Source of the DNA: a virus
Lineage: Duplodnaviria; Caudoviricetes
Length of the DNA: 64,000 nucleotides
Virus record (IMG/VR): IMGVR_UViG_3300036987_000100
Coordinates: 11,664-75,663 of that record
Strand: one strand, 5' to 3'
Shown: positions 1-64,000 of the stretch, piece after piece
Layout: every line of letters begins with the position of its first letter
Position numbering within the stretch: the first letter of the stretch is position 1
The notes under the pieces: model-generated
What the model saw: only the letters and a program-made list of their open reading frames with translations
Database searches by the model: none
What the model was told of the DNA's origin: nothing
Program-made: the position numbers and the translations under genes

Positions 1-69
1 GCCGCGTCTACGTCCGGTTACCACAAGCCTGCCCCTAACCTAGAAGGTCTAGGAAAGCAGACTGTCTGC

Positions 70-906
70 CTAGAAAGGAACATCCTCATCAGCCCCACCG
101 CTACCGGTACCACCAACAGAACCTCCAGTCGCACCGCCACCACCGAATTCTCCGTCCTCACGCTTGTCAATCTGCTGCCCGTTCAGCGCCGCACGAATGT
201 CCTTGGGGCTAAGCGGGTACAGAATCTTGGCGTAGTTGAACGGAACAATCTTCGGAACAACCTTCCCGTCAGCAACTTCCACCTTCCAAGTGTTCTTCAG
301 ACGGTTGATGTTCTCCTCGTCTACGCCCTTCGCGAAGAGATCGCTGAGCTTCTTACCCTTGTAGTTCGCAAGGGTAAACAGCTTCGCCATGTCAGCGTCC
401 CGAACCATCTCGAATTCATCCCCGGTCGCTGCGGACTTGCTGTCAATGCGCGCAATGGAGAAGAGCTTGCCAGCGAAGGGACCCCGGTCCTTTCGTCGCA
501 TCTCAAGGCGCTTGAGCGTCTTCAACTTGGCAGGAAACAGCTTCAACTCGTACTGGTACTTATTGCCCTTCTTGTCGACCCACTCCGAGCAATCGATTAC
601 CGTGTAGAACCCCACGTAGTAGGGCTTGTAGCCGCTCGGGTTGAGAAGCTCGCAGCAAGCTGCGTCGTCGTAAATCTCCTTGCCGCAGGTGTACCAATTC
701 TTCCACTCTCCATTCATCTTTGGATTGTGCTCATGAATCGCGCAAGGCTCGTCATCCACAAAAACAAGCTCGCGCTTGCCTCCGGCCGGAATCCAGATGC
801 GATTCGGTGTATTGGTGTTGTCGATGCGATCCTGCTCGCGCTTAATACCGGCGTAACCGGTGTCATACCAAGACTTCTGTTCGGTGCTCGCGGCGGTTTC
901 AGACAT
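70..906 (-). CDS. Phage single-stranded DNA-binding protein (gp32-like)
   Basis: 278 aa; Cys/His cluster (CAIHEH..C..CC); Gly-rich linker and acidic tail ADEDVPF typical of SSBs; lies in the replication cluster. Confidence 0.7.
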   Translation of the reverse strand: MSETAASTEQKSWYDTGYAGIKREQDRIDNTNTPNRIWIPAGGKRELVFVDDEPCAIHEHNPKMNGEWKNWYTCGKEIYDDAACCELLNPSGYKPYYVGFYTVIDCSEWVDKKGNKYQYELKLFPAKLKTLKRLEMRRKDRGPFAGKLFSIARIDSKSAATGDEFEMVRDADMAKLFTLANYKGKKLSDLFAKGVDEENINRLKNTWKVEVADGKVVPKIVPFNYAKILYPLSPKDIRAALNGQQIDKREDGEFGGGGATGGSVGGTGSGGADEDVPF

Positions 907-969
907 AGTAATGCTCCTTGAGGGTACTTTCGTGTCAATCGTTGTTATCGCTACGTGGAACCACCCGTC

Positions 970-1446
970 TTAAAACGGGTGGGATACTGCATCTGCCGCC
1001 ACAGACTTCGGAAGACTTTCCGAGTCAGGCGAAGGGGGCTGCGAAGTCGCCGCCTCGGCGGCGGGAGGTTCAAAAGCGGAATCAGCAATCGAACCATGGT
1101 CACGGGCATCGGGTGTAGGCTCGAACCTGGAGTCACCAATCCCAACACCCACCGGTACCGCCTCGGCGAGCTTCTCACTCTTCTTGGACTTCTTGGGTTT
1201 GGCCTCGTCAGGCTCTTCCATCCGAATACGCTTAATATACCCATCCACGATTCGGTCGCAGTCCCCGCAGAGATCTTCGTAACAGAAGAGAATTTTATCC
1301 GCGTTCTCGCCCTTCGGGCCCGTAAAGGTACAGGCAACTCGCGTAGACTTGAACTTTGGAAGTTCCTCGCCGTATTTCAGGGAAGAGGTGTCGAAAGGAT
1401 GCTGGCAACGGTCGCACACTCGGTGCACAGCCACTTTAATCGCCAT
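970..1446 (-). CDS. Hypothetical protein with CxxC...CxxC zinc motif and low-complexity tail
   Basis: 158 aa; CDRC and CGDC; GGAG RBS and upstream promoter-like site. Confidence 0.6.
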   Translation of the reverse strand: MAIKVAVHRVCDRCQHPFDTSSLKYGEELPKFKSTRVACTFTGPKGENADKILFCYEDLCGDCDRIVDGYIKRIRMEEPDEAKPKKSKKSEKLAEAVPVGVGIGDSRFEPTPDARDHGSIADSAFEPPAAEAATSQPPSPDSESLPKSVAADAVSHPF

Positions 1447-1518
1447 GTAATAACTCCGGCTACGGTCAATGGTTCAGGTGTCCGAGAATTTTCGCTTCTC
1501 GACGAGCGCTTTAACCAC

Positions 1519-1548
1519 GTCATATCCCGGGGAAGAACAGGGTGTCAA
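1519..1548 (-). promoter_or_regulatory. Sigma70-like promoter TTGACA-N18-TATGAC
   Basis: Read on the minus strand in the 1447-1569 intergenic gap. Confidence 0.5.
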
Positions 1549-1569
1549 GCACTAAAGCTCAGTAACAAG

Positions 1570-2625
1570 CTATAGAGCCTTAAGCGCAGCAAGTTCCTCC
1601 CAGTTTAAGTCGTCAGGATCCTTCCCTGTAGCCATAGGTGAAGTAACTACAGACATTCTAGCGCCCAAGCGCGCATGAATACGCTCGGCAGCTTCTTCAC
1701 CAGGCTCATCCCCGTCGGGAACAATGACAACTCGGGTAAACATACTCGTACACTTCTCGACCTGTACCCGAGAAAGGTAGGCGCCCATGATGGCGAAAGC
1801 ATTGATACCTTCCTGCTGGAGAAACATCACGTCAAAAAAGCCCTCAGTAAGGTAACCGGGAACGTCTCGCTCGTTGAAGCGCTCTCCATACAAGTAGAAG
1901 TCCCGACGAAACCCCTTGGAGTGCAGAAACTTGGGGCGCTGCCCATCAAATGCACGTCCAGAAATACCAACAAGATTGCCTTTGGCGTCTCGAATGGGAA
2001 TGGCAATCCTTCGAGCACCCTCGTGCCACCTCAGCTCCCAGCGCTTAATGGTAGCATGAGTAAGCCGACGCTCTTCTCGGAGGTACTTCATCACCTCCGG
2101 ACTGGGCTCTGTAAACCGAGCCAGTTCCGCCTCGGATAAAGGAGGCGGAGCCTCTTCGAGTTGGGCTGCGGCCGTAGCAGTTAAATCGAGCCCTGTAACA
2201 TCCGCTAAAGCAGTACCGGGCGGATGCTTCCATCCCGATACATTCGTAAGCGCCTGTCGCTTCTGCTCTATCTGAGCCGCAGATACCTCGTTTCTGATTG
2301 CGGTCCAAAGATACAAGTCCCCACCGCCAACACCGGGCATGCGGGGTAGAGGGCGCTTAGAGCGACGCGCAATCTGCTGAAGCAGCCCATTATCACCAAC
2401 AAGAGAGCCGCTGGCGTTACATGTGTAGCATTTGAACTTTGACTCCCCCTCGCCTTTGTCGTCTGAATGTACAGAGATTCCGAAGGAGGGGTGCTTATCG
2501 ATTCCCCCTTTGTGCGCCCACTTCGCGAGAGGGCATGTAGACCCAACCCAAGTGTTTCCCATGTTGGGCCTAATATTCGAGCAGCCCAAGACCTGAAGGA
2601 GCTGCATTGCCTCGTCCGCCTTCAT
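1570..2625 (-). CDS. dnaG: DNA primase (Zn-binding N-terminus plus TOPRIM)
   Basis: 351 aa; CP..H...C..C Zn region; TOPRIM motifs YLTEGFFD and VPDGDEPG. Confidence 0.85.
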   Translation of the reverse strand: MKADEAMQLLQVLGCSNIRPNMGNTWVGSTCPLAKWAHKGGIDKHPSFGISVHSDDKGEGESKFKCYTCNASGSLVGDNGLLQQIARRSKRPLPRMPGVGGGDLYLWTAIRNEVSAAQIEQKRQALTNVSGWKHPPGTALADVTGLDLTATAAAQLEEAPPPLSEAELARFTEPSPEVMKYLREERRLTHATIKRWELRWHEGARRIAIPIRDAKGNLVGISGRAFDGQRPKFLHSKGFRRDFYLYGERFNERDVPGYLTEGFFDVMFLQQEGINAFAIMGAYLSRVQVEKCTSMFTRVVIVPDGDEPGEEAAERIHARLGARMSVVTSPMATGKDPDDLNWEELAALKAL

Positions 2626-2634
2626 AGCCTACCC

Positions 2635-2988
2635 CTACTCTTTCTCGCCCTTCTTCTCATTCCGCCCCAAGTAGTGAGCGTCGTTCTTCGGCAACGGAGG
2701 AGGCTCTCCGCCGGGAACGCCCTTGTCTGTGCGCTTGCCCTGGCCAGCAATGTACTGGGCATACATGGAGTCAAAGAGCTTGTTCTTTCTCGCCCCCTCC
2801 ATACCCTGCTGATCATGCTTTCGGCCCTTGCTGGTGGCCTCGTTGCCGGAGGTATAGCCGTACTTGGCACACTGCGCCTTAGCGATTTCCAAGGCTGAGG
2901 CAAAACGCTCTTTGGTAGGGCCAGGTAGCCCAGTTTTTTGCATGATTGCGAGCGCCATGTGTTTAACAACCGAGGGAAAGTCAGCCAT
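2635..2988 (-). CDS. Hypothetical protein
   Basis: 117 aa ORF with GGAG RBS, packed against the primase gene. Confidence 0.6.
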   Translation of the reverse strand: MADFPSVVKHMALAIMQKTGLPGPTKERFASALEIAKAQCAKYGYTSGNEATSKGRKHDQQGMEGARKNKLFDSMYAQYIAGQGKRTDKGVPGGEPPPLPKNDAHYLGRNEKKGEKE

Positions 2989-3032
2989 CAGACGACTCCT
3001 TCAAGCATCTAAAAGTGAAGCAGGTGTTCGGC

Positions 3033-3374
3033 TTAGGGTTTTGCGCCCAAGTAAGCAGCCAAGGTCGCTAAAGTGTGGAAGACGGGCCTATTTAGGGCCT
3101 GCATACGCTTAACCTCCCTTTCGGCTCCCGGAGAGATTCCGGGCAGACGAAGCAAAGCATCTGAACGATCCAGCCACACAAAGTCATAGTCCATCCACTC
3201 CTCGTAGCTACGAGGCCGTAGCAGATGCAAATAATGGCTGAGATGGGGCACAAACGGAGTTGCCCCGAGGTCCATAATAGCGTGAGCCGCCATCAGCGCA
3301 GCCCGCACGTTGTCCTCCGTGTTTCCGCCAGAATAGGGACCTGCGATGTACACAGTCTTGATGCCAGACATCAT
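3033..3374 (-). CDS. DUF4406 / nucleoside 2-deoxyribosyltransferase-like protein
   Basis: VYIAGPYSGG...PFVPH...WLDRSDALLRLPGISPGAERE signature; start moved to ATG 3374 (GGAGG RBS, ATGA overlap with the upstream stop). Confidence 0.7.
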   Translation of the reverse strand: MMSGIKTVYIAGPYSGGNTEDNVRAALMAAHAIMDLGATPFVPHLSHYLHLLRPRSYEEWMDYDFVWLDRSDALLRLPGISPGAEREVKRMQALNRPVFHTLATLAAYLGAKP

Positions 3375-4162
3375 ACCTCCGAAGCGACCACATGGTCGCT
3401 TGTTGGTTGAAAAGTTTTCAGGGCCAGGCTCTCGTAGCGACTGCCGCGCGAACCGCCCAGCCACACGCTGCTAGGGAGAATGGAGGTCTCCAACAAAAAG
3501 GCTTTCTGGATTTTTGACGCAGCATTCAAAACAACCAAGAAATGATACTTGGCTTTTCGATTGGTGGTATCGAAATGACAGCGGCCCCGATAGGGTCGAG
3601 AAGTCTTCACCTCTACCGGAGCCCCATCCAGCAGAAAGTCGTGCTCTGCGTACCAGTGCGTAGCCGAAATAGATACCGCAGTAGGGAATAAGCTCCCAAA
3701 GTAAGAAAGACCTATCTTGGCTAAGCGTACTCTCGGATCGCTTTCGTTTCCAGAGGTGAGCTGTTCTCTGCGAGATAAGCTGATATGGCTGCTTGCGGGA
3801 AGCGCCTCTAGATTAAGTATGTGGTTATCGAGCTTGTCGCCGTTCTTGTGGTGTATGTGCCAACCATCAGGAGTAGACCCATGAGTAGTCTCCCACACCA
3901 CAATAGGTTCAAAGACGTAGCCATGCCTATCGGCTCTCCTGTGTCTTGGGGCATAAATTCGTCTGTAGCCTCCGGCGATACTCGACTTGCCTTCCAGTCT
4001 TCTTCCGGCCGGACGTCGCGCAACTCCCTCCGCCTTTAGTAGATTGCTTATAGTAACAGGGGCACACGCATATAGAGCGCCCAATGACGCAGTTGTTTCC
4101 CCCGAGACATACGCATAGACAACGCGTGCTCTGTCCTCGGGAGTAACGAATAATTTTTTCAT
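3371..4162 (-). CDS. Free-standing HNH (homing) endonuclease with N-terminal HTH
   Basis: WHIHHKNGDKLDNHILNLEAL is an HNH_3-type motif. Confidence 0.8.
   Translation of the reverse strand: MKKLFVTPEDRARVVYAYVSGETTASLGALYACAPVTISNLLKAEGVARRPAGRRLEGKSSIAGGYRRIYAPRHRRADRHGYVFEPIVVWETTHGSTPDGWHIHHKNGDKLDNHILNLEALPASSHISLSRREQLTSGNESDPRVRLAKIGLSYFGSLFPTAVSISATHWYAEHDFLLDGAPVEVKTSRPYRGRCHFDTTNRKAKYHFLVVLNAASKIQKAFLLETSILPSSVWLGGSRGSRYESLALKTFQPTSDHVVASEV
3384..3399. repeat. 16-bp palindrome copy 1, GCGACCACATGGTCGC
   Basis: Read directly; inside the 3' end of the HNH gene, 9 nt before the next ATG. Confidence 0.95.
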
Positions 4163-6801
4163 CAGAACGGAACGCTCCCCGGGTCACCCGAGCCACCACC
4201 AATATCAATCGGCTCAATTACATCCCCGCTGCCCTGCGCCAAAACCTCACTGAAGTTGCTCGATTCGAAATCCCAATTAAGTTCGAAGTCCCGGCCGTCA
4301 CCATCTCGAACCTTGAGTTGCTTCACCTGCATTCGCTTCTCTTTCTTATTGTCGTCGGTCTGTACTAGACCAAAAATCAGGGTCGAGTGCCAGACCGCCG
4401 CATCCGTCAAAGCGATGCTTTCGGCAGTAGCAGTGGCAGCCTGGTTTTTCTTCACTTCACGATTGAACTGAGAAGTCACCACAATAGGCAACTTCTTGGA
4501 CATCGTTAGTCTCTTCACTTCACTGAAGGCGTTTGCGGCCTGCTCGATGCGGTCCTTGCCTGGTACCTTGATGAGGTAGATACCGTCAATAATCACCATT
4601 TCAGGCTGCGCCTCGTCTATAGCCGCAGCAAGCGTTTCAACCCGAAAATCAAAATTACCACCAACAACCGTCAGACCCTTCTCATTCAAAACATTCTTGG
4701 TAGCCTTCTCCAGCCGCTCTCTCTCAAAAACGGTAAGCTGACCAGAGCGCACTCGACCAAACGGAAGCTTTTCTTTGAGCGCAAAGAATCGCAGCGCAAT
4801 TCTCATTTTGCTCATTTCCGTCGTTACGTAGAGCACCTTGTGCTTCCGAAACACCTCTGTGAGAGGTCCGTAGTTGCCTTGGTCATCGCGGACCTTGGTC
4901 CACAGTTTATAGCCAGTCGAGGCGTGCTCCGCGAGCATCAGGCTGGCAAAGGTATTGTGAACGATAATGTCGTTGGCGACAAAACAACTGGTAGGCTCGA
5001 CGGTCAAGTCGTAGATTTTCTGTTGGCCAACGTCCTCGATGCTCTCAATAACGTCCCAAAAAATATCAGAGGACCAAAGCCACCTGTACTCCGACTCGAT
5101 TCCAAATACCTCGCAAAAAGCCTTAAAGGGACGAAGCCAGAGAGAGCCGTTGGCTCCAAACATATCTCGGACACCGAAATAGGAATTCTGCCCAGCCTTG
5201 TGCGCCGGATCTCTCCCTAAGAGCTTAGCCACTCGCACAAGTGAACCATCGCCAGTCCAGCGCCCAGAGCGCGCCTTCGCAAGTGCTGCTATCTTTGCCT
5301 CGAATTCCCTCGACACGCGCGGGTACCCAACGTTGGTATTACGCTTCTTTTTAAGAAGAGCAGTAACTCTTTGCGCCTTCTCGCCCCACAAGTGTACTTC
5401 GCGTGCGAAATTCTCCAAGGAAGAGGAGTACACTCTTAAGCGCCACGCATCGAACTTCTTGCCGTCACAGGTCGCCTGTTTGTATCCAACGCTGCTCTGA
5501 ATACCTAGGCGGAGCAAAAGACTTTGTAGCTGGCGCACCATCTTTTCGGAAGCCAGGGTTACACCGGGGCCGGTACTGTCGACGTAACCATCGCACATCC
5601 AAAAGGTCGAAATGAACTCAGATAGAGACTTCGTGGGTAGACGGTAAACAACAGCAGGAATGGTCTTGTGTTTAGCTAAGATGCCATCCATCCCATATTG
5701 CCGCAGTAACGCTTTAACTGGTCGGCCTAACCCCTCATCCCAAGCGAAAGCATAGTCATAGTTTGCACGGTGGCGCACTTCGACCCCAAAAGCACGAGCC
5801 GCCTCATGGGCACGCTCTAGAATCTCAGGATCCGCAGTACTAAATCCGACAGTGCGACTCGTATAAGAGCCCTCGGCGAGCAACAATGCCAACAAGAATA
5901 CGGTCTCAGAAGGTAAATCCTCTGGATGTTCAGGAGCGGGCATTCTGGCTGGAAGTGCAACAGTCATCCCAACCTTAAACTGTTCCGCAGGTTTCCAACC
6001 CTCTGCCGTCAAAAGAGGGTGCTCCGGAGTAACCGTTACAGAACGTCCTGACGCGTAAGTGAATTTTAGACAACGCTTGTGTCCTGTATCCACCTTGGCA
6101 GTAATCGGCGTGGAGTGAATCCCCTTCTCCGGACTCCAAGTGGTGACCAGCTTGAGAGAGGGGGTCGATACCACTTCTTCAATAGTGTGCTCTTCACCTG
6201 TCTCTGGATCGACAATGCGCGTGGAGGCACAAACACACTTCCCAATTCCGCTTCGGGCCACAAAGAGAATTAGCTCCTCTTTATTGAATCCAAGCGTGGT
6301 GTCATTCATGGTCGCCCACGGCGTCATGATTCCACGCTCACCCGCCTCCATTCGCAGGTAGTAGTCCCAAACATTGGGACCCTCATCAAACATCGAGGTC
6401 ACTCTGGAGTCAGCGGCCCCAACCTGAAGACGCTGGATGCGATAAACGGCCTGCTGTAACTCTTCAAACGACTCTATGTTTTGCTGGCTCTTAAGAAGAT
6501 CCAGCGCAGTGTCAACGGAGCGCTTTACCTCGTTGCCAATAGCATTCTTGAGGATTTCATCTGCCCAAAATCCAGCAGTACAGCCATCCATCGCGGGAGG
6601 GAGCGGGATACCGAGCTTAGCCTCAATTACCCCAACATCAGGTAGGGCTCCGTACTGCGAATAATGAATCGCGATGTACTCAAGGGCGGGCGCAGCTACC
6701 CCCTGGAGAATCTCCGGAGGAATCGCCCGAGAGAGGAACTCCCGGTAGGCGGGTTTGCCCCCGTCCAATATGGCTCGAACCAGCGACTGCGTGAAATCCA
6801 C
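4162..6801 (-). CDS. dnaB: Replicative DnaB-like helicase containing an intein
   Basis: Walker A ARSGIGK/T split by the insert; YVTTEMS, VIIDGIYL and VVTSQFNR SF4 motifs. Confidence 0.92.
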   Translation of the reverse strand: MDFTQSLVRAILDGGKPAYREFLSRAIPPEILQGVAAPALEYIAIHYSQYGALPDVGVIEAKLGIPLPPAMDGCTAGFWADEILKNAIGNEVKRSVDTALDLLKSQQNIESFEELQQAVYRIQRLQVGAADSRVTSMFDEGPNVWDYYLRMEAGERGIMTPWATMNDTTLGFNKEELILFVARSGIGKCVCASTRIVDPETGEEHTIEEVVSTPSLKLVTTWSPEKGIHSTPITAKVDTGHKRCLKFTYASGRSVTVTPEHPLLTAEGWKPAEQFKVGMTVALPARMPAPEHPEDLPSETVFLLALLLAEGSYTSRTVGFSTADPEILERAHEAARAFGVEVRHRANYDYAFAWDEGLGRPVKALLRQYGMDGILAKHKTIPAVVYRLPTKSLSEFISTFWMCDGYVDSTGPGVTLASEKMVRQLQSLLLRLGIQSSVGYKQATCDGKKFDAWRLRVYSSSLENFAREVHLWGEKAQRVTALLKKKRNTNVGYPRVSREFEAKIAALAKARSGRWTGDGSLVRVAKLLGRDPAHKAGQNSYFGVRDMFGANGSLWLRPFKAFCEVFGIESEYRWLWSSDIFWDVIESIEDVGQQKIYDLTVEPTSCFVANDIIVHNTFASLMLAEHASTGYKLWTKVRDDQGNYGPLTEVFRKHKVLYVTTEMSKMRIALRFFALKEKLPFGRVRSGQLTVFERERLEKATKNVLNEKGLTVVGGNFDFRVETLAAAIDEAQPEMVIIDGIYLIKVPGKDRIEQAANAFSEVKRLTMSKKLPIVVTSQFNREVKKNQAATATAESIALTDAAVWHSTLIFGLVQTDDNKKEKRMQVKQLKVRDGDGRDFELNWDFESSNFSEVLAQGSGDVIEPIDIGGGSGDPGSVPF
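4954..6237 (-). mobile_element. Intein (428 aa) with LAGLIDADG homing endonuclease
   Basis: Begins C(VCASTRI), has TPEHPLL block B, LLLAEGS and FWMCDGYV endonuclease helices, ends IIVHN followed by +1 Thr. Confidence 0.92.
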
Positions 6802-6816
6802 CCGCCACCCCTCGTA

Positions 6817-7575
6817 CTATTCAAGAAATTCGTTTTTAGCTTTAGCGGTAGCTTCGTGTCGATTATCGCCTACAACCTTTTGTACGGCGCAACACTTCTC
6901 TGCGGCAGACGCAATGCTTGGAGAGATTTTACTCCAAGCCATTGGACCCAGCAGAGACGTGATTACGGTCGGGAGGCCCCGATCGTGTCGGCTGACGATT
7001 AGGTTCCGAATGTCATTAATGCCGAAAATCTTTTCGGACGCATCCTCCTCGCGTAGGTCGTCAAGCAAGAGAAAGTCGACATTTCGCGCTCTATCCATGA
7101 TGGTGGATTCGCTATCGAATGCTGCATAAGTACGTACGGCATCACGCAATTCAGTGACAGAGATGGCGTAGGCAGTGAACCCCCAGGCTCTGGCCTCTTT
7201 CAGAACTACACACGCAGCGCCGGTCTTGCCACTACCCACCTCCCCATAAAGAAAAAGCCCAACATTCTTCTCTTTGACTTCGAGAATTCGTTCAGAGAAT
7301 TTAGTAATGGGCGCTCTCACGGTGTCCGTAAGAAGTTCTTTGGTGGCACACCATAGCTCCAACGGTAAGTGCATCCGAGCGAAGTCCTCGTTATCTAGAG
7401 GATTCGGACTACAGTTGCACTTAGAGGCACAATCGAGTTCACAGTTACCGAGGGGGCGAGTGCAGTCGCAAGGGGTCTTTAACAACACGGGACAGGCTGG
7501 TAGCCCGGGGAGTCCGCGACGATTCGGTTGAGCGGCTCGGTGCTCACCGCGTTTTCTGATTAGGGGGTTCGCCAT
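6817..7575 (-). CDS. DnaC/IstB-like AAA+ helicase loader
   Basis: GEVGSGKT Walker A, FLLLDDL Walker B, PTVITS; Cys-rich N-terminus; next to the helicase. Confidence 0.8.
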   Translation of the reverse strand: MANPLIRKRGEHRAAQPNRRGLPGLPACPVLLKTPCDCTRPLGNCELDCASKCNCSPNPLDNEDFARMHLPLELWCATKELLTDTVRAPITKFSERILEVKEKNVGLFLYGEVGSGKTGAACVVLKEARAWGFTAYAISVTELRDAVRTYAAFDSESTIMDRARNVDFLLLDDLREEDASEKIFGINDIRNLIVSRHDRGLPTVITSLLGPMAWSKISPSIASAAEKCCAVQKVVGDNRHEATAKAKNEFLE

Positions 7576-7576
7576 A

Positions 7577-8935
7577 TCACATCCCCATGGCTTTTAGATC
7601 TTCACGTACCGCATCGTAAGCTGCCTGTAGCTCCTTGGGCGCCCTGGTCGCGCTTGGGTTGGCATCACACCACTGGTCGTACTCCGTCTTCACCTTGAGC
7701 GCAGTGAACATCTTCTTGGCCTCCGGTACCACGGAGGCGTCAAGCGAGGTGAACAACCCGAGAGTTGGCAGCGTCGCCTTAATCTTCGGATAGCGCGCTC
7801 TTTGCCTCTCCCAGTAGCGAATGTAGTACCGCATGGCGCGCTCAAGGTCCTCATGGCCCCAACGTTCCAGTAGTCGCTTCAGCATTCCACCCTCCTTGGG
7901 TCCCCACGATTTCTCCATCGAGTCGTTGGGGAACTTCTGCTGAAACTCCAGCATCCAAGTTTGCTGCAGGTCATGCAACTTACCGAACAAAGTTTGCTTG
8001 GGGACCTTCAGCTTGGGAAGCGCAGGAGTACCTGAGGAGGCCTCCTGCTTCGCCTTGGCACGCTGCTTGGCCTCCTTTGCCGCCTTGGCCGCGTCGAATC
8101 GCTGTGCGCCTATCAGGGCGGCCCGCGCCACAGAGGCCTTACGAGCCTCAAGCTCTTCGTCCGACATGTGTTCCTCCTGTGTGTCATCCACTACAGCCAC
8201 AACGGTTACAGGCTCGAAACGAAGCGCCGTCGCCGCGAAACCGTTTTTAGGTGTGAAATCATCCGTAGGAAAAAATTCCTGATCTTCGGTGAAATCCAGG
8301 TTTTTTGAAAATTTCTGATCTTCGGTGAAGCTGTTGGCGTGTGTCGACGAGCGAAGCGAGACGACTTGAGGTGAGCGAAGCGAACCTCTGCCTTTACTTC
8401 TTTCTTGAGTTGTTTCTTGAGTTGTTTCTTTGCTTGTCTCTTTGTACGCAGTCTGCGACGTTTTTTCCGCAGAAGTTGCCATGGCACCCGCAGGTTCTGC
8501 TTGTTGACCCGCAGATTCTGCGGGTAAGCCGGAGAAATCTGCGAGCGACCTTACGGTGTCCATCCAGTTCAGTTCTGAACTCTCAGTGCGAGCCTCTGTT
8601 TGCGTGCTCCGTTCAAACTTCTTCCACTCAGTGATGTATTGTGCCGGGATGAGTACGTAGAACCTGTTCGTGGAAAGCCCTCGCGAAACAATCTTCAGCA
8701 TGTTCTTGCTTTTGAACTTACTAATGCATTCCTGAACCTTTCGGACAGAGCACCCGATCTGTTTAGCGATAGTCTCTTGACTCGCCCACCCATGTCCCTC
8801 CTTCAAACAGTATCTGCGCATCCTGCCGTAGCAAACCTTCTCGATGGCGGTGAAATCGTCGCGATACGCCAACCAATCCGGGATGGCTGTAAAATCATCT
8901 GGACTTTTCGCAGAACTCTGGAGTTGTTCACTCAC
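7577..8935 (-). CDS. Phage replication initiator with N-terminal winged HTH
   Basis: WASQETIAKQIGCSVRKVQECISKF HTH; low-complexity repeat-encoded middle; upstream of the loader, as in lambdoid O/P-type modules. Confidence 0.75.
   Translation of the reverse strand: MSEQLQSSAKSPDDFTAIPDWLAYRDDFTAIEKVCYGRMRRYCLKEGHGWASQETIAKQIGCSVRKVQECISKFKSKNMLKIVSRGLSTNRFYVLIPAQYITEWKKFERSTQTEARTESSELNWMDTVRSLADFSGLPAESAGQQAEPAGAMATSAEKTSQTAYKETSKETTQETTQERSKGRGSLRSPQVVSLRSSTHANSFTEDQKFSKNLDFTEDQEFFPTDDFTPKNGFAATALRFEPVTVVAVVDDTQEEHMSDEELEARKASVARAALIGAQRFDAAKAAKEAKQRAKAKQEASSGTPALPKLKVPKQTLFGKLHDLQQTWMLEFQQKFPNDSMEKSWGPKEGGMLKRLLERWGHEDLERAMRYYIRYWERQRARYPKIKATLPTLGLFTSLDASVVPEAKKMFTALKVKTEYDQWCDANPSATRAPKELQAAYDAVREDLKAMGM
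8279..8542. repeat. Putative replication origin: iteron-like repeats inside the initiator gene
   Basis: CCGCAGnnnnTGC at 8467, 8488 and 8509 (21-bp period) plus a degenerate copy at 8529; CTGATCTTCGGTGAA at 8279 and 8315; GAGCGAAGCGA at 8349 and 8373; T-rich TTTCTTGAGTTG tandem at 8401-8431. Confidence 0.55.
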
Positions 8936-9705
8936 GAAAGCACCAATTCCGGCAAAGTTCGAAGAGTTTCAACATATTGAAGTAGTTCTGGCGCGGAACG
9001 AAACCACTCTCCTCGGATGTGAAACTGTACAAACTTTTCGTGCAGTTCTTTTTCTGTTTTTCGCCCGCCAGGCACGCAAACCAACAGCTTCAACGGGCTA
9101 GTAGTCGAAGTCTGGAGTGCTGCTACACGGTTCGAAACATTTTTGGAGAATCCAATCTTGATTGCGTCTGCTTGTACATCCTGTATGAAATACACCCAAG
9201 TAGCGCTCTCCTCGATCCGAACTATTTCTTTTTCCACTAACATTCTGGCGTCTTTCTCTCTTGCCAGAGACTCGCACTCCTCAAGATACTTAGTCGTTTG
9301 GGCCTTCCCGAACGCTTCAAGTTCTTGCTTCGCTCTCTTGAGCGCGCGTCCGGCTTTTCGGAGATTGGTACCCGGAAGTGTCGTAATTGCCTCAACAAGC
9401 TCGATGAAGCCGACCATCACATCGAATTCATTAAGAAGGTTGCTGGAAACCTCAGGGAGCTGGTAGCCCCAGGCTTCCAGCTCTACTTTCGAGAGTGACG
9501 GTGTCGTACTGTCACAACGGCACTCGCAGCAGATCCGCAACTCGTTGCTAGGACCCTGCCCAGTGTGAATCCCCAAGCTGTGCCACCCCATGAAACCGCC
9601 ACAGCCCTTGCATGGAGGCAGTGTGTGAGATTCAGAAAAAGGAATCCCCTCACATTTTGAGCAATAGTGACTTCCGTTAAGTCGAGCGTTCTTAGCGCTA
9701 GTCAT
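8932..9705 (-). CDS. T5orf172/MUG113 (GIY-YIG-like) domain protein with N-terminal Cys motifs
   Basis: WVYFIQ...AIKIGFS...TEKELHEKF...IRGEWF. Confidence 0.8.
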   Translation of the reverse strand: MTSAKNARLNGSHYCSKCEGIPFSESHTLPPCKGCGGFMGWHSLGIHTGQGPSNELRICCECRCDSTTPSLSKVELEAWGYQLPEVSSNLLNEFDVMVGFIELVEAITTLPGTNLRKAGRALKRAKQELEAFGKAQTTKYLEECESLAREKDARMLVEKEIVRIEESATWVYFIQDVQADAIKIGFSKNVSNRVAALQTSTTSPLKLLVCVPGGRKTEKELHEKFVQFHIRGEWFRSAPELLQYVETLRTLPELVLS

Positions 9706-9717
9706 GACTACGCTTTC

Positions 9718-9733
9718 GCGACCATGTGGTCGC
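9718..9733. repeat. 16-bp palindrome copy 2, GCGACCATGTGGTCGC
   Basis: Intergenic, 12 nt before the ATG at 9705. Confidence 0.95.
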
Positions 9734-9749
9734 CAGTTATGTCGCTTGG

Positions 9750-9998
9750 AAAAAAATAGGGTGACCCTGCTGGTCTCAGATCGGAGTGCCGGGGACTAAC
9801 TCTCGTTGCGCGAAACAGGGGGAAACGCGCACGGAACCCCGACCCCGAATCCAGCAGGGCCACCCTATAAAGGAGTGAGTACCACAAAGGCGTATTCAAG
9901 CAAGCTCCCCCTGTTTGAAACCGCAAGGTTTCTCAAACAAGGGAGGCTGAGACCCGCCGAAGCTTGAGAACGAAGGGGCTTGTACGCTTCGCTCACTT
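9750..9998 (-). ncRNA. Candidate structured non-coding RNA or attenuator leader
   Basis: 18-bp stem 9756-9773/9851-9868 followed by a T run on the minus strand; second multi-stem domain 9873-9998; no convincing CDS; strand not certain. Confidence 0.5.
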
Positions 9999-10040
9999 AC
10001 TTAGCAAGGCCCTAGATGTAGTGGGTACCTTTTCTTTGGA

Positions 10041-10826
10041 CTACTCCTTATCGGAGTCACTGCCTGGTTCAGTTTCTGCAAGGTCCTGCAGGCTTTCCCG
10101 TAAGTGCCTCTCGTAATCCCCGACCCAGTCATACGCGGAGGCTTCTCCTTCCCCCTCCTCCTCTTCGTAATTGAAGTCGAAGTCATCGGCAGTTCCCTTG
10201 AGTTGAGCTGCCACAAGCGAATCCACTCGTCGCCTCTCTCGCCTGGACTCGACGTCGGAGTAGCGCATGCTCTCCGAGATGCCAGAAGCCTTCAGGCGCG
10301 CATTTCGGGCCTTACGGCTGGTGTCCAAATCGAGCCCCAAGTCGCTCTGGTACGCACTCTTAGAGCCCTTGCCCCCGTAGCGGCCATCGTCCGTCTTGTC
10401 GTAGCCGAGCCAAGCATTACCTGAGCGGCCCTTGGCCTCATCTACTTCGAGTCGCCGAAGAGTGTCTTCTGCCGCCTTCATGATGGACCAAACCTGCATA
10501 TACAAGTTATGCCGGGCATAACCCTGTGTCCGGGAGACGCCATTCTTGAAATTGGTGTAGTCGATGGAAAGAACCGCTTTCGACATCGCCTCTGCAAATT
10601 CCTTCCGCCACGCCAGCGCGCGGTAGGGGTAGTCGGCGCCCGTAGGTGTTGCGACGATGTCTCCAAGGTTTGGGAGCCACTTTTGCTGCAACAGCTCCAA
10701 GTCCCCCTTCACGCGGGAACGGACGAGCAGCAAGTCCCTGTCCTGCCGGTGCTCAATTACGCTGAAGTACCCGAATCCCGAGAAAATCCACAATGTAGTA
10801 ACCAACCTTTCTAGTGTCTCCCACAC
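10041..10826 (-). CDS. Conserved phage/bacterial hypothetical protein (WIF...GYFSV...VRSRV..DL...DYPYRA...IDYTNFK)
   Basis: 261 aa; true start may be TTG 10793; acidic tail. Confidence 0.7.
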   Translation of the reverse strand: MWETLERLVTTLWIFSGFGYFSVIEHRQDRDLLLVRSRVKGDLELLQQKWLPNLGDIVATPTGADYPYRALAWRKEFAEAMSKAVLSIDYTNFKNGVSRTQGYARHNLYMQVWSIMKAAEDTLRRLEVDEAKGRSGNAWLGYDKTDDGRYGGKGSKSAYQSDLGLDLDTSRKARNARLKASGISESMRYSDVESRRERRRVDSLVAAQLKGTADDFDFNYEEEEGEGEASAYDWVGDYERHLRESLQDLAETEPGSDSDKE

Positions 10827-10851
10827 TAGCAGGTTGTCAGACGATTGTCAA
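10823..10851 (-). promoter_or_regulatory. Sigma70-like promoter TTGACA-N17-TAGTGT
   Basis: Exact -35 box and 17-bp spacer. Confidence 0.7.
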
Positions 10852-11234
10852 GCCGCTTGGCTACCGATAACCTCTGGAATTCCATGACGCTTGAACCAGG
10901 ACCGTTGCTCAACCATCTCCGTCTGCATCCGCAGGGCGAGGAGTTGTCCGGTCTTGACTTCGTCCACTGACGGGCGGAAGCCTGCGGGGAGGCTAGCTAC
11001 CGCATCGAGGAAGACGGAAGCGTCCAGAATACGACCTTTCTTCAGCAGCCCCCTGGCGTCTTGAATTCTACGTTTGAACCACGCGAGATCTGCCTTCTTG
11101 ATGGTGATTTCTGCCCCAACGGCGTTTTGTAGCCACTTAGGACTTTTTTTTGGCTTCTTCGGCTTTGGCCAACAGTAGGTCTCTTTCCTCCACCGGAAGT
11201 CTAATTTGTAGCCACTTGGGCATCTTCCCGGCAT
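10848..11234 (-). CDS. Hypothetical protein, possibly the C-terminal half of a frameshifted gene
   Basis: Overlaps the upstream ORF by 98 bp across an A8 run. Confidence 0.5.
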   Translation of the reverse strand: MPGRCPSGYKLDFRWRKETYCWPKPKKPKKSPKWLQNAVGAEITIKKADLAWFKRRIQDARGLLKKGRILDASVFLDAVASLPAGFRPSVDEVKTGQLLALRMQTEMVEQRSWFKRHGIPEVIGSQAA

Positions 11235-11619
11235 TCATGGCCTGGGTGAACATTGCGTGGGCTGCACGCTTGATTTGTTCATCATTTAGTTGACTCTGCT
11301 GAATGGGGTTATTGTTCTGTGGCTGGCTTTGTGCCTCCAATACCAGAGGCGGAGGGCTGGGCATGATGGTCCCAATAAGTCGCAAGGACGGGATGTAACT
11401 TACGCACACCCAGCTTCCCTTGAACTGAAGCCAGCCCTCCCGGTTTCGCTTATCATCCTCTCGAACTCCAAGCGCCTTCCCCTTCTCGAATTGGCTGCAG
11501 AGCGTGTCGTAACCCTCGGCATCCAAATCCAATCCGTACCGGTGCCTCATCCGCATGATGCAGTGTGCAAGATGGTAAATCCGACGTGCGGCTCGATCCT
11601 CGGCGGAACTACGCGACAT
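11137..11619 (-). CDS. Hypothetical protein
   Basis: 160 aa, abuts the upstream stop. Confidence 0.65.
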   Translation of the reverse strand: MSRSSAEDRAARRIYHLAHCIMRMRHRYGLDLDAEGYDTLCSQFEKGKALGVREDDKRNREGWLQFKGSWVCVSYIPSLRLIGTIMPSPPPLVLEAQSQPQNNNPIQQSQLNDEQIKRAAHAMFTQAMNAGKMPKWLQIRLPVEERDLLLAKAEEAKKKS

Positions 11620-11958
11620 TCATTTCTCCTCGGGTTTACGACGAGAAGGCATTCGGTGATCGCCCTCCCGGGTCGCCGCTTCACACATCTTTCGCAGCTT
11701 ATCCCTTTCTCGGTTGTATACCTCAGCCGCCGCGTTCACGATGCGTGCTTGTGCGTCTGCTTCTGGGCCTTCTACCCAAGCCGCGACACGCTCACGCCAA
11801 GCGAGGAGCCAAGCGTAGTCCTCCGGCATCATACCATCCGTGCGCATGTCCTTCAGTGGAACCTGAATGTACTGTTTGGCAGGATGCTTGGCGTATTCCG
11901 CTTTTTCTTCCTGGGAGATAATTCTGATTGTCATGACATCCTCGCTGGCGGGCTCCAC
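11620..11958 (-). CDS. Hypothetical protein
   Basis: 112 aa; start may be ATG 11937. Confidence 0.6.
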   Translation of the reverse strand: MEPASEDVMTIRIISQEEKAEYAKHPAKQYIQVPLKDMRTDGMMPEDYAWLLAWRERVAAWVEGPEADAQARIVNAAAEVYNRERDKLRKMCEAATREGDHRMPSRRKPEEK

Positions 11959-12461
11959 ACAGGCGTCGGTCGTGGCTCGGGTTCCTTCGGAGGAACCGGT
12001 GGTGGAAGAACTTCCACGACAGTCGGAACCTCAGACTCCGTGATGGCCGAAATCCAGAGCCCCAACTTTTTGATGTCTTCGGCCGAGGGGTCTTTTGCGT
12101 GCGTCAAGGTGAGGTAAAGCTTTCGCAAGCTGGGCAAGCAACGAGTCAGCTCCACCTTCGTAGGCCGATTCACCGCCGGGCTCTTTTGGGCAGCCTTCTC
12201 AGCCTTCTTGCCCGTCATGGCCCAAGCCTTGGCATTGCGCCCCGTTACCCTGCAGGCCCGGACGCTCTTCACGTAGAGAACACCCAAGGCCCCGAGCCCA
12301 GCAAGGCGCTTATGCGCAGACGAGGAGCGCAAAGCTTCGTCCAACTCTCGCCCCGTCATGGAATCGTGCCGAGCAACTTCAGTCGCAACCTCCCGCTGCA
12401 CGTGTTCTAGCGTGCGGTCCTCCAGGACCTCCCAATAGGCTTCAACAGCCATTGTCTTCAT
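11931..12461 (-). CDS. Hypothetical protein, possible winged HTH
   Basis: SAHKRLAGLGALG...CRVTGRNAKAW resembles phage wHTH proteins; Pro-rich tail. Confidence 0.6.
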   Translation of the reverse strand: MKTMAVEAYWEVLEDRTLEHVQREVATEVARHDSMTGRELDEALRSSSAHKRLAGLGALGVLYVKSVRACRVTGRNAKAWAMTGKKAEKAAQKSPAVNRPTKVELTRCLPSLRKLYLTLTHAKDPSAEDIKKLGLWISAITESEVPTVVEVLPPPVPPKEPEPRPTPVWSPPARMS

Positions 12462-12469
12462 AGCTGCCC

Positions 12470-12498
12470 ACCCTACACCGCTGGACTGCGATTGTCAA
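12470..12498 (-). promoter_or_regulatory. Sigma70-like promoter TTGACA-N17-TAGGGT
   Basis: Directly upstream of ORF 12461. Confidence 0.7.
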
Positions 12499-12535
12499 GA
12501 ACAGCAGGGAGAAGGAAACGCTCGGGTGCTCGTCG

Positions 12536-12574
12536 AAACAAAAAGCCCTTTCCGCGCCGAAGCACAGAAAGAGC
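12536..12574 (-). terminator. Intrinsic terminator with cUUCGg tetraloop
   Basis: GCTCTTTCTGTGC-TTCG-GCGCGGAAAGGGC then TTTTTGTTT; G-U pairs fit the minus strand. Confidence 0.85.
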
Positions 12575-12677
12575 CTTTTGCCTGTCCTGAGCGATATGCC
12601 CCCGGACAGGAGGGGCTAGGGAGTTCTTCGGAAGAAGGCGGGGATTCCGAAGGGGGTCTCGCCCTGACCCGGGGTAC
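12536..12677 (-). ncRNA. Candidate small RNA (~140 nt)
   Basis: Own promoter (12684-12712) and terminator, no ATG-started ORF, three internal hairpins with C-rich loops and linkers. Confidence 0.6.
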
Positions 12678-12683
12678 TTCAGC

Positions 12684-12712
12684 AAGGTACTTGGTACCCT
12701 AAGGCTTGTCAA
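12684..12712 (-). promoter_or_regulatory. Sigma70-like promoter TTGACA-N17-TACCTT
   Basis: Points into the ORF-free 12536-12677 segment. Confidence 0.6.
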
Positions 12713-13061
12713 GCTCCGCGACCACATGGTCGCTGTGCCCCGAGAGAAAGCGGGCCTCTCGCTCCTGCAGCTCGTGGTCGAAGACCTCAAACACCTGGGC
12801 CCGCAACAGATGAGGGCTTACACCCGCGTCTAATGGCTTTGCGAGCGCGAGATGAATCAGCGCCCGAAAATACCGACGCAAGATATGAATATCGGCCAAG
12901 TCTAAATTTCCGGACCTAACAGCGGCATCTAACGCCGGAGCAAGCAGCAACATAATCCCTGTTCGGGTTGTCGGCGTCTTCTCGGCAGAGCTACCAGTAG
13001 TTGTGTCGCTCACGGGACCCCTCTTCGGGAGGCTTTTACGCGGTGATAACCACATTGTCAA
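12699..13061 (-). CDS. Hypothetical protein
   Basis: 120 aa in the track; a GTG start near 13011 is more likely (GAGGGG RBS, TTGACA at 13056-13061). Confidence 0.55.
   Translation of the reverse strand: MTMWLSPRKSLPKRGPVSDTTTGSSAEKTPTTRTGIMLLLAPALDAAVRSGNLDLADIHILRRYFRALIHLALAKPLDAGVSPHLLRAQVFEVFDHELQEREARFLSGHSDHVVAELDKP
12718..12733. repeat. 16-bp palindrome copy 3, GCGACCACATGGTCGC
   Basis: In the CDS 3' end, 5 nt upstream of a TTGACA box. Confidence 0.95.
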
Positions 13062-13309
13062 GGGGCATGAGGGCTTTGTTGCTTCTTTGCGGTACGTACG
13101 GAAGATTTAAGCTCGTGAAGCCACTGTTGCAAGAATCGAAACCTTGGAGAGTCGCCACGGCTTCTGGCTGCATTGCTTCTCGTGGTGAGATCTCGAATCA
13201 AAGCCTCTGCCTGCGGCAAGGTGTATGTCACCACCGGCTCCCCCTCGTCCTCAACGACCACAACACCGCGTAACAACTCAAACCGACAAGGACTCACGTG
13301 GTACTCCAT
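13058..13309 (-). CDS. Hypothetical protein
   Basis: Start moved to ATG 13309 (MEYHVSPC); divergent from the lipoprotein gene. Confidence 0.55.
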   Translation of the reverse strand: MEYHVSPCRFELLRGVVVVEDEGEPVVTYTLPQAEALIRDLTTRSNAARSRGDSPRFRFLQQWLHELKSSVRTAKKQQSPHAP

Positions 13310-13311
13310 AA

Positions 13312-13343
13312 CTCTTGACAAGAGAAGTGCAATGTAGTACAAG
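13312..13343 (+). promoter_or_regulatory. Promoter-like TTGACA-N17-TACAAG with the -35 box inside the palindrome CTCTTG-A-CAAGAG
   Basis: In the 60-bp divergent gap before the only plus-strand gene. Confidence 0.5.
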
Positions 13344-13368
13344 CACACTTACAAAGGGGCAACACACC

Positions 13369-14736
13369 ATGGACTTCATTCGGGTTGCAATTCTGACTTG
13401 TGTACTGATGCTGCTGGGTTGCGGGGCTGCCCCGGCAGAGACGTGCACCCCGGGGCTGTCTGTCGCCTGCATCGGACCTGCTGGCTGCTCAGGGGGGCAG
13501 GTCTGCGACAAGGACGGCACCGGCTACCTCGCCTGCCAGTGCGCCCCCGCCGACAGCGGCGCTGGTGGCGGCACTGCTGCCGGTGGCGGGACTGGCGGCG
13601 GCAGCGGAGGGGGCTCAACCAACCCGTGCGAGGGCATCACGTGCCCCACGCCTCCGGCTCCTATTTGTCTGACAGCGACGTCCGCGCGGACCTGGTCTCC
13701 TTCCGGCACCTGCTCCGGCGGGACGTGCAGTTACGTCTTCACGGACTCTGCCTGCCCCACTGGTTGCTCCGGAGGTGTCTGCAACCCCAACCCGTGCGGG
13801 GGCATCACCTGCAGCACTCCGCCCGCCCCCACCTGCGCGAGTGCCTCAACCCGGCGCGCCTACTCCTCGACTGGCACTTGCTCCAATGGCACCTGCAGCT
13901 ACACCTTCACGGACTCCACGTGCCCCTACGGTTGCGCCGGAGGTACCTGCAACGCCAACCCCTGCACGACTACTACCTGTAACAGTCCTCCCGGTGCTTC
14001 GTGCACCACGCCCTCAACTCGGCGCGTCTATTCCTCGCCGGGGACTTGCACCGGAGGCGCATGCAGCTACTCCTTCACGGAGACGACGTGCCCCTATGGC
14101 TGCGCCGGAGGCGTGTGCAAGCCGGACCCCTGCGCCAGCATCACCTGCACCGCCCTCAGCCAGTGCCACCTGGTGGGGACGTGTAACTCCGCCACGGGCA
14201 CCTGCTCCAACCCCCTCAAGGCCGCAGGCTCCAGTTGTGACGATGGAAACCTCTGCACCCTCAGCGACACCTGCAACTCCAGCGGCGTCTGCGTGGGCGG
14301 CACGACGAAGACGTGCCCTGCGGTGGATGCCGGGGTCGGCTTTTGTCAGGTGGGCGCCTGCGTCCCCTCCACCGGCCTCTGCGGCTCGATGCCGGGGCCC
14401 GACAACACCGTGTGCGTCGCAGACTTGCAAAACCGTCTGGGCATGTGCCGCAGCGGCATCTGCCGTCTCGGCGTCCTCGGGGCAATGTGCGGCACTACTT
14501 CGGTTCCCTGCTCGGAAGGGACTTGTGACGATGGCCGCGTTGGCAACCCCGACGGCACCAACGGCTACTGCGTCCCCTGCGGCGCTGCCGGGCAACTGTG
14601 CTGCCGGTACAGGGTCTACAGCGGCTACAACGTAGCTGCCAGCAACTGCTGGGAGGCCCAGAAGGACTATTGCTGCAACGTTGGCGCCACCTGCACCGGC
14701 CCCGGGGGGAACAACCCCATCGGCATGTGCCAATAA
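13369..14736 (+). CDS. Cys-rich repeat lipoprotein of myxobacterial type
   Basis: Signal peptide ending in lipobox LLGC; Gly linker; 56-aa Cys repeats; CDDGNLCTLSDTC motif; start ATG 13369 after AAAGGGG. Confidence 0.85.
   Translation: MDFIRVAILTCVLMLLGCGAAPAETCTPGLSVACIGPAGCSGGQVCDKDGTGYLACQCAPADSGAGGGTAAGGGTGGGSGGGSTNPCEGITCPTPPAPICLTATSARTWSPSGTCSGGTCSYVFTDSACPTGCSGGVCNPNPCGGITCSTPPAPTCASASTRRAYSSTGTCSNGTCSYTFTDSTCPYGCAGGTCNANPCTTTTCNSPPGASCTTPSTRRVYSSPGTCTGGACSYSFTETTCPYGCAGGVCKPDPCASITCTALSQCHLVGTCNSATGTCSNPLKAAGSSCDDGNLCTLSDTCNSSGVCVGGTTKTCPAVDAGVGFCQVGACVPSTGLCGSMPGPDNTVCVADLQNRLGMCRSGICRLGVLGAMCGTTSVPCSEGTCDDGRVGNPDGTNGYCVPCGAAGQLCCRYRVYSGYNVAASNCWEAQKDYCCNVGATCTGPGGNNPIGMCQ
13621..14124 (+). 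repeat. Three tandem 168-bp (56-aa) Cys-rich repeats
   Basis: Units start at 13621, 13789 and 13957 (NPC...TC..PP...C...S.R..S..GTC..G.CSY.FT...CP.GC.GG.C); a different unit starts at 14125. Confidence 0.9.
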
Positions 14737-14737
14737 C

Positions 14738-14968
14738 TCAGTGGTACACGGGGGGATGGCAGCAGCGGACGGACTCCGTCAGCGCCTCGACAATGGCCTG
14801 CGTGGACATCGTCGCCATCGCCTCGGGATGCACCCTCACGCAACAGCCGCAACCCAGCGCGAGGACTCCACGACTCTCCTCAAGGTACCTGCGGACTGAT
14901 GCCAGGGGGTCTTGAGGTACCTCAACTTGGGACACAGAACAATCAACGGACATCGAACCCCCTCGCAC
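14738..14968 (-). CDS. Small hypothetical protein (CGCC motif)
   Basis: Converges on the lipoprotein gene; start may be 14953. Confidence 0.4.
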   Translation of the reverse strand: MRGGSMSVDCSVSQVEVPQDPLASVRRYLEESRGVLALGCGCCVRVHPEAMATMSTQAIVEALTESVRCCHPPVYH

Positions 14969-15050
14969 GAGTAAGTAGACTGCCCGTTAGTACCGGGTCT
15001 TCCTCTGAGTGTCCATCACTACCTGAGGCAGTAGGAGCGAGCTACGCAGC

Positions 15051-15581
15051 CTACGGGTTTTCGGTCGCCTTGAAGGCGGGCACAACTCCGTAAACTATAC
15101 CTATGACGGCTGCAATTCCGGTTACCATTCCGAAGGCTACGCCAATTTCCATGGCATGAAGCTGAAACCAACTAGGCTGCATCCGTTGGATGGTTTCACT
15201 GGCGTCCCGGAGGCGGGCCTCATAGAGGGCGCGCTGTGCAGAGAATACCGCCCTGTCCGCGATGTAGTTGGCTCGAAGTTGAACGTAGCCAAGTTGGAAG
15301 AGCTTCAGCCTCGTAATTCTTTCCTCGGAAACAAGGAGGCCCCCGCGCCCTGGGCACGGCGTAGTGGCGGATGGTGCTATTTCCCCGTCCTTACCAATGC
15401 ACTCCTCTTCGTCAAGAGGGATTATCCAATCCCCGTCCCTCGGCTCCACCTTCTCCGTGGATGGATCTACAGGAAGTGGCTGGGCCTCCACCCACTTCGC
15501 TTCGGGAATAGTCAATGGGACGGGTGCCAGCGTGGCGCAGCTCGAAAGCAGCGCCAGCAGGGCTAAGCAACCTCGCCGCAT
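15051..15581 (-). CDS. Lipoprotein with C-terminal transmembrane helix, candidate unimolecular spanin
   Basis: Start ATG 15581, MRRGCLALLALLSSC lipobox; helical or coiled-coil middle; hydrophobic IGVAFGMVTGIAAVIGIVYGVV at the C-terminus. Confidence 0.6.
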   Translation of the reverse strand: MRRGCLALLALLSSCATLAPVPLTIPEAKWVEAQPLPVDPSTEKVEPRDGDWIIPLDEEECIGKDGEIAPSATTPCPGRGGLLVSEERITRLKLFQLGYVQLRANYIADRAVFSAQRALYEARLRDASETIQRMQPSWFQLHAMEIGVAFGMVTGIAAVIGIVYGVVPAFKATENP

Positions 15582-15582
15582 G

Positions 15583-15984
15583 TTACTGCGCCTTAAGCAG
15601 CTTAGCCCGAAGCTTGTCTGCCTTATCGGTGTGGAAGCCCACTTGAGTGGTGTAGTGATGCAGGTCCCCCGAGCCACGGCCGGGTCCGTATTTACGTCCC
15701 GGGGTCTTCGGTTTGGTTGCCTTCTCGACTTCAGCCGCGCGGTTCCGGTTCGCGTCAGCAGCCGCTCGGTGAAGATCATGAAGCGTCTTCAGATTCTTGG
15801 CCTTCTGCTTCGGAGTCAAATTCTTACCCGTATGCAGCTTATACTTCCCGAAAAGCTCCTTAACCTTCACCTCGCCGGGTCCGGACCTGACGGCGTCCAA
15901 GCTAAAAGCCCTTGGGTCCCGTCCCGTCTTCTTCAGTGACTCGATTTCCGCCAGCACCGCCATTGCTTCCATGAGTGTATTCAT
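15583..15984 (-). CDS. Basic hypothetical protein
   Basis: 133 aa, GGAG RBS. Confidence 0.55.
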   Translation of the reverse strand: MNTLMEAMAVLAEIESLKKTGRDPRAFSLDAVRSGPGEVKVKELFGKYKLHTGKNLTPKQKAKNLKTLHDLHRAAADANRNRAAEVEKATKPKTPGRKYGPGRGSGDLHHYTTQVGFHTDKADKLRAKLLKAQ

Positions 15985-16128
15985 TCTTTTTCTCCTGTTT
16001 GGCCAGAGCCTTCATGCGCTCCAAGCGTTTTAGCAACAACTCGTAGCCTTTGTCGTCCCCACCGGGGCACGGTCCAGCAAGTCAGGTCTTTTTAGTACCT
16101 GGCGCCATTCCAGGCTTCCAACGAATTT

Positions 16129-16305
16129 TCACGGAGTCTCTTCGCCTTTTTCGGACACAGAAGCGTCGTCATCTGCCGTCGCTTCTGGAATACCAGCAAG
16201 CTTCCGCTGCTCCGCCAAAGACAACGGAGCCTCTGGCTTCGGAGCAGGGTGAATCAGCGCCAACCGCTCCATCTGCTTCAGCAACTCTTCTTGCAACGAA
16301 CCCAT
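16129..16305 (-). CDS. 58-aa hypothetical protein (below the ORF-track cut-off)
   Basis: MGSLQEELLKQMERLA...EQRKLAGIPE...; AGAGG RBS. Confidence 0.55.
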   Translation of the reverse strand: MGSLQEELLKQMERLALIHPAPKPEAPLSLAEQRKLAGIPEATADDDASVSEKGEETP

Positions 16306-16362
16306 CTATGCCTCTTAGGTGTGAACTGCGGGAAAGCAACTAGAATGCAATATGCCACGGGA

Positions 16363-16590
16363 TTACCTGGGGCGGAAGTACACTTGTAAGTCGTCTCCGG
16401 GCCTGGGGGCCTCCATGAGCTGAATTTTACTGGCGCCGTGCTCCACCCAGCCCCCACTTGAGTCTCGGCGCAATACAAACCCATTCAGAAACACCAAGGT
16501 GCTCCCTGGAACGTAGTCTCCACTCGTCCGAAAGTGGACGTTGACTCCATCAACTTCGCCAATGGCGGGCGTAACCATACCCTTAAGCAC
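16363..16590 (-). CDS. Small virion-type beta-domain protein
   Basis: G.VDG.N..F...Y..G...VF.NG...EAP.PGD pattern; paralog of the N-terminus of 41933-42379. Confidence 0.65.
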   Translation of the reverse strand: MLKGMVTPAIGEVDGVNVHFRTSGDYVPGSTLVFLNGFVLRRDSSGGWVEHGASKIQLMEAPRPGDDLQVYFRPR

Positions 16591-16596
16591 CTGGAG

Positions 16597-16710
16597 CTAC
16601 CTCGGCCCAAAAAATCCAGTCTGGATGAACTTCATCGGCGTGGCCGCTCCCGGAGCAGGCCAATACACCGGAGCAAACATTACTCTGGAAAAGTACGCTC
16701 TAGGAAACAT
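16597..16710 (-). CDS. 37-aa aromatic-rich peptide
   Basis: MFPRAYFSRVMFAPVYWP..., ATG overlaps the end of the upstream gene. Confidence 0.45.
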   Translation of the reverse strand: MFPRAYFSRVMFAPVYWPAPGAATPMKFIQTGFFGPR

Positions 16711-18115
16711 CAGTAGTAACTCCCGTGCGGTTGCCGTCTTCGTCCACGGTAGCAATGATGCGGTCCTTGGTATCCCCCACGTTTCGAATGACAACAGGGC
16801 CAGCGGGGGCTCCAGAGAGCTTACCTGCAAGGGCTGCCGTGACGATACGCATCGCTTCGCGGAGCGACATCCCGGATTCGAGACTATTCTGCTGGTCCCA
16901 TTCACTGGCACTGCGTGGCTCTGCTGCATTGAGCGTGAAAATATCGGTGGGGTTGCTGTGAATTGCTGTTCCGGCAAGAACAACCACTTGTGTGGTATTC
17001 GCGTCCACCGATACACCGTAGCGGAGGTTATCGTGGATATTGACGTCCACGAGCCGGATGATGCGAGTCGAGTTCGTCGGATTGCCGGGGTCGCCGGTCA
17101 ACTCAATGCCGTCCCTGTTGTTCAAGTAGTAATTCCCTCCAACAACAGTGATTTCTCTCGGACTGCCGGTGGGGAGTCCTGCGTCTTCCGTCTTGAGCGC
17201 CGAGCCGCCCATCTTCTCGGACTCACAACCGTGAAGCTCGTGGTAGTCGCCGCCCCTGAACAAGAACCCGTTTCCGGTCCCGGCCTGTGTACCCACCAAG
17301 TAAAGACGTGTAGCTTCAAAGAACTTACCGTTGGTCACTATACAGTCGTCGGAGGTGCTCCCTACGGGCGCGCGGACGATAAACCCCGACATGGAACAGT
17401 TGTTACCGTTCACCGTTAGTACTGCTCCTTGGTCGGGCGTCGTCGGCTGAAACTGGAATCCACGCCCAGGCCCCCGTAGGTGAACGTCCTCTTTATTGAT
17501 GACAACACGTTCGGTGATCGTCGTAGTCCCAGAGTCCTGTGACACGAGGTAAATCACGTCTCCGCGTCCGCTAACGACGACGTCCAGAGCGTGCGTTAAT
17601 GTGGCGAAAGCCTGCGGTACCGTATCGCCGCTGTTCAAGTCAGACCCATATACTGGGTCTACGTAAAAGGCCGCACCGACACCTTGATGTGTGTGCCTCA
17701 GAGTCTCTACGCCCCACCGTACTTGTTCGACCCCCGCTTCCAGTTCACGAGCATGCACAAGTCCGGCGGAGTTCGCGGTACGGATGGACACAGAGTTAAG
17801 ATTCGTGACGTCCGCGATGTTAGAGTTACCTCCAGCGATATTTACGATGTAAATACCGTCTTCAAATGTAATAGTGTACCCGTTGATGAGTTCGATGACG
17901 CGCGCCAGTGTAACGCCGCCGATGCTGACGGGCGGATTGTGTACGTGCGTCGTTGGGAACGGTATGCCGGCGTCGTCGTCTTCGAGATCCTTAAGGCGAA
18001 GGCGGAGAACGTCTACGTCGAGTTCCCGTATCTCCGACGGGCTAGCTTGTACAAGTACGGTGTCTGCCTTCGGCACGTAGATGACGCGCGTGCCCCAATC
18101 AATCGTAATCGCCAT
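16700..18115 (-). CDS. Virion/tail-associated protein with a pectin-lyase-like beta-helix
   Basis: FYVDPVYGSDLNSG...AFATLTHAL..GRGDVIYL start of a beta-helix; parallel beta-helix repeats. Confidence 0.7.
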   Translation of the reverse strand: MAITIDWGTRVIYVPKADTVLVQASPSEIRELDVDVLRLRLKDLEDDDAGIPFPTTHVHNPPVSIGGVTLARVIELINGYTITFEDGIYIVNIAGGNSNIADVTNLNSVSIRTANSAGLVHARELEAGVEQVRWGVETLRHTHQGVGAAFYVDPVYGSDLNSGDTVPQAFATLTHALDVVVSGRGDVIYLVSQDSGTTTITERVVINKEDVHLRGPGRGFQFQPTTPDQGAVLTVNGNNCSMSGFIVRAPVGSTSDDCIVTNGKFFEATRLYLVGTQAGTGNGFLFRGGDYHELHGCESEKMGGSALKTEDAGLPTGSPREITVVGGNYYLNNRDGIELTGDPGNPTNSTRIIRLVDVNIHDNLRYGVSVDANTTQVVVLAGTAIHSNPTDIFTLNAAEPRSASEWDQQNSLESGMSLREAMRIVTAALAGKLSGAPAGPVVIRNVGDTKDRIIATVDEDGNRTGVTTDVS

Positions 18116-18118
18116 GGA

Positions 18119-18319
18119 TTAGCCCTTCGACGTAGGGCCGGTACCCCGCAATGAAATCCGCTGGACCAGGGCTTGGCGCTCCAGCTCTCCTACGCGGTTA
18201 ACCAGCATGGCGTTAGTTTCGGACATCGCGTTGACCTGCTTTTGCAGCTCGCGATGCGCTGTTTCGAGCGTCTTCAAAACGTCTGCGACCGCCTTCAAGT
18301 TTCGCTCATTCAGATTCAT
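18119..18319 (-). CDS. Small coiled-coil protein
   Basis: 66 aa with a heptad pattern. Confidence 0.55.
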   Translation of the reverse strand: MNLNERNLKAVADVLKTLETAHRELQKQVNAMSETNAMLVNRVGELERQALVQRISLRGTGPTSKG

Positions 18320-18476
18320 CGGACTCTTCCGGTTGGGGAGGCACGGGTGGTGGAGGGATTACCACAGAACTACCTCCGAGGCCAAAACGACGAGGTATCG
18401 GCCTCCGGATTTCACGGTCGCACTGCACACAACCCGGCACCGGGTTGGTCGCGGAATCGTGTGTGGTGTGGTCCAT
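18306..18476 (-). CDS. 56-aa hypothetical protein (CxxC, Pro-rich)
   Basis: MDHTTHDSATNPVPGCVQCDRE..., TGATG coupling to the upstream stop. Confidence 0.45.
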   Translation of the reverse strand: MDHTTHDSATNPVPGCVQCDREIRRPIPRRFGLGGSSVVIPPPPVPPQPEESDESE

Positions 18477-21100
18477 CACTCATCCCGAATCAATTGCACC
18501 GTTAGGCTCAACCCCGCTGTACTACTGATTGTACCGGCCACTGGGGCTGTCTTGTAAAGAACCCCTGTAGGGGCGTAGGGGTTGTCTTCATCGAACGGGC
18601 CGTCGGTGTCCGTAGACCAAGAGCCTGCGCCTGTCGTATTCAGGTTAGTCCCGGTAGCGGCTGTGAGCTTGGTCGTATCGTCCACCAAGGGATACCGGCC
18701 CGTGAGGTTTACCGTGTTAGCCGGGGTGCGCCAGCCATCACGTTCAGCCTCAATCTGCGTCGAGTTGAGTTCCGTGTTCCAGATACGGACTTCCGTGAGA
18801 GAGCCCAGGTGCTGATCGCCGAAGACGTTACCGCCGCCGATGAAGATGTTCGTGATGGCATCAGTATCGTCAACTGATGTAGCTACTTGAGAGGTAATGG
18901 TACCCGCCTGCGCTCCGCCGACGTACCCAGTAAGCTGGCGCGTTGCCCCGGACTGCGTCATGGCAAAAAAGTACCAAGTATCCAAGGACACCGTTGCAAT
19001 GGATGAGGACGAGCCGAGGTTCGACCCCACCCGGACCTCGCCGCTGGTGTTGACGAAGATGGTATTGTACGCGTTGGCAGCGGTAGTCGGCGTGAGAAGT
19101 AAACTCTGCGCCGCATTACTGCTCCGTTTGAACCAGCCACAAATCGTGTAAGCCGTCTTCAGGTTTGTAGGGACGTCGGTCTGTTGTGTGAGCTTGTCCG
19201 TGTTGGTGTCGAAGTCACCGAGCGCCGTCGTCTCAATTGGTGACGGAGGCGGGGGAGCACTGGCGCGACGAACGCGGCCTACAACAGGCTGCGCTGAGGC
19301 CCACGAACGTGTTTCGTCGAGAAGCCCGGCCGCACTCGTTAACCCTTGAAGTACCACACCAGTAGCGAGAATGGTCCCTGTAGCGGGTGTCGCAGGGGCT
19401 CCGGTAACTATGTAGCTGTAGCTGTTGGCATTGATGTAGGTAGTCGTAAAGACGCCGTTGTACTCCGGCTGGTTGGCTCCCTTAATCATCACCTTCGTAC
19501 CATCAGGGATGCCGTGAGCGGTGTGCGAAACAGTTGCTACAGAGCTTGCCCTGGTAATTGTCACGGACTCGTTCGACGGTAGCGGTCCCGTGTTGTCCGA
19601 CGCATAAAGAAGGACTCTGGCATTCTCTATGGGCTCGCTATTAACGATGTCCCGCACCGTGATAGCGGTAGTGACTGGGTCGATTACCAGTGTAGTGGAG
19701 GATCCGCCGCCGATGTCCTCGTACGTCGGCGTAGTGCTATCTACCACGTTAATGGTGATGGCCCCGCCAGACTCGTTCCGCACGTCGAAAGTGTTACTGC
19801 CGAAGGTGAGGCTAGTGAATGCGAACGGTGATCCTGTGGCGCTTTCGAACACAATGGCCCGGCTGTTGTTAACGAAGAGGCACTCTTGGAGGTTTGTAGT
19901 GCTCTCCCAGAGGTAGGCTCCGTCGTCCACAGCGGCGACGCTGTTGAGAATGTTGCAAGTACGCATCTCCATATTGGAGCGCAGCCGACCACAGCCGTCG
20001 AAGGTACACGCAAACAGGTCGTCGTCGTCGATCCCCGTTCCGTAGAGATCCACGCCACCCTCAAACCCTACGAAGCTGCTGGCGTAGAGACTCAACGCCA
20101 TCGTCGCGTCGCTCGCAGCCACCCCTGCTAGTGAGCGACCTGGTGTTGTGAGGTCCGGGTTGCTCGCACAGATGAACAGCGAGCCCGAGCGCCCCGAGTT
20201 AGACCCGGCGAGTACCCCGAAATCGATAGCAGTAGTACCGGTGCCGCCCTGGACGGCAACTCCATTGTACGTCGTGAGGCCGTCTGCACCTGCCGTAGCC
20301 CCTACCGACGCATCGGGGATAGCCTTCACCTTAGAGGCCGCCGCGTTGCGGTAGAATGGGGTCTCCCACACCACCGTCTCACCCCGGCTACTGAAGGCTG
20401 TGTTGGAGGTGGCGTGCCCAAGGATGATTTTCCCTTTGACGTAGTACACACCAGCACGCACGGTGATAATGCCCCAGCGGTTGGTGCGCGCCGAATCGTA
20501 AGCAACGGCAGCGATTTCCTTGAAGCCCTCGCCAGTCGCTGTGTTGGTGCCAGAGACGTAAATCTCCCCGCGACCGTAGGAGATTTGATCGATGCCAAAG
20601 TTCTGACCCTTCGCGTTGGCGGTCGTCTTAATGGTGCCGCCGAAGTACTGTACCGAGGCAGCATTGTAAGTACCCGTGTCCGCTGTACCTGCGCTCTGGG
20701 GATCGATGACGTAACAGACCCAACCATCCGTTGCGACGACGGTATCATTCCCGCCGACAATCCAAGTCCGGTAGTTCGTGGTATTCGTCCCCAGCCAGAC
20801 CTTTACGCCGCCGTTCGCGAGCGTATCCGTGAGGCCGGGGGTCGTCACGTACATCCAGATGTAGACCAGCTTGTCCTGGTGCGTGCCAGTCGTGAAGTTG
20901 ATGCCGGTCCCGTTATTGAACCACATCCCCTTCTCTGTGGCCGCACCGGACACACCACGAGAGATGCTGTTGGAGCCTTGGACGTAGTAGTCGGGCTCCA
21001 ACGCCATCGCGCCCGCGCCACCAGCGCCGATGCTCACCCAGTTGGTGAGCACTTCGGCGGTGGAAAGCACCGTCAAGTCTGTGGTGACGGTGAGCGGCAC
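18476..21100 (-). CDS. Large virion structural/fibre protein with C-terminal LamG (concanavalin-like) domain
   Basis: 874 aa, Thr/Gly-rich; YTICGWFK...WYFFAMT...LTEVRIWNTELNSTQI. Confidence 0.75.
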   Translation of the reverse strand: MPLTVTTDLTVLSTAEVLTNWVSIGAGGAGAMALEPDYYVQGSNSISRGVSGAATEKGMWFNNGTGINFTTGTHQDKLVYIWMYVTTPGLTDTLANGGVKVWLGTNTTNYRTWIVGGNDTVVATDGWVCYVIDPQSAGTADTGTYNAASVQYFGGTIKTTANAKGQNFGIDQISYGRGEIYVSGTNTATGEGFKEIAAVAYDSARTNRWGIITVRAGVYYVKGKIILGHATSNTAFSSRGETVVWETPFYRNAAASKVKAIPDASVGATAGADGLTTYNGVAVQGGTGTTAIDFGVLAGSNSGRSGSLFICASNPDLTTPGRSLAGVAASDATMALSLYASSFVGFEGGVDLYGTGIDDDDLFACTFDGCGRLRSNMEMRTCNILNSVAAVDDGAYLWESTTNLQECLFVNNSRAIVFESATGSPFAFTSLTFGSNTFDVRNESGGAITINVVDSTTPTYEDIGGGSSTTLVIDPVTTAITVRDIVNSEPIENARVLLYASDNTGPLPSNESVTITRASSVATVSHTAHGIPDGTKVMIKGANQPEYNGVFTTTYINANSYSYIVTGAPATPATGTILATGVVLQGLTSAAGLLDETRSWASAQPVVGRVRRASAPPPPSPIETTALGDFDTNTDKLTQQTDVPTNLKTAYTICGWFKRSSNAAQSLLLTPTTAANAYNTIFVNTSGEVRVGSNLGSSSSIATVSLDTWYFFAMTQSGATRQLTGYVGGAQAGTITSQVATSVDDTDAITNIFIGGGNVFGDQHLGSLTEVRIWNTELNSTQIEAERDGWRTPANTVNLTGRYPLVDDTTKLTAATGTNLNTTGAGSWSTDTDGPFDEDNPYAPTGVLYKTAPVAGTISSTAGLSLTVQLIRDE

Positions 21101-21109
21101 CGTGTATCC

Positions 21110-23230
21110 TTACGCGTCCGTAGTACGAATCGCTGTAGCCGAACCGCCTGCCGAACCGATGGTACCAGTGGTCTCGAAGGTCTTGATGGGCGACCCACCA
21201 CCGTCGCGGACGCGCACGAAGAGTGAGCGATCCGACAAGTACACGACCGTGAAGCTCTCGGAGGTAGCTCCGGCGAGCTTGTCGATATAGCTGATGAACG
21301 TGTTGTTTCCCGCCGTAGCAAAGTCGCCAGAGAAGTCCGTGGCCCCGATGGTGAACGTACTGCCGGTGTAGCTGGAGTACGCCACGCGCCTGTAGATGCC
21401 GCTGTCCAGCTCTACCCGGATTGTACCAGACGCAGGGGTATCGCTGGGGATAGCAGTGGTAACGACTACCGCTGTCTCAGCGACGCCGTCCAAAGTGACG
21501 TCAAGCGCGAACTGATTGAGTTGTAGGAAGCCGCCAGACTCTGGACCCACCAGCACGCGGTCCTCGCCGTTCACTAGTCCAGCCACGGTAAAGGTGACGT
21601 TGTTGGGAGGGGTACGCTGAGTGTTTGTTAGGTCGAACAGCTTGTCGCTCGCCGTGAGATCCGCGTACTCGACACCTACGCCGTAGGCGCCGATGATGGC
21701 TGAGCCTGTGGAAGCGCCAAGGAACGGGTAGGACAAGCCGCGCTCAAGAGGCGCGCCAGTAGTAGTCCCTGTCGCGCTCGACGTCACGCCTGTAATCAGC
21801 GTTCCCGTCGTAGGCGCCACACCAGTCAACACCTGAATCCACATCTTTGTGGATGTAGCTGGCACATCGACGGCCAGGAGCGCGCCCGTGCCGCCCGGCC
21901 AAGAGACTCGTTCGACGGCGTCGAACGTGCCTGAGCGCGGCGTCGTCATCGTCAGTTCATGCGTAGGGCCACGGAACAGTTCGCCAGGGACGGTGTACAG
22001 CATGTGTGACGTCTCAACCGAGAAGTTGAGATCATCGCCCGCTGTCGCAGCCCAGCTACCGGTGTCCTCTGAGCGGTTACCTGCGTGGGTGCCTGACGCA
22101 GCAAGGCCGCGTACGTGAACGTAATTCGAACCGTCGTTAACGGCGGGCTCTACCGCTAGCACGTAGTTAGTAGTGGCCGACAACGTAACAGGCGTCGGGA
22201 AGTGGAACTCAATCGTCTGGTATGACGTAGTCAGCGACGTCATTGACACGTTGCTGCTCGTGGCCAGGGCTGCGCCCGTCGGTACTGAGGACGTACCAAA
22301 CGTTCCCGAGTGGGCGTAGAGCTTAGCAACCACGTTGCCCGTGGGGGCACCGACGACTTTGAGCTGGAAGAAGGCACGGGCCAACGTCTGGGCGTTTGAG
22401 CCAACGTCGAAGGACTGCGCTTGTGCAACGATGGTACCGTTACCGGCGATGAAGTTGCTCCCGGTGTCCGAGCAAAAAGACTCAACCGTGCCGCGACGAG
22501 ACAGGTACTTCGCGCGCTCATACAGTTGGTTGATGGTAAGAGCGGCGCGATTCCACTCCGAGTAGTACGGCTCGGGCGTGGTGTCGTTGTTTACGTCGAT
22601 GAGCCGGTAGCCTTCCTGATTTGTAATCGACGTCCAGCCCTTGATTACGCTCTCCGCCGTGGCGTTGTTGAGGTCATCAGAGAACTGGAGGGCGAGAACG
22701 TTGTTACCGCGAGACGTACCGTTGATGCGGAACTCGCTGAACGTCTTCCCTACTTCACGTGTCTGCCCGAGGATACGTCGACCGTCGATGTCTGCGGCGG
22801 AGGCACGCACCTTAACCATGAAACGGTGCTGAATACCTTGCGCGGTATCCGAGTTGTAGCCATCGGTCCAGAAGTTGGGCGAGAGGATCTGCCCGTTCTG
22901 GACGATTTGAAGAAAGGTGTTGGGCGGAGCGAAGCAGACGATACCGTCGTAGATGGTATCACCGCCATCTTGGACGATGGAGCCGTCGTACAGAAAGCGC
23001 GCGGCGTAGTCGTTGATGTTGTACGGCGTGTTCAGGGTAATAAGGTTGTCCGTGGCGCGCTCAGAGGCCGTGGCATCCGTGATATCGAGGATGTCGTTGC
23101 CGCTTGCCTGGGCGTCGTCCATCAGGTCGCCAAGCCAACGGTGGAACGCAATTACCGTATGCGTGTCTCCGGTGCCCACGTACCGAATATCGCCACTCGC
23201 CGAAATGCTGAAGTCGTCGCCGATTGCCAT
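21110..23230 (-). CDS. Large virion structural protein
   Basis: 706 aa, beta-rich, in the fibre cluster. Confidence 0.7.
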   Translation of the reverse strand: MAIGDDFSISASGDIRYVGTGDTHTVIAFHRWLGDLMDDAQASGNDILDITDATASERATDNLITLNTPYNINDYAARFLYDGSIVQDGGDTIYDGIVCFAPPNTFLQIVQNGQILSPNFWTDGYNSDTAQGIQHRFMVKVRASAADIDGRRILGQTREVGKTFSEFRINGTSRGNNVLALQFSDDLNNATAESVIKGWTSITNQEGYRLIDVNNDTTPEPYYSEWNRAALTINQLYERAKYLSRRGTVESFCSDTGSNFIAGNGTIVAQAQSFDVGSNAQTLARAFFQLKVVGAPTGNVVAKLYAHSGTFGTSSVPTGAALATSSNVSMTSLTTSYQTIEFHFPTPVTLSATTNYVLAVEPAVNDGSNYVHVRGLAASGTHAGNRSEDTGSWAATAGDDLNFSVETSHMLYTVPGELFRGPTHELTMTTPRSGTFDAVERVSWPGGTGALLAVDVPATSTKMWIQVLTGVAPTTGTLITGVTSSATGTTTGAPLERGLSYPFLGASTGSAIIGAYGVGVEYADLTASDKLFDLTNTQRTPPNNVTFTVAGLVNGEDRVLVGPESGGFLQLNQFALDVTLDGVAETAVVVTTAIPSDTPASGTIRVELDSGIYRRVAYSSYTGSTFTIGATDFSGDFATAGNNTFISYIDKLAGATSESFTVVYLSDRSLFVRVRDGGGSPIKTFETTGTIGSAGGSATAIRTTDA

Positions 23231-23362
23231 GGTCTACTCCTCGTTAATCCAAAGCTTGTTGATAGTGACTTGTGGCGGATAGTCGCTGTCCGCTGATTAT
23301 GGCTCGGGATGTTAGTAGTAATCCCAGCTAAGCGCGACAATTTAGTATGAATTCTGTGTCCG

Positions 23363-23737
23363 CTAGACAGCGTCGTCGTCCCAATAGGTAACAAACCCGA
23401 CGACTCCAATGTTACCCGAAAGGTGTAACACTAACGAATTTCCTGGGCTGGTACCCAGGGCGAAGGTAGCTGCGGGTACCGCCACCGTCAGCCCTTCCCT
23501 GGCCCTAAACGAGAAGGCTCCCGTCAAGTCCGTGGCGGTTCCGTCTTTCCACTTAACTGCCACGTTACCGAGAGCCTGTATTACAAAAGCCGAGACTTTC
23601 AGTCTTGCTCCGAGAACTGCGGCCACGATTTCATTATCCCCGGCAGTTGAGCAGTTTATAACTGCGGTTTTGATGACCTTCCCAGAGGTCACCTCCACCG
23701 AGTTAGTCACACTGACTTCTCCTACCACGAATGGCAT
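23363..23737 (-). CDS. Hypothetical structural protein
   Basis: 124 aa, beta-rich. Confidence 0.6.
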   Translation of the reverse strand: MPFVVGEVSVTNSVEVTSGKVIKTAVINCSTAGDNEIVAAVLGARLKVSAFVIQALGNVAVKWKDGTATDLTGAFSFRAREGLTVAVPAATFALGTSPGNSLVLHLSGNIGVVGFVTYWDDDAV

Positions 23738-24481
23738 TTAGATGGTCCTCACGTAGGCGGCACCCGTCACCTCGCCGCCAGTGCGAGCGTAAGTCACCAC
23801 GAGCTGTGCAACAACCACCAACCCATCCGGCCCGTAAACACTTCGAGTTTCTGAGGCAACCAAATCCCCGACCCTGAAATAGGCTATCGTTTTGACTAAG
23901 TTGCCTGTAGCCACGCTGGTCCAGCTTTCGTTAGTTACGAGCCCCCCAACCCGGGTGATTGTGTAGTTATGGTCTGAATCGGCGGGCTCACAGTCCAGCA
24001 GGAAGTCGGCTACAGAGACATAGTCTCCGATGGGGGCTACTGCCGTTGGCTCCAATCCGAAGCCCGCGCGCAGCAGTAGCCGAGCGGAATCCAAGCCCAA
24101 CCCGATTACTTGCTTCACTGCGGGCGAGGCAGGAGCTACGGGCGAGGGGTAAGAGTCCGTTCCGACATAGTACCAAACGCCTGCGGTGACTGGTGTAAAT
24201 GACAGTATTTGTCCAGTCACTTGCACCAAGCAGGTAGTTGCGGTTGGCTTTTGTACGATGACGCCTACTGCGGGCATCCGAAGCTCGTCCAAGGGTTCCG
24301 CACGTGTTACGTCTGGAACCCCCAAGGTATTACCGGTGACCCGGACGAAGTGATTAATCTCGTCGGAAGTCAAGCAGTTAGCCTCGAAGTACCGTCCTTC
24401 CGCGTATGCAGCCTCCGACTCCTGAACGTCTACCGTTCCGAGTCTTCGAATCTGCGACTGCCGTAAGAGGCTTCGTGGCAT
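23738..24481 (-). CDS. Hypothetical structural protein
   Basis: 247 aa; AVGVI..K......V...G..........G..YYV pattern seen in phage decoration/fibre proteins. Confidence 0.6.
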   Translation of the reverse strand: MPRSLLRQSQIRRLGTVDVQESEAAYAEGRYFEANCLTSDEINHFVRVTGNTLGVPDVTRAEPLDELRMPAVGVIVQKPTATTCLVQVTGQILSFTPVTAGVWYYVGTDSYPSPVAPASPAVKQVIGLGLDSARLLLRAGFGLEPTAVAPIGDYVSVADFLLDCEPADSDHNYTITRVGGLVTNESWTSVATGNLVKTIAYFRVGDLVASETRSVYGPDGLVVVAQLVVTYARTGGEVTGAAYVRTI

Positions 24482-24496
24482 GAGAGCGCTTTGGCT

Positions 24497-27193
24497 TTAG
24501 CGGACGGTTACTGTTTCCGTGGTAATCGTAACCTGGCCCTTTGTAATAATTTCGTCTGTGTTGATTATGAGGTTTCCGTTGGGGTTGACGCTGCCCACTC
24601 CAGTATCTAGCCGATTCTGCGGACCCATAATTTGTATGTTCGCGAAGACCACCCCGGCCAACGGCGCCACTACCGCCTGTAGGTCAGACAAGTACAAGTC
24701 GTCCCCGAATAACCGCCCGCGAAGTACGCTGTCGATGGCGGATTCCACCGAAGTCTTCGTAATAGACTCCGAAAAGCTTGGGTTTACACCGACGCGAACC
24801 CGTATTACCGCAGGCACCAGTGCATTCGCTCCGGAAGTCACCTGCACGGTCTGGGTTACTTCCTTTCTGGCGTTCAAGTAACCCTGAAGCGCGTGAATGA
24901 GTCCGTTTGATGGTGCCGTGAAGAACCCGGCCTTGTCCTTTGCCAAGATGGGGACCGTCACGAGGTTGGCCTTGCAGTCCGCAGAAAGCAAAGCGTCCAC
25001 GTGGTCGTAGATTTGGTCCAGCGCCTCTTGAATTGTCGCCTTGTTTGAAAGTACCGACGCATCCATGTTGGCAAGGCTGGTTGCCACGTCGTCCAAGAAA
25101 GACAAGGAATCGAAGGCGTCCAGGACTACCGCAGGCCCGATGCGATTCCGTATGGTATTGGCATACGTATTGAGTTCTTCCATACGCCCCATGGCCACGG
25201 TCGTCCCAATATCCGCGACCTGCTGCCTTGTGGGGTCTAGCGTAGCGGTGACGATGGCCTCCAGTCCGCTAACTACTCCCGAGGCGGTTGTACTGGCGGC
25301 ACCTACCTTATCTGCAGCGGTATCGAGTGTTGCGAGTAGGTCGGTTCGGGTGCTGGCTGGCACATAAACCGGGATGGTTGCCGCCAGTGCGGGCACTACC
25401 GGTCCCGCGCCGTCCCCCGTGTACGCGGCCAAGACCATGGTTGACGCTTGCGCGTGTGCATTAACTGCTTCCGCTACCTGCCGCGCAGTGGTGACGCCGG
25501 TATTTACGCTCACGGTGATGAGGCTCCCTGTCACCGCGACAGCGAGTGCAACGTCTGCGGAGTGGAGCACCATAAGGGGCGCGAGTGTCGGTGCGACCTT
25601 CGGCGCGTACACTACGCTGAAGTTTCCACCAGTCCCGACTTGTGTGGGTGAGGTTGCAAACGCAGTCACGGTGACTTGAGCTGCGTTGGTGCTAACCAAC
25701 GCCGAGTCTACATCTAACTTGGCGGAGTTTGCCTGGCTCCTTTGCGTGCGCACTTCTGCCGTTGCTGTTACCAGGCTCGCGTCTACGTCCGCGACCTCGC
25801 TAGCCGTCTCAGAAATTTCAGCAACCAAGTCCTCAAGCTGCTCGCTGACGTCCCGTAGGGAGGACCTCGCCCTCGCCATGTCCTTGCCGTAGCGAACAAT
25901 CGTCCCTACCGGTATTGCCACCAAGGGGATGGGCGTAACCGTACACTGCAAATCGTCCGTCAGGGCAGTTACACGGTAGGCACCGGGGTCCACCCCGAAC
26001 TTCACGATGCTACCCACCACCAGGTCCGACAGGAACTTGGTACCCGCCCCTGTCACTACCCCGGTTCCCGAGGCTACGCTCGCCGTGCCATTCAGCGTAA
26101 AGGGCCCCGCAGTAGTAAGTAGGGGGGCGTCTGCCGCCCCCTCGATGATGGCGATGTTCGTGTTCAGATGCGCATCGGCATCCGCAGAGCGGCTGGAGAC
26201 GGCCTGAGCCACGGCCACGCGCCCAAAGAGCGGGTCCGCAAAGGAGCCGGAAAGCGCCTCGTAGTCAGGCCGAGTCACCGCAACAAAGCGGGACTTGTAG
26301 ACTAACGGAGCGAATGCCTTGGCATGACTTAGCGTTTCCGGATTGTCGCCTCCCACTGATCCAAGAGGGTTATCCACAGTCATCGCCACGGGCTGGAACG
26401 CCACCACAAGCGGGTTTTTCTCAGCAGTAATAGTATGGCTGTTGACGAGCCCACTGAGGCCGCGTGAAGCGACGTACGTCACCACAATGGTGGCGCCAGC
26501 CATGGGGATGTTCCCCGCTATCCCATCGCCAAAGCGCACAGTCGGGGGGTCGTCGTTGTACCCCAGCTCAAACTGGTTGGTAGCGTCAAAAGACAGAAAC
26601 TCACTCTCGACGAAGGGGGTACCATTCACCACTACCGTCACCGAGCCAGATACGCAGAAGCTCTGGTCTGGTACCTGCCTGAGCTGAAAGACCTGGTTCG
26701 CGGAGCCATCAGAGACAAAATTCTCTACGACAGTTACCCCCTCGTAGCAGGCTACGGATTTCGTTCTAATGGAGTCCGTGGCCAGCCAGGTCACGGGCTG
26801 CGCACACTCGTAAATCAAGCCGTCTGGACCCGAGAACTGGAAGCCCTTGGGCATGGGCACGTTGAAACCGGGGCTGGCTATGGTGATGGAAAGATCCACC
26901 GACGAAGCCACTGCTGCCCGCATTTTGTAACCGAGCTGCCGAGTAAGTCGCGCGACAGACTTCCTGGTCCTTGCGGTCGACAGGTAGTTGTCTGTAGCAC
27001 GTCTGTCCAAATAGAAGGAGAGCGTAGAAAGGCCAAACGCGACAGAGTCCAACAGCATCATGCCCAAGGCAGAGGCTGCGAAGTCCGAATACTCCAATGC
27101 GTACTTTACTTGTACGCGAGCACGTAAATCATCTAAGTGAGTATTGAAATCCATCCCACTTAGCTGCGCCCTTACTAGATCTGCTGAACTCAT
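24497..27193 (-). CDS. Baseplate wedge protein (T4 gp6 / P2 gpJ-like) with a long insertion
   Basis: DF..SALGMMLLD...LSFYLD....NYLSTARTRKSV.RL..QLGY; GG.NPETL; AVTRPDYE. Confidence 0.85.
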   Translation of the reverse strand: MSSADLVRAQLSGMDFNTHLDDLRARVQVKYALEYSDFAASALGMMLLDSVAFGLSTLSFYLDRRATDNYLSTARTRKSVARLTRQLGYKMRAAVASSVDLSITIASPGFNVPMPKGFQFSGPDGLIYECAQPVTWLATDSIRTKSVACYEGVTVVENFVSDGSANQVFQLRQVPDQSFCVSGSVTVVVNGTPFVESEFLSFDATNQFELGYNDDPPTVRFGDGIAGNIPMAGATIVVTYVASRGLSGLVNSHTITAEKNPLVVAFQPVAMTVDNPLGSVGGDNPETLSHAKAFAPLVYKSRFVAVTRPDYEALSGSFADPLFGRVAVAQAVSSRSADADAHLNTNIAIIEGAADAPLLTTAGPFTLNGTASVASGTGVVTGAGTKFLSDLVVGSIVKFGVDPGAYRVTALTDDLQCTVTPIPLVAIPVGTIVRYGKDMARARSSLRDVSEQLEDLVAEISETASEVADVDASLVTATAEVRTQRSQANSAKLDVDSALVSTNAAQVTVTAFATSPTQVGTGGNFSVVYAPKVAPTLAPLMVLHSADVALAVAVTGSLITVSVNTGVTTARQVAEAVNAHAQASTMVLAAYTGDGAGPVVPALAATIPVYVPASTRTDLLATLDTAADKVGAASTTASGVVSGLEAIVTATLDPTRQQVADIGTTVAMGRMEELNTYANTIRNRIGPAVVLDAFDSLSFLDDVATSLANMDASVLSNKATIQEALDQIYDHVDALLSADCKANLVTVPILAKDKAGFFTAPSNGLIHALQGYLNARKEVTQTVQVTSGANALVPAVIRVRVGVNPSFSESITKTSVESAIDSVLRGRLFGDDLYLSDLQAVVAPLAGVVFANIQIMGPQNRLDTGVGSVNPNGNLIINTDEIITKGQVTITTETVTVR

Positions 27194-27435
27194 CGGAGAC
27201 TCCTTACACTACTGGCGCAGTTAATGCTTTTTGTCGACCAGCCCAAGGCGAGCCTAGAAGATAGTGTTTTGTACTGGATTGCAGTCCGCCTTGGCCCCCC
27301 TGGAAGACCCTTGGTCGCCCCGTCAGCGGAGATACACCCCACCAGCCGACTTGTACTCCTGTCCACGCCAGGTGCTGCCGCCACGACTACTAGCCGCCCG
27401 AAGCGTTGTCCCGTGACATTTAGTTTCGGCGACAT
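27190..27435 (-). pseudogene. Internally deleted homing endonuclease remnant
   Basis: 81 aa from ATG 27435; LNVTGQRFGRLVVV N-terminus and TLSSRLALGWS C-terminal motif, with no nuclease core. Confidence 0.55.
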
Positions 27436-27445
27436 GTCCTCCTCC

Positions 27446-27826
27446 TCACTGCGGCGTCGAGAGCACCAGCTCAACAGAGTCCGGCTGCTGCGTAGCAATT
27501 ACTACGTAGCCGACCGTAACCGTAACGGTGCTGTCTTCCCGGACTACGTCTACCCCACGAATAATGGCGCGGGGCTCCCAACGACCCACCGCAGAGTAAA
27601 CTTCTGCCTGGATTAGCGACTCAAACATAGCGTCGTTGTTGTCAAACACCCTCGCCGTCAACCCGCTTCCAAATGTGGGCATCATCAACCGCTCGCCCGG
27701 CTCTGTCAGTAGAATTTGAATAATAGACTGTCGAATGAGCGCGGAGTCCGTGGACCCTTCCGGAAACGATTCCGACCCCTTCCGATAAGGGAATGAAATT
27801 CCTTGAAAAGTGGGTTTAGCCGCCAT
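27446..27826 (-). CDS. Baseplate wedge subunit gp25/GPW
   Basis: GISFP...QSIIQILLTEPGERLMMPTFGS...WEPR. Confidence 0.9.
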   Translation of the reverse strand: MAAKPTFQGISFPYRKGSESFPEGSTDSALIRQSIIQILLTEPGERLMMPTFGSGLTARVFDNNDAMFESLIQAEVYSAVGRWEPRAIIRGVDVVREDSTVTVTVGYVVIATQQPDSVELVLSTPQ

Positions 27827-27840
27827 CGCAACCTCGCCTT

Positions 27841-27856
27841 GCGACCACGTGGTCGC
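27841..27856. repeat. 16-bp palindrome copy 4, GCGACCACGTGGTCGC (perfect)
   Basis: Intergenic, 14 nt before the gp25 ATG. Confidence 0.95.
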
Positions 27857-27896
27857 GCCCCTGCGTTATAGCAGGCAAACCGCTCAGAGTACCACT

Positions 27897-28379
27897 CTAG
27901 ATGAGCGTTGTTGGGTGCGGCAACGGCACCGGCATGAAGACAATCACAGTCCTGGTCGCGGCATCCAGTGTAGATGCCATCGATGCGGCGGCAATTTCGG
28001 GGGTCGTCCTGCTATTGAGGAACGAAGCAGTCAACAGCGGGAGAATGACGGGCATCGCCAAAGAGGCAGTCACTACGGTACCTGGGCCGAAAAAAACCGG
28101 TGGGGCGTTCCAAAAACTGACAATTCCGGCGGCCCATGCTGCCGCCATGGTGGCGGGCGTTGCAGTCTTCGGGGAGGACAGCACCGCGTACAGCGTATTC
28201 TCCAGCATGAAGGCTTCCGCCCCCGTCAGGAGCGGTGGAATCCCATCAGCCTGTGCCATCTGGGCGTAGTCCGCATAGGCCCGTGCCCACTTGTTGGCAG
28301 CATCCTTCGCGCTCAGGCCCTTCTGCTGCTTGAACATCTGCAGAATGCTGAGTTCGAGTAGCTTTGAAACCAGCGCCAT
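27897..28379 (-). CDS. Hypothetical baseplate-region protein
   Basis: Start moved to ATG 28379 (TGATG coupling). Confidence 0.6.
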   Translation of the reverse strand: MALVSKLLELSILQMFKQQKGLSAKDAANKWARAYADYAQMAQADGIPPLLTGAEAFMLENTLYAVLSSPKTATPATMAAAWAAGIVSFWNAPPVFFGPGTVVTASLAMPVILPLLTASFLNSRTTPEIAAASMASTLDAATRTVIVFMPVPLPHPTTLI

Positions 28380-29281
28380 CAGCCCAACTTTGCTTTGGTT
28401 GAAAGAATTGACGGTGGCGGTGGAATCAAAGGCTGGGTACTGGGTCCGGTGCCCGTCCCATGCACATGATTCTCTAGCCAATTCTTCAAGTTGTCCCCCA
28501 ATACCGCCGCCTGCCCCGAAGCGCTGGTTAGCGTCACCTTGCTGCTGTCGATGTCTACCTTGGGGGCCTTCACCGTCACTCCCCCCTCTGCCGTCACCTT
28601 CACGTCCTTCTTTGTGGTGATGGTGACGCCCTTGTCGTTAAGAAGAATGGTGTTCTCGTTTTCATCGATGATTTTGACGCTCTTCCCGTCCTTGTCGATG
28701 GTAACGCTCGACTTGCCGGTGATGAGGGTGACAGTGGCCTTTTTGTCGATGGTAAGCTTCGCGGAACTGTCTTTCCACGAAAGCTCGACAGCCTCTTCCC
28801 CCTCCTTGTCGTTGAAGACGAGCGCGTGGCCCGCCTTTGTCACCATGCCCCGCTTGATGGGGGCGGTACCTTTCTTAGTGTCTCCACCCTCATCATGCCC
28901 GAGCTTCTCTGGCACTCCGCCTTCGATGTACCAACCACCCCAGTAGATGTTGGGGTAAGAAGGGTCACCATTCAAATAGGCGACACGGACAAAGTCCCCA
29001 ATCTCTGGAGGCCAGAAGGTTCCGTGCTTGGGGCGTGGTGTTTTGGCGCTGGTTTCTTCTTCAGTTCTACCGCAGGCATAGTCAAAGGCGGGGTCGACCC
29101 AGCGATCCAAGGTGTCTGAGATTTTCTGATTCAAGTCGGGGCTGTAGACCTTGATGCGCCCGCGCTTCTCGGGGTCTTTGTTATCCGCCACAACGGCACG
29201 GTAGTGCCCATAGTACTTATTGAAGTGCTCCAGACCGTGGAAGGTGAGGGTGTCTAGAAAAACGTCTAAGTCCGTAGCCAT
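28379..29281 (-). CDS. Baseplate central spike (gpV / gp5-OB / VgrG-like)
   Basis: YRAVVADNKDPEKRGRIKV, WPPEIGD.V.V.Y.NGDP, beta-helix repeats, HVH tip; start ATG 29281. Confidence 0.88.
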   Translation of the reverse strand: MATDLDVFLDTLTFHGLEHFNKYYGHYRAVVADNKDPEKRGRIKVYSPDLNQKISDTLDRWVDPAFDYACGRTEEETSAKTPRPKHGTFWPPEIGDFVRVAYLNGDPSYPNIYWGGWYIEGGVPEKLGHDEGGDTKKGTAPIKRGMVTKAGHALVFNDKEGEEAVELSWKDSSAKLTIDKKATVTLITGKSSVTIDKDGKSVKIIDENENTILLNDKGVTITTKKDVKVTAEGGVTVKAPKVDIDSSKVTLTSASGQAAVLGDNLKNWLENHVHGTGTGPSTQPLIPPPPSILSTKAKLG

Positions 29282-29294
29282 GGCTAGCTCCCTG

Positions 29295-30935
29295 CTAGAA
29301 CCCTTCGGGATTGAGGTCGGAGACGCGACCGAGAGTACCACCATGGTCCTCTACCACCTCTGCTACAACCTCTTTGCTGGCGGTTACACCCAGCTTGTTA
29401 TTTATGTCCGCCTTAGCCTTGCTAACCGAGGACAGGAGCGCCGAAGTGTTGCTTACTAGTTCCAGCTCCGTAGTGAAGCCGGTCGGTCCCAAAGAGTGTC
29501 TTACAGTGAAGACACCGTAGTTGAAGTCAAACCTGCTCCCCACGCCTCGAACTGCCACGGTGTTTCCCGGAAAAATATCCGGAATACCCAAGGTAAGCAC
29601 GCGAAGCGCTATGCCCATTGAAAAATCTGTAACGAACCTACTCTTGGCGGTTTCCACTGTCGTGGATTCGCTCACATCAGTTCCCGGCGCGGGGGCCCCG
29701 CCTTTGCCCTCCGGACTGACGCCAGAGATGCGCCCATCCGGTTCTGGAAGCGCCCCACCGCCCCCTGTGACCGCGCCAGGGCTTGCATTCTCCGGCGTCC
29801 ACACGTGATTGACTGATTTCCCGGTTCGGCTGTCAATTCCATTGGCCACCAACGCCTTGGTAGACCCCGGCAACCACACCTGCTTGCTTTGCGTAGAGAC
29901 ACTCAAAATAGGGAAGTCTCCTTCCGCGCGATCCTGCCACGGGGTACCGTTGTTCGTGCGGTGCGCCGGACCTAGCTTCCCCTGCACAAAGTCGAAGAGT
30001 CGAAGGTTGTATTTAGGGGCCTCCGCCAAATGAGTCTCAATCGGGACGACCTGGACTGAGTTTTTCCCCGCGTCGTCTTTACCGCCTTTGTGGACGCCCA
30101 TGGTCAGCCAACAGCCCGCTTCGTTGGCGAGTTGCAACATGAACATCCAGTCGGTCTTCCACCCCTGGGCCGTAGTTATCTTACGCTCCAAAGCCAAATC
30201 TGCATTAGAGCCTTTTTCTATTGCTGAAAAATCCAGATGTAGATCCCGACGTACGGTCCTCGGCTTGGGCTTCTCGTTTACCCGGACCTCCTCCTTCAAC
30301 TCGGAGTTAAATTCGGAGACGCTCCCCAAGATGCCCCCACGAATGCTAACGGGAGCCTCTGGTTCAAATGGCGATTCTGGCGCAACTTCTGGATCCGAAA
30401 CGTCAACCCCTCCGCCAACCAGATACTGCAGGATGGCCTTCCGAGACTGGTTGCTAAACGACCTTGAGGCCTGCGTCACTGATGCGTCGTAACCCGCGAC
30501 ACCGAAGCCGTTCAGGGTGATGGTGCTATTCATCCCGATGGAGATGTCTGGCTCCAAGATGAGTGCTTGAAATGGGGCAGACAGCACAGGTCCGCCCGAG
30601 GTGCCCGCCGAGTACCCGACGATTACCTCCAGCATTGCTTTTCCGTTCTCAACAAGCGTGCTGTCGAGAAACCTCCGAACATCCTGAAAAGGAGGGGTAA
30701 GCACTGCCGTTATTCTCGGGAAGTATCCCAGCCCCATCTCAACAGTTACGCTCTCCAAGAATGGGAAAGACACCAAACCGTTGGAAACTGCAGCGTTGTC
30801 CTCCTTTGAGAACTCTTCCGCAGCGGCGTTTTTTATTCCATCGGAGCTGTTGGTCCACAACGGGACTCTGACGTTGTTGTGCGTGATGATGGCCGCCGAA
30901 AAGAATGGCGAGTAGAAGTCATATTCTCTGGCCAT
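29295..30935 (-). CDS. Baseplate hub protein (gpD / gp27-like)
   Basis: LGIPDIFPGNTVAVRGVG.RF..NY.V..V.HS.G..GFTT C-terminal signature; lies between LysM and spike. Confidence 0.75.
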   Translation of the reverse strand: MAREYDFYSPFFSAAIITHNNVRVPLWTNSSDGIKNAAAEEFSKEDNAAVSNGLVSFPFLESVTVEMGLGYFPRITAVLTPPFQDVRRFLDSTLVENGKAMLEVIVGYSAGTSGGPVLSAPFQALILEPDISIGMNSTITLNGFGVAGYDASVTQASRSFSNQSRKAILQYLVGGGVDVSDPEVAPESPFEPEAPVSIRGGILGSVSEFNSELKEEVRVNEKPKPRTVRRDLHLDFSAIEKGSNADLALERKITTAQGWKTDWMFMLQLANEAGCWLTMGVHKGGKDDAGKNSVQVVPIETHLAEAPKYNLRLFDFVQGKLGPAHRTNNGTPWQDRAEGDFPILSVSTQSKQVWLPGSTKALVANGIDSRTGKSVNHVWTPENASPGAVTGGGGALPEPDGRISGVSPEGKGGAPAPGTDVSESTTVETAKSRFVTDFSMGIALRVLTLGIPDIFPGNTVAVRGVGSRFDFNYGVFTVRHSLGPTGFTTELELVSNTSALLSSVSKAKADINNKLGVTASKEVVAEVVEDHGGTLGRVSDLNPEGF

Positions 30936-31252
30936 TAGCGAACCTTGGCGCCCTTAAACAGCTCCTGCAAGACGTAGCGAGAAGAAGGGACCCGAAGCAA
31001 TTGTCCGCTATACAACTCCGTAGGGAGCAGTTCCAAGTCGTTAGCTGCGGCGAGGACCCACCACAGCACGGGGTCGCCGTAGAATTTATGAGCGAGTAAA
31101 TCGATTCTGTCGTTACGTTGGACTGTGTATTGTTGATCATCCCCCTGGACTACAATTTCTGGTAAGTCCAACACATCCCAGAATACGACGCCCTCGGCCC
31201 GTACCAGGTCTGCGAAACGAAGGCAACTATGCGTGGTTAATGAGATTCCCAT
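30935..31252 (-). CDS. LysM / gpX-like baseplate protein
   Basis: YTVQRNDRIDLLAHKFYGDPVLWWVLAAAN. Confidence 0.88.
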   Translation of the reverse strand: MGISLTTHSCLRFADLVRAEGVVFWDVLDLPEIVVQGDDQQYTVQRNDRIDLLAHKFYGDPVLWWVLAAANDLELLPTELYSGQLLRVPSSRYVLQELFKGAKVR

Positions 31253-31258
31253 GTTTTG

Positions 31259-33730
31259 TTACCGCTGTTGTGTGCTTGTCGTAGGAATTCCGGTTGTCGG
31301 CCCAGTACTCACTTGGGGTTTCGGGTTGCTAATTGTGTGGCTGACTGCAGGCTTTGCCAGCGGAGCACGCATCCCATTTTTCTGAGGACTCAAAACTTCC
31401 ACCAAGTTTTTAACCACTCCAACCAGCTCTTCGTGCTGTTTTGCGGTTGTTGTTTTTTGGTCCGAATACCAGTCCGGCCGGTTCACCGCATCTCCTAGAA
31501 GTTCCACAGAGGCCGCAGCGGACTTATCAACCCTCGGGGTTCGATCTACTAGTTTAATTTTGGTGGTGCTTGCAGGGCTTGGCGCGTCATCCGCGTCCAC
31601 GGGCGCAGGCTTCTCCTTGAAGTAGGAGGCCACCTTTGTGGCTCCAGCCAGTGCAACCTGCTCCGGGAACTGAAGGATTGCCTTGGCCGTTGCCTTCACC
31701 AAGGTTGCGAATAGCCGCATAAGCATGTCAGGTAGGGCGTTTGTTGCCATCTCAACTGCCTTGGAGAACGCGCTATTAATCCAAATACCGATGGACTCCC
31801 CAGTACTCCCTGACTTGTTGTTAGGGTCTATACTCAGGTCCTTAGTAAGCCCCTCCCAAAAGTCCATTCCGAATTTCTTAATTGGGTTATCTTTGGCCTC
31901 CCACCACTTCACCACTACCTGCCATTGCCGGTAAATCCACTTGCCAATAGCCTTGCCAGCCTCGTCAGAGTCGTTTGGGTTTGAACCCAAGTCCCCCGTA
32001 AGTCCAGACCAAAAGTCTCCGACAAATTTCTTCAAGTCTGCCCAGAGGGGGCCAAGCGTCGTCTGCATGGCCGTCCACACATTCCCGGCCAGTGTTTTGA
32101 AGCGCGACATCACCGGACCCATCGCGGTGAAAGTATCCAGAATGCGATCCCACCATTTCCTGAAAATTCCGCCCCATTTGCCGTCTCTACCTCCTCCAGA
32201 GAGGGCCTTATTCAAGGCGACTGACGCCGAGTTAATCCATCCCAAGATTTTCTTGGGCAGCTCCTCGAACCACTTTACGGCCCTATCCCCAACCCGCTTA
32301 AAGGCAATACCCATCCTGTCAAAAAACGGCAAGGAAGCCTTTGTGTTCTTAAAGGCGTTTCGCATCGCGACAGTGAATAGGGTGAACAGGCTTTCGATGC
32401 CGCTCAGGGGGTTGAGGATGCCCTTGAGAGTCTCGCCGAGCATCTTGAACATCCCGCCCATGGCGACAGCATCGCCCTGGAGGTCGTCAGGGAATAGCCC
32501 TACGAGCCCTTTTTGATTCAGGTCGATGAGGCTACGGGTCAAGTCACCGACCCCGCCTTCGCTCTTCGCGAGCCCTTGGATGTCCTTGCCGAGGGAGCTA
32601 AAGCTCTTGGAGGCGTCCGAAGCAAACTTAGAGGCGGTGTGGTTGGCGGCGCGGATTCCGGTGACAAACAGATCTTCCGACAACTTCAGGGACTCTGCAG
32701 CGGTACGGCCACTCTTCCACGCCTCTTCTCCGTACTTCTTGAGGGCTCCGGTGGCATTTTTGACTTTCTTGCCCGCCTCGTCGCTAGCTTCTGATGTCAA
32801 CATTAGCATGTTGACGATTTCCTTGGAACGCTCTGGCCCGAAGGATTTCTGACTCTGGCCTTCAATCCAGGTCATCAGGTCCCCAATTTTTTTCTTATCC
32901 CCTTTCATGCCCTTCGTCAGGTTCTTCATGGTGTCCATGAAGGCCTCGGGACCGTCACCCATGTTATTGAAGGCCGTTTGCACGTCCCCGGTTGTTAGTG
33001 CCAACCCCTTAAGGGACTCCGGGAGTTCGCTACCAACGCCCACGGTGAGGTGCTTGAAAGCCTGGGCGGACTCCTGGAGTGTCGCAGCCAACCCGGTACC
33101 GAAGGCTCGGGCTGTGGCTGCGCTAGCCCCCGTTGCCTTCTGGAAGCTCACAGAAACTGAGTCTATTTGTTTAGAGAATTCCTCAATCCCCGTAACCGCC
33201 ATACCCTGAGACAACAACGCCGAGCGCCTCTGAAGTAGCGCGGTACGTTCAGCGGCCTCCTTGAGAGAGCCAGATACGTCCCCCATGGCCTGACCGGCGG
33301 CGGTCATGGTGTCGAGGATGCTGGCACCTGCCTTTTTTGACATGCCCTGCATATTCGCGAGCTGCATTGAGCTGTCCGCAAATACCTGAGCCTGAACACC
33401 AGAAGCCTCTGAAATCTTCAGTAACGTCTTCTCTGAATCGATTCCCGTAGCAACCATAACGGTCTTCATACGGTTGAATTGACCCGTGGCTTCTCCGGCC
33501 TGTTCAGCCGAGCGATTCATCGCTATTGCCATGTTTTGGGACTTCGCCGTGAAGTCCTTCAGGTCCTTACCAGTCTTGCCAAGGTTGGCCCCAAGGTTGG
33601 TAAGACTGACGTTGTCTTGTATGAGCTTGTGCTCAAAGGCCGTGGTGGGGTTACGGCCCTGCTCGGCCAACTGGCCAAGCTCTGTAGACACGCCCGCAAT
33701 CCCCGCCGTGAACTTGGAGACGGAGGACAT
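31259..33730 (-). CDS. Tape measure protein
   Basis: 823 aa, Ala/Gly-rich helical, Trp/Phe-spaced repeats; the frame stays open upstream to at least 33805. Confidence 0.75.
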   Translation of the reverse strand: MSSVSKFTAGIAGVSTELGQLAEQGRNPTTAFEHKLIQDNVSLTNLGANLGKTGKDLKDFTAKSQNMAIAMNRSAEQAGEATGQFNRMKTVMVATGIDSEKTLLKISEASGVQAQVFADSSMQLANMQGMSKKAGASILDTMTAAGQAMGDVSGSLKEAAERTALLQRRSALLSQGMAVTGIEEFSKQIDSVSVSFQKATGASAATARAFGTGLAATLQESAQAFKHLTVGVGSELPESLKGLALTTGDVQTAFNNMGDGPEAFMDTMKNLTKGMKGDKKKIGDLMTWIEGQSQKSFGPERSKEIVNMLMLTSEASDEAGKKVKNATGALKKYGEEAWKSGRTAAESLKLSEDLFVTGIRAANHTASKFASDASKSFSSLGKDIQGLAKSEGGVGDLTRSLIDLNQKGLVGLFPDDLQGDAVAMGGMFKMLGETLKGILNPLSGIESLFTLFTVAMRNAFKNTKASLPFFDRMGIAFKRVGDRAVKWFEELPKKILGWINSASVALNKALSGGGRDGKWGGIFRKWWDRILDTFTAMGPVMSRFKTLAGNVWTAMQTTLGPLWADLKKFVGDFWSGLTGDLGSNPNDSDEAGKAIGKWIYRQWQVVVKWWEAKDNPIKKFGMDFWEGLTKDLSIDPNNKSGSTGESIGIWINSAFSKAVEMATNALPDMLMRLFATLVKATAKAILQFPEQVALAGATKVASYFKEKPAPVDADDAPSPASTTKIKLVDRTPRVDKSAAASVELLGDAVNRPDWYSDQKTTTAKQHEELVGVVKNLVEVLSPQKNGMRAPLAKPAVSHTISNPKPQVSTGPTTGIPTTSTQQR

Positions 33731-33819
33731 AGCGCTGTCAATAGCCTTAGTTAGGCCCGCGTCTTTACCACCGAAGCTAAATCCGAGGCCAAGAAAGTTT
33801 AACGTATACCCTGCCCTTG

Positions 33820-34857
33820 TTAAGCGCCCGTAGGCGATTCCGTTACAAAGTCTTCCGTTCCCAAGGCGATCCTAAACTTTCGCAGGCATCGTAGCTCGAT
33901 AGTTGTACCTTCGTAAACCCACTTCGCGAGTTCGCGCGAGTCCTCCGCCCGTAACCGCAATTGGTTACAGGAAAACAATTTTCCGTTTAACGGAGTCTGG
34001 TAGTGACTAAGCCGTGGCAACCATCCCTTCACCTCAAGTACCTCTTTGAAGTCTTGGGTGAAGCCGTCGCTAGCGCTGGCGTACCTCGCGTCTAGGTGCT
34101 CCCCCTTGCGGGTCCAGCCGCCATCGGAGTCCCACAAACCCCTCACGAAGTGAGGGAGCATCTCCTCCGTGATTCCTTCGGGCCACCGCATCGTCCGCGC
34201 CTTGTTTCCGCCAGCCAGTCCGAACTTGGCCAAGTCCTCAATCATCGTCTTCGAGTACCAAGCCAGCTTCCAGCAGTTAAGCAGCTTGCCCTTCTGCTTC
34301 ATCTGCTTTGGCTCTCGGTTGTGTCCTAGGTGCTGGGCCACCGCTTCAAGCACTTGCTTCGAGCCCGCCAAGTGGATGCCGTAGGAGTGCCCCTCAATAA
34401 TCTGAACGTGTCCGTCTCCGAAGAGGAGACCAAGGACCCAAGCGGATGCGGGCGTGAGCGTTTTGAAGAAGCGTGCGTTCAGCGTAGTAGCGCGGATCTT
34501 CCCTTCGTTGGCCGCCCGACGTACTGCAACAGCCTTCGGCCGCATTACCCCTGCCTGCGTAAGGTGAGTACGAACCAGCCTACCGGCTCTCCCGAACTTT
34601 GCACCCACCTCGTCCGACGATAATCCCTGCGCGTACAACTCCACCATCTGCTGCGCTTCTGTCGGTGTCACCGCCCTTGCCGTGAGCTTCCGCGACTCCG
34701 TGACGCTGCGCGTGGGAATTTGGTACTTCTGAAACCAGTGATGAATGGTTCCCGGAGCCTTTCCATAGCGCTGTCCCAAAGTCACGAGGGTTTCCCCTTC
34801 GTTCCAGTAGGCGTTGTGCAAGGTCTGGGCGTCGACTTGAAGCATGGACCGCAGCAT
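33820..34857 (-). CDS. Free-standing LAGLIDADG homing endonuclease with N-terminal HTH repeats
   Basis: AWVLGLLFGDG and FVRGLWDSDG motifs. Confidence 0.85.
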   Translation of the reverse strand: MLRSMLQVDAQTLHNAYWNEGETLVTLGQRYGKAPGTIHHWFQKYQIPTRSVTESRKLTARAVTPTEAQQMVELYAQGLSSDEVGAKFGRAGRLVRTHLTQAGVMRPKAVAVRRAANEGKIRATTLNARFFKTLTPASAWVLGLLFGDGHVQIIEGHSYGIHLAGSKQVLEAVAQHLGHNREPKQMKQKGKLLNCWKLAWYSKTMIEDLAKFGLAGGNKARTMRWPEGITEEMLPHFVRGLWDSDGGWTRKGEHLDARYASASDGFTQDFKEVLEVKGWLPRLSHYQTPLNGKLFSCNQLRLRAEDSRELAKWVYEGTTIELRCLRKFRIALGTEDFVTESPTGA

Positions 34858-34881
34858 ACTTAACTTCTAACGTAGAAGCTA

Positions 34882-34897
34882 CCGACCATGTGGTCGC
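34882..34897. repeat. 16-bp palindrome copy 5, CCGACCATGTGGTCGC
   Basis: Intergenic; one terminal mismatch. Confidence 0.9.
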
Positions 34898-34899
34898 TT

Positions 34900-35307
34900 T
34901 TAGTCTCCGACTCCAATCACTACGACCTCCATGTCCACAGTACCTGCATTTGTCACGAAAAGTGCCGTGAGGCCCGTGGTGCTCAGGAGCAAATGACCCT
35001 CCTTCGCGTCGCCCAATGGCGATACGACGATTGCCTCGCCGCCAGTGGTTTCGCGCTTAAATGTCAGCGCCACGGGCACTTGTGTTGGATCCTTGGCCGT
35101 TGTACGAATAATAATCAGCTTTGCGGTGGTAAGGTTCCCCAAGCCTACCGGCACATCTGTGGACGAGGCGGCAATCGTGCTTTTCCACGAGCCCCCCTCG
35201 CCTTGGGTGTCGGTCATCACTTCCCACACCTGACTGCCCAGGTCCTTCTCCTCCGCAGTGGTAGAAGAAACGTAGGCTGTAATCTTGTAGCGGATTCGAA
35301 CGGCCAT
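34900..35307 (-). CDS. Hypothetical structural protein
   Basis: Start likely ATG 35307 (AAGGAG RBS). Confidence 0.6.
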   Translation of the reverse strand: MAVRIRYKITAYVSSTTAEEKDLGSQVWEVMTDTQGEGGSWKSTIAASSTDVPVGLGNLTTAKLIIIRTTAKDPTQVPVALTFKRETTGGEAIVVSPLGDAKEGHLLLSTTGLTALFVTNAGTVDMEVVVIGVGD

Positions 35308-35337
35308 CTGGAACTCCTTGGTTAGCCCAAACAAAAG

Positions 35338-35889
35338 TCAGAACGTGACACGAACGTACAGGAGAACCTGTTTTGTCGCGTCTTTTATGGTTTTGGGGAA
35401 AGTACCATACGCAACCATTAAGCGCGTACCACTGGCTCGGGTAAACTCGGGGTGGTCCGAAAACAGACCAATCTCCCAAATCTCTGGAGAACTGGTCCCA
35501 TCGCTGTTGAAGTCGCCGAAGTCCAGCTCACAGCGGGCCTGCACCGTGTTTGTAGCGCTGTAGGTGAGGTCCCCGGGGTTGAAGGCTTTTTCAAAGGAGG
35601 GGATGCCTATCACGGGGTATCGTTGATCGAGGGGCAGCCGTGTCGGGTCGACCAGGATGTCTAAGTCCTGGGTGTCGTTTGGGGCAACAGCTACTTTCCG
35701 GAGGGTGGCATCCGGGGTGCGGGGGACAGTACCCACATAGCCGCCCACGCCTACTCTGAAGTGGGTCAGCACCGGATTCCACACGGGCGTGGCGGGGTTT
35801 GTGGTGTCACTGATTCCCAGCAACCCGCCGAAAAATTGTGGGTAGTACTTCCGTGCGTCTTCCGTCACTGTGGCGATAATGATGGCCAT
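35338..35889 (-). CDS. Tail collar / fibre-attachment protein
   Basis: THFRVGVGG...EIWEIGLF...MVAYGTFPKTIK pattern. Confidence 0.65.
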   Translation of the reverse strand: MAIIIATVTEDARKYYPQFFGGLLGISDTTNPATPVWNPVLTHFRVGVGGYVGTVPRTPDATLRKVAVAPNDTQDLDILVDPTRLPLDQRYPVIGIPSFEKAFNPGDLTYSATNTVQARCELDFGDFNSDGTSSPEIWEIGLFSDHPEFTRASGTRLMVAYGTFPKTIKDATKQVLLYVRVTF

Positions 35890-35897
35890 ATTAGTTC

Positions 35898-38800
35898 CTA
35901 GGGCGTTGTAGTGGCGAGGATGCTGCCGTTATTGGCGTCACCGGCTACGGCAGCCCCATTAGTGTACTCGATGGTAGTAGCACTATACCCGGTAATTGGG
36001 AACGTACCGTTGTTTGCTGGCGTAGCTGCACCCGTTATGACGATGTTCTGGCCGGTTACGTCAGTTGTTAAATCTGTGAAGCCCGACAGCGTCGCCGTGG
36101 GTCCGACGACCGGACCGATGGCTCCCGTGCTGAACGAGTAGTACGGCCCCTCGACGGCGGACAGGATTATATGGGAATCAATGGGGAATACGTCCCCCTC
36201 AACCATGTCATAGTAAGCTTGGAATGGGGCAACCAGCGGTAGTACTGATGTGGCTCCAGTCTCCACGCGCGCTTGAAGATTGAAACCAGCGCTGAGCGTA
36301 GAGACGAACAGCGGTATAGCCTGAACGTGAGCCGGAGTCACTTGTGCGACCCGACTAATCATTCGATTCAAAATAAGTTCGAGCGCCAAGAGGTCTTGGG
36401 CGTCGTTGAGGATGGTTGTAGGCTCAATCGTCAGCAGCACCTTGCTGGCGGCGCAGTAGTCACAACTGAAAATCGGGGTGCAGTCGTACGTCAGGACTAT
36501 GGGTCCTTCGATTGGGGCAACAGCGGAGAATGCAGTTACCGTCCAGTCGGATCCGGAGGCTACGGGGGCGCTCTCCAAGAAGAAGTCTACGCCGTTATCG
36601 TCAGTAATCCTCCAGTTGCCTCCTTGTGTGTCTAGCACTGCGTTTAACGCACCGCTGACTGTAATGCCCCAGAGGTTCTCTGCGACTTGAGTTACGTTCG
36701 TGATGTTGAGGATTGCGTTGGTTTCTGTGACTGGCGCGAAAATACCGGTACCCGTGCCCTGCGGTGTTGCCACCACCAGCGCGAGGGCTGCGGGGTTACT
36801 CAGGAAGGCGGCCCTAACCTCGTTGGCCGTGGCTATGATTGCGTCGTATTGCACCGTCACGTGATTTCCCGCGACAGTCACAAGTACCGGGCTGCCCGTA
36901 ACGTCGCGGTGTGTGATGCGGACGCCGTAACCGCCGTCGGGTCCTGCGGTGTACTGGACCCTACCGTCCGGATCCGGGCTGTCTGCGCGGAAGGGGAGGA
37001 GCCCGTCCACGCTACTGTCGAAAGTGTCCTCCCAGCAGAATCTATCCAGGGCGAAGTGATCCTCCCCGCCCGCCAAGCTTGTAAACGCGTGGGCGCTTAT
37101 CGGCCCCGACGCTCCGTTTTGAGGGATTGCAGCAATCAGTACGTTTGCGGCCGGGGTAGCCGCGAGCGCCAACTCCACCGCTGCCGCAGTAGCGCCTGCC
37201 TCATAGCTTATGGTGATGTCGAGGCCGGAAACCGTGATGACGGGTAGTGCTAGCGGCCCCGGGACTTCCACGTGGGCTACTCGGATGTCGTTGCCGAGGA
37301 CACCTCGAATGACAGAGGCGTAGAGAATGTCACCGTCAGCGGCGGCCCCGCTGAGGTAGGCGGTAGCCGTCGGGTTGATGAGTTGCCCGAGTAACTCCGG
37401 ATCCAGGTCGTCGAACCGGGCTCGAAGCGGTGGTTTCGTCGTGTAGAGCCGCGTGAGGTTCCACTGCAGGCTGTCATTATTTGCCTCAGGAAGCGTTGCG
37501 GAGTCTACAACGCGGAACCTCACAGTTGTCGGAGAAACGTACTGATCCACCGTGTACAACTTGTTGTTTTCGGCTACCGCCGCCCACTGGATGCGGACTT
37601 GAAGGCCAACATCTGCCGGACGGAACAACGCGGTGGGAGAGTAGAACTCAACCCTACCGCCGGAACCCAAGCTTAAGCGGCCGTCCCGCGTGCTGGGGTT
37701 TTCAGGATTGGGGCTGCTGCGCCCCAACGCATACTCCCCGGTTTCGTGGACGTACTCCCGGGGTATGGCAAGAGAGAAATCTTGCGAAATCCTGTAAAGC
37801 GCTTCTGGGGTGATGCCGAATCCAGAGATGGCTCCGAGGATGGAGTAGGCTTCTCCAATCCCCTTAATTCCAATCCACCTGGAGTTGTTCTTCACCCAAC
37901 TGCGTTGGCGGTCCTCTGATTCCCGGATATCAATGTCAACTCCGTAGTCCCTTGCTAGGTACTGGAGCAACGAGGGTGCGCGTACCTGCACCTGTTGGTA
38001 CGCAGGGCTTTCTACGTCTCCAGCAAGTCCCGTGGCAGGACGAAGTTCCCAAGCCAAAGGGCCTGCGTCTACCGCAAAGGGCTCCGGTATGTCTGCCAGC
38101 GCTGGATTTGCTATTTGGGGGACAACCCGCTGGGCTGCGGTGATGGAGGTGGTAGTGGAAGAGACTCCAACGATTTCTACGGTGCCATTGTTGGTGCCAG
38201 GTCCGCGAAGCGTCAGCAGCTTCCCTCGGTCCGGAGACTCGTAGACCCACCGAATAGCGCCGTTGTTGGCGTCGGACGCCACGCCGTTGTTGTTGGTGTA
38301 CTCCACCGAGGTGGCATTTATGTACTTGGTAATAGTAAATGGCGTAGCGCTGTTGTTGGGGGTGGTGGCACCTGAAATCTGTAGCCGGTGTCCAACGCAG
38401 CTCGGCTCCATTCCGGCCAGCCCCACAATAGTCATAGTCCGCACCGCATCCACTGTGACTGCGGTGGTGATGCTGGCCAAGCTCCCGGATAAGTCCGGAG
38501 AGAACTTACCCGATGGCATCCTAAGCTCTACTTGGTCCTCGGTGAGTGTAATCCACGAGATGGCGCCGTTGTTTGCGTCAGGCGCAACCGCGAGCGCATT
38601 GGTGTATTTGACTGAACTTGCAGAGATTAAAGCGGAGATTCGAAAGGTACCGTTGTTGCTCGCCGTGGCAGCGCCAGAAATGGTGATGAAGCGGCCTACG
38701 TCGTCCAGGGACATGTCGTACAAACCAGTGACAGTCGCCTGCCCTCCGGCCACCGCAGTGATGCTTGCTGGTTTCGGGAGTGCCAGTGGGAGAGTTGGCG

Positions 38801-40307
38801 TCCCCTGTCTCGGCCCTACGGCGGTAATCTCTGCGTCGTACCCATGCTGCTCCAAGACGCCTCGAAGCCCTTGAACGCGACCCCGCAGCACAAGCTGGGG
38901 TCGAGGGAGCAGTGCCCAAGTCAGGGGGCCGGAATCCTCCTTAATTGGAGTGCCCGCGACCATGTGGTCGCTAGGCCCGACTCGCCGAATGACTGCGAGG
39001 CGGTACTCTAGCTCTACGGTGTATTGCCCGGCGCTCGACCCCGAGGCCCCTCCGTACCCCGTCTCCAGCGTTAATGCAGTATCTGTAGTTACAGTGCGAA
39101 TTCGTGCGTATGCGGTGTTCCCCTGAGAAGCCAGTTTGATGTACCCACCAGGGGCCACTTCTGACAAGAACAGGGTTCCCACGCCAGTTACCGCAGTGAG
39201 TCCGTTTGATACGCTAATAGTCCCCGTCAGCGCGACCGTGGCTCCGGAATACGAGACGTCTGCCGGACCCAGCCTCAGCACATTCTCTATTTCGTACTTG
39301 TCGTTGTTGGACTCCACCGCCGAGCCAGCAACAGTCAGTCGCTTCCCGATGTCACCAAGCGTGAATGAATCCGAAGCGAGCACGAATTGGTGGAACTCGT
39401 AGTGGGCGCTCCAAGCCTCAGAACTTCCACGGTAGCCCCCAGACAGCACCAAGGAAGTGTCAGACAGCACCTTCGCCACCTTGGTGTATGACGTGTCCGG
39501 CTGAGTGGAAATACGGAGGTACCCTCCGGGTGTCACTTCCGTCAGGAAGGCAGTGCCCGCACCAGTTACTGTCGTTTCCCCCGCAGTAACGGTAACAACA
39601 CCCGTCAGGGCTCGGCTCGCGCCCGTAAGTATGCCTTCAGTCCCTTCCTTTTCAGTACGAGTCCCTAGTTGCGTGCGCGCAAGCACCTCGAACTCTGAGG
39701 AGCCGTCAAACAACGTCCAGCCCGGAGAAATGTTCGATGCGTCTCCAAAGGTCGTCTCAACGACAGTCCTATCCCGGGGTTCAATAACCGCGTCCTGCAA
39801 CTCCCACGTCAATGGCCCCGCGTCCACGCTCAATGGCGGCGAAATAACTGCCCTTGTCGGTACGGCCGGATCCACCTGCGCGATAGTGACGGTCAGGTTG
39901 TGTGCAGGATTAACCGAGCGGCGAATTTCCAGCACTTTGCCAGAATGCGATGGGCCAAACCGCGCCGAGGGGTCGATGAACTCCCCAAATGCAGTAATGC
40001 TTCCGTTTGTTCCCCGCTGGTGTACGCGCCCCTTGGCGACTACGCGCTTCCCGAGAGTAAGAAGCGTCTTTTCGTCGTACTGGCTGCGCGCGGCGCTTGG
40101 ATCTCGCAACTCACCAAACTTTTGAATCTTGTGTCGTAACTTCTCCAGCGAAGGCCGCTCACCCTCTACCAGCTTGGCTAGTGGATAGCCTTGCTCGGCA
40201 TCTTTCCTCTGATGCAGCTCCGGAAGCATTCGGTACAAGACTGTCCTGGACCAGTCAAAATGGCCCATGGGGAACCGACCAAACCGATTATGCCCGAAGC
40301 CACTCAA
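35898..40307 (-). CDS. Giant baseplate protein (P2 gpI / T4 gp7-like core) decorated with repeated beta modules
   Basis: 1469 aa, TTG start; LYRMLPE N-terminus; LLQYLA.DYG.....E...QR......W..IKG gpI-like motif. Confidence 0.7.
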   Translation of the reverse strand: MSGFGHNRFGRFPMGHFDWSRTVLYRMLPELHQRKDAEQGYPLAKLVEGERPSLEKLRHKIQKFGELRDPSAARSQYDEKTLLTLGKRVVAKGRVHQRGTNGSITAFGEFIDPSARFGPSHSGKVLEIRRSVNPAHNLTVTIAQVDPAVPTRAVISPPLSVDAGPLTWELQDAVIEPRDRTVVETTFGDASNISPGWTLFDGSSEFEVLARTQLGTRTEKEGTEGILTGASRALTGVVTVTAGETTVTGAGTAFLTEVTPGGYLRISTQPDTSYTKVAKVLSDTSLVLSGGYRGSSEAWSAHYEFHQFVLASDSFTLGDIGKRLTVAGSAVESNNDKYEIENVLRLGPADVSYSGATVALTGTISVSNGLTAVTGVGTLFLSEVAPGGYIKLASQGNTAYARIRTVTTDTALTLETGYGGASGSSAGQYTVELEYRLAVIRRVGPSDHMVAGTPIKEDSGPLTWALLPRPQLVLRGRVQGLRGVLEQHGYDAEITAVGPRQGTPTLPLALPKPASITAVAGGQATVTGLYDMSLDDVGRFITISGAATASNNGTFRISALISASSVKYTNALAVAPDANNGAISWITLTEDQVELRMPSGKFSPDLSGSLASITTAVTVDAVRTMTIVGLAGMEPSCVGHRLQISGATTPNNSATPFTITKYINATSVEYTNNNGVASDANNGAIRWVYESPDRGKLLTLRGPGTNNGTVEIVGVSSTTTSITAAQRVVPQIANPALADIPEPFAVDAGPLAWELRPATGLAGDVESPAYQQVQVRAPSLLQYLARDYGVDIDIRESEDRQRSWVKNNSRWIGIKGIGEAYSILGAISGFGITPEALYRISQDFSLAIPREYVHETGEYALGRSSPNPENPSTRDGRLSLGSGGRVEFYSPTALFRPADVGLQVRIQWAAVAENNKLYTVDQYVSPTTVRFRVVDSATLPEANNDSLQWNLTRLYTTKPPLRARFDDLDPELLGQLINPTATAYLSGAAADGDILYASVIRGVLGNDIRVAHVEVPGPLALPVITVSGLDITISYEAGATAAAVELALAATPAANVLIAAIPQNGASGPISAHAFTSLAGGEDHFALDRFCWEDTFDSSVDGLLPFRADSPDPDGRVQYTAGPDGGYGVRITHRDVTGSPVLVTVAGNHVTVQYDAIIATANEVRAAFLSNPAALALVVATPQGTGTGIFAPVTETNAILNITNVTQVAENLWGITVSGALNAVLDTQGGNWRITDDNGVDFFLESAPVASGSDWTVTAFSAVAPIEGPIVLTYDCTPIFSCDYCAASKVLLTIEPTTILNDAQDLLALELILNRMISRVAQVTPAHVQAIPLFVSTLSAGFNLQARVETGATSVLPLVAPFQAYYDMVEGDVFPIDSHIILSAVEGPYYSFSTGAIGPVVGPTATLSGFTDLTTDVTGQNIVITGAATPANNGTFPITGYSATTIEYTNGAAVAGDANNGSILATTTP
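38956..38971. repeat. 16-bp palindrome copy 6, GCGACCATGTGGTCGC
   Basis: Deep inside the CDS, encodes SDHMVA. Confidence 0.95.
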
Positions 40308-40315
40308 GACCGCTC

Positions 40316-41536
40316 CTAGAAGGTATTCAGGACTTCAATTCCAGCCCACTGACAAAGCAAAGTACCCGCCCCGGCCGTAACGCCCATGCGCACCTCGTAC
40401 ATACGCGCCGCTGTGTTGAGCGTGACTGGCACCACCTGCTCCGTAGGCGCCGCAGCGCTGACCACCACCGTTGAGCCCACCACAGCAGCGGCGGAAGTCA
40501 GGTCATACAAATACACAGTTCCGGTAGCTCCGCCCGTAATGTAGGCGGTCACCTTGAATACCGTAGAGACAGTAGTCCCTGTCACCGTGTAGTCGCTTCT
40601 GGCGAAGGAATAGTTACCCGCCACAACCGGTGGCGCCAACGCCGTGGCTACTCCCATCCCGATTGCGATGTTGTCTCTCAGCGCCTGCCCGGTCGTTCCC
40701 AGTGCGTTTGTAACCGTAAACGCCAAGGGGGTTGTATCCAGCGTGATGGGGTTGTCCGTCGCCAACTGAAACATCTTGTCAGCCGCAGCGCCTTCAGCCA
40801 CGACGATGACAAATCCTGCCATCACCAACGCATCGGTATTCGCATCGGAGGATCGAACCCAGGTTCCGTCTGAGCCAGTGCCCACGGTTTGCACGATGTA
40901 GATGCCGTTTTCGGCCGCAGCGCTTTGCTGCCAAACCAGGATACGATCATTCACGTTCAGGGTGATGCCACTCAATGTGTCTGGCGCCCCGCCAACCAGC
41001 GTCACGGGACCCGTGGTGGCTAGTCTTGCTGGAGATTTGAAATCCGGGGAACCCCCGCCACTCCCGCCGCTAGATATTTCCAGTACACTAATGGTCTCTC
41101 CGGTCCCAATGCTGTGTCCATTCCGGAAGTAGAAACGGTTACCCTTACGGATGCCCACAAGCATGTCCGCATTCGACGAAGGCACCTGTGCACCCTGTTG
41201 CGCAGTAACCGCAACATTTGCAAGCGGGGCTCTTGGGAGGTTGACGTAGAAGACCTCGCCCTCAAGCAGGGCGAGACTTCCTGCGTTGATGAACCATTGG
41301 AACCCGGTGATGGGGGCGGCGATAGTGATGTTTGCGTCCCAAGTAAGTGTGCCCAGCCCCGTTCCCGGGTCTACGTTAAAGGTGAAGACCCCGCCGTCCA
41401 TGAGGACTATTTGGCGGTCTTCACGCCCTGCGTAGAGGGCAGCGTCAACCGCCTCAATCATCCCCACGAATTGGTCGTAAAACGGGTCCTGGTGCTCATT
41501 CGGGTAAGGTATGTTCAGCCTGGGGGTAGTGGCCAC
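40316..41536 (-). CDS. Tail fibre-like protein
   Basis: DFK.PARLATT.......DRILV..Q....ENGIY.V......W.RSSDA common phage fibre domain. Confidence 0.75.
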   Translation of the reverse strand: MATTPRLNIPYPNEHQDPFYDQFVGMIEAVDAALYAGREDRQIVLMDGGVFTFNVDPGTGLGTLTWDANITIAAPITGFQWFINAGSLALLEGEVFYVNLPRAPLANVAVTAQQGAQVPSSNADMLVGIRKGNRFYFRNGHSIGTGETISVLEISSGGSGGGSPDFKSPARLATTGPVTLVGGAPDTLSGITLNVNDRILVWQQSAAAENGIYIVQTVGTGSDGTWVRSSDANTDALVMAGFVIVVAEGAAADKMFQLATDNPITLDTTPLAFTVTNALGTTGQALRDNIAIGMGVATALAPPVVAGNYSFARSDYTVTGTTVSTVFKVTAYITGGATGTVYLYDLTSAAAVVGSTVVVSAAAPTEQVVPVTLNTAARMYEVRMGVTAGAGTLLCQWAGIEVLNTF

Positions 41537-41546
41537 GGGTCATCTC

Positions 41547-41933
41547 CTATAGTGCCAGCAGCGTGACGCCAGCCTGAACCTCGAAGGCACTTGGCGGTAC
41601 TACGGCAAATCGTTTACCGCTAGCAAGTACAAGCCATACGTCAAAAACGTACGATTTTACTGCCAAGGTTTGCGTATCGGCGGGCACGAGGTAGATGCGA
41701 GCCTTGCCCTCACGGGGAACCGTCACTTCGGCTTGCGTTATGCTATCCGACGACTTCTGAATGAGCGGAGCAGCGTCTGTTGCCGCGACCTTCACCGACA
41801 TTACGATTTTTGCTCCGGTAATATCCACCGCCTTTCCGTCAGCATCCGTAATGATTAGTTCCAGTGTCTTTGATGTACCCCGAACGAGCACAAGCGCGTT
41901 TTCCGGGAGAATCGTAATAGGCTGAATGGGCAT
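41547..41933 (-). CDS. BppU-like baseplate/fibre adaptor domain protein
   Basis: RG.S..L...I.DADG..VDITGA.I...VK...G......PADT; TAATG coupling gives a start at 41933. Confidence 0.65.
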   Translation of the reverse strand: MPIQPITILPENALVLVRGTSKTLELIITDADGKAVDITGAKIVMSVKVAATDAAPLIQKSSDSITQAEVTVPREGKARIYLVPADTQTLAVKSYVFDVWLVLASGKRFAVVPPSAFEVQAGVTLLAL

Positions 41934-42379
41934 TAGGAGCAAACCTCATGGAGCTGCGCGCGAAGTATTTCTGTGTCCTTAAGGAGGCCCAGCACCAGTT
42001 GGTGATTGACCAGCCTGCCATCCAGGCCATCTAGCTCGTAGACACGTCCAAGCCGCATCTCCGCCTCAGAGAGTTTACCGCGAAACTGGTCCACCTCCAC
42101 CAAACATCCAGAGATGATGGTGACTTCTTCTTCGGGCTGAGGGCTCGCGGTGTCCGTGAAGAAGATTTGAACCACATCTCCAGGGAGCGGAGCTTCTTTA
42201 AGTTCCACCACTCCGTGGGAAGGACTAGTTTCTAGCCAGCCATCGTCCCAGTCCCGGCGGTACATCTTACCGTTGACGAAAACAGCGGTAGTGTTGGCAA
42301 CATAAGGCACACTGACGGCGAAGGTCCTATTGACCCCGTCAATGACACCTAAAGCAACCTCGAACCGTGGGGATGGCAC
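41933..42379 (-). CDS. Virion-type protein; N-terminal domain paralogous to 16363-16590
   Basis: GVIDGVNRTF...Y......VFVNG...EAPLPGDVVQIFF. Confidence 0.65.
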   Translation of the reverse strand: MPSPRFEVALGVIDGVNRTFAVSVPYVANTTAVFVNGKMYRRDWDDGWLETSPSHGVVELKEAPLPGDVVQIFFTDTASPQPEEEVTIISGCLVEVDQFRGKLSEAEMRLGRVYELDGLDGRLVNHQLVLGLLKDTEILRAQLHEVCS

Positions 42380-42433
42380 GACAAAGCTTATAGCTTACGT
42401 CGTCCGCTACATCAAACGCTAAGTATTACAATA

Positions 42434-43069
42434 TCAGCCCGACAGTCTGCCGTAGGTAGCTGCGAGCACGTAATGGCGTTGCGACCGCTCCAGGCAGCCC
42501 AAGGTTGCGGCGCGCTCCCCCGCCTGTTGATGGTGCCGCACTTTCCACTCCAGCCCCTCAGTGAGGGCGGCCCGCTTGGAATGGGTCAGATACTGCGCGT
42601 CCTTAGTGGTGGATTCCTCGGGCAGATCCAGCAAAGCCTCGTTGAGGGCTACAATGGCCCGCAGTACTGCTTCGGTTGGGGGAGAAGCCCCCGGAGCCAC
42701 CTGTGCCGCCTCAGGCCCACCTTGCGCAGTTCTAGCTTGGATTCCTGCCTTCACTGCGGTGTTGTTGCGCTTGTTCGCGCCAGCCATGTACTGCTTGCGA
42801 ACTGAGGCAATCTTTTTTGCCAAGTTGACGCGTGCTGGTTTGATTTTGGGGCCAAAAATAGTTCTCGGTTCCACCGGCTTCGGGGGGCCAACCTTGGGCT
42901 TGGAACCAAAGGCTACCTTGGGCCGTGGAGGCGCCTTGGGCTTCGGCGCAGGCCTTGCTGCTGTTTTAGGCTTTGGCGCGGGGTCAAATAGGCGCCGCCC
43001 CTTGGTCTGCCCCTGTGGCTTGATTTGAGGCTTCGGCGCTTTCTGCTGTGTTGAGAGGGGTGGGGTCAT
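42434..43069 (-). CDS. Pro/Lys-rich hypothetical protein
   Basis: 211 aa, basic disordered N-terminus. Confidence 0.55.
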   Translation of the reverse strand: MTPPLSTQQKAPKPQIKPQGQTKGRRLFDPAPKPKTAARPAPKPKAPPRPKVAFGSKPKVGPPKPVEPRTIFGPKIKPARVNLAKKIASVRKQYMAGANKRNNTAVKAGIQARTAQGGPEAAQVAPGASPPTEAVLRAIVALNEALLDLPEESTTKDAQYLTHSKRAALTEGLEWKVRHHQQAGERAATLGCLERSQRHYVLAATYGRLSG

Positions 43070-43089
43070 GATGATTCTTTCGGCACCTT

Positions 43090-43105
43090 GCGACCACGTG
43101 GTCGC
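43090..43105. repeat. 16-bp palindrome copy 7, GCGACCACGTGGTCGC (perfect; 18 bp with flanks)
   Basis: Intergenic. Confidence 0.95.
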
Positions 43106-43111
43106 AGCATG

Positions 43112-43318
43112 TCACGCCGACACCTCTTGTGGGTATTCGTACGCGATGACGATGTCGAGCAAGTCTACCGCTGGAAACGGTGCCAGTAACCCCAGGGGGT
43201 CCGGTACCTCTTCCACCTCCCAGTAGACGTACCCGATGGGCACCTCCGTGTGGTAGGCGCGCATGAGAATTCGAATCGGTGCGGTGGTAGGCCCGAGGCC
43301 CAACGTTACGAGGCTCAT
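43112..43318 (-). CDS. Small hypothetical protein
   Basis: 68 aa, ATGA coupling. Confidence 0.55.
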   Translation of the reverse strand: MSLVTLGLGPTTAPIRILMRAYHTEVPIGYVYWEVEEVPDPLGLLAPFPAVDLLDIVIAYEYPQEVSA

Positions 43319-43911
43319 AGCGGTATTTTCTGAAAGATTTTAGTGGCGCTGGCCACACCAGCATCATCTTTCAAGTCGAAAGAGAATACCACTACTGCGC
43401 CAGTGTCGTCATAGATGTCCAGCTTCTTCGTGGTTTTATTGATGATGCCCTTGTTTTTCACTACCCGGAACACGTCGTTGAGGAACAAGCCCATTGAACC
43501 GGCGCCTTGATGACTGGCAATGAGTTCATCCCATACCGCGTCGGCAATGCTTCCCGGGGACGTGGCGTTAACCAACCCCTCAAGCATGTCACCCTTTGTA
43601 CCCGGAGCCCGGTCCACGACGTCGTTCCAGACGTCGTCTTTCACTTGGGAGGTTGGTTCATCCAGGAATAGGTCCTTCGGACCAATCACATCCGAGATGT
43701 ACTGTACCTCCTCTGTGGGAATTGACGCCCCTCCGTCCACTTCAAATACGACATCAAATGTTGGGGTGTAGTCGAAGTAGTACGTTCCATTGGCAACTTC
43801 GACGATGGACGGGGGCGTTTCGTCTAGGAGATCAGAAGCCTTCTTGAAGAAGGTAAACGTCGGAGTCAGTCCCGTGTCGGAGTGGCGGAAGCGTAAAAAG
43901 TATCGGGACAT
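43315..43911 (-). CDS. Hypothetical structural protein
   Basis: 198 aa; IADAVWDE motif typical of phage fibre-associated proteins. Confidence 0.65.
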   Translation of the reverse strand: MSRYFLRFRHSDTGLTPTFTFFKKASDLLDETPPSIVEVANGTYYFDYTPTFDVVFEVDGGASIPTEEVQYISDVIGPKDLFLDEPTSQVKDDVWNDVVDRAPGTKGDMLEGLVNATSPGSIADAVWDELIASHQGAGSMGLFLNDVFRVVKNKGIINKTTKKLDIYDDTGAVVVFSFDLKDDAGVASATKIFQKIPL

Positions 43912-43975
43912 TGAGTACCCCTGGTTGAGAATCTCGCTACATACTAGAGGAGCGCGCCCTTCGTGCCAATGTCAG

Positions 43976-44752
43976 TTAGAAGGGGTAAGAAAGCCCATCG
44001 CCACCATCGTACAAATTCGCTATTTCCTCTACCGATAATGCGCGGCTCCAAATACCAACTTCGTCGATAGTTCCTGCTTGAAAGTACTGCGCTGGGTTGG
44101 CTCCGCCGTGGTTTTGCGCCCACGCCCCGATGGCCAGCCGATGGGTACTCAAAGGATTCGTCGTTACCGTATTAGAATTGGCTAGCACCCCATTAGCCCA
44201 AAGTTCATGCGTTGAGCCCCGCCTGATGGAGATGATGTGGTTCCAGTTCCCATTAGGGTTGAACTCTGCAAAGATACCGTAAGGCCCAGAGGTCTCGCAC
44301 ACCCCTCCACCCCATTGTGTTGCGTTGGACGCGTTGCGTCCGAGCCAGAACCCAACGTCGTAGGCCTTGTCAAGCACACGCTGGTAATTAATGGTTGTGT
44401 TGCAAATGAACCATGCACAGGCGGTAAAATCGCCGAAGGCGCTAGAAACTGGCGTGTCAATCTTAGACGTCGTTCCAGCGAATACTGCGCCTGAACTCAG
44501 TTTCCCCGCCGCGTAAGTAATTCCGGTTGGGGTAGCGTGGGCCGTACCGGCGGCGTCGTCGCTGTTCCCATCGAGCCTCCAGTAACCCTCCAACCCGGTA
44601 AGGAGCGTGGACCTCCCCGACCCCGCCACAGCCCGCTCCGCCCAGATACCGTCCTTCATACCGGGCGAGATGCCGGGGACCCGTTGTACGCCTTCAACAC
44701 CTTTACTCCTGATTGTCTGTACACTTAGAAGCGTCGTAATTAAATCCGCCAT
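43976..44752 (-). CDS. LamG (concanavalin A-like) domain protein
   Basis: GYWRLDG, FTACAW, WNHI, IDEVGIWSRALS.EEI. Confidence 0.85.
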   Translation of the reverse strand: MADLITTLLSVQTIRSKGVEGVQRVPGISPGMKDGIWAERAVAGSGRSTLLTGLEGYWRLDGNSDDAAGTAHATPTGITYAAGKLSSGAVFAGTTSKIDTPVSSAFGDFTACAWFICNTTINYQRVLDKAYDVGFWLGRNASNATQWGGGVCETSGPYGIFAEFNPNGNWNHIISIRRGSTHELWANGVLANSNTVTTNPLSTHRLAIGAWAQNHGGANPAQYFQAGTIDEVGIWSRALSVEEIANLYDGGDGLSYPF

Positions 44753-46575
44753 TACAGGACCCCCCTCGCGTCAATCACCCACACCCGTCCTTCGGTGCCC
44801 ATGTTCCCCCCAGCCACGCCAACCGCATAAACTCTCTTGGTGCCTTCATCCACCGCTACATCCGTCACTACACCGTCCGTCAATCCCTGCGCGACCCAAG
44901 TGACAGTTCCGTCGGATACGTTACCGGAGGAAGTCCACCGTGGCTCAGCATTACTTGCTGTGCCGCCAACTGTTGCCTTGAAGTAGTATCGCGCCGGAGC
45001 AAACTCGTGGGTAGCTCTAGGTCTAATCAGCGTATTGATTGAGTACGCCGTACCAGGCACCCAAGTGTTTACCACCAGCCCGGACACCTTCGTCATCGCC
45101 TTGAGTCGAAGCTCTTCGTCGTACACCGCCACGCCACCGTTCCCCAGCGGCACTACGAGCTTGCCGCTAGGCGTGCGAACGACTTTGAACGACTGGGCAC
45201 CGTACAGAGCCATAGTAGGTGTTACTGCGTCGTGCAGGATTACGGGGGCGCCAGCGCCGAAGTAGTCGTACACACCGACTCTATCGACCATCGATACAAT
45301 CAGGCGCACTGCTGTCGCATTTGTTGGGTGGGCTGTAGCAAGAACACCGTTTACCCTTGCAGGCAGCGGAACGTTGCTCAGTAGCGTGGGGCTGGTCCCA
45401 TTCTCATCGTAAACGCGTAGCCGATTCACACTGCTTTCAAATGTCGCAACGAATACTCTCGGCGTAGCCAAGAAGTTGGCGACACTTACGGCACGTACCG
45501 CCCCTATGCCCGAGAGCGCCGAGGTCGGCGTCATCGTGCTGAGGGTTACGACGACCAGCTCCCCTGCTGTACCGCTGCTGTCCGCGTAGAGAGCCGCGTA
45601 CCCGTAGGTCGCCGAGACATCAAAGTCTACGAGAACCCCAGTGCTGCCGGGCATCTCACTGGCACTCACGAACGCCGGTACGAGCGTATAGGCAGCTACG
45701 TCATCTCCATTTCCGTTTGGACCGGCGGACGCACTGACGGTTAGCGTGTCATTCGCAAGAGTCAGGAGAGCTACGGCGTTGATGCCGTCAGACGTTCCGG
45801 CTACGACACCGTCCGTGTGGTACAGCACGGAGTTGTCTGTAGAGAGTGTGAGTCGGCCACGTAAGTAGTCGGTGACGGTCGTGTCGTTCAACCGTGAAGG
45901 CTCCGCCACGAATAGCTTCGTGGCGTCTGAGGGGTGTCGAAGAATACTGCTGAGTGGACGAGTTCTTTTGAACGTCGTTAGCTCCTGGAGCGGCCTGGCC
46001 TCTACCCCGAGCTGCGCTACAGATACGCGACTGTCGTCGTACGGCACCACCTCAACCGCCTGTGTCCCGCTCACCTTGCCTGTGATGAGGGGGTAGGCGG
46101 ACTCCCAGACAGCACCGCCAGTGTCGGAGACACGCCCGTAGACTCCGTAAGAGCGCGGGGTCCTGTAGTACAGAAGGAAGCGCTGGTCGATGGTACGCGT
46201 CAGGTAGCCCAGCCGTGGGTTGGTTCCAGGAAACAACGGCGCGGGTTCGACGGTGTACTCACCGGTCAGCACGTTGAATCTCGCTGAATAGAGTGTCCCG
46301 TTTCTTACACCGTCTTCTCCGAGTCCGTCATCCCAGATGGCTAAGAGATCATCAGCTACAGGATCATAGATGACAGTCACGTTTCTAAACGTGGCTGCCT
46401 GCGTGAACACCTCGGTGAAGTCTAGCGCGTTGTGCGGCTTCCAGTTGAGGCGACGCAGGCTAGGAGCTGGGATGAGCGAATTCCACACGACGTAGACAAC
46501 GCCGTTACGGATGAAGGAGCCCAGCTCAACAGGAGCCCCCTCAATCGTAACCCCAGCAATAGCCGACAGCGCCAT
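44752..46575 (-). CDS. Beta-propeller-like virion protein with an inserted small carbohydrate-binding-type module
   Basis: 607 aa; WVPGTAYS...YYFKATVGGT...EPRW....DGTVTW. Confidence 0.6.
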   Translation of the reverse strand: MALSAIAGVTIEGAPVELGSFIRNGVVYVVWNSLIPAPSLRRLNWKPHNALDFTEVFTQAATFRNVTVIYDPVADDLLAIWDDGLGEDGVRNGTLYSARFNVLTGEYTVEPAPLFPGTNPRLGYLTRTIDQRFLLYYRTPRSYGVYGRVSDTGGAVWESAYPLITGKVSGTQAVEVVPYDDSRVSVAQLGVEARPLQELTTFKRTRPLSSILRHPSDATKLFVAEPSRLNDTTVTDYLRGRLTLSTDNSVLYHTDGVVAGTSDGINAVALLTLANDTLTVSASAGPNGNGDDVAAYTLVPAFVSASEMPGSTGVLVDFDVSATYGYAALYADSSGTAGELVVVTLSTMTPTSALSGIGAVRAVSVANFLATPRVFVATFESSVNRLRVYDENGTSPTLLSNVPLPARVNGVLATAHPTNATAVRLIVSMVDRVGVYDYFGAGAPVILHDAVTPTMALYGAQSFKVVRTPSGKLVVPLGNGGVAVYDEELRLKAMTKVSGLVVNTWVPGTAYSINTLIRPRATHEFAPARYYFKATVGGTASNAEPRWTSSGNVSDGTVTWVAQGLTDGVVTDVAVDEGTKRVYAVGVAGGNMGTEGRVWVIDARGVL

Positions 46576-46576
46576 G

Positions 46577-49500
46577 TTATTGCCTCAGGACGATGACGTG
46601 TTTCGCCCACTGGAAGCGCCTGTCTCCGATGACCTGGTACGTCACAGGCCCCGCGTCGGCTGTCAACGTAACGGCGGCCCCGGTGTAGTGATTCTTGACT
46701 GCGATGACGTCTGAGGCGACGTAGAAATAGATTTCGTAGATGCCTACGTTAACGCCAGTGGTGATGTAGAGCAGTCGGCCCACGTCGTCTGGACTGAACT
46801 GCTCCCCCGCGAATATATCGGTGCCTCCGGGTACTGTTCCGTTAGTGCGTTGGTACCCTGGCCCGATGTCCTCGGAGAAGAAGGTGTAACAGCCCTTGTA
46901 GTCGTCGTAGCAGTCACCCGACTGTACCGGGATGGTGTTCTGCACGAGGCGAGCGGCCTTGCTGCCCTCCGTAGTCGCCGACGCGGTACGGAAGCCGGGG
47001 CGGCGGATAGTCCACGGCTGGCTAGAGAGCGCCCGTTCTCCGAGAGCTGCAAGGGTAAGCGTCTTACCGTCATTGCTGATGGCAGCGAGAGAGTACTCAG
47101 CGCCAGCCGTCTCGAAATAGATACGGTCTGGCGTTGTCCCGCCCACGTTGATTCCCTCGTGAACGTTAAATGAAATGCTGCTCTCCGTGGCACCCCACAC
47201 TACAGCCCCACCGCTCAACGTGACGAGCGTGAGCTGCGTCGCGGATGGACGAGAAGCTACGCGGTAAAGTTCCCCGCTGTGCGTGCCCGACAAGAAGCGG
47301 ACGACTCGGCCCACTACAGCACTCAGAGGGAACGCTGATGACGCAGAGTCCAGGGTGTTGACTCCCGAAGTAACCACGCCGTCGGTGCGCGTAACGCCCA
47401 GCTTGAACCCGAGGAAGGTGTTGCCACCAGCGAGCGTGACTTGGCCGGTATTCGCAGCGAGGACCGCGTTACCGTTGTACCCCGCTTCACCTACGCCCGT
47501 GCTCTTGGCTTGAATGAAGTCGATTCGTCCCATGTTGGATGCGAGGAAGTCCGCGTTGGTACGAGCTTCGTCCAAGATTTGGTAGTTGCTCAGCGCGAGG
47601 CGTTCTCCAGAAGGGCTGTAGAACTCCCACGTACACAGGTCGTGTACCCCAGGACCTCCTGCCCCAGCAAAACGGGGCTGGGCTGACCATTTCCAATAAC
47701 GACCAGTCCTGTCTCCGGCCGCGAGGTCCGTAAAATCAGCGTAGACTATGAAGTCTTGCTGGTTTGATCCATTGTCTCGCCCATTCGGCGTAACAAACGT
47801 CTTGTTGTCTTTTACGTCGGGAGGTTCGGCCTCCGTGTTGAAAGAGATTCGCTTTACCTTGGTCCACGTCGGGGCCACTACCGCGAAGCTCTGATTCGTT
47901 AGCGTTGTATTGGGCCCGGTACGAATTTGGACCGAAGTGGTAGAGAGCAGCCGCTCGACCGCTAGCTTGTGCGTCGGCGTTCCGAGGCTTGGGCTCGCCA
48001 ACATGTCGTCTTCTTGCACGCCGTCGCGCACTTCATAGGTCACGCCAGTGGCGCTAGCGGTCCATGCCTTAGCGGTCTGATCCAAGTTCCGAATCGTAAC
48101 TGATGCGCCTCCACCGGCTACAGACACGATGCGGTAGCTCCCGTTGTCTGAGCCCGCCCCGGCGGTGATTTTGAGAATCTTCCCCCGGTCCCCGGCTACG
48201 AATGTCCCGCCCGTAGCCGTGAACGTGGACGCTTCCGCTACAATCGCTCCGTCTGTGTTAGGTCCGGTTGTAATCGGGCCCAGGAAGTCTCCAGAACTCA
48301 ACGTCAACGTGGTCGCGTTTGTAGCCCCGTTTAGCGTCGAGGTCCCGCTGAAGCGCGTAGTCGAGGAGGCTACTGGCGCCGCACCTTCGGCCCTGTAGAT
48401 GTTCCCAATTAGCCCACTGTTCGTATTGGTCGCAGCGAGGTTCGCCGAGGCTGCGCCGCATCGAACTCGTAAAAGAATGTACCCAACCTCGACGTTGGTA
48501 CCGAAGTCAACCATCGTGGAGTAGCCCAGTACGCCGGTATTAGCGACGATCCCTGACCAAATGTTACTGTTACTAGGGGACGAGTTTATACTTGGGAACC
48601 CACCGGAGCCGTTCAACTGGTGTTGGATGCAAAAATCCATGAGCGTCCTGGCACCGCTTGTCTCAGCGCCGGGAAGAGCGCGGTGGTTGGACACGGCGGC
48701 TTCGTACTGAGGTGTAGCTCGTGCATACGCCTCGAAATACACCTTCGTCTCAGTGGCTCCCAGAACAGCGATTGGCGAAGGCACTGTGCACTTAACCGCC
48801 TCGTCCCATTCATAGAGCCGCGTCTTTAGTGTGTGCCCTTCGTACGACAGTCCCGTAATGTCCTGGGTATTGTCCTTGCCGAAACCGTCGGCGAGCATGA
48901 AGGTGTAGCTCTCAGGACCAGCGTTCGCCCCAATCGAACCCACCGACCAAACAGTATATGTAAGAGTGCCCGCCGTTGCACTAGCGGAGAAGGCCGCGTT
49001 GCTGACCCGCGTAAGAGTCACCTGAGTGGGACTGGTGTATGCTGAAACCTTGTAGATGCCCGCGTCAGCTCCGGATTCGATGCGGAGGTAGTTGCCAACA
49101 TCTCCGGCTACGAAACCAGAGCCGGTGAATGTTCCTACGCCGCTTGTGGTAGCTCCATCAGTGTTGGTCGCCCGAACCAGGCCCGCGCGCCCAAGGAACT
49201 CATTGTTCGGCGGTGTCGCCCCGCCTTGGCGAGTCCATTGGATTTTTGCCCCGAAGCAAAGCTCTTCGGCGGTAGAGTGGATGGGCCGTGCCTTTGCGTA
49301 GGGCGCGGTGGTGTCGCTGACACTCTTATTCGGCACGCCCCCGGGGGTCCACTCAAGAGGGACCCAACGGCTGTTGGCGTTGTCCCACTGGTAATCGACT
49401 TCGATTTTACCGATGATAAACTGTCGACTAGGCCACGTCGAGGCGCCAGATACCTGTGTGCGCGGGCCAATGACATAAATACACCCGTAAGGGTCTGTGA

Positions 49501-51889
49501 CGGCTGCGTGCGCGAATGTCCCGACAACAGATGCGAGGAAGCCTTTGGGCGCCCAAACATCAAGGTGCCTGGCGTACAACAGGAAGTCCGTATTCCCAGA
49601 TGATCCGCGTATCATTGAAATCATGCGCCCGTCCGGGGCCTCCAAGTACCACCGAACATTCATCGAGTTAGATACGTCCGCTCTGGCGCCCGCTGTGCGT
49701 AGAAACCCTGTCGGGTTTACGTATGTCGCGGTATCCGTGCCGTAATACCGCTTGTAGCTAGACCCCGTAAAGTCGCTACGGATCAGCTTGAAGTGCCCTG
49801 CGTCTGAGCCCACCCAGAGTTCATCGAACTTCGAGTTCGCGTGAATCGCATTGAGTACCGTAGGCGTGCCTGGATTGGACGGAGACCCGCCGGAAGGTGA
49901 TTGGATGTCCGCAATAGTCCGTCGCGAGTGTGCGTTTGTGGCTACGGTGTACTTATTGACTTGAATCTGCGTGTCATTCGAAATCCAGTAGAGGTTTCCG
50001 TCTGGATCAATCGTCGCATGCTGCGGTGAGCTGGTCGCCGTGGCAGGGCGAATGGTGCACTGAGCGCCGTTCGTCATCGAGACTGAGCGGGTATGGAAGG
50101 TCCCTTGCGCGAGAGACTCCATGTAGTTGATGACCCCCGCGCCAGTCGAAGCGTCGTTGAATAGGAGATAGATGCGATCTCCGATTTCAAACGTACCACC
50201 GCTCTGCGACGTAAAGGTTACACCCGCGCCAGCGAGCGTGGTCACTGTTACTTCCGTACCGCTTACCCGTGTAGCGATTTTGTACGTGCCGCTGTCAGCG
50301 CCAAGCCCGGTAAGCTTGATGGCGCGTCCGATGTCGGAGTCGGTGAACGCCCCGGAAGCCGACGTGACTTGATCCGCGCCGTTGGTAGACGCGTCCGAAG
50401 CGGTGCCAGTACGGTTTCTGGACTTGTCCACCACCGCAGCCGCGAGCTTCGACGCGGCGGGGAACCCGTCTACAGTAGTGAACTTAGCCGTAGTCAGATT
50501 CTCGTAAATGCAGAGCAAGCCTGTCCCGCCCCCAGAGGCATGCGAGATAGCGAAGTAGACGGTGCTATCTGTCCCGACGCCGCCGCCAAGCACACGATCT
50601 CCCGATGCAAGTGTCGGAGCCGGAGTGAGGAGGTTCCCGTGCAGCGCAGTGCCTAGGTAGTTGGCGATCTCGCGCGTTCCCTCCGCCGTCTTCCACCGCC
50701 AGTGCAACAGGGACGAGTTGTCCGATGCGTCGGTGCAAGCACCCCACAGGCGCTGATTCTTCCAGTCAAGGAGGAGCGCGCCGCATCCACCAGCCCAGAA
50801 CTGAACGTTAGACAATAATTCGGTCGAGGTGGCGGAGTTGTCGTTAAATCCAAGAGAGATAAAGTCTCCGTAGTCGTTGTCACTACCTTGAGCCCCATCT
50901 CCGTGGGTGAATTCCTTGAGGGTAAAATAGTAGCTTCCTTGCTGTTCCGTACCAGTAGCGGCTTCTGTCGACCCAGACTTATCTACACATACGCGCACGA
51001 TGAAGCTGCCGCGTAACGCTGGGTCTCCAAGCATGCCCGCCCCTCTAGGAGCGTAGCGACCTGACGTTGATACAGAGCCTACGGAGAGCGCGATGATACT
51101 TGTCTCGTTGAAGTACGCTCGCCGACCTGGGCCAGTAGTGACTAGCAGCCCGCTCGCCGTAGCAGCGGCAGAGAACATTGTCCCATCGAGATGCCGGAGA
51201 TAGAGCCGGTTATTTGAGTAGTTCTTGTGCTCGATGAAATAGACACCCGCGTCCGCTCCCGATTCGATACGTAGGTACCAAAACCCCATCGTTGAGGCGC
51301 CAGAAGTGTGGAAGTCCCAGAACTGGTTATCTGTGTAGGTTACGTAGCTAAGGCCGACGGACGTAGCTACCGTCTGTGCGTCACGATGCGCTGGGTGGGG
51401 GTAAACTTGATGCCCGATTTGGGTGTACTCCAGAGGAACGTCATTGAGGGCCAGGAGGTTGTTACCGCTAGCCAGTCCAAGATTAGCGGGTACCGCCAAT
51501 GATCGCGCATCGAATAGTCCGACGGCCCCGATGACTCTTGGGGTGGTCGCCGCCGCCACCGTACCGAGGGTCGCAGACTGACGAAGTCTGGCCCAATCAT
51601 CAGAGGCCAAGTTGCCGCCGCCAGTATGCGTGTTCGGGTATGTCGTGACGTACGCCGCGTCTACCCGGGCATGCGCAACATTTGGATCGTTGTCATCCAG
51701 CAGAAACGCGTTCTTCCACGGATAGATGTGGATCGTCTTATTGTACGTGGTGTTGTTGTTCCACTGGGCAATAGCGCGCAGCCGAGCAAGCTCCTTAAAA
51801 GAGATGTTCCCCGCCTGCACTTCGGTCTGAACCACGTCACCGGGCTGGGGCTCGATGGTGAGGAATCCGTGAATGTCGCGCTTAGCCAT
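46577..51889 (-). CDS. Very large tail fibre / receptor-binding protein
   Basis: 1770 aa, Gly/Thr/Ser-rich; repeated F...DVG...I..G...G.Y.I modules. Confidence 0.75.
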   Translation of the reverse strand: MAKRDIHGFLTIEPQPGDVVQTEVQAGNISFKELARLRAIAQWNNNTTYNKTIHIYPWKNAFLLDDNDPNVAHARVDAAYVTTYPNTHTGGGNLASDDWARLRQSATLGTVAAATTPRVIGAVGLFDARSLAVPANLGLASGNNLLALNDVPLEYTQIGHQVYPHPAHRDAQTVATSVGLSYVTYTDNQFWDFHTSGASTMGFWYLRIESGADAGVYFIEHKNYSNNRLYLRHLDGTMFSAAATASGLLVTTGPGRRAYFNETSIIALSVGSVSTSGRYAPRGAGMLGDPALRGSFIVRVCVDKSGSTEAATGTEQQGSYYFTLKEFTHGDGAQGSDNDYGDFISLGFNDNSATSTELLSNVQFWAGGCGALLLDWKNQRLWGACTDASDNSSLLHWRWKTAEGTREIANYLGTALHGNLLTPAPTLASGDRVLGGGVGTDSTVYFAISHASGGGTGLLCIYENLTTAKFTTVDGFPAASKLAAAVVDKSRNRTGTASDASTNGADQVTSASGAFTDSDIGRAIKLTGLGADSGTYKIATRVSGTEVTVTTLAGAGVTFTSQSGGTFEIGDRIYLLFNDASTGAGVINYMESLAQGTFHTRSVSMTNGAQCTIRPATATSSPQHATIDPDGNLYWISNDTQIQVNKYTVATNAHSRRTIADIQSPSGGSPSNPGTPTVLNAIHANSKFDELWVGSDAGHFKLIRSDFTGSSYKRYYGTDTATYVNPTGFLRTAGARADVSNSMNVRWYLEAPDGRMISMIRGSSGNTDFLLYARHLDVWAPKGFLASVVGTFAHAAVTDPYGCIYVIGPRTQVSGASTWPSRQFIIGKIEVDYQWDNANSRWVPLEWTPGGVPNKSVSDTTAPYAKARPIHSTAEELCFGAKIQWTRQGGATPPNNEFLGRAGLVRATNTDGATTSGVGTFTGSGFVAGDVGNYLRIESGADAGIYKVSAYTSPTQVTLTRVSNAAFSASATAGTLTYTVWSVGSIGANAGPESYTFMLADGFGKDNTQDITGLSYEGHTLKTRLYEWDEAVKCTVPSPIAVLGATETKVYFEAYARATPQYEAAVSNHRALPGAETSGARTLMDFCIQHQLNGSGGFPSINSSPSNSNIWSGIVANTGVLGYSTMVDFGTNVEVGYILLRVRCGAASANLAATNTNSGLIGNIYRAEGAAPVASSTTRFSGTSTLNGATNATTLTLSSGDFLGPITTGPNTDGAIVAEASTFTATGGTFVAGDRGKILKITAGAGSDNGSYRIVSVAGGGASVTIRNLDQTAKAWTASATGVTYEVRDGVQEDDMLASPSLGTPTHKLAVERLLSTTSVQIRTGPNTTLTNQSFAVVAPTWTKVKRISFNTEAEPPDVKDNKTFVTPNGRDNGSNQQDFIVYADFTDLAAGDRTGRYWKWSAQPRFAGAGGPGVHDLCTWEFYSPSGERLALSNYQILDEARTNADFLASNMGRIDFIQAKSTGVGEAGYNGNAVLAANTGQVTLAGGNTFLGFKLGVTRTDGVVTSGVNTLDSASSAFPLSAVVGRVVRFLSGTHSGELYRVASRPSATQLTLVTLSGGAVVWGATESSISFNVHEGINVGGTTPDRIYFETAGAEYSLAAISNDGKTLTLAALGERALSSQPWTIRRPGFRTASATTEGSKAARLVQNTIPVQSGDCYDDYKGCYTFFSEDIGPGYQRTNGTVPGGTDIFAGEQFSPDDVGRLLYITTGVNVGIYEIYFYVASDVIAVKNHYTGAAVTLTADAGPVTYQVIGDRRFQWAKHVIVLRQ

Positions 51890-51900
51890 TGGAGTCTTTC

Positions 51901-52431
51901 TTACAGTACCGGCGTGACGGAGATGCGGTAAACGACCTCAATGGTCTGCGTCGTAGCCTGTGTTCGAAACGGAGTTAGGAGGGAGTACGCCAGCATGTTC
52001 CACGGCCCAGAGTTTAAGTCCAACCCAATTTGGGAAACCGAGATGTACACTGAACCTAGTGTCCTTGGAGATGCAGGCGTCGTGAAGGTGGTGCTCATCT
52101 GTTTTGTATAGGTGGATGGCGTTACCACCCAGCTCACGTTGCCGCTCTGCCAAACTTGTGGGTAGTCCGTCGACATCCCCGAGCGAACGGCCAGCGGCTG
52201 TTCCTTAGACGGCGTAAACCCAATCCTAGCGTTACCGCCAAACCCGGTGAACGCAAAGTACTGGAGACCGTAGGTGGTCATGATGTTCTTCTGCGTGGCC
52301 TCCCACGCAACGTCTCCGGTGGTTACGTCACGACAGATGAGGTCAAACTCGCCCTGGAAGCTCAGGCCCTCGGCCGTACGGATACTCCGCTGACCGTTCC
52401 TATTGGTGACGTCGAAGAATGGATCTGTCAT
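51901..52431 (-). CDS. Tail fibre-associated (collar-like) protein
   Basis: G.F.L............KN..T..G N-terminus. Confidence 0.6.
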   Translation of the reverse strand: MTDPFFDVTNRNGQRSIRTAEGLSFQGEFDLICRDVTTGDVAWEATQKNIMTTYGLQYFAFTGFGGNARIGFTPSKEQPLAVRSGMSTDYPQVWQSGNVSWVVTPSTYTKQMSTTFTTPASPRTLGSVYISVSQIGLDLNSGPWNMLAYSLLTPFRTQATTQTIEVVYRISVTPVL

Positions 52432-54176
52432 AAGTTCACCGTTAGTCCGCTTTGCGTTATGGAGCCTACCTCACCGCCGCCACCATCGCTGATGTAGTTG
52501 GTGTCTGGATCTGCGGCACTCAGCTTAAGTGGGGCGCGATTGATGTACACAAAGTCCTCTTCGCGCGGGGCTCGATCCGCTCCGCCATCACTTATGGTTC
52601 CGTAGTCCCAGCCGTCTCCATCAGAGCCCATCCCCCAGTACTCATATCCGTAGGTGTCAAATCGATTCAGACGATCGACAAGCACGGTGGAGAAAACGCC
52701 AGAGGGGGCGCCGTTTCTGGTGATGGCCTCCATCACGTACCGACTGCCGTACGTCCGAGTCCCCAGTGCGTAGAACCAGACCGGGGCCAGCGTGTCACTC
52801 CGCTTGAGAGTGGCGTTCCCGAGGTACACCGCTGCGCCACCCGTCACGTCGTAAACACGCACCCCGGAGAAGCGATCCCGGTCGTAGCCGATGTGAATAC
52901 CGAAGCCACCATCGGGACGTACAATGAACGCCACGTTAACCGCATACAGTGAAATGACCTCGAAGCCGCCACCGCCGTCGTGAATAGCAGGAGTCGTCTC
53001 CTCCACCAGATTCAATTTGATGGGTGAGCGGTTGACGTAGACGAAGTCCTCTTCGCGCGGAACACGCTCCGCGCCGCCGTCGCTGATGCGCCCACCGTCC
53101 GCGAAGTCAACCAACTTCATCTGGTTGCCGACGTCCGCCGTAAGCGGCATGTTGATGGTGCCGGGCGCGTCGGTCGAGTTCGCCGTTAGCCGGTAGACGC
53201 GATTAGACGCGATAAAGAAGATGTACAGCGTGTCATTCGGAGCATCGTAGACTAGCTCCGGCGCGACGACATTAGAGGTGTTCTCGTTGCTAACCGTAGT
53301 GAGCCGTGTCTCTGGCCCGAAGAACCCAAACGGGCTCTCTTTGACGACGTAAAGCTCTCGGCTCCGGTTGATGCACCACCAACGCACGCCGTTGCCCATA
53401 TCCGACGCAGCCACGGACAGGACGTTGTCTGTTACGGTCAGTTTCGTCGTAGCGCTGCGGAGGGCGGCGCTGAAGTAGGCGGCGCGGAGGTACGCCTGCT
53501 CGGGGCGCGCTACATCGTGCACTGAAATCTCGTCCACCATGCCGTCCCAGTAGGCAGCATCCGACGCAGACAGCGCACGACCCACGCTGAAGACAGCACT
53601 GGCATTACCAACTGGAGGAGGAAGAGGCTGGGCAGTCGGGGTTCCCGCAACAGTAGCTGTTGCCGTCAGGAGCCGGTTGTCGAGGAGGATTTCAATGGTC
53701 TGGTCCCCGCCAGACGTTACACGTCGAACAGCTATTGAGTAGAACTGCCTGGTACGCACAACACCGTTCGGGCTCGAAACGACTACTTCCCCAGACGAGG
53801 ACGTGTGCCGGTACTGCACTGCTCCGAGGTTCGTGATGAACAGCGCGTAGTTTACGTCGTCACTTATGAGCGGCCCGTCGTTCGCAACGATGGCGCGAAG
53901 GAAAGAACCCGACGAGTTGTACTCGTCGAGGTAGACCCACGCCATGAAGGTCGAGTCCCCGGTGAGGCGGAGTCCGGCGTCTGTTCTGGATGCAAAGGAG
54001 CTGGTCCCGTTGAACTCTCTCGCGCCAGCGACGCGGCCTGAGCCAACACCGACAGCGGAAGTAACAGACAGCGGGCGCGAGAACAGGGAGCCGTCGATGG
54101 CGTCGTCCGTTACAGACGCCTCATCAAGGCCCCAGTAGCCGACAAGGTTCGCATCAGATGGGAGCCTCCTTGCCAT
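52428..54176 (-). CDS. LamG domain virion protein with internal duplication
   Basis: LVGYWGLDE...AREFNG...FMAWV...DGMVDEI.V; ISDGGA.R.PREEDFVY.NR.P.KL occurs twice. Confidence 0.8.
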   Translation of the reverse strand: MARRLPSDANLVGYWGLDEASVTDDAIDGSLFSRPLSVTSAVGVGSGRVAGAREFNGTSSFASRTDAGLRLTGDSTFMAWVYLDEYNSSGSFLRAIVANDGPLISDDVNYALFITNLGAVQYRHTSSSGEVVVSSPNGVVRTRQFYSIAVRRVTSGGDQTIEILLDNRLLTATATVAGTPTAQPLPPPVGNASAVFSVGRALSASDAAYWDGMVDEISVHDVARPEQAYLRAAYFSAALRSATTKLTVTDNVLSVAASDMGNGVRWWCINRSRELYVVKESPFGFFGPETRLTTVSNENTSNVVAPELVYDAPNDTLYIFFIASNRVYRLTANSTDAPGTINMPLTADVGNQMKLVDFADGGRISDGGAERVPREEDFVYVNRSPIKLNLVEETTPAIHDGGGGFEVISLYAVNVAFIVRPDGGFGIHIGYDRDRFSGVRVYDVTGGAAVYLGNATLKRSDTLAPVWFYALGTRTYGSRYVMEAITRNGAPSGVFSTVLVDRLNRFDTYGYEYWGMGSDGDGWDYGTISDGGADRAPREEDFVYINRAPLKLSAADPDTNYISDGGGGEVGSITQSGLTVNL

Positions 54177-54265
54177 CAATACACCCTACTCAAAGGTTAC
54201 ATAACCCGGGAATCCCAACTGAATCCCAAATTATTCCGCCGCAGAGTCTATCGTGTTTTCATGGC

Positions 54266-54295
54266 AGTGTCTGCACCTATTTGCGTGCAGACACT
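54266..54295. terminator. Perfect 11-bp hairpin between the accessory and virion modules
   Basis: AGTGTCTGCAC-N8-GTGCAGACACT; no U tract, so the function is uncertain. Confidence 0.4.
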
Positions 54296-54296
54296 A

Positions 54297-54935
54297 CTAG
54301 TAACGCGCGCTCATCTGTTCGCAAACCTCTGCGAGCGCATTCCCCAAAGTAATTACCTGTGCAGGTGAGCTGCCTTGGTATACTTCTGCAATTTCTCTGT
54401 AGTACCAGATGGTGCCATCGCGCTTGCCCCGGAACCGGTCCCAGACGGTCCGTACGAGCAGCATGCGCTCTTCGGGGGTCTCTCCCAGCCCAGCCTCGTC
54501 CCGGGCCTTCCTGAGGTCTTCCAAGAGCCCTCGGGCGTTGTGCAGCTTGTCGCAGGCGCTCAGGAGCAACACGTCCGGAGTGGAAGTGCGGAGCTTCTCG
54601 AAGTTCCTCATGCGGAAGGCTTTCAGCGTCTCTTGAAGGTCCTCGTTGGTCTTGAAGCTCTTCCAGTCAATAGGCGGATTTGTCACCGCCTGCACCAAAT
54701 CGAGCACCGTCTGGCCGAACCCCACGAGGATGGTGTCTGGCTGGATGCCGCAGTCCTCGATGGTGTCGTGCAGCAAAGCGGCGCAGACCACGTCCTCACC
54801 GCCCCCATGTTCCAGCACCAAGCTGGCTACCGCCATGGGATGCGCGATGTAGGGCGTCTTGGACCCCTTTCGCTTCTGATTCCGGTGTGCGTGTGCCGCA
54901 AAGTTGAAAGCCGCTACCATTTTGTCGCTGTACAC
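54297..54935 (-). CDS. HD-domain (p)ppGpp hydrolase (small alarmone hydrolase, Mesh1/SpoT-HD-like)
   Basis: AH.NQ.RKG..TPYIAHP..VA, LLHDTIED, V..VT, ACDKLHN motifs. Confidence 0.85.
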   Translation of the reverse strand: MYSDKMVAAFNFAAHAHRNQKRKGSKTPYIAHPMAVASLVLEHGGGEDVVCAALLHDTIEDCGIQPDTILVGFGQTVLDLVQAVTNPPIDWKSFKTNEDLQETLKAFRMRNFEKLRTSTPDVLLLSACDKLHNARGLLEDLRKARDEAGLGETPEERMLLVRTVWDRFRGKRDGTIWYYREIAEVYQGSSPAQVITLGNALAEVCEQMSARY

Positions 54936-54965
54936 GAAAAGCTCCCCTTCGGTCAGTTGAAGGGG

Positions 54966-54994
54966 AGCCTATCATGCTAGACTGCTGTTGTCAA
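54966..54994 (-). promoter_or_regulatory. Sigma70-like promoter TTGACA-N17-TAGGCT
   Basis: Upstream of the hydrolase gene. Confidence 0.7.
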
Positions 54995-54998
54995 GCCC

Positions 54999-55253
54999 TC
55001 ACCAGCGATGAGACTTCCTTTTGTTCACGGCGGCTTGGCGCTTACGTTCCGCTTCCCCGCGCTCTGCCAGGACCAAAAGACGATCAATCTTGGCCTCCAC
55101 AGGGCTTGGGGTGAAGGGAACTGCGGGCTGAGTGAATGTGAGTTGCCAGTTCGGTCGGCAACTTGAGCACTGGCACCCCCAAAAGCAGCCACAGTGTTGG
55201 CGTAGCGGGTACCAGACGGTCGGAATGATGTACGGAGGAAATTGGCAGCACAT
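54999..55253 (-). CDS. Small Cys-rich hypothetical protein
   Basis: 84 aa, AAGGAG RBS, ends RKSHRW. Confidence 0.6.
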   Translation of the reverse strand: MCCQFPPYIIPTVWYPLRQHCGCFWGCQCSSCRPNWQLTFTQPAVPFTPSPVEAKIDRLLVLAERGEAERKRQAAVNKRKSHRW

Positions 55254-55268
55254 TGTCGGGCTCCTTTC

Positions 55269-56870
55269 TTACCAACGCTTGGACTTCGACTTGGTGACCG
55301 GATTGCGCGGGGGCTTGGGCGGATGCGCCGGGGGCTTGGGCGAGGTGAAACGCGCTGGTGATGGAGCGGCAGGCCCGGAAGGCGCGGTGAATCCCTTGGT
55401 GCCGACGTGGATTTGGCCCCCCGTGACCTGCACGCCGTAGTTCCCGTAAGGGGTTGCGCCTCCAAGCGCCACCATCCCATGGATGCCAACGCCGCCACCG
55501 GAGACTCCGTTGTTAACAGGGCCAACCGCGAAGCTGCTAGCGACTGCATCCTGCGCCGGAGTACTGGTAACCGTCCCGACAGTGTTAAGCAGCACTTGGG
55601 CCTCAGGGTCGTAACTAGAGCCACCAACTCCCCGGGTGCCCCCCAGCTTGGTGCTATTGAGGAAGCCGCCGCTCATTGCGTACACGCTTGCGTTTTCCAT
55701 CTTGCTGCCGATGGCCTGCGACGCGGTAGAGTGGTTGCTCATGCGGTAGGGAATGAAGAAGTCCGTGTCCGCGCTAAGCATCACGTTTCTCGCCCCTGCG
55801 TAATTACCCTGCTTGGCGAGCACCTCCGCTTCCACCTGCTTCTGGACCAAGATGGCAGTACCGACGATATCCAGCACCTCCTTGATGGGCTCCTTGCTTT
55901 CGCCGCCCGCCTTCACGAACTTCAGCTTGCCTTTCAGCTCCTCGACCTGGGAGTTCTTCTTGCCCTTCTCATCGAGGCAGTCGTAGCTAATTTTTACGTC
56001 CACCACAGAAGTGGCTCTGGGGAAGGCGTTGGGCTGCTTGCCCACCCTCACCGCGAAGACGAGGTGCCGCACCTCCTCGGAGAGGATGTCCGGAAGACTC
56101 ACGACCACGTGGTCGCCCGACTCTTGGCTATCCACGTCGCTGATGACCTCGGTGATTCTGTGGCCAGCGTGCGGCGCGAGTTCCACCTTGATGTTTTGCG
56201 CGTAGCTACTGAGTAATCCCCCCAGTTCACGAGCGAAAGCTGAAAGCGCGTCTTCGGGGTTTTTGATGAAGGCGTAGTTACCCTTGCCGACCTTGGCAAC
56301 ATCAGCGAGTAGCTCTTGGTCCGCATCCGCACCGTAACCAAAAGCGCTGAGGGTCGCCATACCGAGGTTAGCCTCCAGCAATTTGAGGATGTCGGGTCTC
56401 GCGACGGCGACGCCCGTATTCGGCTGCCCGTCGGTGAACATAACGACGCGCATCAGCATCCCACCCGGCAAGTCACCGCCATTGATGAGTTCAAGCCCTT
56501 GGCACATGCCGCCAGAGAAGTTGGTGCTCCCGTTAACGCCAAGTTGCCCTACCGCAGCCTTGAGTTCGTCCTTCCTGGCTTGGGTCACCTCCACCGGCTT
56601 CGAGACGACGAAAACTTGGCCGCCAAAGGCCACCACCCCGCAGTAGTCTCCGGGCTGGAGATGATCAATGAGCTTAAGAACCGACTGCTTTGCGTACTCC
56701 AGCTTCTCTCCCACCATTGACGGGCTCACGTCGATGACGGGGACGATACAGATTCGCGGGCGCTTGACCTGCCAGTCGATTTTCGGGGCCGTAAGACTAA
56801 CGACCAAGTGAACATCGTTGTCCTGCTCGAATGACAGGGCATCAAACGTGAAACGGCTATTTGTCTTCAT
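55269..56870 (-). CDS. VWA (von Willebrand A) domain protein
   Basis: MIDAS DVSPS, GSTN, MFTDGQPN, FGYG, GNY.FI; disordered tail ending KSKSKRW. Confidence 0.88.
   Translation of the reverse strand: MKTNSRFTFDALSFEQDNDVHLVVSLTAPKIDWQVKRPRICIVPVIDVSPSMVGEKLEYAKQSVLKLIDHLQPGDYCGVVAFGGQVFVVSKPVEVTQARKDELKAAVGQLGVNGSTNFSGGMCQGLELINGGDLPGGMLMRVVMFTDGQPNTGVAVARPDILKLLEANLGMATLSAFGYGADADQELLADVAKVGKGNYAFIKNPEDALSAFARELGGLLSSYAQNIKVELAPHAGHRITEVISDVDSQESGDHVVVSLPDILSEEVRHLVFAVRVGKQPNAFPRATSVVDVKISYDCLDEKGKKNSQVEELKGKLKFVKAGGESKEPIKEVLDIVGTAILVQKQVEAEVLAKQGNYAGARNVMLSADTDFFIPYRMSNHSTASQAIGSKMENASVYAMSGGFLNSTKLGGTRGVGGSSYDPEAQVLLNTVGTVTSTPAQDAVASSFAVGPVNNGVSGGGVGIHGMVALGGATPYGNYGVQVTGGQIHVGTKGFTAPSGPAAPSPARFTSPKPPAHPPKPPRNPVTKSKSKRW
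56101..56116. repeat. 16-bp palindrome copy 8, ACGACCACGTGGTCGC
   Basis: Inside the VWA CDS, encodes GDHVV; one terminal mismatch. Confidence 0.9.
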
Positions 56871-57039
56871 TTGGTTGAAACTCCGTGTGCAAGGAAAGGA
56901 AACCTGCTCGGCGCGGAATTGGATGGATTCCCAAGCCTTAGAACCGCCTCAACAATCCAGCACGAGAACTCCAAACCCGAAGGCGCGAATTCCCATGTTT
57001 TACTGCCATGACTCAAGCCAATGGCGCAGTCATACGGCG

Positions 57040-57068
57040 TGTATACCCGGCTTCTTTGCGACAGTCAA
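57040..57068 (-). promoter_or_regulatory. Sigma70-like promoter TTGACT-N17-TATACA
   Basis: About 170 nt upstream of the VWA start, implying a long leader. Confidence 0.6.
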
Positions 57069-57167
57069 GCCCTCACCCAAAAAGGAGGAGGAGGACTACG
57101 AGGATTGGCAGGGTAAAGGGTACTAGATGCCAAATCCACACACTGATGGCTTCGCGGTAAGACACAG

Positions 57168-57896
57168 TCATAAAAGTACTCCAGCTTCGTACAGCTTGGT
57201 TATCAACAACCTCTGGTCTGGATTTCGTGCCAGCATCAGCTCCCGGATTTCCGCGTCTGAGCGGGCGCGGACTTGCCCGTCTTGGAAGTTGACTCTATGC
57301 AGAGCATCGTAGCTATCTGCAAGCGCTAAAATGCGCCCATACATGGCAATGGTGACTTCCGTACCCTTTGAATGCGGGTGTAGGGGCGGAGGGAGTTCCG
57401 CAGGGTATGCGTTCTGTTGGAACTGGTGATGCCAGATAAGTACTTGTGCAGAGAAGTCGAACCGGCCCCGGACCATCCGGTAGCTGTCTTCAATGTGGCA
57501 CTCCATCTCCCTGGAGTCCTCTGCAGTCCACCCCTGCGTCTTACTCAAGGTGGAAAGTAGCACGAGCGCCTTGCCTACGTCGTGCATCAAGCCTGCGAAG
57601 AGGAGCGCTCTTCCGTCCATGTGCATGAACTCAGCAATGGAGGCCGCAGTGAGCCCTACCCGAAGGCAATGCTCATAGGTCGGAGTGTGGACGGGCTCCT
57701 TAACGCGTACAGGAGCAAGAAAGGCATGGAGCGCCTCTTGATCGGCCTTACCTACTGCCAGGCGGCTCAAAGTCTCCTGAAGCCTACCCGGTAAATCGAT
57801 GAAGCTATAGCACCAGCGGCATAACCCCGCGTTGGGCAACAAACATGGGCGCTTGCACTTGCTACACACTTCTTGCGCCTGTTCTTGGGCAGTCAC
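57168..57896 (-). CDS. HD-GYP-like metal-dependent phosphohydrolase
   Basis: TYEHC.RV, GLMHDVGK, HHQ....AYP, ILALADSYDAL. Confidence 0.75.
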   Translation of the reverse strand: MTAQEQAQEVCSKCKRPCLLPNAGLCRWCYSFIDLPGRLQETLSRLAVGKADQEALHAFLAPVRVKEPVHTPTYEHCLRVGLTAASIAEFMHMDGRALLFAGLMHDVGKALVLLSTLSKTQGWTAEDSREMECHIEDSYRMVRGRFDFSAQVLIWHHQFQQNAYPAELPPPLHPHSKGTEVTIAMYGRILALADSYDALHRVNFQDGQVRARSDAEIRELMLARNPDQRLLITKLYEAGVLL

Positions 57897-57911
57897 TGGC
57901 CAACCCTAGCT

Positions 57912-57927
57912 GCGACCACGTGGACGC
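57912..57927. repeat. 16-bp palindrome copy 9, GCGACCACGTGGACGC
   Basis: Intergenic, one internal mismatch, 15 nt before GTG 57896. Confidence 0.85.
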
Positions 57928-57976
57928 ACGAGGACTCTACTGCGCCAAGGAGGAGTCGCATTAAATCTCCGAGAAG

Positions 57977-58366
57977 CTAGCGATGTACTTTCGTCTGCCA
58001 GTACCGCGCGCACATAGCTGCAAATCCGTTGGCAACGACACTGGTGTACTCATCGCTTAGACGGGTAATGACGTCAATGCCATCAGGAGTCCAGACCACC
58101 TCGAACCAGCGCTCCTTGTGCGGCTCCATTCCAATAGCGGGCCCCTTGCGCTTCTTGAACTCCGGAAGCCTCTTGAAGGGGAATTGTGGCTTGCCACGAA
58201 GCTTGATGGACCAAAATTCCATGTCCTTACTCTTGGACTTGCCGTTCTTGAGTGTGCCGTAGGTGATTTCTTCAGCAGCATCACCAAGGTAGTCCTCCAA
58301 CACAAATCGAATACTCGATTTAGCTGGGATTCTTTTCTCCCAATTAATGAATCTATCAACGGCCAT
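57977..58366 (-). CDS. Hypothetical protein
   Basis: 129 aa, AAGGAG RBS. Confidence 0.65.
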   Translation of the reverse strand: MAVDRFINWEKRIPAKSSIRFVLEDYLGDAAEEITYGTLKNGKSKSKDMEFWSIKLRGKPQFPFKRLPEFKKRKGPAIGMEPHKERWFEVVWTPDGIDVITRLSDEYTSVVANGFAAMCARYWQTKVHR

Positions 58367-58515
58367 CCGAAGCTCCTTTATTCAGAAACGCCTTCACCCC
58401 AAAGCAAGCACCTGCAACTTGCCGGGTAGGTCGATGAAGCTGCGGCGCCGGGGACAGAGCCCTTCACCGGGTGACAGACAGGGGCGCCTACTCTTACCGC
58501 AGGCGTCTTGAGTAG

Positions 58516-59100
58516 TCACGCATCGACCTGTGATTCACAGCAAGGCTCCACTGCGCCTTTCTTCTTCAACTTTTCGATTTTCTTGGAATACCCAGAAACT
58601 ACCTTGCGAATCCGCGCGATGCTCGTGTTTAAGCGCTTTAACTGATCCCTGGCGCTCTCGCTGGAGGGATACTTATCTAGATGCTCCGTGCAGTCCTTTA
58701 CCTGCTTCTCATCCATCGCAAGCATCTGGCTCCAGAGTCTGCGCAACGCACAAAGCTTGCTCATGCTTGGAAGGATGCCGTCAGGCCCGTGGCCCCGGTT
58801 AAGCTTTGGAATATCTTCTTTGAAGATTTCATCCAGAGCCACCACAGCGGTAGGACCAACACAAGTAATGAAATCATCCCCACGCACGTGATCCACCCCA
58901 GGGTACAGTAGGTGTGGTAGGTCTATTTCGACGTCGTATCTCCAGACGGGATCCTTGTTCTTCTTCTTGATGGTACCAGTGAGCCACCGTAGCTCGCCCC
59001 AGATTCCACCCATCGGAAGGAATACGACACGGTCACCGGCCTTAAGGGTTACTTGCTCAGCGTCGCTGCGAAGTTGCTTCAAAGAGACGGTGGCACTCAT
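58516..59100 (-). CDS. Hypothetical protein (SH3/KOW-like N-terminus, coiled-coil C-terminus)
   Basis: LKAGDRVVF...GTI...YDVE. Confidence 0.6.
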   Translation of the reverse strand: MSATVSLKQLRSDAEQVTLKAGDRVVFLPMGGIWGELRWLTGTIKKKNKDPVWRYDVEIDLPHLLYPGVDHVRGDDFITCVGPTAVVALDEIFKEDIPKLNRGHGPDGILPSMSKLCALRRLWSQMLAMDEKQVKDCTEHLDKYPSSESARDQLKRLNTSIARIRKVVSGYSKKIEKLKKKGAVEPCCESQVDA

Positions 59101-59339
59101 TACTGCGCACCTCTGAGCGCGTCCTGCAGCATGAGCGCAGCCACTTGCACTTTGCTAGGATTCTCCACGATGCTTCGCAAAGGAGATCCACGACCGTAGT
59201 CTTCAGCGCACCAGACCACACCGTTTTCGTCGATATAGCAATCTTCCCCGGCAAGGCCATCGAGGTGTTTAGTGAAGCATTCCTTCACCGCGCGCTCATC
59301 CAGTTCAATCGCGTGACTCACTACTACCTTCGTACCCAT
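59100..59339 (-). CDS. Hypothetical protein
   Basis: 79 aa, TAATG coupling. Confidence 0.6.
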   Translation of the reverse strand: MGTKVVVSHAIELDERAVKECFTKHLDGLAGEDCYIDENGVVWCAEDYGRGSPLRSIVENPSKVQVAALMLQDALRGAQ

Positions 59340-59349
59340 GCTTTTCTCC

Positions 59350-59886
59350 TCAGAAAGGGTGGTTGTCGGTAATGACTTGGGTGTTCAGGAGCTTAAGCGC
59401 CAAAGAGACGTGCTTCTCACGCAACCCCGTTTCGGGGGCGGTACGCACCAGTCTCGAAGCGAGAGGCCCCATATCCTCCCCGTCGTCGAAAATGACGAAA
59501 GAGGCTATGGGGCCATTCTCATTTATCCACGCCTGAATGTCTTTCCAACGGCTTCCCGGGTATTGGACGCCAATTTTCCCAAGAACCTCACCACGAATAC
59601 CCGCCTTGGAGAAAATGGCACGCAACTCCTCCAAGGTATGAGTCCATCGCCAACTGGAAGTAATCACAACCCCCAGGGGGACTTCTGAAAGTAGCTGATT
59701 GAATACAGCTACATTAGCCGGATCGATACCCATGACCGCCCCGCCCGGCCGGGATTGGTGTCGGTACCGCTCTTTGGTCTTAGAGTGATTCAGCACTCCG
59801 TCAATGTCCGCAAAGATCGCACGCGACGGCATCAAAGCGATATTGGACGCGACGGCCGCAACACCTGTACCCATGCCCTCCCGCAT
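59350..59886 (-). CDS. HAD phosphatase of the Swiss Army Knife RNA-repair type (HAD_SAK)
   Basis: IFADIDGVLN, VVITSSWR, R...I..W, FVIFDD, TGL. Confidence 0.85.
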   Translation of the reverse strand: MREGMGTGVAAVASNIALMPSRAIFADIDGVLNHSKTKERYRHQSRPGGAVMGIDPANVAVFNQLLSEVPLGVVITSSWRWTHTLEELRAIFSKAGIRGEVLGKIGVQYPGSRWKDIQAWINENGPIASFVIFDDGEDMGPLASRLVRTAPETGLREKHVSLALKLLNTQVITDNHPF

Positions 59887-59932
59887 ACATGGTTAGGTAG
59901 GTGTTGTCAAGCACCGGGGCGACATTGGAGTC

Positions 59933-60409
59933 CTAGTGGGCCCCAGATTCCGTTGCCGCAGGCGGTTCCGACGCTACCTTTTCGTCGGCGTCTCCGCCCT
60001 CTCCCCAGATGTAGCTCATGGAGGCGTCCCCCGGCTTACTGGCGTCAATCTGAATCATCCCGTTGGCGTGGGTTTGGCGCTGTGCGTATGTTGCCAGGTA
60101 CCTAAGTCCGCAAGCGATATCTTCCGGCAGCGCAACAGTTGAACCCGGTGACGTAACGGTTACTACGGGCTGCCCATCGGGAAGTTTGGCGTGAGACACT
60201 GCAACCAAGCTCGTCGACTCCTGCGTCCCCAGCCTTTGCTGGCTCCTCACGGCGTCACGGTATCTCGCAATGAGGGCGTAGCTCATCGAGTGCCCAAAAC
60301 GCTTCAACAGGTTCTGCTGTACTTCTGAAAAAGTGGGCTCCTTGGTTTTTGCAAAAAGACTGATGACAAGGTTCGCTCGCTGCTTGGTCTGCTGTCGCGT
60401 CATTTTCAC
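59933..60409 (-). CDS. Hypothetical protein, possible N-terminal HTH
   Basis: 158 aa. Confidence 0.55.
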   Translation of the reverse strand: MKMTRQQTKQRANLVISLFAKTKEPTFSEVQQNLLKRFGHSMSYALIARYRDAVRSQQRLGTQESTSLVAVSHAKLPDGQPVVTVTSPGSTVALPEDIACGLRYLATYAQRQTHANGMIQIDASKPGDASMSYIWGEGGDADEKVASEPPAATESGAH

Positions 60410-60617
60410 GTGGCGTCTCCATCTTCACGCGTAGGGGCATCCTACGTGTCAAGCACTGGTTGTGCTCACGGTAGTAAGTTGCAACTCAGTCGCCAAGGCA
60501 TCCTACCCGTAACTGTGGCGGGTTGGGAGACAACAACCCGCCACTCTCCCCTTTTCCGGGCCTTCAACTTGATGGAACTACCCCATCACATTGGTGGAGC
60601 GCGGACGGTGCTCCCTG

Positions 60618-61154
60618 CTAGAAGTCGTGCAGCAGGAGAGCTTCGGCGGGTCGTTGTGGTAATCGAACGGGCGTGACTACCAACTCACTGAGGTCTCTCA
60701 GGTCCTCTGTCGGGACAAAGTACGCAGGGGGGCGATCACCGTACGTCTCGATGTACGCGGGAGACTTGGCGGCCCCTCCCAGCATCCAACCCATGATGGC
60801 GTAATAGGGACGGGTACCAATGACGTGGACGAAAATATCAGCGTCGTCATCGTCAGGTCGCACGATGAGGCCGTAGCGTCTCTCGCTACGGGTCCTCACC
60901 TGGATGTTTGCGCCGATGTCTGCAGCCTTAAACGTGTTGAGGGTAAAGCCAGGGTAGAGCCCGAAGGCCTTGGCGAAGGCTAGCTCACCTGCGGAACCCT
61001 CAATGTGAATCCTGAGCCCATCCTTGCCATCAAAGCCGTGCCGGTCTTTGCGGTTGGACTGCACGGACTCTTCCTGTCTGGCGGTCCCAAGGGTGACTGC
61101 CATGGCCTCCTCCATAGGAGTGAGAACCACGTTTATCGGTCTGGGCTTGGCCAT
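60618..61154 (-). CDS. Putative PD-(D/E)XK-like nuclease
   Basis: G..GELAFA...D....IQVRT pattern. Confidence 0.5.
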   Translation of the reverse strand: MAKPRPINVVLTPMEEAMAVTLGTARQEESVQSNRKDRHGFDGKDGLRIHIEGSAGELAFAKAFGLYPGFTLNTFKAADIGANIQVRTRSERRYGLIVRPDDDDADIFVHVIGTRPYYAIMGWMLGGAAKSPAYIETYGDRPPAYFVPTEDLRDLSELVVTPVRLPQRPAEALLLHDF

Positions 61155-61172
61155 GGCAGTGGTACTTGAGAT

Positions 61173-61466
61173 CTAAATCTTGCCCATATTTCCGAGCAAA
61201 TGCAGCGAATAATCAATTTTCGCCTTCTGAGCTTTCTTGACCTCCTTCATTGAAGCACTGACGTCCTTGAGGGCCTCCTTGTGCTTCTGGTACTGAGGGT
61301 TCGCTTCAAGTTCCGCAATGGCCACCGAGATGCTGTTGGTGGACTCCACGATGACATTCCGAAGGTCTGCTTCCTTCATCGCGTCCATCTCGTCCTTGAC
61401 TCCGGTTCCGAGGTTCTTGATGGTCTTCTCCATCTTCGAGTCGTACTTCACTTCCGCCTCACTCAT
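61173..61466 (-). CDS. Coiled-coil hypothetical protein
   Basis: 97 aa, AAGGAG RBS. Confidence 0.65.
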   Translation of the reverse strand: MSEAEVKYDSKMEKTIKNLGTGVKDEMDAMKEADLRNVIVESTNSISVAIAELEANPQYQKHKEALKDVSASMKEVKKAQKAKIDYSLHLLGNMGKI

Positions 61467-61493
61467 TTCTGCTCCTTGTTAGTGCTGCATTAA

Positions 61494-61790
61494 CTACTTC
61501 GCCCACACGGCAGCTAAGTCCCAGCGAAGATCTTTTCGAAAACCGGTGCGGACAGCTTCCGCAACCAGTCGCTTAGACTCATCACAGTCCATCGTCAGCC
61601 CAAGGCCTGAACCATTCGGGTAAAACGGCGAGGGCTTCCCGTAGTCCGGATGGTCTGGGGTTTGAGTAGCCCAGTCTGGACCGAACATGGGGCGATTGTC
61701 ACAAGCGCCACATTCAGAGCATTTCCAGACTTCGTAGGTCCCCACGTGACCGCCGTCACCCTCGTAGATAACCCATGTGTGTTTGCTCAC
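61494..61790 (-). CDS. Small zinc-ribbon-like protein
   Basis: WKCSECG motif. Confidence 0.6.
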   Translation of the reverse strand: MSKHTWVIYEGDGGHVGTYEVWKCSECGACDNRPMFGPDWATQTPDHPDYGKPSPFYPNGSGLGLTMDCDESKRLVAEAVRTGFRKDLRWDLAAVWAK

Positions 61791-62116
61791 TTGTCCTCCG
61801 GTCCAATTGGTTCGTCGAGTTCATCTGGATGCTTGCCATACCTGTAATCGAGATTGAGAAGCAGCGTGGTAGGCAGCTCCATTGGACAAATCTCTGTAAG
61901 CTCATACTGAGGGACAATGTCTAATGGGTCTTCCTCGCAAATGGACCCCTCAGTTGGGTGGAAGAGCCGATAGCGCTTCAGAACCCTTCCATCCTCCCGA
62001 GTACGGGATTCGATGGGAAACATGAGTGAGGAGGGAACGCGCACAGGGGAGAAGGGGCTGCGGTTGCAACCACGCGCCTCTACGTATGCTTCGGGAGCCT
62101 CGTCCTTCTTTGGCAT
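61787..62116 (-). CDS. Hypothetical protein
   Basis: 109 aa, coupled to both neighbours. Confidence 0.6.
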   Translation of the reverse strand: MPKKDEAPEAYVEARGCNRSPFSPVRVPSSLMFPIESRTREDGRVLKRYRLFHPTEGSICEEDPLDIVPQYELTEICPMELPTTLLLNLDYRYGKHPDELDEPIGPEDK

Positions 62117-63217
62117 TTAGGCGGTCCTAAGCGACTCTTCCACCAATTGCTGGCAGAGCACGTCCAATGCGTTCCTGTCAGGAGCACGAGGTAGGGCGCT
62201 GGTCTGCATCAACAGCGTCAGTTCCTCGTCCTGTTGGGCGGCCCACGTGATGAGGTCCTCGTACTTCCATGCCCCGCTACGGATGGCAAGAAGTTCATCG
62301 CGGTCTGGACGCCTCACGATGACCTTGCCTAAGGTTAGAATCTCGCGGCACATGCGGAGCAGCCGTACCAGGTGCATGGCGTTCTTAGTGTCGTAACCCC
62401 ACCTCTGTTCAAGTTCAGCACGAGCAGGGTTGCGGTTCTTTTTCCACTCTTGGTACTGCCGCCACTCATTCAGTCGAGCGCCATAGTGGCGCTCCCTATC
62501 GAGAAGTTCCAGGAAATTGTCAGCAAACCCCAAGAGTCGGCCTGCAGCGTGGAACTGCTCGTCCGTACCAATCTTCATCTCAGCCAAAGCGGCAGCCATG
62601 CTGTTCATAATGCCGATACGCGCGGAGTCCGAAACCTCCTCCAAGTCCTTGAAGGACCAACTGTCGAGCTGCTTCTTGATAGCGGCCTGCGCGGTCTCAA
62701 GCTGGTTTGCAGGGATGATGGTTCGTTCCGGAAGGCCGAACTCCTCGCGGGTCGGCTGCGCCTTCGGCGGATTTTTTAACCAACGGTAATGAAGGTTTAC
62801 GCGCTTAAGTTGACTGAGAGCGTAACCGCTGAATGTGTGCTTGGCCTTCTGAGAGAGAAAGGCTCCACGGGCGGACAGCAGCTTCTCCCCAGCCGAAGTC
62901 ACCAAGAGATGATCACTGGAGTCGACCCAAAGCATCTCGATGATGTTGGGATTGCAATCGGCGGCCAGCGCCATGAACTTGCGAAGCTCGTAAATGACCA
63001 TGTCCGGATTGGGGTCACGGAACTCGGCCTGCTCGAACTTGTTGACGAATCCGTAGAAGTACTTTGTAGGAGGAATAGCTACCCCCTTGAAGTCTTCATC
63101 GCTGGATTCAATATTGGTGCCATACGCGTGGCTACCGTGGCGCATTAGGAGAATAGTACTGGCTCGCAGCCACTCTAGGTTCGACTTGGCTAGTGTCTTT
63201 TCGATAAGCGGAATCAT
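62117..63217 (-). CDS. RlaP-like DNA polymerase beta superfamily nucleotidyltransferase
   Basis: GSHAYG...SSD.D.KG, YELRKF..L....NPN.IE.LW, YDTKNAMHLVRLL. Confidence 0.85.
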   Translation of the reverse strand: MIPLIEKTLAKSNLEWLRASTILLMRHGSHAYGTNIESSDEDFKGVAIPPTKYFYGFVNKFEQAEFRDPNPDMVIYELRKFMALAADCNPNIIEMLWVDSSDHLLVTSAGEKLLSARGAFLSQKAKHTFSGYALSQLKRVNLHYRWLKNPPKAQPTREEFGLPERTIIPANQLETAQAAIKKQLDSWSFKDLEEVSDSARIGIMNSMAAALAEMKIGTDEQFHAAGRLLGFADNFLELLDRERHYGARLNEWRQYQEWKKNRNPARAELEQRWGYDTKNAMHLVRLLRMCREILTLGKVIVRRPDRDELLAIRSGAWKYEDLITWAAQQDEELTLLMQTSALPRAPDRNALDVLCQQLVEESLRTA

Positions 63218-63226
63218 GGGGGGCCG

Positions 63227-63255
63227 TTACTACTCGGTAACTATGTCATTGTCAA
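63227..63255 (-). promoter_or_regulatory. Sigma70-like promoter TTGACA-N17-TAGTAA
   Basis: The -35 box overlaps the stop of the endonuclease gene. Confidence 0.6.
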
Positions 63256-63983
63256 GAACGTAGAGACGAAAGAGCCCCCAGAGGATCTGTCATGGGGACC
63301 AAGTCCCTTCGAAGGTATGACGCCAGTGCTTCAGCGGTAGTAATGCTGTCCCGAATCAGGCCGAGTGCTAAGTTACAAGCGTGACAAAGCACCCCTCGAA
63401 CTCTCCCAGTAGCATGATCGTGGTCAATATGAATCTGCTTAGGTGCCATAGCGCCGAAGCTGCTCTTACAAATAGCGCAAGCGTTCTGCTGCTTATTTTT
63501 GAGTTCGATCAATGTCTCTGGAGTGATTCCATATGCCGACTTCAACTTATTCCGACGTATGGCCAGTACTCGGCAAGGCTTACAAACGGACTCTAAACCG
63601 TCTAGGCGATCTTTGCGTCTATGAAACGCCGTCAACGGAAGGTCTAGCGCACAAGCACCTAGGCAGCGTTTCTTTCCGGAGCCTAAAGCACGCCTAGCCT
63701 TAGCGCGCACAATGGCAACATAAGCGTCTCTAGCGTGTTGTGCGCGCGGCCGAAGCTTACCATTTGCTGCGTTCTGTTTGGCTACTTCTTGTTTCCAGCA
63801 CCCACAGGAGTTACTCCTGTGACTCCTTAGAGTTCCGCCATTAACTATCCGCTCAGCGCCGCAGTCACATCTGACAAACCACATGACAGCCTTGGTGCTC
63901 GTTTTGAACGAGAGGACCGGCGCTCGCGAGAGCACGATCCACCGTCCAAAACGAGCACCAGTTATGTCTACTAGTTTAGGCAT
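63252..63983 (-). CDS. Homing endonuclease with C-terminal endonuclease VII-type HNH domain
   Basis: DITGARFGRW...VRCDCG N-terminus; Q...CAIC...HIDHDH.TG.VRG.LC..CN..LG C-terminus. Confidence 0.85.
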   Translation of the reverse strand: MPKLVDITGARFGRWIVLSRAPVLSFKTSTKAVMWFVRCDCGAERIVNGGTLRSHRSNSCGCWKQEVAKQNAANGKLRPRAQHARDAYVAIVRAKARRALGSGKKRCLGACALDLPLTAFHRRKDRLDGLESVCKPCRVLAIRRNKLKSAYGITPETLIELKNKQQNACAICKSSFGAMAPKQIHIDHDHATGRVRGVLCHACNLALGLIRDSITTAEALASYLRRDLVPMTDPLGALSSLRS

Positions 63984-64000
63984 CGTCGATTTCAGCCAGT

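Follow-up and report, generated by a model that had tools for sequence, protein, structure and literature searches.

A predicted non-coding RNA gene, flanked by a promoter and a terminator of its own, is conserved between two uncultivated phages

The minus-strand interval between two small protein genes of a metagenomic phage raises the question of whether it is occupied by an RNA gene of its own or serves its neighbors, as a leader, a trailer, a protein-binding site or a short coding frame. The window, that is, the whole stretch of DNA analysed here (64,000 nucleotides), comes from a 75.7-kb IMG/VR virus record with an estimated completeness of 59%, and its minus strand carries nearly all of its long ORFs. 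The upstream side of the locus encodes a lipoprotein/transmembrane protein, which we read as spanin-like, together with baseplate and other large proteins, and holds one plus-strand gene for a Cys-rich lipoprotein, whose nearest Atlas clusters are mostly from Myxococcota; these clusters are a weak lead that the host is probably a Myxococcota bacterium (myxobacteria). Further downstream, past small genes, follows a replication block that encodes an O-like initiator, an intein-containing DnaB helicase and a primase. Our comparison of this phage with one related contig, called L002 below, suggests that the interval very likely harbors a real and conserved non-coding phage RNA gene, for which a mechanism may be proposed from its parts.

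Read along the minus strand, the locus is made up of the following features.

12699..13061, minus strand: upstream 120-aa gene, whose last ~12 codons reach into the palindrome and the -35 box of P1

12733-12718: 16-bp palindrome, GCGACCATGTGGTCGC, within the final codons of the 120-aa ORF

12684..12712, minus strand: predicted promoter P1, with -35 box TTGACA (12712-12707), a 17-nt spacer and -10 box TACCTT (12689-12684)

12536..12678, minus strand: predicted non-coding RNA of ~141 nt, its 3' end within the U tract

12654..12670, minus strand: hairpin 1, GGGUC/GACCC with the 7-nt loop AGGGCGA

12626..12652, minus strand: hairpin 2, CUUCGGA/UCCGAAG with the C-rich loop AUCCCCGCCUUCU

12611..12625, minus strand: C-rich unpaired linker, AACUCCCUAGCCCCU, a candidate seed or binding segment

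12581..12610, minus strand: hairpin 3, CCUGUCC/GGACAGG with an inner 4-pair stem, nearly invariant

12536..12580, minus strand: predicted intrinsic terminator, made up of an A tract, a long G+C stem capped by a UUCG loop, and a U tract

12470..12498, minus strand: predicted promoter P2 of the next gene, TTGACA-N17-TAGGGT, with 8 nt between its -10 box and the ATG at 12461

11931..12461, minus strand: downstream 176-aa gene, linked to the RNA unit in the window phage and in L002

A preliminary description of this DNA had listed a palindrome, the promoter P1, about 140 nt without an ATG, a UUCG terminator and a second TTGACA promoter, and all of them are found at the places on the minus strand where it had put them. 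The hairpins that it named, GGGTC/GACCC (12670-12654), CTTCGGA/TCCGAAG (12652-12626) and CCTGTCC/GGACAGG (12610-12581), are likewise present, as are the C-rich single strands that it pointed out in the loop of hairpin 2 (unpaired, UCCCCGCCUUC) and in the linker. From the position of P1 we infer a transcription start about 7 nt past the -10 box, near 12678. The stretch from 12683 to 12536 has no ATG, and in the RNA of the window phage the sole GTG lies in the terminator stem and the sole TTG in the U tract, with no other such starts. The terminator hairpin, of 19 pairs closed by the UUCG loop and followed by the U tract UUUUUGUUU, is among the few canonical terminators on the minus strand of the window. 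As the TAG stop codon of the 120-aa ORF (12701-12699) falls inside the P1 spacer, the palindrome and the -35 box overlap the last codons of this ORF.

P1 agrees with TATAAT at three of the six positions of its -10 box and belongs to a rare class of sites. The exact pattern TTGACA-N17-TAnnnT occurs at only four sites in 64 kb (54994, 12712, 12498 and 10851), all of them on the minus, gene-carrying strand, and three of the four cluster at 10.8-12.7 kb, where P1 comes first. A looser form of the promoter pattern, counted on both strands of simulated sequence, gave 3.4 +/- 1.9 sites, from which we calculate that ~0.14 sites of the strict class would arise by chance. The four sites have the look of host-polymerase (early) promoters of the phage, and the proposal that the RNA is an early transcript fits the place of P1 in this promoter cluster ahead of the replication genes.

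The conservation of the locus could be followed in two sequences only, those of the window phage and of L002, the one syntenic contig that a scan of JGI metagenomes returned. L002 has in common with the window the genes for the spanin-like, 96-aa, 120-aa and 176-aa proteins and the gene that follows, at 36-86% amino-acid identity, and blastn detects just four common nucleotide stretches, one of which is the RNA module (202 nt, 75% identity). The genes around the module are arranged differently in L002: two extra genes and about 220 nt stand between it and the homolog of the 120-aa gene (52% identity, ending without a palindrome), and the gene that precedes it is another one. The similarity between the two phages begins exactly at the palindrome (L002 4723-4738), despite the different upstream gene, which argues that the module is conserved for its own sake rather than as the end of some coding sequence.

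Within the module, the two P1 hexamers are identical at 12 of 12 positions and their 17-nt spacing is kept, P2 is retained as TTGACA-N17-TATAGT, and the predicted RNA has the same length of ~141 nt in both phages. Identity along the RNA is uneven: it is 5/10 in the 5' tail, 12/17 in hairpin 1, 20/28 in hairpin 2 (9/13 in its loop), 14/15 in the linker, which is unpaired in the consensus fold, 27/30 in hairpin 3 and 23/42 (55%) in the terminator. Linker and hairpin 3 together form a 45-nt core (with the linker AACUCCCUAGCCCYU) in which 41 of 45 positions agree (91%), against an identity of ~39% at the third codon positions of the adjacent 176-aa gene (34/88; 54 changes in 88 codons). The chance of 41 identities in 45 is ~4e-13 at this third-position rate and ~1e-4 even at a rate of 66%, and such an improbable match indicates that the core is constrained in sequence and not in structure alone. 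The C-rich motifs differ in their conservation, the run UCCCC in the loop of hairpin 2 being UACCG in L002 and CCUCC in the linker being likewise not strictly kept, so that the linker motif CUCCCU is the only one conserved.

The fold is also maintained. The RNAalifold consensus consists of four helices with 37 pairs, all of which form in both sequences; six of these pairs show double compensatory changes, seven show one-sided changes and none is broken, while sliding the 3' partners by 1-3 columns, as a control, lowers pairing to 39-64%. Hairpin 1 reads GAGUU/AACUC in L002, with two of its five pairs changed on both sides and still paired; hairpin 2 keeps 7/7 pairs, with one compensatory and one G-U change; hairpin 3 keeps 11/11, ten of them unchanged; and the terminator keeps the 14/14 pairs scored, with three double and five one-sided (G-U) changes. 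Since several of these pairs are G-U, the fold belongs to the minus strand. With two sequences, the covariation statistics have little power: in a shuffle control, the observed value was matched by 10 of the 500 shuffles, which is near the best attainable with six variable pairs. The whole unit folds more stably than shuffled sequences (z = -3.6 in the window and -3.9 in L002), whereas the 99-nt body without the terminator is not significantly more stable than they are (z = -1.1 and -1.7); the z-scores of the whole unit thus reflect mainly the terminator, and the case for structure in the body is made by the covariation. A kissing interaction between the loops of hairpins 1 and 2, looked for by eye, was discarded, as only three pairs of it are conserved in L002.

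Besides these helices, an alternative one (GCCCCU/GGGGGC) can be drawn between 12616-12611 and 12603-12598 (columns 65-70 and 78-83). It fits three of the four changes in the core, including one C-G to U-A double change, and it excludes the lower stem of hairpin 3. It is possible that this helix would act as a switch or a folding intermediate, a suggestion based on a single covariation spotted post hoc.

As for coding capacity, substitutions in the one open frame of the RNA region are spread over the three codon positions as 7/10/11, in comparison with 22/13/54 in the 176-aa gene, and the RNA of L002 has no ATG, GTG or TTG. This lack of codon periodicity, together with the missing start codons in the L002 copy, indicates that the RNA is non-coding. 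The earlier proposal of a self-contained non-coding RNA unit is in this way borne out: L002 has kept promoter, structure and terminator alike, its RNA shows compensatory changes, and nothing in it bears the mark of a coding sequence.

Relatives of the RNA are few. The preliminary description had named Rfam and covariation in related phages as checks, and they came out differently: L002 supplied the six compensatory pairs and the conserved structure, and in Rfam there was no family match, the whole window giving 0 matches to Rfam 15 at gathering thresholds and L001 and L002 giving nothing that overlaps the RNA at a permissive E<=5. A covariance model of the body (R1) recovers just the two copies, in the window and in L002; it finds no paralog on the phage record, no match below E ~1 on 109 palindrome-bearing loci, and no match on seven whole records of more distant relatives. 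Exact-pattern scans of IMG/VR for the RNA core returned nothing, and blastn of the RNA region against GenBank phages had no match. In one relative the gene order differs and the RNA unit is absent. The absence from the palindrome loci and from the records of the seven relatives suggests that the RNA arose recently or evolves fast, which is common among sRNAs. We regard it as a new family, absent from Rfam, within a class that is already known.

The protein neighbors are equally sparse in relatives. Tblastn of the 176-aa protein and of a 452-aa protein gave no match in GenBank phages, and an IMG/VR search for relatives of the 120-aa, 176-aa and spanin-like proteins found no close ones on other contigs. 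The 176-aa protein has homologs that are 62-63% identical in Logan and ENA assemblies (60% for the homolog in L002), and the contigs that encode these probably carry further copies of the RNA. It matches phrog_1123 only, a family of unknown function, with no match in Pfam, NCBIfam or PDB; its AlphaFold model is poor (pLDDT 48), and it may, as a tentative impression, be a helix-turn-helix protein.

The palindrome ahead of P1 connects the unit with a larger set of sites. In the window, its class accounts for 21 strand-matches at 11 sites with up to three mismatches, 0.79 being expected, and elsewhere in the window it lies 12-25 nt ahead of start codons. An exact scan of IMG/VR returned 109 stretches, with 2-5 copies on several contigs, and many of the palindrome-bearing loci encode proteins 30-60% identical to those of the window; judged by this recurrence, the palindrome is a hallmark of a wider phage group. 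Its 14-bp core stands 6-7 nt upstream of the -35 box of P1 in the window phage (6 nt) and in L002, and the order of palindrome, 6-13 nt and TTGACA-N17/18-TAnnnT is also found at three protein-gene promoters (L002 5711, L077 431 and L079 1358). The arrangement of a palindrome followed by TTGACA thus amounts to five cases in the phage group, including P1 in both phages, where by our own estimate ~0.1 would arise by chance among the ~130 palindromes examined. The spacers between palindrome and promoter fall into two classes, of 6-7 nt and 12-13 nt, and give no claim of helical phasing. Because the palindrome next to P1 is kept in L002, just upstream of the -35 box, and recurs at other promoters, control of P1 by a palindrome-binding factor, as first put forward, is plausible.

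A number of features point to the way in which the unit could work. The host RNA polymerase, with a sigma-70-type factor, would initiate at P1 (TTGACA-N17-TACCTT), transcribe the three hairpins linked by C-rich single strands, and halt at the strong intrinsic terminator, the next gene being served by its own promoter P2. The 45-nt core, composed of the linker and hairpin 3, would be the functional part, and it would most likely act in trans, either by pairing with mRNAs of the host or the phage, at G-rich or Shine-Dalgarno-like stretches, or through contact with a protein; P1 would probably answer, by way of the palindrome, to the DNA-binding factor with which many other transcription units of the phage group are marked. 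Of this picture, the unit, its conservation, its structure and its non-coding nature are seen in silico, and we infer the transcription start, action in trans, the type of target and control via the palindrome. In the reading that we prefer, the early region contains a non-coding RNA gene of ~141 nt that is transcribed independently and most likely acts in trans, and we place in it about as much confidence as doubt.

Such an RNA would have well-known counterparts. Small regulatory RNAs are encoded by phages and prophages, DicF and IpeX among them, and, to our knowledge, the small RNAs of lytic and uncultivated phages are poorly catalogued, with almost none for phages of Myxococcota-like hosts. 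In virulent Pseudomonas phages, many short non-coding RNA candidates have been mapped, several of which come from termination in 5' leaders, and the transcriptome maps contain both kinds of short RNA, sRNA-like and leader-derived (PMC10914365). The RNA described here is like DicF, IpeX and the Pseudomonas phage RNAs in being a short phage non-coding transcript, as predicted, with a promoter and an intrinsic terminator, located between protein genes; unlike them, it has no homology to a described family (in Rfam) and is known from comparison alone. What is usual for an sRNA gene in general is found here in silico, namely an own promoter, a Rho-independent terminator, lack of coding capacity and, in two sequences, a covarying structure.

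The linker, being conserved, unpaired and C-rich, is likely to be the seed of a trans-acting sRNA. In the sRNAs with C-rich motifs, such as RsaE/RoxS and the hairpins of Staphylococcus RNAIII, unpaired C-rich segments pair with G-rich Shine-Dalgarno regions. Our RNA is similar to these in that unpaired C-rich segments (UCCCC, CUCCCU and GCCCCUCC) alternate with stable hairpins and the RNA ends in a terminator. It differs from RsaE/RoxS in that no Rfam model matches even at E<=5 and only the linker motif is kept in L002, and the type, which is defined by a family model and at least two conserved unpaired C-rich motifs, does not take in this RNA; moreover, RsaE/RoxS and RNAIII are from Gram-positive (Firmicute) bacteria and the host here is probably, on the weak lead given above, a Myxococcota bacterium. 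The original proposal, that the C-rich loops repress mRNAs by pairing with Shine-Dalgarno regions, gained nothing from a duplex scan in which the linker region was matched with all phage RNA of the minus strand: the best duplex reached -33.6 kcal/mol and shuffled seeds ranged from -30.8 to -38.5.

The main rival to a trans-acting RNA is a cis-acting leader or antitermination element, which we consider unlikely. The RNA made from P1 would here modify the polymerase or control the terminator, by conditional termination or processive antitermination as in HK022 put or the lambda PR'-6S leader; P1 transcription would read through into the 176-aa gene and, past a terminator near 9740, to the replication genes, the short RNA being a by-product of the off-state. 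Promoter-proximal leader RNAs tied to antitermination are known from the lambda PR' 6S RNA, the StxS sRNA of Stx phages and the put RNA of HK022, and our unit resembles them in its constitutive-looking promoter, its short structured RNA and its strong terminator before a phage gene block, as well as in the putative protein-binding DNA site (the palindrome) at the promoter. Its location directly after the first of the three clustered early promoters and directly before the strong terminator would suit this role, and a further promoter with a structured RNA and a U7 terminator precedes the replication operon, at 9750-10007. The mRNA from P2 would be almost leaderless in the window, as seen from the distance between its -10 box and the ATG, and a read-through transcript would bear a GGTGG Shine-Dalgarno-like element. 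An invariant core is also what a protein- or polymerase-binding RNA would be expected to have. However, the separate promoter P2 stands between the terminator and the gene and is conserved in both phages, and a second conserved promoter past the terminator sets the unit apart from PR' 6S, StxS and put, as do the lack of any identified Q- or N-like gene and of similarity to put. By inspection, no antiterminator that could pair with the terminator's 5' arm is conserved, this arm having different sequences in the two phages; the terminator is strong, with a long stem upheld by compensatory changes, and no leader or antitermination family of Rfam matches.

[quoted passage not shown] In the window, the unit does lie directly 3' of the 120-aa ORF, the terminator would be common to both, and other strong terminators are few on the minus strand; in the distant relative G006, the homolog of the 120-aa ORF is followed by a copy of the palindrome and a plain terminator, with no small RNA. 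In sRNAs of the MicL/DapZ type, the RNA comes from a 3' UTR and its promoter lies inside the upstream coding sequence, and the window agrees with that pattern, with the -35 box in the last codons of the 120-aa gene, the stop codon in the promoter spacer and a terminator in common with the mRNA. In L002, unlike MicL/DapZ, the module is intergenic and comes after a different gene, at ~240 nt, and it is nonetheless conserved from the palindrome on; since it stands free there, its overlap with the coding sequence appears incidental. The P1 hexamers and their spacing have been kept while the spacer itself has diverged (9/17 identical), and the identity of the core goes beyond the need of a stabilizing hairpin, whereas the terminator itself varies freely; both observations speak for an independent RNA gene rather than a trailer.

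It is very unlikely that conservation acts at the level of DNA, with CCTGTCC-N16-GGACAGG and the linker as a protein site (an operator for the 176-aa protein, an origin or a recombination site). The inverted repeat is beside the 176-aa gene and linked to it in both phages, and hairpin 3 shows no covariation; as it hardly varies, its conservation cannot tell DNA from RNA. Hairpins 1 and 2 and the terminator, on the other hand, show compensatory and G-U changes on the transcribed strand, and the site is enclosed by a promoter-terminator unit. ARAGORN found no tRNA or tmRNA, and there is no integrase near the RNA unit. Among 185,579 GTDB species genomes there is no host match, save one of the core pattern in an Actinomycetota MAG, which is due to chance, the linker and the other hairpins being missing from it. 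A reading of the locus as a tRNA, a tmRNA or an attP site was rejected on these grounds.

A small basic protein encoded in the frame open across the region (window 12790-12473; L002 4700-4948) deserves hardly any credence: the same frame is open for ~80 codons in the window and in L002, and tblastn gives 52.5% identity across 59 aa, but the codon-position statistics and the missing start codons given above speak against a small ORF, which we rejected on these grounds, the P1 transcript has no start codon with a ribosome-binding site, the amino-acid identity of 0.63 compares with 0.61 in another frame at a nucleotide identity of 73%, the frame crosses the terminator and P2, and C-rich sequence seldom has stop codons.

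Returning to the preferred RNA gene, a more far-reaching version of its role may be sketched, although we regard it as rather improbable. Instead of an ordinary base-pairing sRNA, it would be the RNA component of a regulatory circuit peculiar to these large uncultivated phages, whose hosts are probably Myxococcota. It would be transcribed early and be controlled by the palindrome; its 45-nt core would switch between hairpin 3 and the alternative helix, which exclude each other, and would bind or sequester either a factor of the host, such as RNA polymerase, Rho or some other RNA-binding protein, or a component of defence. If true, this two-fold switch of the core would drive the takeover of the host or the shift from early to late expression.

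All together, the locus provides an RNA that can be defined from sequence alone, since its promoter is conserved, its hairpins covary, its core is invariant and a terminator closes it, and that is tied to a dispersed palindrome marking transcription units across a group of metagenomic phages. With it comes a candidate family that is missing from Rfam, a finding that is solid and of a kind that is not surprising, and a concrete RNA, with a core of 45 nt, through which the early gene control of these phages or their action on the host can be studied.

The palindrome GCGACCAYRTGGTCGC recurs 6–13 nt upstream of TTGACA-N17/18-TAnnnT promoters, in five places on four contigs, and this recurrent position suggests that it serves as an operator or activator site of host-type promoters. 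These pairs, the palindrome sites of the window and two further arrangements are as follows:

Window 12718-12684, L002 (a syntenic metagenome contig) 5710-5770, L077 431 and L079 1358 (loci in related phages): palindrome followed by promoter
Window 3384, 9718, 12718, 27841, 34882, 38956, 43090, 56101 and 57912: palindrome sites
L085 640-740 (record G006, a distant relative): homolog of the 120-aa gene, palindrome, terminator, promoter cassette
Window 54994-54930: TTGACA-N17 promoter with -10 box TAGGCT

At the window sites, start codons mostly lie 12–25 nt after the palindrome.

The promoter cassettes themselves appear, from the comparison of the two phages, to have moved between genes. The cassette TTGACAATCGCAGTCCA is identical in the window (12498-12482) and in L002 (5738-5754), driving the 176-aa gene in the former and a homolog of window gene 10041-10826 in the latter. 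In the window, only 8 nt separate the end of the -10 box of this promoter (P2) from the ATG (12461-12475), and the P2 mRNA of the 176-aa gene is therefore predicted to be nearly leaderless; ahead of its own 176-aa homolog L002 has about 22 more nt at this spot, with a GGAG ribosome-binding site. In the distant relative (L085 640-740), the 120-aa homolog has behind it the palindrome with one mismatch, then a plain intrinsic terminator and then a repeated promoter cassette, ACCTTGACC...TATTA, with no small RNA between these elements. Elsewhere in the window, a terminator hairpin, GGCTCCCCTTC...GAAGGGGAGC, followed by TTTT, has a 5' arm that overlaps the -10 box TAGGCT; this compact terminator/promoter overlap precedes the gene starting at 54935.

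Within the core of the non-coding RNA, an alternative helix, GCCCCU/GGGGGC (window 12616-12611 with 12603-12598), is mutually exclusive with the lower stem of hairpin 3, and it is in this helix that the core, invariant apart from that, has its sole double change, from C-G in the window to U-A in L002.

The true start of window gene 15051-15779 is probably M67, the point at which the L002 protein, 65% identical, begins. Started there, the protein would have LLSSC as its lipobox and a transmembrane segment at its C terminus, a layout like that of a unimolecular spanin.

An exact scan of IMG/VR found the palindrome in 109 stretches (loci L005-L113). At least eight contigs hold 2–5 copies each, one of these multi-copy contigs being 179 kb long and 88% complete, and many palindrome loci encode proteins 30–60% identical to those of the window. 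Judged from these sequences, the palindrome is the mark of a whole group of uncultivated phages.
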